DNA from: Mobula hypostoma
Taxonomy: Eukaryota
Direction of reading: 5' to 3'
Assembly: GCF_963921235.1 (NCBI RefSeq)
Contig: NC_086108.1
Location: 25,730,001-25,794,000, forward strand
Length of the DNA: 64,000 bases
In this document: positions 1 to 64,000 of the stretch, piece after piece
Numbering within the stretch: the stretch's first letter is position 1
Layout of the letters: the number at the start of each line of letters is the position of its first letter
Notes under the pieces: model-generated
Told to the model about the DNA's origin: nothing
Databases searched by the model: none
What the model saw: only the letters and a program-made list of their open reading frames with translations
Program-made: the position numbers and the translations under genes

Positions 1-343
1 GTTTTGCTACTGTAGCTACTAACACATTCACTCAATTTGTCTATTGTGACCTCAATTACTGCAAGTAGGTTCTGCCTCTTCTCTTCTGTTACCCTTCAGG
101 TTTCATTGCCTTTCCTAATTCATCCTTCCAAACTTCATTACTTAATGCATTATATAGCTGCTGATCTTAAAGCCTAATTATGTTCTTCATACACAATTCT
201 CATTGCATGCTTCCACATCCTTGGTTTGGTCTCATCAGCAAATTTCACAATGATCCACTCAAGGCTTTATTTAATATAATCCTCTGCTTAGAAGAACAAA
301 AGCAACAAAGGTATTGCCTCCAATCTCTCCTTTAATTCCATTC

Positions 344-440
344 CACACACATAAAGGTTGCTGGTGAACGCAGCAGGCCAGGCAGCATCTCTAGGAAGAG
401 GTACAGTCGATGTTTCGGGCTGAGGTCCTTCGTCAGGACC
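344..440 (-). mobile_element. Penelope-like element pLTR fragment containing a hammerhead motif
   Basis: Matches the PLE end at 13861 and 26479; 13-bp TSD TTTAATTCCATTC at 331-343 and 449-461. Confidence 0.85.
404..439 (-). ncRNA. Minimal type I hammerhead ribozyme motif (variant)
   Basis: Minus strand GUC-CUGACGA-AGGACCUCAGCCC-GAAA-CAUC-GACUG; core boxes present, ACGU palindrome lost. Confidence 0.6.
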
Positions 441-606
441 CAATTCCATTTAATTCCATTCATCTGATTTGCTCTTTCATTATTGTTGGGTTTACATCCC
501 AGAACTCACTACTTAATAACATCATGGAAGAACCTTCACCGTTTCAGGAAGATAAATCACCACCAGCTTATCTAGGGCAGCAAGGAATAGGCAATCAAGA
601 TTCTTG

Positions 607-1135
607 ACCCTGGAATCTAGAAAAGTGAGAAGTGGCTTAATTGAAATGTGTGAGATTGTCAGTCTGGATATGGAGAAGATGTTTCCTCTTTCTCACTTAG
701 AGGATGATCTGTGGAATTCTTCCTCAAAGATGTCTTTGAATATGTTAAAGGCAGAGCTAGCCATATTCTTGGAAAGCCAGGGATTGACAGATTATGGAGG
801 ATAATCAGGAATGCACTACTGCTACGTCGATTCAGGCCTAGGGGGCCTGCGTCGGGCACAATGACGGACTCTGCACTTCTCCCTCTCCCTCATCAGTGTG
901 TTCAGTTCATCTACATTAGCCACACCGCTGTCTTCTAGGAGCGTGTTGACCATAGTCTTGGGAGGGCGCCCAGGGTTCATGCTCCCGTGCTTGGGCTCCC
1001 ATATGATGACTAGGCTGGCAGGTAGCTCGGGAATGCAGAGTTGAGGTAATAATCAGAGAAGCCATGGTCTTATTAGTCAATAGAACACATTGGAGTAGCT
1101 GAGTGACCTACTCCTGCTTCTAATTCATTGGGCCA
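607..1135 (+). mobile_element. Old CR1 LINE 3' fragment, interrupted by an RTE insertion at 816-1029
   Basis: Degenerate LESRKVRSGLIEM...LWNS peptide and CR1-type 3' UTR resuming after 1037. Confidence 0.7.
816..1029 (-). mobile_element. RTE-clade LINE 3' end (5'-truncated)
   Basis: Minus frame reads PELPASLVIIWEPKHGSMNPGRPPKTMVNTLLEDSG...* (RTE-type C-terminus); TAG-like tail; 8-bp TSD GGAATGCA at 808-815 and 1030-1037. Confidence 0.8.
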
Positions 1136-1301
1136 CATAAAAATCTGGCAATAACTGTGCTGGCGTTGGTAGCAATGCCTCTGGCTCCTTGGTAAAATGG
1201 CAATAAAAGACGTCATGTGAGGTTTGCCTCTTGGTGCACCTAATTCATTCTAATACAGATGATGGTGGCACAAGAAATAGAACCACTTCTTCCTACATAA
1301 T

Positions 1302-1628
1302 TCAGTAGTTCAATAATTCCACTTAATATCAGAAAATGTATACAACGTACAACCCGAAATTCTTACTCTCTGCGGAAATAATCGAAATAGATGAAAAACC
1401 TAAAGAATGAATGACAGAAAAGAAAGAACCCCAAAGCCCCCCGCCGCCTCCCACGGACAAGCAGCAGCAAGCAGCATCAACCCTCCCTTCCTCCCCCTCC
1501 TCTCCCCCCACTTAATCTAGCATAAGGCATCAGCATTCCCACCACCTATCATGCCAGCAACAGCAAAACCCCCAAAGAGAGACCATGGTCTACAGTCTAT
1601 CAAAAACTATCTGTTCACTCCAACATTT
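1302..1628 (-). mobile_element. 3' part of a non-autonomous retroposon, same family as 52780-53620
   Basis: Reverse-complement similarity to 53310-53620 including the GAACTATT-type tail. Confidence 0.6.
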
Positions 1629-1870
1629 CCATAAGACCATAAGATATTGGAGCAGAATTAAGCCATTTGGCCTATCAAGTCTGCACTGCCATTTCATCAT
1701 GGCTGATCTAATGTTTCTCTCAGCCCCATTCTCCTACCTTTTCTGATCAACCAAGAATATATTAATCTCTACTTTAAATATACATAAAGATTTGGCCTCC
1801 ATAGCTGCCTGTAGCAATGAATTTCACAGATTCATCACTCTCTGGCTAAAGAAATTCCTCCTCATCTCCG

Positions 1871-2761
1871 TTGTTTACAATATATATTAATGACTTGGAT
1901 GAGGGAATTAAATGCAGCATCTCCAAGTTTGCGGATGACACAAAGCTGGGTGGCAGTGTTAGCAGTGAGGAGGATGCTAAGAGGATGCAGGGTGACTTGG
2001 ATAGGTTGGGTGAGTGGGCAAACTCATGGCAGATGCAATTTAATGTGGATAAATGTGAAGTTATCCACTTTGGTGGCAAAAATAGGAAAACAGATTATTA
2101 TCTGAATGGTGGCCGATTAGGAAAAGGGGAGGTGCAACGAGACCTGGGTGTCATTATACACCAGTCATTGAAAGTGGGCATGCAGGTACAGCAGGCGGTG
2201 AAAAAGGCGAACGGTATGCTGGCATTTATAGCGAGAGGATTCGAGTACAGGAGCAGGGAGGTACTACTGCAGTTGTACAAGGCCTTGGTGAGACCACACC
2301 TGGAGTATTGTGTGCAGTTTTGGTCCCCTAATCTGAGGAAAGACATCCTTGCCATAGAGGGAGTACAAAGAAGGTTCACCAGATTGATTCCTGGGATGGC
2401 AGGTCTTTCATATGAAGAAAGACTGGATGAACTGGGCTTGTACTCGTTGGAATTTAGAAGATTGAGGGGGGATCTGATTGAAACGTATAAGATCCTAAAG
2501 GGATTGGACAGGCTAGATGCGGGAAGATTGTTCCCGATGTTGGGGAGGTCTAGAACGAGGGGTCACAGTTTGAGGATAGAGGGGAAGCCTTTTAGGACCG
2601 AGGTTAGGAAAAACTTCTTCACACAGAGAGTGGTGAATCTGTGGAATTCTCTGCCACAGCAAACTGTTGAGGCCAGTTCATTAGCTATGTTTAAAAGGAA
2701 GTTAGATATGGCCCTTGTGGCTACAGGGGTCAGGGGGTATGGAGGGAAGGCTGGGTTCTGA
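1871..2761 (+). pseudogene. CR1 ORF2 C-terminal part (RT FADD motif to stop), open but 5'-truncated
   Basis: 296-aa ORF: YINDL, KFADDTKL, WQMQFNVDKC, LVRPHLEYCVQFW, RRLRGDLIE, FFTQRVVNLWNSLP. Confidence 0.9.
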
Positions 2762-2862
2762 GTTGGATGATCAGCCATGATCATAATAAATGGCGGTGCA
2801 GGCTCGAAGGGCCGAATGGCCTACTCCTGCACCTATTTTCTATGTTTCTATGTTTCTATGTT
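1871..2862 (+). mobile_element. Young 5'-truncated CR1 LINE with (TTTCTATG)n tail
   Basis: Uninterrupted RT/C-terminal frame; 8-bp tandem tail at 2837-2862; splits the older CR1. Confidence 0.95.
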
Positions 2863-4774
2863 ATAAAAGGATGCCCTTCTATTCTGAGGCAGTGTCCTCT
2901 GATCTTAGACTCTCCCACCATAGGTAGCATCCTCTCCTCATCCACTCCATCAAGGCCTTTCACCATTCAAGAGGTTTCAATGAAGTCACTACTCATTCTT
3001 CTGAATTCTAGTGAATACAGGCCCAGAACCATCAAATACAAGCCATTCAATCCTGGAATCATTCTCATGTATCTCCTTTGAACTCTGTCCAGTATCAGCA
3101 TATCCTTTCTAAATAAGGGGCCCAAAACTGCTTCTCAATATTCCAAAACTGCCTCACCAGTGCATTATAAAGTTTTAGCATTACATCCTTGCTTTTATAT
3201 TCTAGTTCTCTTGAAATGAATGCCAACATTGCATTTACTTTCCTCACCACAGACTCAACCTGCAAATTAACCTTCAGGGAATCTTGCACAAGGACTAACA
3301 AACCCCTTTGCTCCTCAGTTTTTTGTATTTTCTCTCCATTTAGGAAATAATCAGCTCTTTCATTTCTTCTACCAAAATGCATGACCATACACTTTCCAAC
3401 ACTGTATTCCATCTGCCACTTCTTTGTCCATTCTTCTAATCTGTCTAAGTCTTTCTGTAGCCTCTCTACTTCTGCAAAACTCCCTGCCCCTCTACCTATC
3501 TTCATCTCATCTGCAAACTTTACAACAAAGCCATCAATTCCATCATCCAAATTATTGACATGTAACGTAAAGAGAATCAGTCCCAACACAGACTCCTGTG
3601 GAACACCACTAGTTACTGGCAGCCAGCCAGAAAAGGCTTCCTTTATTTCCACTCTTTGCTTCCTGCCAATCAGCCACTGTTCTAATGCTAGAATTTTTCT
3701 TTTAATGTCATGGGCTCGTAGTTTGTTAGGCAGCCTTACGTGTGGCACCTTGTCAAAGGTGTTCTGAAAATCCAAGCACACAAATTCAACCAAATCTCCT
3801 TTGTCAAACCTGTTTGTTACTTCTTCAAAGAATTCCAACAGATTTTTCAGGCAAGATTATCTTGAGGAAACCATGCTGACTATGGCCTATTTTATCATGT
3901 GCCTTGAAATACCCTGAGACCTCATCCTTAATAATCAACTCCAACATCTTCCCAATCACTGAGGTCAGACTAACTGGCCTATAGTTTGCTTTCTTGGAAG
4001 CACAAAGCTAATGGTTGGAGGATACACAGTTTATGTACCTAGTTATGCATAAAGCTTACCTGACAAGATTAATTTCTGTCAAGGAGACGTAGTGCGATGT
4101 GATGAGATATACTCCTATGGTTTGCTGGAGACTTTTGCCAAGTTACTAACTTCACTCTTACATATTTTCATCCGTAATTGTCTCTCAATTTGTGAACTGA
4201 TTGACAGGTGTAATAAGTGTCATGTATTGTAGATTTTAGACCTAGAGACTTGTAGCAGCTCAGCTGGTTATTTGCCCTGGGAAAGCAAGCCAATATCTCC
4301 AGATAGCGTAAAAAATGACTCCCTGATGTGGAGGCCATCGGTTTATGTATTTGATATTACAATTTGTGAAGGAGAATGGTCATGGCATGCAAATGTAATA
4401 AAGCATTACCATCTCAATAAATATTTCCTTGCACAATCTCTGAAGTTGTTTCTGCTCATTTATGTGATGTATAACTGTGGAATCCACTATTAAAAACAAA
4501 TCTTGAACTCAGGGAGATTAAGGAGTGCAGAACTTTTCCCATGAAGGTGCTATAACAAATAAGCATGAGGTACAAGAGGTGAATAAATCTCGTAAGGCTG
4601 AATCACAAAGTGAGCAATAGTGGAGTGAAGATGGTGAGGATGCATGGGAAGTCAAAATGGGTAGACAACTCCTGTAGCACATTACATACAGACATAACGA
4701 GGGGACTTCAAAGTCAATGCCAAGGTTGTTGTTACGTGCAGGGTCAATGAAAACATTAGCTTCCAGCAGCAGCA

Positions 4775-5012
4775 GAGGCACACAATATCAGATAAGCAGT
4801 ATTCACAAGGAAAAATATCTAAACATAAATTGTGCATAATATTTACAAGACAGAACATACTTAGAACAAAAATATAATCAATTGCAGGGCAAAGTGATCA
4901 AAGTGGTCATAGTGTTGCTACACTGATGTAATGATGTGGTTTGTGCAGGTTGATTCAAGAACCGAATGGTTGAATGAAAGTAGTTGTTCTTGAACATAGT
5001 GGCTATGGGACT
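4775..5012 (-). mobile_element. Old Rex1/Babar-type LINE 3' fragment
   Basis: Minus strand has the RFKNNYF..TIRFLN-like terminal motif followed by 3' UTR. Confidence 0.5.
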
Positions 5013-6299
5013 CCCGCAAGCATGGATCGCAAGAACTCATAGAGGATCAGAAGCCATGTGCACCAGCAGGCATAGGAAGCATTATGGGAGGACCACCTTT
5101 TTAAATGCAGGTTCGCACACAACATGTGTAGTGTTGGTTGGGCTGAATCCTGAGGGGCTGGTGGATGAGAGCCCAGCAGGGGCAGCATTAGACTCAGCCA
5201 TGGATTTATTAAATGCTGGAGCAAGATTGAGGGGCTTGTACACCCAGTTCAAATACTGGCATTTCTCAGTTTCTGTAAAGGTTCTGTTCCTGAGAAGAGT
5301 CTAGAGCCAATTTCTCTGTAAATCAGAAACATCCATTGCCTGCAACTACCCAGACCTGGTTACTCTACATGCACTTGCTATAATTCTTTGACTTCATTGA
5401 ATAATTACCCTAACTCTGCCCATATTTAAACTAATGGAATATGTACTATATCCAGTAAATTAATGAAACAAATGAAACATTTTTATTATTACTAGTTTGA
5501 ACAACTTTTTTAAAATGTGTAGGAGAATTTGAGTAATGTCATATTTTTGTAAATCAGGTCATTTGTAACCCATGGAGCTCCCACACTTGCATCAAAAAAG
5601 ATGACAGTGCCTCATGATTGAAGCTTTCCTATAGTCATCTGTTTCATGTGCCTGCTGGATATCTACTTGTTCTGCTTTGTTGTACAGAACCAACACAAAC
5701 TATTTTCTGAGTAGCATTCAATGACAGAGTAAACAGACCCTAACAAAAGGCAAAACGAAAACGTATCTTTCTTACAGCATGTTCCCATTGACACTCTATA
5801 TTAAGATAATTAATATCTTCCAAAGACATGACCTAATGATGATGACTATCTTCCATAATGTCATATTATTTTGTTTAAAGCATTTCTACCTACAAGTTTG
5901 TCTTAAAGTCTCCTGTTCATTAGCCATTAATTGGACAAATTCATTGTACTTTCTTGCTCAATCCAAAGGAATTCAATTTAAAAAGCTTCTAAATGAAGAA
6001 TTGTTGGAACTAACTAAGCTTAAATCTATGTATCTTCTTGAAATGAGAAAAGAGCTTAGAAGTATATTATGACAATAGCTGAACGGTTACAGTATATAAT
6101 GCATTTTCCTTTAGGAAGTACTTTGTCAGGCTGTCAAGCAATTAAAACAATTAATTAATCAATCACAGTTTCAAGTGCAATTAGCAACAATTGAAATCAA
6201 TAAATTAAATAATTTTAAATAACTGAGTCCAGTTAAATAATTTTGAATATTTTTTTTGTAGAATTTTAATAACAATTGGTTTACTAGGTATTTTACTAG

Positions 6300-7272
6300 G
6301 ACACAAGTGTGCATGCGCCAGTCGTGCATGCAGCCTGTTACAGCGTTCCTAGTTTTCTTACTCTTTTCTTCTTACTTTTTTAACTTACGTTATTTGTTGT
6401 ATTTTTTTTTCACGGTAAAACGTTGAAGCTGCACCCTCGCTATCATGCTGGTGGAGAGAGTTTTATTTGGGTTTTTAGCGCTGGAAATAGTTACATTCGG
6501 ACATGTCTCATTAGCGGGACAGCAGTATGGTTACATTGTTTATTCCAGGGACCAGCTGATTGCGCTTATACAGGCCAGTTTAGCGAACAGAGTGGCAGAC
6601 ACCCCTGCTGAAATCTGGAGGAAAACACACAGAGGATGCAGAGGGGGATCACAAAGTCGAGGAAAGAGGACCGGGTCGAGACAACAGAGACTTATGGAGA
6701 AGAGGAGTTCAGTGGGTAATAAAATGGACGAGTTGACGACGCTAGCCAGGAGTCAGAGAACATTTCGGGAGTGCAGTGTAATGTGTTTTACTGAAACGGG
6801 GCTGCACGAGGACATACCCGACCAAAACTTTTCCATGGAGGCCTTCTAGACCATTCGGGCTGACCGGACGTGCACTGAGAGTGGTAAGCATAAAGGAGTT
6901 GGGGGCTTGCTGCTCTGGTTAACAATGGATGGTGCAATCCTCGTCATATTACGATCGAGGAACGTGTTTGTAGACCGGATATTGAACTTTTTGCCGGCAA
7001 TATTCCACCGAGATACAACACTGGGCATCATGGGAGGTTGTTCCTGCCTGTGGCCATCGAACTTTGCAACTCCTCCCATGGAGGGTCAGACACCCTGAGC
7101 CAATAGGCTGGTCCTGGACTTACTTCCATTTGGCATAGTTTGCATAGTGTTGTTTGATTATTTGTGGTTTTTGTATTGCTATATTTATGCTCTATTCTTG
7201 GTTGGCGCAGCTGTAATGAAACCCAATTTCCCTCGGGATCAATAAAGTATATCTATCTATCTATCTATCTAT
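6300..7272 (+). mobile_element. Rex1/Babar LINE: 5' end and endonuclease start joined directly to a 3' end with (ATCT)n tail
   Basis: ORF 6445-6849 NKMDEL...CSVMCFTET (APE start); abrupt switch near 6995 to a FLPVAIEL.N-type C-terminus; AATAAA then (ATCT)n. Confidence 0.8.
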
Positions 7273-7534
7273 TTGTTTCACCACTTGTCAGGATTTTCTT
7301 CCATTGACGTGTGGTTACTGATTGTCCTCGGCCTCTTCATTCCTTCCAAAATGTCAGTAACCTTATCACAAAAGTACAGGATGGTTTTAAAAAAGCTCAT
7401 CTTTCTGGAGAATCCACACAAGGTGAGTACAGCTAAGGCAGAGGTCAGCAATAGGTGTGGGTGGCTAGACTGAAATTTCAGCCCAATACTTTTTTTTATA
7501 AAAAGTATTATCATTTAATGAAACTGAGGAAGAT

Positions 7535-7855
7535 GACCCTGTAGAGGTATATCGAATCATGAGGTGCACAGGTATGGTGAGTACACACAGTCCTTACCCT
7601 AGGGAAAAGGAATCAAAACCCAGGGAATATAGGTTTAAGGTGAGAAATAAAATATTTAAAAGGGACCTGAGTGATAATTTCTCAATATGGTGGGTGGTGC
7701 ATGTCACCAGAAGGAGGTAATGAGGATAGAAAAGATCGAGAGGGACATGGGCCAGATGTGGGCAAATAGGATTGGCTTAGAGAGGCATGTTTGATTGACA
7801 GGGAAAAGTTGAACCAGAAGGCCTGTTTTCATGCGGTATGGGCTATGACTCTAAT
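7535..7855 (+). mobile_element. Old CR1 3' fragment
   Basis: Degenerate IEVY.IMR, RFKVR motifs and CR1/HE1-type tail. Confidence 0.6.
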
Positions 7856-8760
7856 GCATTACTGCCTTTAACTGTGATCAATTGGCAAACAGGTACTTGA
7901 TTTTAATTTTTTTAAATTAGTGCTGCAAACGTATCTCTTGTCTTCGTTTGTACATAAAACCTTCTGGGAAATATTATATCTTTGACGTATTTAATTGTGA
8001 TCTTGACTCAGCTGCTGCCACAATATGGTTGCTATATTACACACTAATTTTCTGTTTCAATTTATGATTCCTTTATCTGATTTCCTGTCTTACTCACTGT
8101 GTATTGAAATACATAGATTTTAGTTTAATATATCTTAGTTCAGACAATTCCTTATTTAATATATTTTCACGCCTAGATTTGTTTTTATCATCTTGTCCTC
8201 ATTAGTTATTTTCAACATTTCTACCTCATTTTGCAGAGCTTACTTTTACCCTTCAAGCTTCCTCCTCCATAATTTACTCTTTGCCAAACATCTTTGATTA
8301 ATCTGTCCCTAATGATTTTGTTCACAACTCTTTTCAGATGTATTTGGTCACAGTATTATCCTGATACAGATTTGGTTATGATGTCTCAGGATGCATTAAG
8401 CCAATGAAGGAAACAGGAAGTGAACAAATCTTAGCTCTATCCTCAGCCGTAAGGCCCAGGATATGTGCTTGGAGGTTGCAGAGCACTTGTCTCGGGAGCT
8501 ACCTTGCACACAGAGCTGACTTGCTTCTCATATTCTCCTCAACAGGAAAAGGTAAACTGTACATCATGATTCCTGCATTTGTTTTGGTCCGAACCAGTCA
8601 AATCTCAAAAAGCTTGAACCTCTGCATCTTACACCTAGGCAGAATTTCTGTAGCCATATGGTGTTCTGCACAGAGCTGTACATCACAGAGGCAGCTCTTT
8701 GGCCTATCTAGCCCTTGGCAACTATGGGACTTGCTTTCATAAAAATGATGATCTCCTGCT

Positions 8761-8935
8761 CACTTACTTACTGACCATTAAGTTAATGGCATTTAGGGCA
8801 GCAATGAATGTCCTCCATCTCTGATGGTGTTCAGGACTTCTTTCATCAAGTCAGTAGCTTCCTCTCGGTTTTCACTACTATCAGTCATGTAAGTCCCAGG
8901 TGGAGATTCAGGAATGCCGTTACACTCAGATGTAC
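8761..8935 (-). mobile_element. Retroposon 3' fragment with RTE-like end and (TAAG)n tail
   Basis: Minus strand ends ...GCTGCCCTAAATGCC...CAGTAAGTAAGT. Confidence 0.45.
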
Positions 8936-8945
8936 CAGCAATATT

Positions 8946-10222
8946 CCATAAGATTATAACACATAGGAGCAGAATTTGGCCATTTGGCCCATCAATTCTG
9001 AACCCACTCCCCACTCCCCACTCCCCAGCCTACTCCCTGTAACCTTTGATGCTGTGGCCAATTAAGAACCTATCAATCTCTGCCCTAAATACACCAAAGA
9101 CCTGGCCTCCACAGCTGCCTGTGGTATTAAATTCCACACATTCATCACCTTCTGACTAAAGAAATTTCTCTGCTTCTCTGTTTTAAATGGATGCTCCTCT
9201 ATCCTGAATCTGTGTCATCTTGTCCTAGACTCCCCCACCATGGGGAACATCCTTTCCACATCTACTCTGTCTAGGCCTTTCAACGAGATCCTCCTTCATC
9301 CTTCTAAATTCCAGCGAGTACAGACCTACAGCCATCAAACATTTCTCATATGACAACCCTTTCATTCCCAGAATCATCCTTCTGAAAATCCTCTGAACCT
9401 TCTCCAATGCCAGCACAACTTTACTGAGATGAGGAGCCTAAAACAGTTCACAATACTCAAGGTGAGGCCTCACCAGTGCCTTATAAAGCCTCAGCATCAC
9501 ATCCTTGCTCTTGTATTCTAGACCTGTTGAAATGCATGCTAACATTACATTTGTCTTCCTCACCACCAACTCAAACTGCAAGTTATTCTTTAGGGTATTC
9601 TGCACAAGGACTCCCAAGTCCCTCTGCATCTTAGGTTCTTGGATTTTCTCCCCATTTAGAAAATAGTCTGCACATTTATTTCTACTACCAAAGTGCATGA
9701 CTATGCATTTTCCAACATTGTACTTCATTTGCAACTTTCTTGTCCATTCTCTGAATCTGTCTAAGTCCTTCTGCAGCCTACCTGTTTCCCCAATACTACC
9801 TGCCCTTCCACCAATCTTCATATCATCTGCAAATGGTGTCAAAGCCATCTATTCCATCATCTAAATCATTTATATACATCTTAAAATGAAGTGGTCTCAA
9901 CATCGACCGCTGTGGAACACCATGAGTCACTGGCAGCCACTGAGAAAAGGATCCTTTTATTTCCACTCACTGCCTCTTACTGATCAGCCAATTTTCTAAC
10001 TCTGCCAGTAACTCCTGTAATACCACAGGCTCTTAACTTGGTAAGCAGCCTCATATGTGGCACCTTGCCAAAGACCTTCTGAAAGTCCAATTATACAAAA
10101 TCCATTCCATCCCCTTTATCTATCCTATCAGTAATCTTTGCAAAAAAAAATCCAACAGGTTCTTCAGGCAAGAATTTCCCTGAAGGAATCCATGCTGACT
10201 TTGTCCTATCTTGTCCTGTGTC
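8946..10222 (-). mobile_element. Degenerate CR1 LINE
   Basis: ORFs 9438-9848 (FADD...LVRPHLEYC) and 9225-9416; 3' tail near 8946. Confidence 0.92.
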
Positions 10223-10227
10223 TTATG

Positions 10228-10772
10228 TCAAAACTTTTCTTCTGGGCTAAAAGAGTAGAGGGGGAAATGCCAGTTCAAAGAGGTGAAAGGAAGCAGTGGG
10301 ACAATTGATTGGTTGATCCAGTTAGGTGGGGTTGGTTGGCAGATGATGTCAGGTAGTGGGGAGAAGGAGGGGGATCTTGAGATGATAAGTGAAGGGAACA
10401 AAGGACTGCAGATTATAGAATCTGACAGGAAATGAAGGTGATGGTGAGTTAGGGTAGGCAGATGTAAACAGCAAAGAGATGGAACTCAGTCCGTGAAGAT
10501 ACTAGGTGGAGGAGGGGAAACAATGATAGTGTCCTGAGGTGGGTGGTGAAAAAGAAAGGTGCGTGAGAGAATTGGGTGGAACAGGAGGAAAGGGAAAGTG
10601 ACGGAGGAGATGTAAGTTACCTGAAACTGAAAAATTGAAAGTTCGTGCCACCAAACTGCAGGCTAATCAGGTGGAATGAGGTACTATAATTCTAATTGCA
10701 TTGGGTCTCACGGATAGAGATCCTTGTGGTGATAGAGAAGAAAACTAAAATGGCATGCAACTGGGAGCTGGT
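10228..10772 (-). mobile_element. Old Penelope-like 3' region
   Basis: Purine-rich tract plus degenerate EN C-terminus near 10620-10700, similar to 26880-26960. Confidence 0.55.
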
Positions 10773-11501
10773 TAACTAGCATGGAACTGGGAAAACTGAC
10801 TGGAAGTCATGAATAGGCAAACTTCGTGATTCTTAAGAAAATTATTCTTTTGAAACCAATGAATGAGAAAGGCTAAACCCATTTTACAAAAAGCACAGAA
10901 ATATAAGTAGCTTAATACACATGAGAAAGCAATCAGTAAGGTATTTTCATGGACTGGAATTAAATGATAACCTTTGGGGCCTATTATTAAACTGAATTGA
11001 AGGTGGATGGTTAAGGTCATAAAAAGAGTCTAAGGAAACTGCCTTTTTACACCTCATGAAAAGACTGGAATGACTCTGATAATTAAAGGGTCAATGCACA
11101 AGAAGTGTGTGAAGCTGGAATTAGATTAAGAGGGATAATTCAACGCTAACAGAGAATGTATTTTCCAATCTTTATTGTGGCACAATTCAGATAATGCTTA
11201 AGGCAATCTCTCCTCCTCATAAAAAAATTAAAGAAGTAACTGAAATTAATGGAAAATATACCAAGAGAGTGGTTGGAGCCTGAAAAGCTTTGCCACAAGG
11301 TACAGGCAAGAGCTTGCATGCAGTTAAAGGGAAGTGAGCTAAGTATGAGGGAGGAGGGACTGGAGATACTAGCTGGTATGGTTAGATGAAGGAGAAGATT
11401 ACTGTGGGATGTGTGATAGCATAGACTAAAATGTACTGAATCAGTGCTGTACCTTAATTGTAAGGAAGTGCATAGATCTCAGGGCAATGTATCTGGAATG
11501 A

Positions 11502-12315
11502 TAAGACCATGAGACCATAAGATATAGAATCAGATGTCGTTCATTTGGTTGATCGAGTCTGCTCCGCCATTCAGTCATGGGCTGATCCAATTCTTCCAGT
11601 CATCCCCACTCCCCTGCCTTCTCCCCATACCCTTTGATGCCCTGGCTAATCAAGAACCTATCTATCTCTGCCTGCAATACACCCAATGACTTGGCCTCCA
11701 CAGCCACTCGTGGCGACAAATTCCACAGATTTGCCACCCTCTGACTAAAGTAATTTCTCTGCATCTCAATTCTAAAAGGACGTCCTTCAATCCTGAGGTC
11801 ATATCCTCTTGTTGTAGAATCCCCTACCATGGGAAATAACTTTGCCATATCTAATCTGTTCAGGCCTTTTAACATTCTGAATGTTTCTATGAGATCCCCC
11901 CTCATTCACCTGAACTCCAGGAAATACAGCCCAAGAGCTGCCAGACGTTCCTCATATGGTAACCCTTTCATTCCCGGAATCATTCTTGTGAATTGTCTCT
12001 GAATCCTCTCCAATGTCAGTATATCCTTTCTAAAATAAGGAGCCCAAAACTGCACACAATACTCCAAGGGTGGTCTCACGAGTGTTTTATAGAGCCTCAA
12101 CATCACATCTGTGCTCTTGTATTCTATACCTCTAGAAATAAATGCCAACATTGCATTCACCTTCTTCACAACCAACTCAACCTAGAGATTAACCTTTAAG
12201 GTATCTTGCATAAGGACTCCCAAGTCCCTTTGCATCTCTGTATTTTGAATTCTCTTCCATCTAAATAAGAGACTGCCCGTTTATTTCTTCCACCAAAGTG
12301 CATGATCATACTCTT
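11502..12315 (-). mobile_element. CR1 LINE 3' part
   Basis: ORFs 11600-11905 and 11906-12175 are CR1 ORF2 C-terminus; tandem tail at 11502-11525. Confidence 0.93.
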
Positions 12316-12924
12316 TCCAACAAAGCTGAAGAAGGGTTTGAAGGGCAGAATAAAGGTGTGGTTGGGATGTGGGTGAATGTGACAATCCTGGCCTGAGCAC
12401 CAAATCCAGATATGATACTTCACCTTCTGCAATGACTTCACTTCCATTAGTAGGGCACTTTTTTTTCCACCTCTGCAACCAACATCATCCAACCCTCCTA
12501 CTGCAGGGAGTTAAAATGTGAAAAAGGCCAAGCACTTAAATGGAACCATTTCTCCTCAAGGAAATAATTTTGAGGAAGAGGCTGTAGCAGCAAAACTAAC
12601 CCAAAATCAAAACAAAACAATTGCCACTAGCCTGTGACCACCACGGAGTTGTTAGACATGCATGATGCACCCTCAGCGCAATGAAGTGATTGTTCTGAGG
12701 AGTCGATTCCTTTATTTGATCCTTTATTAGCAAACATACAATCTTGAAGCGATAAACTTAAGCTAGACCTTATTCGGCGATATTAAAAACTACCTCTGCA
12801 AAGATATGACCTCTGTCAACCCCAAGGTACAAACTGCCACGAAATAAGCAAGAATACGTAACTTATTCCCTTCACTTTTACCACGCCTCCACTAATGTGA
12901 CTAATTACCATAATAAACACACAA

Positions 12925-13310
12925 CATGGCTCTGACAGGGGCTTTTTCATCAGGTGCAGAAATTTCTTCTCTACGCTGTCCTGAATGGCCAGCATTTGTT
13001 ATCAGACTGTGACCCCGAGACCTAGATACAGCAGCCAGGGGAATCATCAATTCGGCATTCAGCCTGTAAGCTCTATGAGTTTCAATGAGGTCATTTCTCG
13101 TTCTTCTGAAGAGAGTATAGGCATCTTCTACTTTATTTCTCCTTATATAATAGAATCACCATCCCAGTAATCAATGTGGTGAACCTTCATTGCACTCTCT
13201 CTTACACAAGTAGATCCATCCTTAAGGAAGGAGTCAAAATCAGGACACAATTTTCCAGATGCAGTCTCACTGGGGCCCCTTATAACTACTGGAAGACATC
13301 TCTATCTTTT
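12925..13310 (-). mobile_element. Very old CR1-like fragment
   Basis: Degenerate PHLENCVL, RRFTTLI and RNDLIET motifs on the minus strand. Confidence 0.55.
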
Positions 13311-13649
13311 TACAAAGTCTGTAGCTTACCATGAGCAGTAAAGCAATGCCTGGGACATCTTTACTGTGCAAACTATGAAGCAATTTATTAAATAATCAAT
13401 GAACACATAAATAATACACAGGTTGTATATATGCAGCAGAAATTGCACCATCTCTCCAAAGGGAACAACCACAAAATGTTGCAAATCTAAATGCTAAAAT
13501 CAAATGGTTTATCTACAACTCCCTGCTGTCTACTTTCTTATGAGCTGTGAGAACCAACTAAGATTAATCTGCTTCTCAATGAGGATCTTATTTTCTTTGA
13601 ATAAGCCTCCAAAGAAAAATTTCCAGCTGCTGGCTGCAGTCATAAATGA

Positions 13650-13782
13650 AAATAAAAGAGCTGGAGATGCCGGAAATCTGGAACAAAACCAGAAAATGTT
13701 GGAAACACTTAGCAGATCAAGCAGCGTCTATGGAAAACAAATGATTAACATTTCAGATTCCATGACCTTTCATCAGAGCTGT
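13650..13782 (-). mobile_element. Old PLE terminal fragment with decayed hammerhead
   Basis: Minus strand CUGAUGA-AAGGUCAUGGAAUCU-GAAA-UGUU at about 13743-13780, followed by the pLTR-type CAGCATCT tail. Confidence 0.6.
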
Positions 13783-13921
13783 TTCCAAAGGCTGTGAGAT
13801 GTTTGCTCCTACGTGAAGCCTGATATACAGTACTGTGAAAACTCTTAGGCTCATACAATCCACACACATCAAAGTTGCTGGTGAACACAGCAGGCCAGGC
13901 AGCATCTCTAGGAAGAGGTAC

Positions 13922-13957
13922 AGTCGACGTTTCGGGCCGAAACCCTTCGTCAGGACT
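13922..13957 (-). ncRNA. Minimal type I hammerhead ribozyme, intact core
   Basis: AGUC-CUGACGA-A-GGGU(UUCG)GCCC-GAAA-CGUC-GACU: stem I AGUC/GACU, stem II with UUCG loop, ACGU palindrome, GUC cleavage triplet. Confidence 0.85.
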
Positions 13958-14781
13958 AACTGAAAGAAGAGCTAGAAAGAGATTTGAAAGTTGGAGGGGG
14001 AGGGGGAGATCCAAAATGATAGGAGAAGACAGGAGGGGGAGGGATGGAGCCAAGAGCTGGACAGGTGATTGACAAAAGGGATATGAGAGGATCATGGGAC
14101 AGGAGGCCTAGGGAAAAAGAAAAGGAGGAGGGGGGGGAAACCCAGAGGATGGGCAAGGGGTATAGTCAGAGGGACAGAGGGAGAAAAAGGAGAGAGAGAA
14201 AAAGAATGTGTGTATATAAATAAATAACGGATGGGGTACGAGGGGGAGGTGGGGCATTAGCAGAAGTTTGAGAAGTCAATGTTCATGCCATCAGGTTGGA
14301 GGCTACCCAGACGGAATATAAGGTGTTCACACACATCAAAGTTGCTGGTGAATGCAGCAGGCCAGGCAGCATCTTTAGGAAGAGGTGCAGTCGACGTTTC
14401 AGGCTGAGAATGCTGCTGCGTTCACCAGCAACTTTGATGTGTGTGTCCTGATGGTATGAACATTGACTTCTCAAACTTCCGCTAATGCCTCACCTCCCCC
14501 TCATACTCCATCCGTTATTTATTTATATACACATTCTTTTTCTCTCTCTCCTTTTTCTCCCTCTGTCCCTCTCACTATACCCCTTTCCCATCCTCTGGGT
14601 TTCCCCCCCTCCTCCTTTTCTTTCTGCCTAAGCCTCCTGTCCCATGAGCCTCTCATATCCGTTTTGCCAATCACCTGTCCAGCTCTTGGCTCCATCCCTC
14701 CCCCTCCTGTCTTCTCCTATCATTTTGGATCTCCCCCTCCCCCTCCCACTTACAAATCTCTTACTAGCTCTTCTTTCAGTT

Positions 14782-14817
14782 AGTCCTGACGAAGGGTCTC
14801 GGCCCAAAACGTTGACT
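14782..14817 (+). ncRNA. Hammerhead motif, core mutated (GAAA to AAAA, GUC to GUU)
   Basis: AGTC-CTGACGA-AGGGTCTCGGCCC-AAAA-CGTT-GACT. Confidence 0.55.
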
Positions 14818-17800
14818 GTACCTCTTCCTAGAGATGCTGCCTGGCCTGCTGGGTTCACCAGCAACTTAGATGTCTGTGGCTTGAATTTCCAGCATCTGCA
14901 GATTTCCTCGTGTTAGGCTCATACAATATATTTTTGTCAATATGGAGTTAAGAGCAAGTTGCGGGAGAAAATGGCGTTTGGAATGGCAAGGGTGGAGTGG
15001 CATGGAAATGGTGTAGGACAGCTGGCACACAAGGGGCACCATGGCAGGGTGGTGGTATTGATGCATGCACATTCAGTCTGGAGATACCAGGCAGGGTTAT
15101 TTGATTCCAAACAATTGGTTTATTGATCATTACAGAAAGTTTCTCTGGTGTTTCCTGCTGTCTTCCCTTTCCTTTCCCCTTTTCCCAACTATGATCCCCC
15201 TCTCCCTGCCCCTTTCCCATTCTCAGTCCACAACAGAGACCCACATCGGAATCAGGTTTATCATCACTCACATATGTCAAGAAACCTGATTTTTTTTTGC
15301 GGCATTAGTTGAGTACAATACATAAAATTACTACAGTACTGAGCAAAAGTCTAGGGCACCATAGCTATATATAAAGTATGTGCCTGCGAGGTCCCATTTC
15401 ATATAGCAAAATTAAAATCGTAAAGCTATTTCAATCCAATGCTATCAGCAATTGAGATGATTTATCAGTTTAGAATCTGCAAATAGATCAGGAGAGAATT
15501 CAGTGTCTACAGAGATTTTAAAATAACCTGTTGCAGTGCTGCAACTTCAATGCATTCTTCCATCTCACACTGTCAAATAACTTTGAGCATAAATTGATAA
15601 GCATGCTCCATCTAAGTTACAAACGTCCCATATTCTAACAGGCATGTGACATATGGAAATGATCTCTAGAAATGCACATAACATTAAGGAAAGCCACCAA
15701 AGTGTGGAGTACACTTTAAACAGTATATACTGTGTATCAATCATAGTGATAGAAATAAAACAAAATTAATGATTAATAGTCAAGATTTCAGAATGAATAT
15801 TGACATAGACATTGATTTCTCCATCATGAGAACAGTTAAAAATGACCTGATATCCAATAAACCATCATCAGCAAAAAAAGTTGGCCAATCCCTGGCAACA
15901 AGAAGGAAAATGAAATGCTGTCCTCCAAGATAGGCTAACTAATCATTCTGGCTGATTTTGTGAACAAACCTGGGGAAAAATTAGCTTACAGAATTACGGA
16001 TTGTTTTGAACATATACTTGGTTATAAATACATCACAAATATCTTGAATGAAAACTTCAGAATAATAGGAAGGTCTGTTCAAAACTCATATTCGGTTATT
16101 AAAATAGTGCCAAATTTTCAAATGTTTGAAACAAGTACCAAATAACTTATTGTAAATCCAGATGATTATCCTATGCATTCAAAGCTCAAATCAACAAGCA
16201 GCTTAACAAACTGGAAAAGCAGTATGTGTCTGTGAAGGTATCACAACATGATTGACTGACCTCATGATCATAGATGTTGAAGACTTTAACTCAGACTGAT
16301 AATAGAACAGTGGATGATAAGTCATGCCCTGTCCCAATATCCCAGGATTGGAATTGGTGATGGATGTTCACAATTTGAGCTGACAAAGGATTAGTGCAAT
16401 TTAATGTTGAGAAAGAAAGACAGTTCTTCCTCACGTCTAATATCCATAAAGGAAAGTTTACTGAGCTTTCTATTAGGTAAAAGACTCACCAAAACTATTC
16501 TAGATGACTGCTTAAGATGTTACAGAGGATTGAACAATGTACAATCAGAATGATATTCTAAGTGCAAATGCCAAGGATGAAGAGACGCCCTCAGCATTAA
16601 GTCACACATCCGTGAATTAATGAAAGCAGACTGCAGACTTTCAAAGGTTAAGTTACAGCTTCATCAGAATCAGAACTAATAAACATGACTGAGCACTGCT
16701 CATTTCTCCATGTGATCCAACATAATGCAGGATTTCCAGCCAACCTTTTCACAGTGCTGACTCCACCACCAAAGAAAGGCAAAATTATGGCAGTGGCACA
16801 TTAGTAAACTGAGTGCAACAAGAGTAGAAAAGACCTTAGTAGCAAGTCCTTTTTAGGTTACAACACACTTATGATGCACTAATCTTGCTTACAATGAACA
16901 CTTCCAAATGTAGATCCGCCCTAGTCACGCCATGGGTGGTGGTCATGAGAAGCTGATGGATTACACATCACAAACACACAGACCCAACCACCCGCTCATA
17001 TGGAGAAGAAGGCATTGATCATTATGTTTAGTGTTACACATTTGAGCAATCTTGCCGTGAAGACCACACACACTCATTGCTGATACCCTGTCTTTATTAG
17101 ACATTCTGGGATCAAATTCTGTAATTCCCTTGATCTCAGCATCTATATTTTTGTGCCTCAATGCAACCCTAATGTTGAGGACAGGGAGTCTAGCAATATG
17201 CCACTCCAGATGTCTTGTCACAACAGTGAAATTCATTAGCTGTTAACTGAGTTTGATGTAAGTAAATGAATACACATTAAATGAATGGAATGATTCAGAA
17301 ACATGTCTGAATGGAGACATGAAGCCATTTCATGATTTGTGCCTACAAACCAAGGTTGCTTAAAAGTAGGGACACAGGTTCATAATTTCAAAGGAATTGC
17401 AAAGTGTATTTTACCTACCAACCTAGCATAGACCAAAAAATGGAAGAGCCAGCCAGTCGATGTAGTTTGTCAATTGGTCATATGAATAAATCATGTCAAA
17501 ATTGTACTTCATTCTCTCTATTGTAATGTAAGGCTACTTTCTCTTCTTCCTGTTAAATACATAAGATTCATCTGATTTTCATTAATCCAAAACAGGCCTA
17601 CACCTTTGCTCTTTGCTCAAGGAGGATAGACTGCATGTTGTTATACATGTCTAACTATAATCCTTGTATTCATAGCTCTCCCTGAAAAGTCTCCACCTTC
17701 AGAATCCTTGAAGAGTTCAACATCTAATTTTGTCATATTTGGTCCCTCCTCAATTTACAGCTGCACCTTCAGCTTGCCACAGCCTCTTGGCCTCTGTTCT

Positions 17801-17846
17801 TCCTTCTCCTCCAAAATGCTGCATAAAACCTCTTTGTCAGCCATTT

Positions 17847-18465
17847 TTTTTTAGATTATGAGTACAGGCAGTCCTCTTTTATTGTCATTTAGTAGTACAT
17901 GCATTACGAAATGATACAATATTCCTCCGGTGTGATATCACAGAAACACAGGACAGACCAAGACTGAAAAACTAACAAAAACCATATAATTATAACATAT
18001 AGTTACAACAGTGCAAACAATACCATAACTTGATGAGCACAGTAAAAAAGTTCAAAGTCTTTCGAAAGTCCCACATCTCACGCAGACGGGAGAAGGAAGA
18101 AAACTCTCCCTACCATGCCTGACAACAGTCCGACTCTGATTCATCTGAAAACTTCGAGCTCCAATCAGCCCTCCGACACCGAGTACTGAGCACCATCTCT
18201 ACCGAATGCTTCAACGCCAACCTTGATCGCCAGCAGCAGGCAAAGCCGAGGATTCTGGGGCCTTCCCTCCAGAGATTCTCAATCGCACAGTAGCAGCGGC
18301 AGCGAACCAGGCATTTCAGAAATTTCTCCGGATGTTCTTCTGTGCCTTCTCACGTCTGTCTCCGTCAAATCAGAATTGTGCACGGCATCCTACTTACAAA
18401 TACAATATCATTTCACCGGAGAGCTGTGAACGCTGCGTCGTGCCGCCATCTTCTCCTCCCACCTA
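17847..18465 (-). mobile_element. Non-autonomous retroposon with AAGATGGCG 5' end and Rex1-type 3' tail
   Basis: Minus strand starts GGGAGGAGAAGATGGCGGC and ends ATGACAATAAAAGAGG...; CpG-rich; no ORF. Confidence 0.6.
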
Positions 18466-18597
18466 ATACTGTTATCCGTTTTTCATCCATTCTATTATTT
18501 CATCATGGATTGGTTTAAAGTTGGTCTCTACTATTCCTCTGAAGTGGAATTAGAATGTTTTACAACAAACATTGCAAAATAAATTTTGCACAATCAA

Positions 18598-18880
18598 TAT
18601 CCTACTGTTGTCAGACTATTGAACAGTCCCCATGGCACAATAAGATGGATTCTTGGCCTCACAATCCATCTCGTTATGGTATTGTACCTTATTGTCTGCC
18701 TGCACTACACTTTGTTTGTAAATGTAAACACATTTCCTGCATTCTGTTATTGTTTTTCCCTTTGTACTACCTTGATGTATGGATGTGACAAAACGATCTG
18801 TATAGATAGCATGCAAAAGAAAGTCTTTCACTGTACATTGGTACACGTAGTAATAATAAACCAAATTACTAATTTATCAA
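18598..18880 (+). mobile_element. Rex1-type LINE 3' UTR fragment
   Basis: YPTVVRLLN C-terminus; related copies on the minus strand at 54160-54545 and 61115-61255. Confidence 0.65.
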
Positions 18881-19119
18881 ATGTGCTGTTAGGAAAATGT
18901 ATTTTAAGCAGCATTTTGAAAAAATGCGTTCATTCATATTTTTCAACAAAGTACCTTCATCTTTGTGAAATTCTTTCACTCTTCTATTTTATTTCTGTTT
19001 ATTGCCAACTTTTTAGTATTTAATCATTGAATTGATGAAGTCCAGAAAGTGGTTTTTCAGCCTATTGAATCTATACTGGTCCTAAATAGGGCAATTCAAT
19101 CAATCCCATACTCTTGTTA

Positions 19120-19330
19120 GAGTAATTGAGTGATAGAAAAGTCCAACACAGAAAACGGCCCTTCAGCCCATCTAGTCTATGACGAACCATTTAAACTGCC
19201 TACTCCCATCAACCTGCTACAGTCCCCGGTATCCCTACCATCCAAGTACCTAGCCAAACTTCTCTCAAATCTTGAAATCATGCTTGAATGCACCATGCTC
19301 TGAGTGAAGAGGGTTTTCCCTGAAGTTCTG
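19120..19330 (-). mobile_element. Old CR1 3' fragment
   Basis: CR1/HE1-type 3' end GGCCCTTCAGCCCATC on the plus strand. Confidence 0.55.
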
Positions 19331-19594
19331 CAATTAACTTTCCCTCAAGTGTCTATCCATTATCTTTTCAAAGCTGCAAAGTGGATCTGTTTCTGAGCTC
19401 CAGATTATAACCACATGCTGTGTGGTAAAAGCTTTTCCTCGTGTATCCGCAGTATTCTGTGACACTTCCACATTAATTTTGTATCCCATGTTCTTGAATA
19501 ATTTGTGAACAGGAACAACATCATAAAACAGTCTTGATATTCTATGCCAACTCCTCTCAATCTTCTTTGTTTCAATTAACATAACTTCGGTGAA

Positions 19595-20610
19595 CAAATG
19601 CAAAATTCTGAATGAATTCAGAATTCAGCAGGTCAGGCAGCATCTATGGAGAGAAAGAAGCATTCAATGTGTTGGGCTGAGACATCAGGAGTGGAGAGGA
19701 AGGAGGAAGAAGCCAGAATAGGAAGATGGAGGAAGGAAAGGAGGACAAGCTAGCAGGTAATAGATGAGACCAGGTGAGGGGCAAGGTAGGCAGGTGGGGA
19801 GGGGGATCAGTGAGGAAAGACAAGTGGACCAATAGAGAGAGATCCTTGCAGTTAAGGACAAATGTGTCTAGTGGGAGGATCTCGTTGAAGATGGCGGCGG
19901 AAGTTATGGAGAATGATATGCTGGTTGCAGAGCCTTGTGGTGCGATAGGTTTCAAGAAGAACTCTTGTCCTATTATAGTGGCGGGAAGAAGGGGTGAGAG
20001 CAGTTGTCTGATAAATGGAGCAGATGCGAGTGAGGGCAGCATCAATGTTAGGAGAATAGAAACCCCATACTTTGAAAAATTGAAAAAGGAGGACATCTCA
20101 GATGTTCTCAGTTGGAAAGCTTCATCCCAAGAACAGATGTTGCAGAGATGGAGAAATGAAGAAAAAGGAAAAGTGACAGGGTGGGAAGCGGTCAGTCAAG
20201 ATAGCTGTGAGACTTAGTAGGTTTATAAAAGATATCAATAGACGATTTGTCTCCAGAGATTGAGAAAAAGGAGAGAGGTGTCAGCAATGGACCAAGTAAA
20301 TTTGAGGTCAGGGTGGAGGTCAGAGAGAAAGTTGATGACATTTACAAGCTCAGCAGGAATTGGCACCATTGTAGTGCGGAAAGAGAAATGAGCATTAGCG
20401 GTGTGGGCTTCGAATGAGGACTGTTGCACTTAACCAACAAAAAGGCAGGCATACTGGGGCTGTGTGGAGCCCATGGTTACATCTTAGGTTTGTCGAGAGT
20501 GAGGTCACGTTCTAGATGGAGGAGGGTGGTGGTGATGGTGGTGGAAGAACTGATTATATCTGTCATCTAGAAAGAAGCAGAAAGCTTTGAGACCTTCCTG
20601 ATGGGGGATC
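19595..20610 (-). mobile_element. Degenerate Penelope-like element (RT C-terminus to pLTR, internally deleted)
   Basis: ORF 20235-20429 ELVNVINFLSDLHPDLKFTWSIADTSLLFL; ORF 19644-20096 starts MSSFF; pLTR-like end near 19620-19690. Confidence 0.8.
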
Positions 20611-21134
20611 CTGGCTTCTCTCTCCTTGTCTTGGAACTGAAAGTCCACACCCTTGGAGATGTTCCAGTAAATTTCTTCTCTGGGGTTTTCAGATGTTTTC
20701 TAAAGTGTAGTAATCATGGATATAGATCCAAACCCTGCTAAATGCATGTGATTCAATTTGCAACCATAGTGTTACCCAGCAGGATCCACAACAGTTTTAA
20801 TTTAAATTAGCTGAATTGTGTTGGTCTCATTTAACCGGGTACATGCATTAAGTCAAAGATTGTTACATCATCTGCATTTGTATTGCAAAGCATTACAAGC
20901 CAAGGATTGCTCCCTGTCCGTTAACCATTCAACAATTAAACACATGGTTCCTTTTTACTGCTAAATGCAATAAATAATGAATGGCAATCTGGAACATTCT
21001 AAATTCTTCAGCTTTTAAAAGCCATTTGCTGAGTTCCCTTAGATTCATAGATGTGATTTGATAGCCAGCAGAGGAAATCAGAACTTTTTTGCATTGACAA
21101 TGTTTTGACAGCACTAATTAAACTCATTTAGCTT

Positions 21135-21650
21135 GTATGTGCTGTACTGCTGTTTTGTGGGGTGTATGGGGTGTCTAGGGAGGGGTAGCACCTCTGGTGG
21201 GGGCGCCTGCTGTGCCTTTTTCCGGGCAGCTCATCCACCTTTGGTCCCCGCCTGGGGCTCAGCTCCAAGTAGCTGTAACATGCGCAGTGGCCACACCCCG
21301 ATAAACCGTCTTGGCGGACGGACCAAACCAGGTGAGGGTAGCCAACGGGTCTTCGACCCTCAGTGAGGTAGGGGATCTGCCTGTCCCAGTGTGTGAACTT
21401 TGTCCCTGGCAGATTGAGCGGAGGAGACCGAGTAATGGTCCAACGGTCAAAAAAGCAGGCCCAGCAGGCGTTGTGGAGCGCTAAGAGCACGACAAGACAC
21501 TTGGACGTCCTGGTCATCCACTGCAGCAGGAGAGGTCTCCAGCCGTAACGATTGTTTGTGCCACTAGATCAAGGTCTCTTCTGCAGAGAGAGTTGGATTG
21601 CCCCTGTGCAACGACTGTTCCACTTAAAACTCCATCACGCACAGGTTTCT
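21135..21650 (+). mobile_element. GC-rich RTE-type 5' UTR-like element
   Basis: Sharp GC/CpG-rich block in AT-rich flanks with pairing elements resembling an HDV-like ribozyme; family assignment by recognition only. Confidence 0.5.
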
Positions 21651-21729
21651 GTTGTGCAGTTCAGCTCAGCCCAAACTACAGATGAACTGCACATCAGCGT
21701 GGCTTCTTCGAATCTGAAGGACTACTACT

Positions 21730-22844
21730 CAGATATCCCACCCTGCAAAAACTCATTTCAGGGAGACAGCACCACCATTTCAGGGAGGTAGCACCCCTGC
21801 CCCCCGCAACCCCATATACAACCACCCCGGTCGATCTCCAAGGGCGCATGTATACGGGACATTTGATTATGAAAGAGCACAACAATTTATTTGACACATA
21901 TTGAAACTATTTACACACACACATATATATATATATGTTCCTTATTGAGTATTTTGTTGGCAATCTCAATGCTAATGCAAATAGCTTTTCTATTTCTTTT
22001 GCAAACTTTCCTTGTACTGTGATGTGGCTCTGCTGAAAAGAACTGTGAAATACTTGAGCAGCCTTTCCTGCGATTAGCCTCTCTAATATGTTGTGGTCTC
22101 TAAAAGAAATAAAAGCATAAGGTGTATCCTTATTCTGTTGTCTTATATAATACTTTGTTTAGTGATTTTGTCTAATCTGTAAACCAATCTGTAATCTGTA
22201 AACTGGGTACATGCAGAAAATGTGACATTAAAATATGTACCTATATATTGTCATGGAGTCGTTTTTTAATTCTATTACAACTTTAAGCACATCTACAGGG
22301 AGTTTGGCCCCATCGCGTCGGACATCAATAGAGTAGCTCCTTAGCGGCTGGCCAGCTAGTTTAAATAACATTAGCTATGCTAATGAACAAATAACACCTG
22401 TTAAACTCACCTCAACATGCCTTTTACAGTCATTTAACCCACCATGGGCAATAGAAAGGTCACTGTTGCAAACAGTGCAGCGAGCAACACTGTCATTATT
22501 TTTGACCCCTATTAGGCAGGGGTACACTTTAGCGTAGTCTGGGGTGAAGTGCGTTTTATAATTTCTTTTTTTGAAACACTTTGCCATGGCGGTTCAGGAC
22601 ACAAAACTGAACTGATGGAGAGACAGAGGTCGACTGTAAAGCCCGCCCACAGAGAAAACTGATAGATCTACGTAGCACAAAGAACGACCAATCAGGATGC
22701 TTGCTCTCACTCTCGCTCCTGATCATGCTCCCGCTCTCGCTCTCCCTCTCATTTCCAGGATATTGTATATAATTCATGGGCGTTAGGGAGCTGCTATGAA
22801 TATGCGGGAGACGCCCGGAACTTTCGGGATAGGTAGGATGTCTG
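21730..22844 (-). mobile_element. Non-autonomous hAT-like DNA transposon with first transposase exon
   Basis: TIRs CAGATATCCCACC / GGTAGGATGTCTG; flanks ACTACTACT at 21721-21729 and 22845-22853; ORF 22375-22587 CTVC...HGG.ND..RH zinc finger followed by a GAG/GTGAGT donor at 22410. Confidence 0.85.
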
Positions 22845-23249
22845 ACTACTACTGCTGATTTGTTAGTAAGCCCAGCCGTTCCTGCAGTTTAAGTTATTCC
22901 ACACGTGAACTATTTGCCATTTGCAACTTAATTTCTTTTCACAGATACGAGGCATATGTAAGCATTTCCAGTGCTGTAACGTTTGTAGACATTGCTTATC
23001 TATCAAGAGCATTGTTATATTTGTCCAGGCCCCTATTGTAGGGGTGAAATCCTTATCAGTGGTGTTAGTTTTGTTGCTGTTCCAGAAAGGAAGTGTTAGG
23101 AGGTTAGTCGGTCTCTAGTGTGTCGGTGAGTGATAGGATCTGGGGCAATTGAAGGCAATGTAGGGGAATTAAACAGGATTGGGGTAAATGGTGCTTGTTG
23201 TTGGTATCAAAAGTCAGCCAAAGGGACCATTTTCATATTGTATGACATA

Positions 23250-23760
23250 TAGTACTGTACAAAAGTCTTAGGCACACATATATATAGCTGGGGTGCCTAA
23301 GACTTCTGCAAAGTACTGTAGTAATTTTATGTATTGCACTGTACTGCTGCCGCAAAAAAAACCAAACAGATTTCATGACATGTGTGAGTGATGATAAACC
23401 TGACTCTGATTTGGGTCTCCATTGTGGATTGAGAGTGGGAAAGTGGCAGGGTGGTGGGAATTACGGCTGGGAAAAGGGGATGGGAAGGGTACGGAGCAGG
23501 AAGCACCAGAAGGACATTCTGTAATGATCAATAAACCAATTGTTTGGAATCAAATGATCTACAGCCACGCCACCCCCCACTCCTTCCCCTGGCACTACTT
23601 CTCTTCCAACTGTCCCATACCTCACCTTGACATTCCCAACATCCTTTGCTCCTGGCAGACTTACAAACTCGCTCACTGCTCTATTTGGACAAATACAGTG
23701 CTGTGCAAGTCTTCAGCACCCTTGCTAGATATATGTACCTAAGACTTTTGCACAGTACTG
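23250..23760. mobile_element. Tc1-like composite MITE: two ~70-bp TIR hairpins flanking a ~375-bp cargo
   Basis: TIR pairs at 23250-23318 and 23696-23760; TA flanks. Confidence 0.85.
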
Positions 23761-24306
23761 TAGGTTTATTTAAATGTCCTAGATTTTGTAATGAAGATCT
23801 CAAATGTAAGACTGTACTCAGTTACAACAACATTCCTGCCAAGAAATCTTACAATATTTTATGTGCTTGACAGACATTGTTTAATGCTGGCGAAATATAG
23901 CTGGGGAGAACAAAGAAAGACTACTATTATTTTTAGAGGTGCATAATGTTGTAATTTAAATTCTGGTATTTAAAACTAAAAATGCTTCGTGTCATATCAA
24001 GAATTACATGCATCCATTTATTACTCTTATCCAAAAATGGCAAGAGTCTCCATACAAAAGGCTGCCATTGATCAAAATCTGATTGATTTTATACTAAATT
24101 GCCAAGAAATTCCTGGTACAGTCTGCAACACGAAGCCTGCACACACAAAATACAAGGATAGCTGTTTTAATTGCAAGTCTAGGATATTAATCTTGAAAGA
24201 AGACAATTCTTACATGATGATTTTTGGTCAGATATTTCTGACAAAATAATGGCAGGTTAAAGGTGCTAATCATAATTCAGTGGTAAAACAGTAAAGAAAT
24301 CCAGCG

Positions 24307-25400
24307 ACAAACAAGAGAAAATCTGCAGAGGCTGGAAATCGAAGCAACACACTCAAAATGCTGGAGGATCTCAGCAGGCCAGGCAGCATCAATGGAAAAA
24401 AAGTACAGTCGACATTTTGGGCCAAAACCCTTCGTCAGGACCGGAGAAATAAAGCTGGGCAGTAGATTTAAAAAGTGGTGGGGAGGGGAGAGAGAACCAC
24501 CAGGTGATAGTTGAAACCTGTAGGGGGAGGGATGAAGTAAAGAGTTGGTAAGTTGATTGGTGAGATGAGGTGAGACAGGGAAAAAGGAATGGATAATGGA
24601 GAAGGGGTGGTGTGGGATTGGGGTGCATTGCTGGATGTTTGAGAAATCAATGTTAAGGCCATAAGCTCGGAGGCTACCCAAATGGAATATAAGATATTGT
24701 TCCTTCAACCTAAGTGTGGCCTCATCCCAACAGTGGAGGAGACATATCGGAATGGGAATGGAAAATGAAATTAAAATGGATTGCCACTGGAGACGGAGCG
24801 TAGATGCTCAGCAAAGCAGTCTCCCAACCTATGTCGGGTCTATCGATGTATAGGAGGCCACACCAGGAGCACCGAACACAGTAAATAACCCCAACAGACT
24901 CACAAGTGAAGTGTCGCCTCACCTGAAAGGACTGTTTAGGGCCATGATGATAGTGAGGGAGGAGGTGTAGGACTTGTTCCACTTGCAAGGATAAGTGTGA
25001 GGAAGGAGATCAGTGGGGAGGGATAAATGGAGAAGGGAGTCGCATAGGGAGCGATCCTTGCAGAAGACAGAAAGTAGGGGGGAGGTAAAGATGTGCTTGG
25101 TGGTGGGATCCCATTGGAAGTGGCGGAAGTTTAGGAGAATTATGTGCTGGACGTGGAGGCTGGTGGGCTGGTAACTAAGGACAAGGGGAACCCTATCCCC
25201 GGTAGCATGGTGGGAAGATGGGGTAAGAGCAAATCTGCGTGAAATGGAAGAGATGCAGTTGAGGGCAGTGTTGATGATGGAGGAAGGGAAGCCCCTTTCT
25301 TTGAAAAAGGAGGACATCTCCTTCATTCTAGAATGAAAAGCCTCATTTTGAGAGCAGATGTGGTAGAGACGGAGGAATTGAGAAAAGGGGATAGTGTTTT
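24307..25400 (-). mobile_element. Penelope-like element 3' part (GIY-YIG endonuclease, pLTR with decayed hammerhead at 24406-24441)
   Basis: ORFs 24919-25326, 24722-24988 (HFTCESVGVIYCVRC...LLYI) and 24277-24708. Confidence 0.9.
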
Positions 25401-26251
25401 CTCGTTCAGCGATCCAGTGAAAAGGAAATCCTGCAATTCATCTCAAGTTCAAAGACTCCATGAATTCCTGGACAATTTGGGTTGAGTACTTCATGTTTGT
25501 CAAAGAGAGTACCGATGGTCCTCATATGACACTCATACTTGAAGGTTTTTGGAGCCTCCCTCATCAGGCAATGATGCTGAGATACATCTGAGGATGTGCT
25601 GGGATGGGGTTGTGTCATTGGTGATGTAACCTGTGGTTATTGGATGCTTTGGGTCTTTCATCAACAGACACCCTCACCCAGGCAACCCAGCCAGGATTGA
25701 TCAGGCCCACGTTTGTGTCCCAGCAGCACTGGTCCATAGGTCACAGCTCTTGATACATAACTCTCTGGAGGCTGGCTCAGCAGCCTCTGTAATGCCAAGA
25801 AAAAAGTAGGTTCTGCAGAGTGAGCAGCCAGCAAATCCTCTACAACCCACCCCTACAGGCTGGTGTCATACCCTCCACCTAAATTATTCCTGCAGTTTCT
25901 GTTTCAAGCTTCCTTTAAATCAATCTCTGTGGCTTTGCTAGATGCATGACTGGTGGTGCCAGGTAACAATCACTTCCAGGGCAAAATGGAGTTTCCTCAC
26001 AAGATGTATGCACACCGCCCAGCTTCCCTTCAGGTAATATTGTGATGCTGAACAGGATTCATTCGGTACGTAATGTATTAAGGGCTTTAGGAGCAACAGT
26101 TGCTCAGCAAGCGTGAGTGATCTTGGCCAAATTTGAAATGCTGTTTTGCTTTAGGGTCAAAGAGGTTGAGACAATTTGAACAAACAATTCAGTCTGGCTA
26201 CTTATTGATAACAGGATTTTATTTGAACTGAAACTGGAAAAGAACATCTGC

Positions 26252-26404
26252 AAACAACAAACATATATCTTACTTTCAAATCTCTCACTAACTCTTCCTT
26301 CAGTTAGTCCTGACGAAGGGTCTCGGCCTGAAACGTCGACTGTACCTCTTCCTAGAGATGCTACCTGGCCTGCTGCGTTCACCAGCAACTTTGATGTGTG
26401 TTGC
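26252..26404 (+). mobile_element. PLE pLTR fragment with hammerhead
   Basis: 13-bp TSD AAAGAACATCTGC at 26239-26251 and 26405-26417. Confidence 0.88.
26306..26341 (+). ncRNA. Minimal type I hammerhead ribozyme, intact core
   Basis: AGTC-CTGACGA-AGGGTCTCGGCCT-GAAA-CGTC-GACT; predicted cleavage after C26337. Confidence 0.85.
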
Positions 26405-26540
26405 AAAGAACATCTGCGCTTACTATGCAATCCCATATCCAGGCATCCTGCCAAGATTGATTAATTGATTGATTCAACCAACACACATCAAAGTTGCTGG
26501 TGAACGCAGCAGGCCAAGCAGCATCTATAGGAAGAGGCGC

Positions 26541-26576
26541 AGTCGACGTTTCAGGCCGAGACCCTTCGTCAGGACT
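26541..26576 (-). ncRNA. Minimal type I hammerhead ribozyme, intact core
   Basis: Exact reverse complement of the 26306-26341 motif. Confidence 0.85.
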
Positions 26577-26874
26577 AACTGAAGGAAGAGTGAGTAAGGG
26601 ATTTGAAAGCTGGAGGGGGAGGGGGAGATGCAAAATGATAGGAGAAGACAGGAGGGGGAGGGATAGAGCCGAGAGCTGGACAGGTGATAGGCGAAAGGGG
26701 ATACGAGAGGATCATGGGACAGGAGGTCCGGGAAGAAAGACAAGGGGGGGGGGTGACCCAGAGGATGGGCAAGAGGTATATTCAGAGGGACAGTGGGAGA
26801 AAAAGGAGAGTGAGAGAAAGAATGTGTGCATAAAAATGAGTAACAGATGGGGTACGAGGGGGAGGTGGGGCATG

Positions 26875-27896
26875 AGCGGAAGTTAGAGAAGTCGATGTTC
26901 ATGCCATCAGGTTGGAGGCTACCCAGACGGAATATAAGGTGTTGTTCCTCCAACCTGAGTGTGGCTTCATCTTTACAGTAGAGGAGGCCGTGGATAGACA
27001 TGTCAGAATGGGAATGGGATGTGGAATTAAAATGTGTGGCCACTGGGAGATCCTGCTTTCTCTGGCGGACAGAGCGTAGATGTTCAGCAAAGCGGTCTCC
27101 CAGTCTGCGTCGGGTCTCACCAATATATAAAAGGCCACATCGGGAGCACCGGACGCAGTATATCACCCCAGTCGACTCACAGGTGAAGTGATGCCTCACC
27201 TGGAAGGACTGTTTGGGGCCCTGAATGGTGGTAAGGGAGGAAGTGTAAGGGCATGTGTAGCACTTGTTCCGCTTACACAGATAAGTGCCAGGAGGGAGAT
27301 CAGTGGGGAGGGATGGGGGGGACGAATGGACAAGGGAGTTGTGTAGGGAGCGATCCCTGCGGAATGCAGAGAGGGGGGGAGGGAAAGATGTGCTTAGTGG
27401 TGGGATCCCGTTGGAGGTGGCAGAAGTTACGGAGAATAATATGTTGGACCCGGAGGCTGATGGGGTGGTAGGTGAGGACCAGGGGAACCCTATTCCTAGT
27501 GGGGTGGCGGGAGGATGGAGTGAGAGCAGATGTACGTGAAATGGGGGAAATACGTTTAAGAGCAGAGTTGATAGTGGAGGAAGGGAAGCCCCTTTCTTTA
27601 AAAAATGAAGACATCTCCCTCGTCCTAGAATGAAAAGCCTCATCCTGAGAGCAGATGCGGCGGAGACGGAGGAATTGTGAGAAGGGGATGGTGTTTTTGC
27701 AAGAGACAGGGTGAGAAGAGGAATAGTCCAGATAGCTGTGAGAGTCAGTAGGCTTATAGTAGACATCAGTGGATAAGCTGTCTCCAGAGACAGAGACAGA
27801 AAGATCTAGAAAGAGGAGGGAGGTGTCGGAAATGGACCAGGTAAACTTGAGGGCAGGGTGAAAGTTGGAGGCAAAGTTAATAAAGTCAACGAGTTC
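26875..27896 (-). pseudogene. PLE RT-thumb plus GIY-YIG endonuclease ORF, frameshifted near 27370
   Basis: ORF 27300-27614 (MSSFFKERGFP...) continues in the frame of ORF 26525-27766; native stop TAA is TCA here (compare CGCTAATGCC at 14480). Confidence 0.88.
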
Positions 27897-28170
27897 TGAT
27901 TGATTGATTGATTTAGAGATACATCGCAGAACAGGCCCTATGAGCTAAAGTGCCCAGCAAACCATCTATTTACCCCAAGCCTAAACACAGGACAATTTAC
28001 AATGACCAATTAATCTACTAATCAGTACACCTCTGGAATGTGGAAGGAAACTAGAGCACTCAGAGGAAACACACATTCTCATGGGAAGGATGTACAAACT
28101 TCTTCCAGATAGCATCAGAGATCAGAGATCAACTCTGAATTCCGGCAGCCTGAGCTATAATAGTGTCGTC
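27897..28170 (-). mobile_element. HE1-like V-SINE
   Basis: GGACAATTTACAATGACCAATTAA...TGTGG.AGGAAAC.AGAGCAC core shared with the other copies in the window. Confidence 0.8.
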
Positions 28171-28414
28171 TGACAAATGGGGGTACAATTACACACAGAG
28201 GTTATTACAAGTGGTCAGCTGAACAACGGAGTAATGGGCTTGAAGGAGGTGAAGCAACAACACTTTCCAGGCTTACAAGTGTATGGTACTAGAGAGAGGA
28301 ATTAAACTGGGATGACTATAGGCAAGAAGCCCCCTCATTTGTGTCTGCTTGTGTATATGCCTTGTTTCTGACTATATGTCAGTGAACTACATTGTATTTC
28401 TTTAAACCAATGAG

Positions 28415-30519
28415 AAAGAATCTAGCCAAAGTTGATTGGAAGGGGACACTAGCGGGGATGATGGCAGAACACCAATAGCTAAAGCTTCTGGGATCAATTT
28501 GGATGGCCCAGGATAGACACATCCCAAAAATGAAAAAGTATTCTAAAGGGAGGCTGAAGCAACTGTGGCTGACAAGGGAAGCCAAAGAAAGCATAAAAGC
28601 AAAAGAGAGGGTAAATAATATAGCAAAAATTAGCAAGAAGTTAGAGGATCGGAAAGCTTTTAAAAATCAACAGAAGGCAACTATAAAAACCATAAGGAGA
28701 GAAAAGATGAAATACGAAGTTAAGCCAGTCAATAATATCAACGTGGATACAATTTTTTTCAGATATATAAAGAGTAAGGGATAGGCAAGAGTGGATATTT
28801 ATACTGTTAGAAAATGACACTGGAGAAGTAGTACTAGGGAACAAGGAAATGGCAGACAAACTAATTAAGTGCTTTGTATCAGTCTTCACTGTGGAGGACA
28901 TTAGCAATATCCCAGAAATTCCAAAGTGAGTTTAGTTGCTATTGATAAGGAGAAGCTGCTTGGGAAGCTGAAAGGTCTGAAGGTAGATTAGTTACCTGGA
29001 CTGGATGGACTACACCCTAGGGTTCTAAAGAGGTAGCAGAAGAGATTGTGGAGGCATTAGTAATGATCTTTCGTGAATCACTAGATTCTGGAATGTTTCT
29101 AGAGGACTGGAAAATTGCCAATATCACTCCACTCTTCAGAAAGAAAGGGAAGCTGAAGAAAAGAAATTATTGGCCAGTTAGCTTGACTTCAGTGGTTGAG
29201 AAGATGATCGAGTCCATTATTAAGGATGAGGTTTTGGGATACTTGATAAAGTTGGCCAAATTTAGCACATTTCCTTAATGGGAAGTTTTGCTGACAAATT
29301 TGTTGGAATTCTTTGGGGAAATAACAGGCAGCACAGACAAAAAAAGAGTTGGTAGATGTTGTTTATTTGGAGTTTAGGAAAGCCTTTGACAAAGTGCTGC
29401 ACATGAGACTGCTTAACAAGATAAGAGCCAATGATATTACAGGAAAGATACTAACATGGATAGAAGATTGGCTGACTGGCAGGTGGCAAAGAGCAGGAAG
29501 AAAGAGAGCCTTTTCCGGTTGGCTGTTGGTGGCTAGTGGTGTTCCATAAGGGTCAGTGTTGGAACTGCTTCTCTTCACGCTATATGTTAATAATTTGGAT
29601 GATGGAATTGATGGTTTTGTGGCTAAGTTTGCTGATGGTACAAAGATAGATGGAGAGGCACATAGAGTTGAGGAAGCAGGGAGTCTGCAGGAGGACTTAC
29701 ACAAATTGGGAAAATAGGCAATTAAGTGGCAGATAGAATATAGTGTAGGGAAGTGTGTGGTCATGCAGTTTGGTAGAAGGAATGAAGCCATAGGCTATTT
29801 TCTAAATGGGGAGAAAATTCAAAATTCAGAAATGCAAAGGGACTTAGGAGTCTTTCTCAGGATTCCTTAAGGCTTTAGTTGCTGGTTAAGTCGATGGTAA
29901 GGAAGGCAAATACAAACGTACAATGTAAGTATTCATTTCAAGAGGACTAGAATGTAAAAGCAAAAATTTGATGCTAAGGCTTTATAAGGCATTGATCAGA
30001 CTATACTTGGAGTATTGTGAGCAATTTTAGACCCCTTATCTAAGAAGAGATGTGCTTGCATTGCAGAGGGTCCAGTGGAGGTTCACGAGAATGTTTCTAG
30101 GAGAGAAAGGGTTAACATATGAAGAACACTTAATAGCTCCGTGCCGGTACTCACTGAGTGTAGAAGAATGAGGGGAGAATCTCATTGAAACCTTTTGAAT
30201 ATTGAAAGGCTATGACAGAATGGGTGTGGAAAGAATGGGTACTATAGTGGATGAACGCGGGACCAGAGAGCATTTAAAACAGAGGTGAGAAAGAATTTCT
30301 TTAGCCAGAGGGTGATAGATCTGTGGAATTCATTGAGGAGGCCAAGTCATTGAATATATTTAAAACAGTGGTTGATAGGTTTTTAGTAAGTCAGAGCGTC
30401 AAAGGTTACAAGGTTAAGGCAGGAGAATGGGTTGAGAAGGATAATAAATCACCCATGATGGAATAGCGGGGAAGACTGGGCTGAGTGGCCTAATTCTGCT
30501 CCTATGTCTTATGGTCTTA
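28415..30519 (+). mobile_element. Degenerate CR1 LINE (pre-RT, RT and 3' UTR)
   Basis: ORFs 29048-29278 (EDWKIANITPLF...VSLTSV) and 29349-29549 (AFDKV...SGVP); tail TCTTATGGTCTT. Confidence 0.93.
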
Positions 30520-30554
30520 AACCAAATATAAGCAATTTGTCCTGAAACTTTGAA

Positions 30555-30890
30555 TCAACAAGCAACGAATAATCTTTTGGAAAAATTCAATGGGTCAGTC
30601 AGCATCTATGGTAGGAAATTAATTGTTGACATTTCAGGTTAAAACCCAGCATCATGACTAAAGCTGCAGAGGGGAGAAAGCCAGAAAAAATTGCAGGGGG
30701 TGAGTAGTGAGACTAAGGAGCCTGAGGTGATTAATGGAGTGGTGGGTGGGGGTTGTGGATGATGGATAATAGGCAAATCGAACCAGGCATGGGAGATAAG
30801 TGGGAGCTGGGCGACAGAGCAGGTAGATGATAGATGGATGATACAAAAAAAAGGAAGACTGAGCCAGGAGCGGGAGGGCAGAGTGAAAGT
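30555..30890 (-). mobile_element. Old PLE terminal fragment
   Basis: CAGCATCTATGG...GTTGACATTTCAGG decayed hammerhead region plus purine-rich tract. Confidence 0.55.
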
Positions 30891-31215
30891 AAAGAATTCC
30901 TTTGAATTATTTGTTCCATTTATGAAGTTTGAAACAAATGCTGTAATGACAATATTAGACTAGAGGTATCTTACATATTAAGCATGGTTGAAATGAAGGT
31001 CATGTCATTGACTTTATGGTTCTCAAACTATGCATTGTTGATTTTTTTCCAGAGACACATGTCCAAGTATGTTGTAAGCATATTGGCTGTGATTGTAAAC
31101 CACTAAACCAGATCACCAGGTCTTGACACTGCAGTTCCTGCTTTCCACCAAACCCAGACTTATCCCTGTGATCTCTCCATCCTTCCCTTCCCTGCATCAT
31201 AAAGTCTTCAGTCTG

Positions 31216-31298
31216 GAGACACAAGAGGCTGCAGATGCTGGAATCTGGACCAACAAACAATCTGCTGGAGGAACTCAACAGGTTAGCAATATCTGTGG
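31216..31298 (-). mobile_element. PLE pLTR tail fragment
   Basis: GCAGATGCTGGAATC...CTGCTGGAGGAACTCA, similar to 24320-24390. Confidence 0.6.
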
Positions 31299-31304
31299 TT
31301 TCTT

Positions 31305-31590
31305 TTATTTATAATTAATTATTTACAGGTGCAGCGTGAAACAGACCCTTCTGGCCCAACAAGCCACATCACCCACACATCGATTTAACCCTAGCCTAAT
31401 AGCAGGACAATTTTCAATGATCAATTAACCTACTAACTGGTATGTCTTTGGAATGTGGGAGGAAACCAGAGCACCCAGAGGCAACCTATGCAGTCACGGG
31501 GAGAACGTACAAACTCCTTCTAGAGGACGCTGGAATTGAACTTCCCACACTACGTAATAGTGTTGCACTAACTGCTACACTACTGTGATG
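31305..31590 (-). mobile_element. HE1-like V-SINE
   Basis: Core TGTGGGAGGAAACCAGAGCACCC; tRNA-like head near 31530-31590. Confidence 0.8.
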
Positions 31591-32376
31591 CCCCATGGGA
31601 AAGTAATTTTTAACATTCCTAGCCTGCAGGTATAGATTGGTATAAGCCAACAACACTTTTTAAGAAAATACTTTTCTCTCTCTCACTTCCCTTCATACTT
31701 TACCATATATATTTATTAAGGTCAACATGAAGTTTGATGAAATTCAAGATAACAAGGTATGTGTTAGTACTCAGTTCTATCTCCACTGCCTTGTTGTTAC
31801 TCTGTGCTCTATTTTGTAAGGAAAAGGCAGTCCCAACAAAGTATATGTGGGTCAGCATATGAAGAATGAGTCACTAGAAAGCAGGGAAGTTGGTAAAAAA
31901 AATCAAATGAAAGCTGGGTAGATAACACAGGTTGAAACTATATTCAGGAAGAATTTCAATTTAATTCTCCCTTGACAGCACAGAAGTAGGTTAGATTCAC
32001 CTGGCTGATTATGTTACACTGTGCAAGTATCTCACATCTCAAGCAAAGTGTTTAACTTTTCAGGCCCGGTATGAAATTGAGTATAACAAGCAAAACCTCA
32101 TTACAGTCTACTATTGTGTGGATTGCCTTGACTAATTGTCTTAGTTCATGAGTACAAGCGCCTATGTCAGCTAGATGATTCAGTGTGGGAAGTAAATAGG
32201 CAGAGTAGTGCCTTTTTTTGTGAGCATAATGAGGTCCCTTAAGACTTCAAAATGGCCTTAGTAGCATTGAGCACCCAAAGAGAGGGCGTCAAGAAGGCAC
32301 ATTACAGAGTCAAACAGTGTACAATACCAAGTTGACTCATTTATGGCTATCTATGGATCTTCTTATTTTGATTTTA

Positions 32377-32869
32377 GGTTGTATTGAGAGCATCCTGAGC
32401 AACTGCATCACTGCCTGGTTCGGAAATTGCACCATCTCAGGTCGCAAAACCCTCCAGCGGATAGTAAGGTCATCTGAGAAGATCATTGGGGTCTCTCCTT
32501 CCGCCATTAGAGACACTTACACCACATGCTGCATCCGTAAGGCAAACAAAATTATAAAGGACCCCACGCATCCCTCATACAAACTCTTCTCCCTCCTGCC
32601 ATGTGGCAAAAGATACCGAAGTATTCGGGCTCTCACGACCAGACTATATAACAGTTTCTTCCCCCAAGTCATCAGACTCCTCAATACCCGGAGCCTGGAC
32701 TGACACCAACCTACTGCCCTCTACTGTGCATATAGTGTCGTTTTTGTATTGTTCATGTAGCACCATCGTCCAGAAAAACGTTGTCTCATTTTTACTGTGT
32801 ACTGTACTAGCAGTTATGGTCGAAATGACAATAAAAAGTGACTTGACTGGACTTGACTTGACTTGACTC
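32377..32869 (+). mobile_element. Rex1/Babar LINE 3' end with (GACTT)n tail
   Basis: ORF 32317-32703 IESILSNCITAWFGNC...DPTHP...NSFFPQVIRLLN. Confidence 0.9.
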
Positions 32870-32990
32870 ACGTATACACCTGATTCTCATCTATACTATT
32901 TCAAAGGATCATAAATTTCTTTCAGATTACTTGTGCTTATTTGCCTCTGCAATTTTGTGTATTTGGAGAACTTTGCCATGTGTTGAGAAA

Positions 32991-33279
32991 TAAAATTCAA
33001 TAGTCTGAGGGAGTAGTCTAACACTGATATTTTTGTCAAATAATTTGGTAATTTAGATAGTTATGAACAAATCAGTTCCTTCCAAGAGAAGGATAGCTTA
33101 AAATCTTTTGTTTAGAATTAGCCATGACTGAGGAATGAGCAGAGGTCGTTTGAATTCTAAGTCGAAGCATAAGTAGAGGCACATGTAGGTATATGCGCTG
33201 TGAAAAATTTGCTGCATCAGCCTCAAAGGCACATAACAGCACCTACGTGATATTCACAAGCAAAATAAAAACTAACAAC
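32991..33279 (+). repeat. ~290-bp local direct duplication, copy 1 (donor)
   Basis: Collinear match to 36008-36295. Confidence 0.9.
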
Positions 33280-33306
33280 ATAAATATTACATTCCTTCAA
33301 TCATAG

Positions 33307-35782
33307 TGTCATGGTCCAGTCCGTGAAGTCTACATTCCAGTTTGCGGTCCGGTCCATCGTTTCTTATTCCAGTTTTCCCAGTTTTCCCTTGTTCTTTTGG
33401 GTGCTCTAATTGAGGCACCTGATTCTCGTTTGGGCTGGAATTCATAAATAGCTCCTGGATTCAGCTTCAGTTGCTGGACTGTTCCCTCCCCTTCCCCTTC
33501 CTTCTGAAACCTCGCCTGCTACCTTCGCTTGTGTCCTCGCCTGTAACGCTTTCAGGTTCAACTGCCAGGGCAAGATCAGGGCCTTGCTGTGTCTAGATTA
33601 GGAACTGTCTTTCGTTGTTTGGAACTGTCTCTTTGTGTCCTTGCCTTCGCTAGGTAGGTCCAGCTGTTTGCAGCTACCTTGAGTTGGGAACCACCTCTGT
33701 GTCCATGCCTTTGCTAGGCAGATCTTGCTGTTTGCCGCTATCTTTTGTTGGGAACCGTCTCTTTGTGCCCTCGCCTCCGCTGAGTAAGTCTGGCTGTTTG
33801 CCGCTACCTTGAGTGGAGATCTGTCTCTCAGTGTTCTGTGTATGCGTCCCGGCCCTACGTCCTGCTCCCTAGGAGAGGTCCTAAATCTGTGTAGAATCCC
33901 GGCCCCAAGTCCCGTTCCCAAGGAGGGGTCCTGGCTCTGTGTTCAATGTTCCTGTCCTCCCTCGATCAAGCTCTGTGTTCCTGTCCTCCCTCGACCAAGT
34001 CAAGCCTTCGTGTTCCCGTTCTGTCCATGTCCCTCGCCCAGCCCAGGAGTACCTCGCCCAGCCCGGTGCTGGGGTTCCCTCATACTCTGCGGGAGTTCCA
34101 CATCCAGTCATGTAGCCATGTCTTGTCCTTGCCTAGATCTGGAGTCCGAGCCCAAGTCAAGACCCAGGTTTCGGGTCCCTGTCCAGTCTCTGGCTTGGAG
34201 TCCTCGTCCGGGTTCCAAGTTCCTAGATCCACATCCAGGTTTCACGTTCCTAGTCTAGTCCTAGCCCAGGCCCTGTATCCTAGCCTCATCCAGGGCCTGT
34301 GTCTTGTCCAGTATTGTTTCTTCCCCACTTACCTTGCTTGCTTGACACAGCTAGTCCTGTTCCAAGTACTTCAGTGTCTGTGTCCTGCATTTGAGTCTGC
34401 TCCTAGTGCCCCCAGTATGATAGAATAGTCCAGTCAAGCATAGACCCAACGACACAGACACTGTCATTGTACTCTCGCTATCTTGGTTTCCCTCCTGTTG
34501 AATGCACCCCCCTCCCACCCGCCCGTGTCGTCCATTGTCTGAGATTGCCTGTTTGGTTGCCAGGAGACTCCCATAGTGGGTGTGGTACTGTAATGGTCCG
34601 GTCCGTGAAGACGGAATTCCAGTTCACGGTCCAGTCTATCATTCCTTATTCCAGGTTTTCCGGTTTTCCCTTGTTCTGTTGGGTACTCTAATTGAGGCAC
34701 CTGATTCTCATTTGGGGTGGCTTCATAAATAGCTCCTGGGTTCAGCTTCAGTTGCTGGACTGTTCCCTCCCCTTCCCCTTCCTTCTGAAGCCTTGCCTGG
34801 TACTTTCGCCTGAAGCCTTGCCTGCTACCTTCACCTGAAGCCTCGTCTGTAACACTGTCAGGTTCAACCGCCAGGGCAAGATTGGGGCCTTGCAGTATCT
34901 AGATAAGGAACTGTCTTTTGTTGCTTGGAACTGTCTCTTCGCGTCCTCACCTTTGCTAGGTAGGTCTGGCCGTTTGCCGCTACCCTGAGTTGGAAATTGT
35001 CTCTGTGTCCATGCCTTCGCTAGGTAGGTCTGGCCGTTTGCTGCTACCTTGAGTTGGAAATTGTCTCTGTGTCCATGCCTTCGCTAGGTAGGTCTGGCTG
35101 TTTGCCGTTATCTTGTGTTGGGAACCATCTCTTTGTGCCCTTGCCTCCGCTGTGTAGATCCAGCCGTTTGCTGCTACCTTGAGTGGAGATCTGTCTCTCA
35201 GTGTTCTGTGTATGAGTCCCGGCCCTATGTCCTGCTCTCTAGGAGGGGTCCTGACTCTGTGTAGAGCTCCGGCCCCAAGTCCTGTTCCCAAGGAGGGGCC
35301 CAGCTCTGTGTTCCATGTTCCTGTTCTCCCTTGACCAAGTCAAGGCTTCATGTTTTCATCCTGTCCATGTGCCTCGCCCAGCCCAGGAGTACCTCACCCA
35401 GCCTGGTGCTGGGGTTCCCTCGTCCTGTACTGGGATTCACTCATACTCTGCAGGAGTTCCACGTCCAGTCCTGTAGCATGTCTTGTCCTCGCCTAGATCT
35501 GGAGTCCGAGCCCAAGTCAAGACTCAGGTTCTGGGTCCCTGTCCAGTCTCTGGATCAGAGTCCTTGTCCAGGTTCCAAGTTTCTAGTTTCTCGTCCAGGT
35601 CTCGCTTTCCTAGTCTAGTCCTAGCCCAGGCCCGGTATCCTAACCTCGTCCATGGCCTGTGTCTTGTCCAGCATCGTTTCTTCCCCACTTCCCTTGCTTG
35701 CTTGACACAGCTAGTCCTGTTCCTAGTACTTCAGTGTCTGTGTCCTGCATTTGGGTCCACTCCCAGCGCCCCCAGTATGACA
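33307..35782 (+). mobile_element. Non-autonomous Gypsy (Tf1/sushi-like) LTR element: LTR 33307-34422, interior 34423-34588, LTR 34589-35782
   Basis: TGT...ACA ends; 5-bp TSD CATAG at 33302-33306 and 35783-35787; PPT-like GTGGGTGTGGTAC; PPARVV integrase remnant. Confidence 0.9.
33443..33484 (+). promoter_or_regulatory. LTR TATA-like box and predicted self-primer
   Basis: CATAAATA at 33443-33450; CTGGACTGTTC at 33474-33484 is complementary to 34423-34433; same motifs at 34724 and 34755. Confidence 0.65.
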
Positions 35783-36007
35783 CATAGGCAAAGGTTGTTG
35801 CTGCTTATTGTCACATGTAGCGAGTTACAGCGATACTTCCCATCCCATCCAGGAAGATCATGTTGAATATAGAGGATGGTGATTCAATGGCATTCATTGC
35901 TACAGTCTGCTGGGGAGGCCAAATCCATAAGTCCAACAGACATAAGAGCAGAATTAGGCCAATTGGCCCATCAAATCTGTTCCTCCATTCCATCATGGGT
36001 GATGGAG

Positions 36008-36295
36008 TAAAATTCAATATCTAAGGGAGTAGTCTAACACTGATATTTTTGTTAAATAATTTGGTAATTTAGGTAGTTGTGAACAAATCAGTTCCTTCCA
36101 AGAGAAGGATAGCTTAAAATCTCTTGGTTGGAATTGGCCAGGACAGAGGAATGAGCAGAGGTAATTTGAATTCCAAGTCGAAGCCTAAGCTGAGGCACAT
36201 GTATGCATATGTGCTGTGAAAAATTTGCTGTATCAGCCTCACAGGCACATTACATCACCTACATGATATTCACAAGCGAAATAAAAACTAACAAC
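36008..36295 (+). repeat. ~290-bp local direct duplication, copy 2, inside a CR1 3' UTR
   Basis: Matches 32991-33279; CR1 sequence resumes at CAACCCCATTCTCC. Confidence 0.9.
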
Positions 36296-36777
36296 CCCAT
36301 TCTCCTTCTCTGTGTAACCTTTAATGTCTTGACTAATCCAAGACATATCAACCTCCGCTTTAAATATATTCAATGACTTGGTCTCCACAGTCATCCATGA
36401 TAATGAATTCCACAGATTCACCATCGTTGTTCTAAATGGATGTCACTCTATTCTGAGGTTGTGCCCTCTGGTATTAGTCTTATCCACTATAGGAAATGTC
36501 CTGTCCACATTCATTCTATCCAGGCCTTTCAATATTGAATAAGTTTCAATCAGATACCCCACAACCTCATTCTTCTAAACTCCGGTGAGTACTGATGCAG
36601 AGTCATCAAACACTCCTCATACTTGAACCCTATCATTCTCATGAATCTCTTCTGGACCCTCTCCAATGCCTGCACATTTTTCTTAGATATATGGGGTCCA
36701 AAACTGCTCACAATACTCCAATTATGGCCTGAGAGATGCCTTATAAAACCTCAAAATTACATCCTTGCTCGCATATT

Positions 36778-37070
36778 GGCTGGCATAGTAGCATAGTGGT
36801 AAGCACAATGCTTTGGTGCACAGGTGACCTAGGCTCAATTCATGCCACTGTCTGTCAAGGGTTTGTACGTTCTCCCCGTTACCGCGTGGGTGTCCTCCAG
36901 GTGCTCCAGTTTCCGCCCACAGTCCAAAGATTTATCAGTCGGTAGTTTAACTGATCATTGTAAATTGTCCTGTGGTTAGGCTAGGGTTTATCGGGAGACT
37001 GCTGGGCAGCATGGCTTGAAGAGCTGGAAGAGCCTATTTGTGCTGTATCACAATAAGATTTAAAAATATA
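36778..37070 (+). mobile_element. HE1-like V-SINE nested in CR1
   Basis: A-box-like TAGCATAGTGG, B-box-like GGCTCAATTC, core GTGCTCCAGTTTCC.CCCACAGTCCAAAGA. Confidence 0.85.
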
Positions 37071-37622
37071 TATTCTGGTCCTCTTGAAATGACTGCTGAC
37101 ATTGCATTTTGCTTTCTTACCACTGACTCTACCAGCAAGTTAAATTGTAGAGAATCCTGCATGAGTATTCCCAAGTCCCTTTGAAAATTGGATTTTTGAA
37201 TGTTATCCCCATCCATTAAAGTCTACACCTTTATTCTTTCTACCAAAATGCATGACCATACACTTCCCTACACTATATTCCATCTGCCATTTCTTTGCTC
37301 ATTTTCCCAATCTGTCCAGGTCCTTCTGCAGACTTCCTGTTTGCTGAACACTACCGGCCCTACCACTTTCCTTCATATTGTCAACAAACTTGGCCACAAA
37401 GCCATCAATTACATCATCCAAATCATTGACGTATAGCTTGACAAGAAGCGGTCCCAGTACCAAGTCATGGAGATCACCAGTAGCCAACCAACGAAGCTCC
37501 CTTTATTCCCACTCTTTGCCTCCTTTCAGACGGCCAATTTTCTATCCGGGTTAGTATCTCTTCTGTAATATCATGGGCTCTTATCTTATTAAGCAGCCTC
37601 ATGTGCAGCACTTTGTCAAAGG

Positions 37623-37858
37623 GGAGGGGAGGGTGGGAACATCCACTCAGACCATGAGAGGCCTGCGTCGGGCATTTTCATGCCTTACAAGGCTCAGATT
37701 GGAAGTCTGTGTGGGGCACCACTCCTCGCACAGACTAGAGCAATGTGTGATTAAGTGCTTTGCTCAAGGGCACAAACACACTGCCACAGCTGAGGCTCGA
37801 ACTAGCTACCTTGAGGTAACTAGACAAACGCCTTAACCACTTGGCCATGTGCCCAACA
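37623..37858 (-). mobile_element. tRNA-derived SINE with RTE-type 3' end
   Basis: Minus strand A box TGGCCAAGTGG, B box AGTTCGAGCC; 6-bp TSD CAAAGG at 37617-37622 and 37859-37864. Confidence 0.88.
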
Positions 37859-40399
37859 CAAAGGCCTTCCTAAGATCCAAGTAAACAACAGCCACTGACT
37901 TTCCTTTGTCTATTGTGTCTTTTATTTCCCTAAAGAATTCCAATAGATATCTCTGGCAAGCTTACTCCTTGAAGAAACAATGCTGACTTTGACTTATTTA
38001 ATCATGTACCTTTAAGTATCCCGAAACCTTATCCTTAATAATGGACTCCAACATCTTCCCCACCACTGAATTTAGGCAAACTGGCCTGTAATTTTCTTTC
38101 TTCTGCCACCCTCCCTTCTTAAAGAGTGGAGTGACATTTGCACTTTTCCAGTCTTCCAGACTCATTCCAAAATCTAGTGGTTCTTGAAAGATCATTACTA
38201 ATGCCTTCACAATCTCTTCAGCTTCCTTTTTCATAACCATGGAGTGTAGTCCATCTGGTTCTGGTGATTCATCTACATTCAGACCTTTCGGCTTCAGAAC
38301 CACCTTCTTTCTAATAATAGCAACTACACTCACTTCTGCCCCCGGCACTCTTGAATTTCTGCCATACTGCTCTGTCTTCCACAGTGAAGATTGGCTCAAA
38401 ATACTTCTTAAGTTCGTCTACCATTTCTTTGTTCCCCCATTATTACCTCTGCAGCATAATTTTCCAGCAATTCAATATCCACTCTCACCTCTCTTTTACT
38501 CTCTAAGTATCTGCAAAATGCCTGCAAATTCCAGCTGCTAGCATAAGGTACATTGCCCCTTGAGAAACTATAGATAGTTCAAGCCAAATTGATCAGATGG
38601 ATACATGTTGCTATTGTTTGCTTCCTTAAATCACTCATGAGTCATTCTCATGAATTGAGTGTGCATCTTGTGGTGGGTTAAATAGGCTTATGAAATTTTT
38701 AGCACCAATTTTCTAATGCTATCCCACCACCAGCAGTCTCCCCAGAATTAGTCCTTTTGATTAGGACTGACAGTGTCTCTTCATTCATAACCTTTCTGTG
38801 GCTTTAGCTGCCAGAAATGAGGTGAAGGGTATACTTTATTCTGGAGGGACAGATAGAATGAGCTGTTTCTGACACTCCCTGCCCCATCTATGGGATTGTC
38901 TTGGGTTCCCACATTGATCTCACCAGTCGCTTCAGAGCCTATTAACCTGGTGGGGAAGCAATTCACCCTCGATCCAAGGGATTGCCTAAGAAGAGAACTT
39001 AACTGTATCTTGACAAAAGAAAACAAAACAAGTGTTGTTTTCAGTAGTGCTACATATACTTTGAAATGTTCAGTCTGAAAGGTAGCATAAATATGTGTGA
39101 CATTAATACTACACTGCACAAGTATTTTTCTACCACTTGACTAAACAATTGGATCCAGTTATGCATTTTTGGAGTTCTTGATGGTGTATAGACAGCCTGT
39201 TGGGAGATACTTGTGGAGAAAAGCTCATTGCATACTTTGGATATGGTCTACTGCATTTCAAACAATCTCTTTGCACAGTGCTACAAGCTTTTCACATATC
39301 TGATCTGTAGCTATCAAGTTTCCAACGTTTGACTCTGCTGCCTGCTCACTCATGAGAAGTCTCAAAAGTTCATGTGTTTGCTAAAATGACAAAGAGGCTT
39401 TTGTATCTTGCGGAAATATTGGTGAAGTCTGACTACTTCAAAGAAAATCTGCCAAGTGATAGATCTGTAGAATACTTTTTGGCTGTATCACCATATGTGA
39501 CTATTATCCATGCTGTGCCACATCTTCTGTTGTGATGCATATTCTGGATATTCTCTTTCTCATGTTTGCTAAGCTTACTTTTCAAATTCAAGCATCTGCC
39601 ACTTGTGAGATCAAACAAATGCAAGTAAACTTCTTACTATATTGTTTTGTTTAGATTCTGGTTATAAATGAAAATCAGTCTTCAGTTCTTAAAATGGAAA
39701 TAGAAAGCAGTAATCAGCTTGAAGTTAAAATCAGCTTTGCAAACAAGCTCTGTTTTTAGCACAGATGCTCTGTTTGTGAAAAGCAGATGCTAAGTACTTA
39801 TACCTATCTTATAACCATTCAACGTGTCAGGAGAAGACAATAGGTTGTTTCATGTGGCTTGTTTCTAACAGAAAAGCTGACTCTTAAGTTGCTTAGTTTA
39901 AGGAAGATTACTGACCAGATGGATATTATCATTTAGCATATTAATAGTTGGGAGTTTTAAGAAGTTTGTTTTACATCATTAATTGGGAACTGTGAACACT
40001 ATGCTGAGATCTACGTCTCCAAAAATACTCTTAGACCATTTAAAAAGGATATTTGAGGAAATATCATATGCTTATGAAGTCACCCAAGCAGGAGAAGAAG
40101 GGTATAAATGTAATGAATAGTTCAAGCTTATTAGGAATAGGGTAAAGAATATCAAGAAACTGCGAAGAAACATGGGGTGAACTTGAATCTATCCCTTCTG
40201 CTTCAGTTTCTGTGATGAATGACTTGTTTTTCTGCATTGTGGTATGATTTTTTTTAGCTTATAGGAATTGTACTTATATTTTAGAAATCCTTTGTGAATG
40301 AGAACTGCTTTGTGATTTAAGAAATGGTTTGTGTTTCAGAAAATGATTTACAAAATAGAAACGTTTAAGATAGAAATCCTCTGAGTTTTAAATGCAAAA

Positions 40400-40962
40400 T
40401 ATATGCTATATAGCTAGGGTTCCCAGGACTTTTGCATAGTTCTGTATTTATCGACATAGAGTGAAGAGCAAGTTTTTAAATATAGCAGGAGCAAAGGATG
40501 TTGGGAATGATGAGAGTGAAGGGGTGTGGTACAGGTGGCAGAGAAAGAGTGCCAGGTCTGGGGGTGATGTGGGTGCAGACACACCAACCATGAGACTCCA
40601 AACAATTGGTTCATTGATCATTACACAATGTCTCTCTGGTGCTTCCCGTGTTCTCCCCTCTCCCTTTTCCCCAGCTTATTCTGACTTCTTCTCCCTTCAT
40701 TTCCAGTCCTGATGAAGGGTCTTGGTCTGAAACATCAACTGTTTATTCCCTTTAGTGGATGCTGCCTGACATCATGAGCCCTTCCAGCACATTGTGTGTA
40801 TCGTTTTAGATTTACGGCATCTGCAGTCCCTCTTGTGTCATGAAATGTGTTTATTTTTGCAGCAGCGGTACAGTATAACATATAACACTACTACAGTACT
40901 GTGCAAACATCTTAGGCACCCTAGCTATATATATATGTGCCTAAGACTTTTGCACAATACTA
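40400..40962. mobile_element. Third copy of the Tc1-like composite MITE, with a PLE pLTR at about 40672-40820
   Basis: TIR hairpin 40894-40962; partial hairpin 40400-40444; body similar to 14928-15330. Confidence 0.8.
40704..40741 (+). ncRNA. Hammerhead motif in an older PLE pLTR (variant)
   Basis: CAGTC-CTGATGA-AGGGTCTTGGTCT-GAAA-CATC-AACTG. Confidence 0.55.
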
Positions 40963-40987
40963 TATTTAAGAATGTTTGGATTTGAAC

Positions 40988-42412
40988 TGCAACACCAGTA
41001 GTGAGGACCAAAAAAGTATGGACAAGGGAAGCACAGAGGCACCGAGAGTACTGCTTTAGACTGTATTCGGGGATTCATCTTCGAACCTGGATGAGTATGC
41101 CACAGTTGCTACTGACTTCATTAAAACCTGTGTGGATGAGTGTGTGCCTACAAAGACTTACTGTACATTCCCAAACCAAAAGCTGTGGATGAACCGGGAA
41201 GTACATCATCTGCTGAAGGCTAGATCTGTGGCATTCAAGTCTGGCAACCCAGGCCTGTACCAGAAAACCAGGTATGATTTGCAGAGGGCTATTTCAAGGG
41301 TGAAGGGACAAATTCAAATGAGGTTAGAGGTGACATCAGATGCACGGCAACCCTGGCAGGATCTGGCAGACATTCCTTCCTACAATGTGAATCCTGATAG
41401 CATGAATGGCAGTGATGCTTCAACACCAGATGAACTCAATGCCCTCTATGCCCACTTTGAAAGGAAGAACACCACCACAGCGGTGAAGATCCCTGCTGCA
41501 CCTGATGACCCTGTTATCTCCATCTCAGAGGCCGATGTTAGGCTGTTTTTAAAGAGAGTGAGCCCTCGCAAGGCAGAAGGTCCAGATGGGTTACTTAGTA
41601 AAGCTCTGAAAACCTGTGCCAACCAACTAGTGGGAGTATTCAAGGACATTTTCAACCTCTCACTGCTACAGGCAGAAGTTCCCACTTGCTTCAAAAAGGC
41701 AATAATTATACCAGTGCCTAAGAAGAATAATGTGATCTGCCTTAATGACTATCGCCTGGTAGCACTCACATCTACAGTGATGAAATGCTTTCAGAGGTTG
41801 GTCATGATGAGACTGAACTCCTGTCTTAGCAAGGACCCATTGCAATTTGCCTATCACCGCAATAGGTCAATGGCAAATGCAATCTCAATGGCTCTCCACA
41901 CGGCTTTAGACCACCTGGACAACACAAACACCTACGTCAGGATGCTGTTCATCGACTCTGTGGCATTTAATGCCATCATTCCCACAATCCTTATTGAAAA
42001 GTTACAGAACCTGGGGCTTCTGTACCTCCCTCTGCAATTGGATCGTCGATTTCCTAACAGGAAGACCACACTGTGCACACTGGTGATAACATATCCTCCT
42101 CACTAATGATCAACACTGGTGCACCTCAGGGCTTAGCCCACTGCCCTATTCTCTATATACATTTGACTGTGTGGCTAGGCATAGCTCAAATACCGTTATA
42201 AATTTGCTGACAATACAATCATTGCTGGTAGAATCTCAGGTGGTGACGAGAGGGCGTACAGGAGTGAGATATGCCAACTAGTGGAGTGGTACTGCAGCAA
42301 CAACTTGGCACAACGTCAGTAAGACGAAAGAGCTGATTGTGGACTTCAGGAAGGGTAAAACGAAGGAACACACCCCAATCCGAATAGAGGGATCAGAGGT
42401 GGAGAGAGTGAG
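40988..42412 (+). mobile_element. Internal fragment of a Rex1/Babar LINE (RT), both ends missing
   Basis: ORF 41132-42106: KAEGPDG, IIPVPKK, LNDYRLVALTSTVMKCF, DPLQFAY, RMLFID; downstream GAPQG and KFAD motifs. Confidence 0.93.
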
Positions 42413-42769
42413 CACTGAAAATAAATTTAAGAATGCTTGGATTTGAACATATATCACTGAAAATAAAATGAACTATATTTTGAACTACTTTTTGAGTTGA
42501 AAATAGTTTCTTCTTGGTGTGGTGAGGGAGCCCACTGCTCCAATAGTGGGTATCGACAGTTGAACTCACAGTGGAGAATGAACAGGAAAGTAAACTGTTT
42601 TTTGAAGATCCTGCAGTTATAATATAACCTCCATTTAATGGGAGTGCTCATGGCTATTTATATGAGATAGGGGTTAAAGTCTTCATTTCAATTTAGAACA
42701 TCACAGTCAGCAAACCCAGTACCATCACAGTATCAATACAGCTGAAGAAGTGAAATGTTATATTTGTTG

Positions 42770-43165
42770 GCTATAAGGAGAGTTTGGACAAACTCAGGCT
42801 GTTTTTTTTTCTGGAGTGTTAAAAGCTCAGGAGTGACCTGATAGAAGTATATAAAATTATGAGATCATCAGGTAGTGTCAAATCTTTTTTTGTTCCTGAA
42901 CGGAAATATCGAATACCTCTGTGCATGGCTTTAAGATGAGTGGGAAATGTTTAAAGGAGATACTTGTGGGAAGTTTGAATTGTAAGGGCCTGGAACCTGC
43001 TGCGGGGAAGTGGCGGATGCAGATACTAAGGCAACATTTAAGAGGCATGGGATAGAAGGATACAGACATATGCAGGCCGATGGGGTTAATTTAGATCAGC
43101 ACCGTGGTTGGTACAGACGTCATGGGCTGAAGAGTCTGTTCCCAGCTGTACTCTTCTAGGTTCTC
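42770..43165 (+). mobile_element. Old CR1 3' fragment
   Basis: LRSDLIEVYKIM motif and CR1 tail. Confidence 0.7.
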
Positions 43166-45704
43166 AGAGCTGACACTTATGGATTTAGTATAGATGGCTT
43201 CCATCCAATGTTCTGTATTAATTCCTCTAATTGTGGAGATGTGTTATTTCAGTTTATTAAGGAACTTTTATTATGGCTGTCATCACAATCTGAAGATGGT
43301 TGAGGTATGTTAAAGTCACCTGATAGTGAACCTTGTCTGTGTTGGCAACATGCCAGAGGTGTTTTTGTAAAGCTACAATTATTAAATCACTGTGAAATAC
43401 AGAACTGAACCCAAGCCACTAAGACGTATAATCAATATACTGAAGGTACAGTATTGTAATAACTATGTATCCAAAATGCTCCGAACACATCAACACCTTC
43501 CCATAATACCAATAGCATTTAAACACAACTTGAATTATGTGTGGAATGAATCACGTTCTACAAGGCCGAGGCAAAGAAGGGAACTCTTTTAAAAAGGATT
43601 GGGGAATACCTGATTTAAACTGTATAGATAAATGTAATCAAACATTCTACAATAGTTTTGGAAAATAGTATCTGTGAAATTGAATTGATCAGCATGAAAA
43701 ATTAAGCCACTAATTTCAACCATCCTGTGGATTCTCAAGAATATCATTAAGAGAAATGTCACAGATGATTAGGCCTTGTTCATTTTGTGCTGCTGATCAG
43801 TTTTGAATTGTGCAAAGTTCAATCTCAGACTCTGGCTGCTTCTGCTTAATGATCAAAGAGGATCAGGGAGAATCTCCTTAAGAGTATTCTCCTTTTGAAA
43901 GTGTTATTTGCAGATATTACTATCGGTCCCAGAAGGCCATTTCTGTTTGCACGGAAATAGTAAAAAAGATTAGAGAATATATCAAATAACATGCAGCTTT
44001 TTAAACACACTTTGGAAAACTTCTTCATTAGCTTGACGAACAAATGTTCCAGGGGATGTGCTATTGAGCTTCACGTGCTCAACTGAAAGGGAAAATGGAT
44101 CCAACTTTTGATCACACATCAAAGCAAAGGAGCTCACATAATATTAGTGATTTTTCCCCCAGCCTGACTGGCCCAGGGAGCAAGGGAAAACTGATCATTG
44201 ACTGCATATGAATAGGAGCAGGAGTAGGCCACTCGGCCCCTTGAGTCTGCTGAACCATTTGATATCATAATGGCCAAAATGAATGTAAAAATAATCCTGC
44301 GTTCTTGTTACCTCCTGTTCACCTTTAACACCAACCCCACGATACCCACCCACGCTCTTTACTTATCAAGAATCTATCTTCATCTCACTAAAAATGGTTC
44401 AATGGGGAGAATAAATTGCTTCATTGCTCTCTTGGGTGGGGGCAGGTTCCCTTTCAAGAGGAGGCCTTCTGATTGGTGCAAAGTATATTTTCAGTGACCA
44501 TAAGTCCTAGTTTAATGCAAAGTTCCAACATATATATGCACTGCTGGAATTTGTTGACCTGTTGACCTATGAGAAATTGTACCGGGCTGACCATTTCTGA
44601 AGAACCTCACCAGAGCATCAGTCAAAATTGAAAGAGGAGAAGATGTCCTAATTTAGTTGTTTTAATGTTAACACCTGATGTTCTCTATCCACTCATATCT
44701 ACACTGAAAAAATAGAATAAATCTTTATGTTTTGGCATCTTCAAGCTACGTATCATTTTATCGGAGGTGAAAGAAGTTCGAAGCAACGGTGTAAAATGAT
44801 GGCACCCATACTCAACATGCCATAATCTAACAGGCTCCTGTGCCAGCAAAAGAGGACATGGTATGTGGCAATGTTCATCAGCAGGAGCTTTTTGCACCAT
44901 GTTAAAGCTGTGAAAAATAACAAATAAATATTTCAGTGACATTCAATCCAGAAGGTGCATGCAGAAGGAAGTGTTTCCTGTGTTAAATCCTGCCACACAG
45001 ACCTCATGGAAACACGTTTTCTTTTGATTAAGCTGCACTGATGGCGAAATTAAGCAATGCCTTGCAGGTGAAACCACTTTTTACATTTATATGTTAAGGT
45101 GCAGATATCTTAAAGAATTTATCAGTATCACTTTCTATTACTGCTTTTTTAAGTCAAATAAGTCAATTATCCTTCTCAGCTGGGTCGTTCAACCTTCACT
45201 CCAGTGCTGGAACAAAATTGGATGGCATGGCTTCCTACTCTGCTTCAAATCCTCTTTTGCCTGATTTGGCCCACTTGAATAAAACAAATGCAAATCAGTC
45301 CTTGAGTTCTTCCATTGAGCAAACTTTCAAATGAGATGCACTTTAAAAGCATAATTGGTGACCACATGCTGACTGCACCTGAGACAAAGCAACTGTATGG
45401 GTCCTTGGATTATAAAGCAACTCTTGGATATCTGTAAACACATATACTGTAATAAAACAATGAAACTTTTTGATGTCTGCAAACAATTGTGATTTTTATT
45501 TCACCACACTTTGCAATGCTGTGGGGATTGAGCACAGTTTCATAACAGAATATCTAAGATACTAGGAAATGGAAATTTGAATATACATTAAATCAAATCA
45601 GTCCACAAGTAATAACGAGCCACACCACTACCGATATAGCTAAAATTCTGACATCAAACCAACAAAATGGAAAATTGTCAATTTCCTATATATGAAAAGC
45701 AGCC

Positions 45705-46112
45705 TCGAGATTGGTGAAGTTGTTGACAGTGTAAAGGACTGTCAAAGAATACAGAGGTATATACTGTAGATCATTTACAGATATGGACAGAGAAGTGGCA
45801 GATGGAGTTTAATCTGGGCAAGTGTGAGCTGTTGCACTTCGGAAGGACAAATGAAAGGAGAAAGTGAACAGTTAATGGTAGGCCCCTTAATGGCACTGAG
45901 GTGCAAAGATCTTGGGGACAGGCCCATAGGTCATTGAAAGCAGTTACATGTGAGTAATGTGGTAAAGAAGGCTTGTAGAATGCTTGCCTTCATTTGTAGG
46001 AGTATTAAGTGTAAGAGTAAGGAAATTATGATTCAGCTACACAGAATTTTGGAATACACTTGGAGCATTGTGTGCTGTTCTGGTTTCATTATAGGAAGGA
46101 TGAGGATACTAG
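45705..46112 (+). mobile_element. Old CR1 RT fragment
   Basis: WTEKWQMEFNLGKCELLHFGR; LEHCVLFW. Confidence 0.75.
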
Positions 46113-46309
46113 AGAGGGAAAGAGAATAGGCAGCCAGTGCAGAGCATCCATGTGGCCATGTGCCTCAATAATAAGTATACCGCTTTGCATTCTGTTGGGG
46201 GACGGGTGGGGGATAATGTACGGGGGGAAGCTGCAATGACCAGGTCTCTGGCACTGACTCTGACTCTGTGACTCAGAAGGGACTCAGGGAGAAAAGGAGT
46301 GCAGTAGGG

Positions 46310-47526
46310 CAGGGGTCCCCAACTTTTTTTGCACTGCGGACCGGTTTAATATTGACAATATTCTTGCGGACCGGCCGACCCGGGGCGGGGGGGTAGGGTT
46401 GCCAACAGACAAGAGTAGCAGTCAAAAAATATGTTGTGTTTACCCCCAGAAAGACTACAATGACCATGAAGCCTTGCGCGGGCACCAGTGCGCATGCGTG
46501 ACCTGCGCATGCGTGTACCTGTCGATATTATTCTCTGCAAATCGTTTTTGGCGATTCTATTTGGGGGGGTGTTAATCACAACCGGAATATTGGTAATAAG
46601 GGGCTAATACACTCAATTTCATTTCTAAAAGGGTTATCTAACGAATTTAATATTAAACACACAGCGCATATTTTCCTCGCATGAATATAGTGATAAGTCA
46701 ATCATCAGGGGAGGACGGGGAGATTGAATTAAGTGTTGAAAGAACTTCCAGTAGAAGTGGTAGAGACAGGTTCGATATTATTTAAAGAAAAATTGGGTAA
46801 GTATATGGACAGGAAAGGAATGGAGGGTTATGGGCTGAGTGCAGGTCGGTGGGACTAGGTGAGAGTAGCTTTTGGCACGGACTAGAAGGGCCGAGATCGC
46901 CTATTTCCATGCTATAATTGTTATATGGTTATATAAGTCACTTATCAGTCAATAGCATCAGAACATTTTAAGTAATGTTTGGATATTAAACACACGGCAC
47001 ATATTTTCCCCGTATGAACATATAAAATCATTGCAACACACCAATATCGCTGAATCAGTGGGAGCCCTGGGCTTGTTTCCCTGCAACAACACAGTCCTAT
47101 CAAGGGGTGATGGGAGACAGCAATACTCGAAGGGGGTTCCTTGTGTCCAATCTATTCTGCAATTTAGTTTTCATTGCATTCATTGCAGAGATATGTTGGA
47201 AATGGAAGCAACGTTTTCAGTGCTTTTGTGGCTATCTCAGGATATTTAGCCTTGACTTTGATCCAGAATACCGACAGAGATGTTATGTCAAACATACTTT
47301 TCAGTCTGTCATCATTTGCAAGCTCGAGGAGTTGATCTTCTTCCTGCACTGACATGGATGACATACGTAATGACCTCGCGTGTATTCAAGTTCAACAGTG
47401 GGTGTGACAGGGAGTGAGGAAAGGTGCAGCTACTCATATCGCCAAATCATATCGTTTCTTCGCGGCCCGGTAGCGCATGCTCTGCGGCCCGGTACCGGTC
47501 CGCAGCCCAGTGGTTGGGGACCGCTG
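46310..47526 (-). mobile_element. Non-autonomous hAT-Charlie element
   Basis: TIRs CAGGGGTCCCCAAC / GTTGGGGACCGCTG; 8-bp TSD CAGTAGGG at 46302-46309 and 47527-47534; ORF 47164-47364 FWIKVKAKYPEIATKALKTLLPFPTYLC (hAT dimerisation region). Confidence 0.93.
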
Positions 47527-48221
47527 CAGTAGGGGATTCCATAGTTAGGAGAGCAGACAGGAGATTCTGTGAACTTTAAAGAGGTACCCAGATGCTTTCT
47601 GGGTGCCAGGGTCAGGGATGTTTCGGATCAGGTGGACAGAATTGTAAACGGGGAGTGTGAGCCGCTGGAAGTTGTGGTACATAGACCAATGACATGGGTA
47701 AGAAAAGGGAGGTGGTCCTGAAGAGGTGGAAAACTGAAAAGCAGGAATTCTGGCAGTAATCGTTGGATTGCTGCCTGTGTCACATGCCAGTGAGGATAAG
47801 ATTAGGATGATTTGGCAGATGAATGCGTGGCTAAAGAATTCGTGCAGGGAGCAGTGTTTCAGATTTCTGGATCATTGGGATCTCTTCTGGGAACCAATGT
47901 AGGCAGGGTTTTTGAAAGTGTTGGGGAGGGTTTAAACTAATTTGGCAGTGTGACGGGAACTGGAATGATAGGGTTGAGGATAGGGCAATTGATATACAAG
48001 TAGAAGCAGCATGCAGTGAGACTGTGAGGAAGGACAGGCAGATAATAGGGCAAAATTGCAGTCAGTGGGATGAGTTGCAGTGTAACATGGAGACAAAATT
48101 GAAAAGGATGGTGAATACAGGACTGAAGCTGTTACATTTGAATGTACACAGTAGATGGTATAAAGTAGATGATCTTGTAGCACAGAGAGATTGGCAGATA
48201 TGATGATGTGGACATCATTGA

Positions 48222-49243
48222 TACCAGAGCATACAATCATCACAGCGATATTTGATTCTGCGCTTCGCGCTCCCTGGAGTACAAATCGATAATAAATATT
48301 AAAATTTTAAATTATAAATCCTAAATAGAAAATAGAAAAGGGAAGGTAAGGTAGTGCAAAAAAACAGAAAGGCAGGTCCGGATATTTGGAGGGTACGGCC
48401 CAATCTGGGTCAGGATCCATTCAGCAGTTTTATCACAGTTGGAAAGAAGCTGTTCCCAAATCTGGCCGTACGAGTCTTCAAGCTCCTGAGCCTTCTCCCA
48501 GAGGGAAGAGGGACGAAAAGTGTCTTGGCTGGGTGGGTCGTGTCCTCGATTATCCTGGCAGCACTGCTTTAATTGCGTGCGGTGTAAAGTGAGTCTAAGA
48601 ACGGAAGATTAGTTTGTATGATATGCTGGGTTGTGTTCATGATTTTCTGCAGCTTCTTCTGGTCTTGGACAGGACAACTTCCATACCAGGTTGTGACGCA
48701 CCCTAGAAGAATGCTTTCTATGGTGCATCTATAAAAATTAGTGAGGGTTTTAGGGGACAGGCCAAATTTCTTTAGCTTTCTCAGGAAGTAAAGGCGCTGG
48801 TCGGCCTTCTTGGCAGTGAACTCTGTTGGACCAAGTCAGGTCATTTGTGATATTGACCCCGAGGAACTTAAAGCTTTTGACCTGTTCCACTTGCGCACCA
48901 CCGATTTAATTTTTGTCGTGCGGTCTGCTACTCCTTTAGAAGTCAACAACCAATTCCTTCGTCTTGCTGACGTTGAGGGATAGGTTATTGTCTTCGCACC
49001 ATGTCACTAGGTTCTTAATTTCCTCTCTGTACTCAAACTCATTATTACCTGAGATATGACCTACAATTGTGGTGTCATCAGCAAACTTATATATTGAGTT
49101 CGATGGAAACTTGGCTACACAATCACGGGTGTACAGTGAGTACAGCAGGGGGCTGAGTGCATAGCCTTGTGGGGCACCGGTGCTCAGAGTGATTATAGAG
49201 GAGAGCTTGTCCCCTATTTTTTACAGCTGGGGTCCTGTATGTG
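48222..49243 (-). mobile_element. Rex1/Babar LINE 3' part nested in CR1
   Basis: Minus strand TGAPQGYALSPLLYSLYT, KFADDTTIVG, FKFLGVNI motifs; 3' UTR toward 48225. Confidence 0.88.
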
Positions 49244-50117
49244 ACTAGGCAGAGGGAGTGGGGTTGCTCTGTTGGTAAAAATATGAAATCAAATCCTTAG
49301 AAAGAGGTGACATAGAATCGGAAGCTGTAGGGTCTTTGTGGGTAGAGTTGAGAAACTGCAATTTAAAAAGACCCTGATGGGAGTGATATACAGGCCCCCA
49401 AATGGTAGCCAGGATGTAGGATAGAAATTACAATGGGAGACAGTAAAGGCATGTCAAAAGGCAAACTTACAATAGCCATGGGGCATTTAAATATGCAGGT
49501 AGATTGGGAAAATCAGGTTGGTGCTGGATCATAAGAGAGGGAATGTGTAAAATGCCTACAGGATGGCTTTTTAGAACAACTTATGGTTGAGCTCACCAGG
49601 GGGAATGCAATTTTGGCTTGGGTGTAGTGTAATGAACCAGATTTGATTAGGGATCTTAAGGTAAAGGAACCCTAAGGAAGCAGTAATCAAAATATGATGG
49701 AATTCACCTTATGGTTGAGAAGTTAAGCTAAAATCAGATGTATCAGTATTACAGTAAGTAAAGAGGATTACAGAGGCATGAGAGAGGAGTTCGCTAAAGT
49801 TGGTTGGAAGGGGACACCAACATAGATGACAACAGAACAACAATGGCTGTATTTTTCTGGGTGTCAACGAAAGGAGCAGGATAGATATATCCCAAAGATG
49901 AATAAGGATACTAATGGGAGGATGATGCAACCTTGGCTGACAAGGTAAGTCAAAGACAGCATAAAAGGAAAAGATAGGGCATATAATATGGGGAAAATTA
50001 ATTGGAAGCTTTTGAAAACCAACAGAAGGCAACTAAAATGTCGTAAGGAGGGAAAGATGAAATAAGAAGATAACATAGTTAATAATCTAAAGATAATACC
50101 AAACATTATTTCAGATA

Positions 50118-51722
50118 CAGTGCCTATAAAAAGAATTCACCCCACCTTGGAAGTTATCATGTTTTGTTGTTTTACAACATTGAATCACTGTGGATTTAAT
50201 TTGGCTTTTTTTTGGACACTGATCAACAGAAAAAGACTCATGTCAAAGTAAAAGCAGATCTCTACAAAGTGATCGAAATTAAGTACAAATATAAAACACA
50301 AAATAATTGATTGCATAAGTACTCACCCCCTTCAAGTCTGTATTTAGTAGATACACCTTTGGCTGCAATTACAGCCTATATCTATATCTATCTGTCTGTA
50401 TCTGTATCTATCTATATCTGTCTGTATCTATCAGCTTTGCACATCTGGACACTGTAAATTTTCCCCATTCTTCTTTACAAAACTAGTCAAGCTCTGTCAG
50501 ATTACATGGGGAGCATGAGTGAACAGCACTTCTCAAGTTCAGCCACAAATCTTTAATTGGATTGAGGTCTGGACTCTGACTTATCCACTCCACGACATTA
50601 ACTTTGTTGTTTTCAAGACATTTCTGTGTAGCTTTGGCTTTATGCTTGGGGTCACTGTCTTGCTGGAAAACAAATCTACTCCCAAGTTGAAGTTCTCTTG
50701 CAGGCTCCATCAGGATTTCCCTGTATTTTGCTGCATTCACTTTACCCTCTACTTTCACAAGCCTTCCAGGGCCTGATGTGGTGATGAATCCCCACAGCAT
50801 GATGCAGTCATCATCATACTTCACGGTAGGGATGGTGTGTTTTTGATGATGTGCAGTGTTTGGCTTACGCCAAACATACCATTTAGTCTGATGGCCAAAA
50901 AGCTCAATTTTGGTTTCATCAGGCCATAGAACCTTCTTCCAGCTGACTTTAGAGTCTCCCACATGCCTTCTGGTATGCATTAGCTGAGATTTCATGTGAG
51001 TTTTTTTCAACAGTGGCTTTCTTTTTGTTGAAGCACCCAGGCAACTATTGTTGTATGCGCATTCTCTCCCATCTCAGCCACTGAAACTTGTAACTCGTCC
51101 AAAGTTGTCAAAGGTCTCTGTTAGTGGCCTGTCTCACTACTCCCCTTCTTGTACAGTCACTCAGGTTTTCAGGATGGCCTGTTCTAGACAGATTTACAGC
51201 TCTGCCATATTCTTTCCATTTCTTGATGATTGATTTAAGGAATATTCAGTGACTTGGAAATTCTCTTGTATCCATCTCCTGACTTGTGCTTTTCAATAAC
51301 CTTTTCATGGAGTTGCTTGGAATGTTCTTTTGTCCTCATTTTGTAGTTTTTGCCAAGATACTGACTCATCCCCAGTTGGACCTTCCAGACACAGTTGTAT
51401 TTTTATTACAATTAATTGAAAAACCTTGTCTGCACACAGGTCTCCAAAACAGATCTCTATTTAACTAATTATGTGACTTCTAAAGCCAATTTTTGCAGTG
51501 TCATATTAAAGGGGTGAATACTTCTACAATCATTTATTTTGTGTTTTATATTTGTAATTAACTTTGATCACTTTACAGAGATCTGCTTTCAACTTGACAC
51601 AAAAGAGTCTTTTTCTGTTGATCAGTGTCCGAAAAACCCAAATTAAATCCACTGTGATTCAATGTTATAAAACAATCAAACATGAAAACTTCTAAGGGGG
51701 TGAATACTTTTTATAGGCACTA
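50118..51722 (-). mobile_element. Tc1 (DD34E-type) transposon with ~210-bp IR/DR terminal repeats
   Basis: TIR CAGTGCCTATAAAAAG...; inner and outer AAGTA.TCACCCC repeats; TA flanks. Confidence 0.93.
50483..51010 (-). pseudogene. Tc1 transposase catalytic domain remnant
   Basis: WPDETKIELFG, FQQDSDPKH, SPDLNPIKDLW (catalytic E replaced by K). Confidence 0.9.
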
Positions 51723-52159
51723 TATATAAAGAATAAATGAGAGGTATCAGTAAATATTGGATTGCTGGAAAAAGAGGCTGAAGAGGTCGTAATCAGGGAC
51801 AAAGAAACAGCAGGTGAACTTAATAAATATTTTGTGTCAGTATTCGCTGGCAGTGTGTCGGAAATTCAAGAATATCTGGGTGCAGTAATATGTGCAGTTC
51901 CTATTACTATGGAAAAAGGTGCTTGGGAAACTGAAAGGTCTGAAGGTATTAGTTCCACACACACTTTGGAGGCCAAGTCTTTGGGTGTATTTAAAGCAGA
52001 GTCTGATACCTTCTTGATCAGTAAGGTTATATAGGTTATGGGGAGAAAGCAGGAGAATGGGAGGAATAATAAATCAGCCATGATAGAATGGTGGAGAGGA
52101 CTCCATGGGCCAAGTGGCCTAATTCCGCTCTTACGTGTATGGTCTTATTGACTGCCGAA

Positions 52160-52580
52160 AAGGTACAGAAGAGGTTTGCAAAGATGCTGTCTGGTTTGGA
52201 GGATATGTGCTATAAGGGAAGGCTGTTCATACTTGGTTTGCTTGCCTGAGAGTATTGGAGGCTGATAGAATAGAAAATCCAAATCTCTTCCTGAGAGTAG
52301 AACTGTCAACACCAGACAGAGGACATGCTTTTATGGTTGGGGTGTGGAGTGCAAAGGTGACATGAATAAGTAAGTAACGGAATGGTAGGTGTCTCAAATA
52401 GTGGAAGCAGGCAGTTTGAAGGAGTTTAAGAATCTTTTAGATTGATACATGAATATGGAGAGAATGGAAGGATATGGATGATTCACAGGAGGAGGACTTG
52501 TAGTATAGATAGACATCAAGGTCAGTGCAAGATTATGGACTAAACAGCTTGTCTGATGCTCTACTGTTCTATGTCCTATG
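52160..52580 (+). mobile_element. Old CR1 3' fragment
   Basis: EKVQKRFAKML motif and CR1 tail. Confidence 0.65.
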
Positions 52581-52779
52581 TTCAAGAGATTTGCCAAATC
52601 ACATCCAATAATATAACAGCTGGTGTTAATGTTGAAAATAACTATTATACAACAATAACTAACTTCAACAAGAAAGAGTCTGATTGGTTTCCATGATGTT
52701 CAGCATTACTATTGTCAAGCCTTCCACCATCAGCAATTCAGTCACCCATGATCTGAATCAATGACATTAATGTGGAGGA

Positions 52780-53620
52780 TGGGTGGAGCTAAAGATGGCG
52801 CCAGAGGGTGACTTCTCCCAGCTCATCAGCAAAACTGTTAAATCCTTCCTATTCTAATGTCTCTATTTTCCTTTCAGGGTGGCTGGGTCCTATCGGGATC
52901 TTTGATCTACAATGGCACTCAAACTGAGGTTCTGTACGGTGGCATGTACCCGTTCTTGGAGCTTGCCAATTGGCCACGCTTCAGTATAGGTAGATTCGGC
53001 CTGAAGTCAGCTGCTTTCAGGGCATTGACTGGTCCCAAGGACATGAATTCTTGCTGCTGTCATGAACTGAAGCATAGCAGGAGCCAGAATAGCAAGAGCT
53101 CTGTACTCGAGGTTGATCACACTCTCTCTCTCTCTCTCTCTCTCAATGAAGATGGAGAGTTTGCTGCCAATTCTCGGGTCAGGAAACTTGAAATAAAAAG
53201 CAATACTTCAGATTGACTGTAACATCAAAATAGCGATTGTTGTCTCCCCTCTCACTGTGGAAGAAGTGATATTATTTGTTAGTGAGAGTGTGCCTGACGG
53301 ATGTTGAAAATGTTGGAGTGAACCGTTAGCTTTTGAGGTACTGCAGACTATGGTACACCTTTGGGGGCTTTGCTGTTGCTGGCATGGTGAGTGGTGCGAT
53401 TGCTGATGCCTTATGCTAGAATGGGGAGTGGGTGGTGGATAGTTGCTGCTGCTTGTGCGTGGGGGTAGGGGGCTTTGCAGTTCTTACGTTTTTTGTCTAA
53501 CATTCATTTTTTAAGGATGTTATTCTGTTTTGAGGATGTCTGCAGAGAATAAAAAATCAGGTTGCATATTGTATATGTTCTCTGATATTAAATGGAACTA
53601 TGGAACTATTGAACTATTGA
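52780..53620 (+). mobile_element. Non-autonomous retroposon with AAGATGGCG 5' end and (GAACTATT)n-type tail
   Basis: Second partial copy at 1302-1628; no ORF; tandem tail at 53594-53620. Confidence 0.65.
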
Positions 53621-54159
53621 CAACAGGATCAGGTCAAAAGGTCGTTCTGCAATATGACTCCTTTCTGTTTACAATATAGAGGTATGACGTGAATGAGACC
53701 TGTTCCACAAGACTCCAAGAATGACACTAACTCTCCAGGGATTCCTTGACAGCAACTTTCAAAAAAGCTCCTTCTTCTGCTTAGAAGAACAATGGCGTGA
53801 ACACAGAAAGTCTCATTACCTCCCAGCTCCCTTGAAAGTTACAACACATTCTTACTCAAAATTATATTGCTGTCTATTTATTGTTAGAACATTAAAATTA
53901 TTAAATGCTGGGCCAGGAATACCATAGAAAAACTTCACCAAATAGACTACAATAGTCCTGGAAGGCTCCTGTCAACATTCTCAAGAGGACTAAGCAGAGG
54001 CAAAGATAAAATAACAATGGTTATGAACAGAACAATTTTCCTTCTTCATATCATTTAGTAGTTTTGATAAATTTTATTTTTCCAGAAGGCATGGAGAAAT
54101 GTAATTTGTCCTAAGAAATTGAATGTTAACTTGCAGTGATCCATCCTGTTGGTGTTGAT

Positions 54160-54545
54160 ATTGGTACTGGTTTATTATTGTCACATGTACCAAGATACAA
54201 TGAAAAGCTTGTCTTCCATACTGTTTATACAGATCAAATCATTACATAGTGGATTCGGCTAGAATAAGGTAAAGCAGAAGTAATGCAGAATAAGGTGAAA
54301 AAGCTACCGAAATGGTGAGTTAAACAATAAAGTGCAAGGTCATATTGAGGTAGATTGTGAGGCCAAGAATCCATCTGTACAAGTGATCCTTTCAAGGGCC
54401 TGATAACAGTGGCTGGAGGATGACTTCAACCTGGTGTTAAGTCCTTTCAGACCTTTGTACCTCCTATTCATATCTATCCATAACTAGTCACAAAGCTTCT
54501 GTAGATGATTTTGTACCTCCTCCCCAATGGGAGTAGGGAAAAGAG
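54160..54545 (-). mobile_element. Rex1-type 3' fragment
   Basis: GGTTTATTATTGTCACATGTACC end, reverse-complement similarity to 18820-18865. Confidence 0.65.
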
Positions 54546-54984
54546 AGAGTGTTCAGGTGGATAAAATATGTTAAATGTGGATTTTCATGAAGAGTTTGGA
54601 ATTCCTGGAGCTGTGCAAAAAGAACAAGGGGAAGAGCTGTAAAACAATGAGAGAATCAGTTTGATCCTTATTCCTGTGGAAACAGTGAATCGAGGATCCA
54701 GAACACAGAGTCTCCAGCAAGTGATTATCAAGACAGGTCAGCCTCTCTACACAAGACTTGACAATTGGAAATGTATCCAGAATAGAAAAAGGTGCTGAAG
54801 GAATGAAAAGAATGAAGTACATGGATATTTTAAGTATTAGTTAAATTTAGATTATTTGAAAGGAAAAAGGAGATCTTTTTTCCATGCTTGGAAGGAGGTA
54901 GTTTAGCTCATCGGGACTATGGCAGCACTCAACAGTCTTATTGATCCTGTTCCCCAATTTACATCCCACTGTTAGCTTTTCCAC

Positions 54985-55185
54985 ATGCCATTATCCCTCC
55001 TCTTGGGTTAATTTACAGCAGTGTCGCCAATTAACTTACCAAGCCATGTTTTTAGGGGGTGGGGAACCCGAACACCCTGGGTAAACCCACACAGTCACAG
55101 AGAAAACACGCAAGGTCCACACTTACAGCACTGGAGATCAGGACCCAAGCCCAGTGATTGAAAATGTGAGGTGATAGCACTACTT
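54985..55185 (-). mobile_element. Old HE1-like SINE
   Basis: Degenerate GGGGAACCCGAACACCC...AACCCACACAGTCACAG core. Confidence 0.6.
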
Positions 55186-55444
55186 GTGTAGGTATCCAAC
55201 AGCAGAGACTTGTTCTGGGATTGGATTGGATTCAGGTTAATGATCACAATTGCCAGGGATCTCCATTATTATTACATCAGAATGATAAATAAAGAATTAG
55301 GAAAACATGATCACTCTGCATCTCCCTAGAAGTCAAGGGCAAAATGAAGTTGAAGAATTAACACACGAATCTCAAAGAAGGGAAAAGTATACGAATTGAT
55401 TAGCTGTAGCTTCTGGATCATTTTATTGGAAATCTTGTGCTTTT

Positions 55445-55700
55445 AGCATCAGTAGTGGCAGGTGGGGGATGGTCATATGAGCAGCTGGTGCATATCACAA
55501 GTCCTGGTTTTGCGACCATTTATGCCAGGCAGACAATCCCTGAAGAATATTGATCCTGGCTGGGGTCACCCGCCTTGTACAGACTCTGCCCAAAAGAAGG
55601 CAGTGGCAAACAATTGCTGTGGAAAACCTTGCCAGAGAATATCGTGGTCTAAGACCATGATCGCTCATGTCATATGACACGGCACATCATAGTGGTGATG
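55445..55700 (+). mobile_element. RTE-related short element
   Basis: GAAGGCAGTGGCAAAC...CTTGCCA motif typical of RTE/Bov-A-like sequences; TGA-like tail. Confidence 0.55.
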
Positions 55701-55759
55701 TAAGGTTCAGTTGGTAAAAGTGAAAAAGGTGATCATATCTATTTCTGACAAGTTAACTT

Positions 55760-56042
55760 ATTTTATTGTTTATTTATTTAGAGATACAGTGTGGAATAGG
55801 CCCTTCTGACCCTTCGAACTTTCAACCCAGCAACACCCAACAAGCCCCAATTTAACCCTAAACTAACCATGGGACAATTAACCTACCAGGTATATCCCTG
55901 GACTGTGAGAGAAAGCCAGAGCACTCGGAGAAAATGCATGCATTTCAAGGGGAGAATGTATAAACGTAGAAATTCCTCAATGGGATTAAACTTTGAATTC
56001 CAACACCCGAGACCGCACTAACTGCTACACTGCTGTGGTACA
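55760..56042 (-). mobile_element. HE1-like V-SINE
   Basis: (TTTA)n tail, AGGCCCTTC..CCC, GGACTGTG..AG.AA.CCAGAGCAC core. Confidence 0.75.
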
Positions 56043-56340
56043 GTTTACTACTTCTGTTGCTTTATCAAAATATCTCAAAGCAGTGATAGCTTAGAATTAA
56101 TTTCAAGCTGGAAATACATACAATTGATTTACCTCCTTTAGCAGAGCTCACACAGACTGTATCCCAGATGAATGAAGCTCCTGTGGCTTTAAGGACATCA
56201 GTCTGTACCCCCTAAGCATTACTTGCGCTCGTTGATCTCTTGCTTAGGGCAATCACTCAATTTAAATGTGGTGAGAAGTTTCACAAGTTGGGTCACACAT
56301 TCAATGAGCAAATAAATGAACAGTGCAGATTTTCAGCTGA

Positions 56341-56660
56341 GAGGCACAGTGGTGCAGCTCTGCCTCACAGCACCCGAAACCTGGGTTCAGTACTGGCCTC
56401 AGGGGCTAACTGTATGGAGTCTCAATGTTCTCCATTTGACTGCATGGATTTGTCTCAGCTTCCTCCCTCATCCGAAAGAAGTGTGAGTTTGTAGCTTAAT
56501 TAGCCTCTGTAAATTGTCCTTATTGTGTAGCTGAGTGGTGGAATCTGGAGGAAGTTAATGTGGATGTAAGGACAACAATAGAAATGGGATAAATGTAGAG
56601 TCAATGCAGAGACTCAGTGGTCAATGGTCTGTTTTCATGCTGTGTGCCTCAATGACACTC
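56341..56660 (+). mobile_element. Old HE1-like SINE
   Basis: GGCACAGTGG head, CTGGGTTCA B-box-like, TGTAAATTGTCC core. Confidence 0.7.
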
Positions 56661-57374
56661 TAATTGTTTGAAATTTTCAGTCAGTGACAACTACATCAAC
56701 AATTACAAAAAAAAGTCATTGCATTCTCCGACAGAGTCCAGGAATAGGGAAGACTAGGACCAGATTGTAACATAAAACATTATTTAGATTCACATGTTAC
56801 AGATTTGCTGTGAGATTACAAAATGTTTGGTCTTGTTTCAGAATTAAGCATCTGTGATGTTATCCATTCTGCTTAATCAGAGTAAAACCTGGAAGCAAAT
56901 TAGCTGCAGAACCAACCATGACCATATCAAAGTGGGAGAGTGATAGAAAATGGAACTCACAAAGTAGGCAAAAACATGGGGAATTCATATCTTGGGCTTC
57001 ACAAGAAGATGTCCAACCATGGCTGGATTGGGAGAATTTTCAAAACTGAGACATAAGTAAAATGATAAAAAGTAGCTAATGCAGAATGTAATAGCCAGAA
57101 TTTGTAAAATAGTAAAATAGTGAAAGAGGTTTTATTCCAGTTTTAACTGGATTTAAAAAGACACCTAAAACAACATTTTAAATATATTGACCCTTGTATC
57201 AAGACTCTTAGCCCTAGAGGAAACAATAATCTCAACTATAGGAGATCATTGAAGGCTAAAGGAACAACTCAGAGATATAATGTAACTGGGACAGGTGTGG
57301 GAATTGTCATCTCAACTCCTCTGCCACCACTACGAATGAGGAAAGGATTGATGGTGCAGCCCCATATTGACCGC

Positions 57375-58072
57375 AGTAAGGGGTTTCTTTTTTTTTTGTG
57401 TCACTGGGTAGTCTAATTAAAATGGCTTCTTTGTTATGTTATAATTGAAAGGGCTTCTTTGTTGTATTAGCGGCTGAGAAAGTCCTCCCGCTAGCAGTTT
57501 GTTTGAATCACGTTACTGATAAGAAGGTGTTATGAACCGATTGGGATAGTTGTTATGGTTTTGGTGTGTCTGTAAGATATTGTATGCGTGGGATTTTGGG
57601 GCAGAAGGCAGGAGAGAGAGACAGAGGATGGACGAGATGCTGTGAGTCCGCTAATGGGGGTCGGACCCCGAGCAGGAGTCCGAGGTCCAGGGTGAGGAGA
57701 GGAGACGGAGACAGACTCATGTGGAGTGTCTGGTTGACCACCATTGGTGGTCCCAGGCGGCCGGTCGAGGTGGTACGAGGGATCACAGGGTGAAGAAGAG
57801 GGGTCCTGAGCTCCAACTGTTTGTGCACGAAGAGACTGAACTTTGATAAGTGTGGTGCCTTTTAATTTTCGGTTATATTTTATTCTCTATTAATTATATA
57901 GTTCCAGTAATATCTATAAACTGTAAATCATTTAATAGTATCTGGTGTATTGTCTGTTATTTGGGCGGGGTGGGGTACATCACACAGCATCCACACAAAC
58001 TAATTACCTAGTTTGGCGGGGTGGAGGGCTGATCCCTGGACGACAGCGAGCCGAGCGACCCTGAGGGCTAAA
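57375..58072 (+). mobile_element. Probable solo LTR
   Basis: GTAAGGGG start and GGGCTA.A end resemble decayed TGT...ACA termini; GC-rich non-coding body; no TSD seen. Confidence 0.5.
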
Positions 58073-59094
58073 GATACATGCACTACTCAAGACAAGTTAC
58101 ACTTAACAAGGTAAATGCTTGGATAACACAATATTCCTTTGTGCAAAAATATTCAATAAATCCGTGATCAAAGGAGCCAATGTTCAACTTCCCAGTCAAG
58201 AAATGCAAGCACTTGCAACTTCAGGCTCAGTGTTTGACTGAGAAAATTTCCTCCATATTATATTTCTCCAACATAAACAAAACAAAAATTAAGAAGCACT
58301 TTCATAATCTTTAATTCCAGAGATCAGTTTTAACCAGCTGAAGATATAGACTGAAACGGAAGTTAAATGGAAGGAACACCTGGGAGATTTAGGTGTCAAA
58401 GGGAAAGAGAATTTGTGGCAGGGGTGTGGGAGGAGATACTGTGTGGATAGTTCATACTTTGGTTACAGAGAAAAGAAGAATGCAGCCATGAAGAACTATG
58501 TTTTAATTTAACAAAATACAACAAAGCAAAGCAGAATAATACATTAAAATTATGAATTATGTCTTTGAATATTCTCTTTGAACATTACACCTATCACAGT
58601 TCCCTTATTAATAAATCCTAAATAAAATCATGAGAAGTATGTGAAAAATAAAATTCAATTTAGGAAAGTTTAGAAAGAAATTATTAATAGCAATATTAAA
58701 ACAATAGATAAAAGCTTTTAAAATGCTGTAATTGTGTAAGGAAATTTACTTCAATTTTAATAAAATTGTAAGAAGCACTTTTATAATCTTTTTATGTTAT
58801 TAGCTTATGTTTTAAATTTTGATACTGAATTCTTTCAAGTTCAGTTTCATTTTCTCTAGTTGCTGTTGCTGTTTTTATGGAGAGCTTTTAAACTTTGTAT
58901 CCTGTAAATTTCAATGAGGATTTTGCATTGGCAAATCAGTTAATTAGTTTGTCCATGACGTTAGGCAGTTATAGAAAGCAAGGAGCAATTTGTGCGCAAT
59001 TTAGGGAGGAACTGAGTGAGTGTTGGAAGAGATTGGAGTGGGAATGGTTGGAGGGAGATGGAGGATATTGTGGAAAATGTAGGCAGAAAGCTGT

Positions 59095-59180
59095 CCTACA
59101 GCCTGAAACACCAACTGTTTATTCATTTCAATAGATGCTGCCTGACATGCTGAGTTCCTCCAACATCTTGTGTGTGTTGC
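59095..59180 (+). mobile_element. PLE pLTR fragment with 3' half of a hammerhead
   Basis: GCCTGAAACACCAACTG...GATGCTGCCTGAC...TGTGTGTGTTGC. Confidence 0.65.
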
Positions 59181-59689
59181 TTTGTGAGTTTTATTTGGCC
59201 AGGAAAAGAAAACATTCATGTTTCCCTTAGCTCACAGGGAATGCTGCAGTCATATTCAGCAGATGAATACAGAATGCATATTGCTTTACCTTGCAAGTTT
59301 CCCAATGACTAAATTCCAGTGGACACTGTGTCAAAAAAACAGAATACCTGTAAAAGTCGAATCATGCGTCTTATTTTTCAGATTGAAAAGTGACACAACT
59401 GCTAAGAACATGTTGTACATCTGCCCCCATTAACATTGGGTATAAAGAATCCAAGGAACTTTTCCAAGTGACTCCTGCTCCAAAATTATAACATGTAAGT
59501 TCTTACCTGAACCAAACTGAGCTATTTTTGTGTTATGAAACTAGCTCTATTTAAACATTCTGGCACTGTAATCATTTGGAGATAGTTGTATAGCTTCCTT
59601 TCTCTTTGGATCCAGAAATGGGATTAGGAAGAATATTTTATTCCTGTTCTTCACCAAGTTTCAAAACCAGCTTTCTGACTTCATGCTTC

Positions 59690-60010
59690 ACAGTGACACA
59701 GCTCGTCGAGAAGTTGCCTCACAGTGCTAAAGACTGTTTTCATTTCTGACCTTGGAGCTTGTCTGTGTGGAGTTTACAAGCTCTCCCTAAGACTCATTGG
59801 GGTTCCTTTGGATATTTTGGCTCCCAGATTGGCAGGTTAAATTGCCACTGTGAATGGCTACCAATACGTAGGACAGTTGATGAGAACGTGTGGAGAATAA
59901 AGAATGGAATTAATGCAGGGTTAGTGTAAATAGTTGATTGATGGTTGGCAATACTTAGTGAGCCAAAGAACCTGTTTCTCTGCTGTATCTCTCCATCACT
60001 CTTTGACTTT
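59690..60010 (+). mobile_element. Old HE1-like SINE
   Basis: TTGCCTCACAG, TGTCTGTGTGGAGTTT, CCTGTTTC..TGCTGTATCTCT tail. Confidence 0.7.
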
Positions 60011-60602
60011 GTATATGACTTTTTTTTCCATTACAGATTTTCAGTAAGCTCCCACATGATATATGAGTGTCAGGGCATGCTGATTGTAACAGCGTACTAG
60101 CTAGCTGATTGCAAAGCACATAAATAATGCCGAGGATCCCATAGGGACCATTGTTTGTCACATTTTATGTCAGGGTTAGATTTTGGAATCTAAAACAACA
60201 TGTCAATCTGCAAATGATGTCTTGTTGGCAGAGGATAGCTGACAATGGGAGGGAACCAGCTAATTAAAAGAAGCATGATGCAGATCCATAACAGTCATAT
60301 AATTGGCAAATTAATTTCAGTCTGGATAATTGTATTTACTGCATATTTTGAAAGAAAGTAGCATTTTGTAAAGTTGAATCAAAATGGGAAAGAAATTGGA
60401 ACTCACTGAGCGAGAATAAGCTCCAGGGACCAATGCACTGTGCCTCATAAAAAAAAAGTGCCCATTTAGGTCAGGGTTGGGCCATTTTTCAGAACTGAGA
60501 CAGAAAATAATAAAAAGTAGAAAAAGTAGGAAAGATAAACACTAGGGATTTTTTAAATGAGTAAATTGTGACAGTGTGCCATCCCTGGTGGATTATAACA
60601 TA

Positions 60603-61110
60603 CAAGGGATGATTGATAAGTTTGTGGCCTAGGGTACAAGGAGTCAATTTTAGAAAACCTAGCACACTTTTCAACATAGTCCCTTCCTACATTTACACAC
60701 TTAGTCCAGGGGTCATGGAGCATACGGATCCCTTCTTTGTAGCAGTCGGTGTCTTGAACCTCCAGAAAGTGGCCCACAGCGGGGGTGATTGATAAGTTTG
60801 TGGCCTAAGGTAGAAGGAGATGAGTTATACATGCACGTGTATTTCAACTCTTTGAGTGATTATGCAGAACGTTTGAAGTCAATGACTCATCTCCTTCTAC
60901 CTTAGGCCACAAACTTATTAATCACCCCAGCTGTGGACCACTTCTGGAGGTCCAAGACGCCGAGTTCTACAAAAATGGGATCCGTATGCTCCACAACCGC
61001 TGGACTAAGTGTGTAAATGTAGGAGGGGACTATGTCGAAAAATAAATGTGTCAGGTTTTCTAAAATTGATTCCTTTTACCTTGGGCCACAAACTTATCAA
61101 TTAACCCTCG
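60603..61110. mobile_element. Palindromic mariner-derived MITE with nested TIRs
   Basis: TA flanks at 60601-60602 and 61111-61112; arms 60603-60825 and 60885-61110; each arm encodes a mariner C-terminus GIRMLH..WTKCVNVG.DYVEK. Confidence 0.92.
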
Positions 61111-61834
61111 TACATAAGTACACAGTAAAAATAAAACAAAATGCAGAATATGATGTCTTATTACAGATAATGTGCAGTATAGATAGACAAATAAGGTGCA
61201 AGGGCCAATACGAGGTAGACTGGGAGAGCAAGAAATCATCTTTAGTGTCTGAGAAGTCCAAATTTATTCACACATTTTATACAGTATATGTTATGCTTAC
61301 AAGCAAACTAGGGCAGAAGCCAGTAAGTCTGAATGTTAATGGCTAAGGTTGCTATGAGGCAAGATGCTGAATCACTTTATCCTTGACTGAAGGTATTCTC
61401 ACTGCATTCTTCAGCAGGGAGTCCCTATGTTATGTCTCTTAGAGAGGAAAATTTACGCGATATCAGCTCCTTGACTCTGTTGCTTGTGTTTTTTCAGGTC
61501 GTATGCTTGGGAAGTACGAGGCCAACCTTGATAAGCTGCTGTGTTGAATTTTACAATTACTGTACATTTCAGCCATGCTATGCCACCAATGGCGGCTGGG
61601 TGCCCATAAAATAAACTCTTTTTGCCCTACATGATGACGACATCCTTGAGTGCTGGAGCTGCACTCATTCAGGAAAGTGGAGAATTATTCCATGACATTT
61701 TCTGACTTATGTATTACTGTAGTTAGTAAAGAGGTTTTGGGGAATTGGGTGATAAGTCAGTCTGATATGCCACTGATCAAGGCAGTGAGTTCAGGCATTC
61801 GGATTTCATCTTGCAACTGTACAAGTCATCAGTG

Positions 61835-62122
61835 AGCCCACCTTTGGGATATTGTGCAGAGTTCTGGCTGTCTCTAAGCTGAAATTCAGAAGATTGTTAC
61901 CTGGACTTGAGGGTGTGAGTTAATAGGAAAGGCAGGCTAGGATGAAACATTTTTCCACGGACCATAGAAAGTTGAAGGATGATCTTACAGAGGTATGTAG
62001 AAGGATGAGCAGTGTTGATAAGGTGGAAGGTCATAATATTTTTCCCAGGACAGGGGAGTCTAGAACTAAAGTGAGAGGAGTAAGATTTAAAAGGGGCTTA
62101 AAGGTAAACTTTGTTACACAGT
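61835..62122 (+). mobile_element. Old CR1 fragment
   Basis: PTFGILCRV-region remnant and LKDDLTEV motif. Confidence 0.6.
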
Positions 62123-62134
62123 GGCCAGGCTTTT

Positions 62135-62680
62135 TAATTCAACTTCCCATTCCCACATTGATATATCCATCCACAGCTTCCTGTACTGCCATGTTGAAGC
62201 TAGACACAGATTAGAGGAAAAGCACATCATATTCTGCCTTGGTAGTCTCCAATGGAATGAATGTCAATTCTCTAACTTCCGGTAACTACTTCCATCTATT
62301 TTCCCCTTTGTTTTCCCCTATCCACTGGCCTCATCACACCTTTTCTTGCTCCCTCCTCCCTTAATCTACACATTATTGACACATTCCTCCCAACAGTTCC
62401 CTTCCTTACCCACTTCCATTTATTTCATGGTCCACTGTTAGAATCTATCTTCTTTAGCCTCTTGTCACTTTCACCTATCGCCTCCCAGATTTCTTACATC
62501 ACTCTGACTCTCTTCCTCCCCCACTTCCTTCCCTGCCTCACCTGGTTCCACCTATCACCCATCAGTTCTTGCTCCAACTTCCCCAACTTCCCCAACTTTT
62601 ATACTGAATTGTACTCACTTTCTTTCCAGTCCTGATAAAGGGTCATGACCTCAAAATATCAACTGTGCATACTCCTCCAT
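62135..62680 (+). mobile_element. Old PLE 3' fragment with decayed hammerhead (about 62627-62665)
   Basis: HFNSTSHSH-like and LEEKHIIFCLGSLQ motifs; pyrimidine tract; CAGTCCTGATAAAGGG...AAAATATCAACTG. Confidence 0.75.
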
Positions 62681-62739
62681 CACAGAGATTAGGTTGATAG
62701 AGGAACAGGAATGCACACTTAATATTGTAGGGTTTTGAT

Positions 62740-64000
62740 GTGTTAGAAAAGACAGAGAAGGAGCTAAAAGGTTGTTAGGGAGAGTTGTACTATTAACCAA
62801 GGACAATATTACAGCTGCACTCAGATGAACATAATGAAGGGATCATCCACTCAGACTATAAGGGTAGAACGCTGATAGAATAATACAACAGACCCTCCCC
62901 CCAATAGCCATGGGATATTGAGGAACAGATATACAGACAGATTCGGGAGAAGTATGAAAACAACAAAGTTGTAGTGAGTGATTTCAGCTTCCCTAATATA
63001 GACAGGGATCTCCTTAGTGTGCAGAGGGTTTAGATAGGGCAAAATCTGTTAGTTGCATCCAGGAGGGTTTCTTAAATCAGTATGTAGGTTGCCCAGAAGA
63101 GAAGAGACCATACTGGACCTGATGTTGGATAATGAGCTTGGCCAAGTACTCTCTTTTCAAAGGGAGACCAGACAGGGAGCAATGACCACAACTCCTTAAG
63201 TTTTAAGATAGCGAGAGGTAAGGATAAGAATGGACCTTATGGGAGAGTATTAAATTGGGGCAAAGCAAATTACAGGAGTATTAGGCATGAACTGGGAGAG
63301 TTATTTGGAACAGCTGATTTTGGGCAAGTCCACATCTGACATGTACAGCCAACTGCACAGAGTACTGAAGAGAAATGTTCCTATAAGGAAGAAGGACATG
63401 GATGAGAATGTAAGGGAACTTAGATGTTGCAAGAGGTTATATATTTAATTAAGAAGGGAAAAGAAGCACGTGTAAGGGTTAGCAATTAACAGAGCCCTAG
63501 AAGCTTATAAAGAAGCCAGAAAAGAACTTAAGAGGAAAATTAGCAGAGCCATGAGAGGCCATGAAATGTCTTTGACAAGCAGGATTAAAAAGTATCAGAA
63601 CACATTCTATTTCAACATCAAAAGCAAGAGGATAACGAAGGGGAGGGTAGAACTTCTCAAGGACAAAGGAGGGAGCTTGTGCTTGGAAATGGAAGATATG
63701 AGTGGAGCCCAAAATGAGTACTTTGCATTAATATATATCAGGGAGAAGCGCATAGAAGATAGGATGATCAATGTGGAGCATTCTAATATGCTAGGCATTT
63801 CAAGATAAAGAACCGAGCATTATTGGGTCTCTTAAAGATATTGAGGTAGATAAATCCCAGGGCCCAATGGGAGATTCACCAATTTATTGAGAGAGGCAGG
63901 ATTGAGATTGCTGAGGCCTTGACCGAGATCTTCATGTCCTCTCTAGCCATAGGTAAGGTCCTCCAGCGAGCAGCTAATATTGTTCATTATTGAAGAGGGG
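62740..64000 (+). mobile_element. Degenerate CR1 ORF2 (endonuclease to pre-RT), running off the window
   Basis: SDFSFPNI, ILDLML.NE, SNDHNSLSF, DKSPGPNG motifs; ORF 63551-63808. Confidence 0.88.

Follow-up and report, generated by a model that had tools for sequence, protein, structure and literature searches.

How does an LTR retrotransposon start its reverse transcription when it carries no genes and no tRNA-type primer-binding site (PBS) follows its LTR? The question is raised by a short element, here called the mini-element, in the genome of Mobula hypostoma (3.48 Gb, used as the search space); the stretch analysed around it, the window, is 64,000 nt long. We observed a non-coding family with target-site duplications (TSDs), complementarity between its PBS and its own LTR, covariation between the two, a 30-31 nt spacing to a TATA-like box, the potential to form a stem around the PBS, and fold-back junctions. 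All this is very probably explained as a whole by a family that primes reverse transcription with its own RNA end and borrows its enzymes from coding Gypsy relatives.

When the coordinates and repeats were recomputed, they agreed with an earlier note on this DNA, which had described two LTRs of 1116 and 1194 bp around 166 bp, flanked by the TSD CATAG (Table 1). The element totals 2476 bp, and its LTRs are 88.7% identical across 1084 aligned columns (K2P 0.124). The ATA that ends the 5' LTR is a decayed ACA, and only the first ~166 nt of this LTR are predicted to be U3, the remainder being R-U5. The interior of this copy contains no long open frame. Its polypurine-like tract, also reported earlier, was found; it is decayed here and forms a clear purine run in most other copies.

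Table 1 Features of the mini-element, in window coordinates.
Feature	Position	Strand	Remarks
Left TSD CATAG	33302..33306	+	Direct observation
5' LTR, 1116 bp	33307..34422	+	3' terminus ATA; R-U5 with internal repeats
TATA-like box CATAAATA	33443..33450	+	Starts 30 nt 5' of G33473, the first primer base
Predicted self-primer GCTGGACTGTTC	33473..33484	+	Predicted first 12 nt of the RNA; putative start site
U5 arm of PBS-flanking stem	34372..34398	+	Outer 13 nt 34372-34384, inner 7 nt 34392-34398
Primer-binding site GAATAGTCCAGT	34423..34434	+	Abuts the LTR end; without TGG
Leader arm of stem	34442..34463	+	Inner 34442-34448, outer 34451-34463; from the gag start of coding relatives
Pol 3'-end remnant	34509..34574	+	Pre-chromodomain linker (PPARVV, 34515-34532) fused to post-chromodomain tail
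Decayed polypurine tract and TAC spacer	34575..34588	+	
Interior, 166 bp	34423-34588		Between the two LTRs
3' LTR, 1194 bp	34589..35782	+	TATA-like box at 34724, primer copy 34754-34765
Right TSD CATAG	35783..35787	+	Direct observation

The element is surrounded by a 276-nt direct repeat (91%; window 33004-33279 and 36020-36295) and by a broken inverted repeat (30003-30519 and 35928-36725), and no empty-site paralogue of the insertion was found within the window. Elsewhere in the window lie decayed frames (1850-2761, 3095-3856, 26525-27944, 41060-42106 and 50483-51073) which we take to resemble LINE reverse transcriptase, Penelope-type and Tc1-type transposon proteins.

A 251-nt query spanning the LTR end, the interior and the LTR start returned 766 genome candidates, and all 40 matches that were scored span most or all of the LTR-interior-LTR junction; the layout of two LTRs around a short interior was present in all 30 loci returned by this query. 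An exact 17-nt LTR-end/PBS pattern gave 100 matches (the reversed control pattern gave 0), namely 91 with the short interior (few truncated), 7 fold-backs, one palindrome (L074), one chance match and no coding element. With a variant-PBS pattern, 234 further matches were obtained; the 91 distinct junctions among the 100 matches listed consisted of 76 with the interior and a 3' LTR, 3 with the interior only, 2 fold-backs and 10 others (7 in one unrelated tandem array, 1 with a deleted interior and 2 chance-like), the short interior thus being present, with or without a 3' LTR, in 79 of the 91 examined.

The interior measures 133-206 bp across the family (139-206 bp in 85 of 88 distinct copies), and the 47 two-LTR copies are 1553-3587 bp long with LTRs of about 0.7-1.3 kb. 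TSDs match at 5/5 positions in 18 of these 47 and at 4/5 or more in 26, with 26 different sequences; among the two-LTR copies lacking a TSD are tandem units and others whose boundaries were misplaced. The LTRs of a copy differ by a median K2P of 0.111 (range 0.029-0.216, 47 copies), so the copies seen, which were sampled by similarity or by the exact PBS pattern and are not an unbiased sample, are old. An AATAAA-type signal was present in R-U5 (window 33485-34422 and 46 other copies) in only 1 of 47 copies.

The interior junction is therefore not unique to the window, and the sister copies with different TSDs that the earlier note had suggested looking for do exist. That the element is a full-length Gypsy copy which suffered a single deletion after insertion would suit an interior built from gag-start and pol-end remnants, but it is refuted by the recurrence of the short interior in 91/100 and 79/91 junctions with 26 different TSDs, and we give it practically no credence. 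The element is one old copy of a multi-copy, propagated non-coding LTR retrotransposon family. Tandem arrays of the form LTR-interior-LTR-interior-LTR were seen at L016, L025, L027, L065, L097 and L252. A tandem array of a different unit with a similar LTR-end/PBS junction (GAACGATCCAGC) lies at L254-L260 (G000:C1, ~193.60-193.64 Mb); it has a gag-like start and long simple-repeat stretches, with no U3 or polypurine tract resembling those of the mini-element family, and is possibly a satellite from a related element.

The self-complementarity first noticed in the window was reproduced: the 11 nt following the 5' LTR (GAATAGTCCAG, 34423-34433) pair with CTGGACTGTTC (33474-33484) through 10 Watson-Crick pairs and one G-U, and the duplex grows to 12 nt when G33473 is included. 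No 11-nt complement to the PBS occurred in 400 dinucleotide-shuffled LTRs. The G-U pair is private decay of the window copy, since T occupies PBS position 4 in only 2 of 88 copies, while the family PBS GAACAGTCCAG(C/T) is present in 74/88; at least 11 of the 12 primer/PBS positions pair in 92 of 101 LTRs. The proposed placement of a TATA-like box about 30 nt upstream of the primer also held: in the 87 LTRs where a box was called, the first primer G comes 30 nt (76 LTRs) or 31 nt (11 LTRs) after the start of the box, and a T-G step occupies the predicted start in 88/101 LTRs. About 30 nt from the TATA box is the spacing expected of a Pol II start, and on this indirect basis we infer that transcription would start at the primer G (G33473).

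Priming by a tRNA 3' end requires TGG at the LTR junction. Here TGG is absent, in agreement with the earlier note, and GAA comes directly after the LTR; the PBS therefore has no pairing with a tRNA CCA end. An Rfam search of the genome gave 60 tRNA matches, 30 of them as loci, with usable sequences for tRNA-Lys(TTT) only; against nine sequences of this single sampled isotype, the longest match of the PBS was 6 nt. A dense cluster of tRNA-family matches lies at G000:C90, ~4.02-4.33 Mb.

If the PBS pairs with the LTR of its own RNA, the two should change in concert, and the anticipated covariation is present both across subfamilies and across coding relatives. In the variant set, PBS position 6 is A with a primer T in 102/105 LTRs, and in the subfamily of the window most LTRs have G there, opposite a primer C; at position 7 of the variant set the pair is T-A in 87/105 and A-T in 16/105. 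Position 5 is G-T, not G-C, in 41/105 LTRs, for which CpG decay would account, and position 1 is unpaired in 7/15 rows of the permutation set. Coding families have other PBSs (e.g., GAACGATCTGGC, GAACGAACTGGC and GTACAGTCTGGC), surveyed in the 20 of 40 loci where the LTR/PBS junction was located, and in most of these families the best PBS duplex within 1.3 kb upstream begins at a G ~30 nt past a TATA-like box. The non-coding clade has at least four PBS types and the coding families three or more, each matching its own LTR segment, always at the same distance from the TATA-like box. For 13 coding and 2 non-coding copies, a primer and its own PBS pair on average at 10.7/12 positions vs 9.4/12 after swapping, and 0/20,000 permutations were as high, a value that overstates independence because of the sampling by similarity or PBS pattern, shared descent and the calling of primers by a GC[CT]AG motif, by which 8/21 coding rows were dropped. 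Since both lie on one RNA, primer and PBS can diverge jointly, uncoupled from host tRNA and from the PBS of the helper that would supply the enzymes.

These counts bear on a different primer, a host RNA such as an internal tRNA fragment or a small RNA, in which case the LTR/PBS complementarity would serve folding, dimerisation or regulation. Non-canonical tRNA-fragment primers exist, according to passages on a half-tRNA in Copia (PMC6317226) and on anticodon-loop PBSs in fungal Helenus (PMC10886601), and our comparison covered just the nine tRNA-Lys(TTT) sequences. One helix is also missing from the three-duplex "pretzel" described for Tf1 in part of PMC10085805: a duplex 5' of the PBS, the third of these helices, was detected at p ≤ 0.05 in 1/47 copies (last 20 nt of the LTR against R-U5). 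Yet a host primer would need to change with each of the at least four non-coding and at least three coding PBS types, and its best match among the sampled tRNA-Lys(TTT) is the 6 nt given above, which makes it improbable.

Self-priming by the LTR segment is further supported by the sequence on the 3' side of the PBS, as U5 and the leader pair around it. Across 88 copies, 1010/1116 cells (90.5%) and 562/608 cells (92.4%) of this stem are paired, the folding z has a median of -3.7 (25 copies), and the stem appears in both the MFE and the centroid structure of the predicted 1008-nt RNA. The primer/PBS helix was not predicted in the ViennaRNA fold of this RNA; together with the U5/leader stem it makes a pseudoknot and is therefore beyond what ViennaRNA can represent. 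When 9 non-coding and 21 coding copies were combined, 90% of 418 stem cells paired (30-39% in slid controls). Both sides change in 7 of 14 pairs (14/500 shuffles as high) and in 12 cells (a number reached in 0/500 shuffles), the structure having been drawn from the same sequences that were tested. The coding-copy stem is bulged, and just 3/21 coding copies passed the ungapped test. The "decayed gag start" of the earlier note does derive from the gag start of coding relatives, but it is better read as a retained arm of an RNA stem: its ATG is kept in only 52/88 copies, and the folding models suggest that this stretch is likely kept as RNA structure.

Judged by alignment, the family shares homology in its termini, leader and interior with coding Gypsy elements of chromovirus type in the same genome, in which DUF4939 (PF16297) has 2121 candidates. 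These coding relatives carry Retrotrans_gag/DUF4939, RVT_1, RNase H, rve and SH3_Tf2-1 domains, with Chromo in 2 of the 12 frames scanned (one weak), and the solved structure nearest to the reverse transcriptase (RT) of one of them is that of Ty3. They align with the mini-element over U5, PBS and leader. The first ~40 nt of the interior match their gag start and positions 87-152 the end of pol, where the PPARV linker is joined to the tail and no chromodomain lies between them; the PPARVV motif recorded earlier as an integrase remnant is present, and is more precisely the linker before the chromodomain.

An autonomous partner with the same LTR, which the earlier note presumed, did not turn up: none of the 100 exact junctions is coding, nor any of the 91 variant junctions among the matches listed of the 234. 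The 30 DUF4939 loci have only the LTR ends, leader and pol tail in common with the family, and the same holds for 20 longer stretches of coding sequence (10 of them extend such loci). The enzymes are likely borrowed from coding Gypsy elements of the same genome, and the helper may be one of the coding families found, or extinct. Just 5' of its 3' LTR, L126 (G000:C21:136402400-136412300) is a coding-type copy without a chromodomain between the same linker and tail; it is the best match to the pol remnant of the mini-element (71% over 66 nt), and its LTR and PBS differ. In L123 (5064-5735), an integrase-region frame continues into a match to ALKBH8_N, which is probably a LINE piece inserted there.

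We propose that the RNA would begin at G33473 and that its first 12 nt would anneal to the PBS ~950 nt downstream, which the U5/leader stem would hold in a loop. By analogy with Tf1, the RT/RNase H of the helper would cut past about nt 12 and extend the freed primer into U5, and the helper integrase would then insert the cDNA with a 5-bp TSD.

A class of aberrant copies bears on these steps. At 12 independent loci, the LTR end and the 12-nt PBS are followed by the reverse complement of U3. Of these fold-backs, five contain an internal inversion and extend from a U5 end to a U3 start (L063, L093, L095, L100, L321), another five begin and end with U3 (L116, L145, L167, L175, L251), one is complex, with an inverted interior and a reciprocal junction (L067, or L067/L141), and for one a single end was found (L177). 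They are spread over different PBS subfamilies. TSDs match at 4/5 positions or more in 8 of the 11 loci with both ends found (~2% by chance), including the U3-U3 elements L145 (5/5), L175 and L251 (4/5 each); the U3-U3 elements L116 and L167 are without TSD. No fold-back locus showed an inverted duplication of the flank. The arms are 81-96% identical and thus not read artefacts, and an arm is closest to its own partner in most fold-backs, L116 and the U5 arm of L167 being exceptions. The L093 fold-back sits in sequence resembling, by eye, the chromodomain end of a coding Gypsy copy.

Several candidates were not counted: L144 duplicates L100; L069, which lacks an upstream LTR, L276 and L333 were read as chance matches; and L153, L165 and L166 are normal LTRs. 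L074 was also set aside, as its palindromic LTR halves are followed by the PBS, about 6 interior bases and then unrelated flank, an arrangement that fits PBS-ended DNA inserted without normal end processing. In L110, L178, L179 and L186, the LTRs are otherwise normal but are missing ~35 nt, TATA included, between two GCTGG repeats; a query carrying that deletion had retrieved three of these loci.

The fold-back loci are likely by-products of reverse transcription. If, as is probable, the primer is copied into DNA, the 3' end of that DNA consists of LTR end and PBS; it can pair with the primer site of the strand to which it belongs and would sometimes fold back and copy U3, and integrase would insert the resulting inverted-repeat products. 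Half of the junctions (6/12) lie at the primer site and the other half at a 5-6 nt U3 mimic 35 nt upstream. This mimic agrees with no more than the final bases of the PBS, which is what one would expect if a free 3' end stopped at nt 12-13; the corresponding deletion is also present in the four normal LTRs named above. The fold-backs show physical pairing of PBS and primer site, but since cDNA primed by a tRNA would terminate in a PBS copy too, they alone do not prove which RNA primed.

Even where self-priming holds, the fold-backs could have arisen after insertion, either because the 12-bp inverted repeats formed by primer and PBS underwent inversion or template switching and a deletion followed, or because a cDNA end annealed into a resident LTR in a Rad52-type reaction. 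L067/L141 has both an inverted interior and a reciprocal junction, the forms with a U3 start and a U5 end would retain the original TSD, and a 6-nt inverted motif common to the LTR start and end could guide a precise deletion. L116, moreover, has no TSD and U3 arms that are not mutual closest matches, and part of PMC11042837 describes PBS-directed, integrase-independent insertion as demonstrated for Tf1. Against this, reciprocal junctions are scarce, with 1 (in L067) vs 7 exact forward matches, an excess that argues against genomic inversion because inversion should give equal numbers. L145, L175 and L251, with U3 at both ends, a TSD and no inverted flank, would need two precise events each; the inverted U5 arms outscore all but 0-3 of the 88 normal copies in 6 of the 7 elements whose second arm is complete, a result that speaks against another copy having invaded; and the mimic, used in half of the junctions, matches only the end of the 12-nt PBS. 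A post-insertion origin thus seems rather unlikely, though it has concrete points in its favour.

If the fold-backs are by-products of self-priming, the genome preserves a fossil record of self-primed reverse transcription, in which a gene-less clade keeps only the priming RNA structure, its primer and PBS change jointly without constraint from tRNA or helper, and in ~5% of the sampled junctions the copied primer snapped back and was integrated with U3 at one or both ends. We lean towards this broader picture, with only modest confidence. LTR retrotransposons could in this way give rise to inverted-repeat elements with TG..CA ends, which would be misfiled as DNA transposons, and the same fold-back cDNAs would be predicted for Tf1. 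Set against earlier self-priming work, the family is an increment on known biology and brings no new mechanism; it contributes compensatory changes within one clade, predicts the start site to the base, and has integrated fold-back copies that resemble physical traces of primer copying. The 166-bp interior also reveals the cis-elements that a self-priming parasite keeps, namely the PBS, one stem arm and the polypurine tract.

The precedent for self-priming is Tf1, as described in parts of PMC7175516, PMC10085805 and PMC11042837. For vertebrate sushi elements it was proposed by Butler et al. 2001, as cited in passages of PMC6317226, PMC4600332 and PMC10085805, and, as far as the relevant passages of these three and of PMC7175516 go, it is demonstrated only in fission yeast, the vertebrate sushi-type case being a predicted pairing. 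Like Tf1 and the sushi elements, the mini-element lacks a PBS for a tRNA 3' end; its PBS complements a stretch of its own LTR where the RNA is predicted to begin, the leader on the 3' side of the PBS can form a duplex with the LTR, its termini are TG..CA, and its coding relatives have a Tf2-type SH3 and a chromodomain. Unlike them, it is non-coding and so falls outside the coding gag-pol clade, these domains sitting in its coding relatives. Its duplex has 12 nt, vs 11 nt in Tf1, and one of the two flanking duplexes of Tf1 was found in it, its mechanism being deduced from sequence. Primer and PBS lie ~950-1000 nt apart, vs 220-440 nt in most coding relatives of the same genome. The self-priming arrangement of the Tf1/sushi type put forward in the earlier note is nevertheless supported by the complementarity of the PBS to its own LTR, by the covariation and by the 3' flanking duplex.

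The label "TRIM/LARD-like parasite family" fared less evenly: a multi-copy non-coding family was found, but it fails the size of a TRIM and has no interior of LARD length. LARDs combine long LTRs and no coding capacity with an interior kilobases long; the mini-element shares the first two, and its interior is ~166 bp, not kilobases. With the TRIMs Cassandra, Helenus, Ajax and biv-TRIM, as portrayed in parts of PMC10886601 and PMC6934838, it has in common a short non-coding interior, bearing a PBS and a polypurine tract, between two LTRs, many dispersed copies with TSDs, and tandem arrays sharing LTRs. The definition given in the same two sources is a length below 1000 bp with terminal repeats of 100-250 bp; the mini-element, unlike a TRIM, is 1.6-3.6 kb long, with LTRs of about 0.7-1.3 kb and no tRNA-type TGG PBS. 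The passages covered describe no self-priming TRIM, the bivalve paper mentioning self-priming only for autonomous fungal elements. In the limited literature covered, no self-priming non-autonomous vertebrate family and no fold-back or palindromic LTR products are described, and nothing on vertebrate or chondrichthyan mini-elements describes this one; the family may already be catalogued in Repbase or Dfam.

The closest parallel to the fold-backs is the PBS-overhang cDNA of Tf1 (Li et al. 2022, PMC11042837). According to the portion of that study bearing on it, the PBS stays single-stranded at the 3' end of about half of the Tf1 cDNA; as proposed here, the DNA end consists of LTR end and PBS and anneals by PBS homology. 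In the same account, the Tf1 end acts without integrase, annealing to PBS-like sites in the genome or giving rise to direct tandems. Unlike the Tf1 case, the end of the mini-element joins the complementary primer site, which yields an inverted U3, and most of its products carry a 5-bp TSD.
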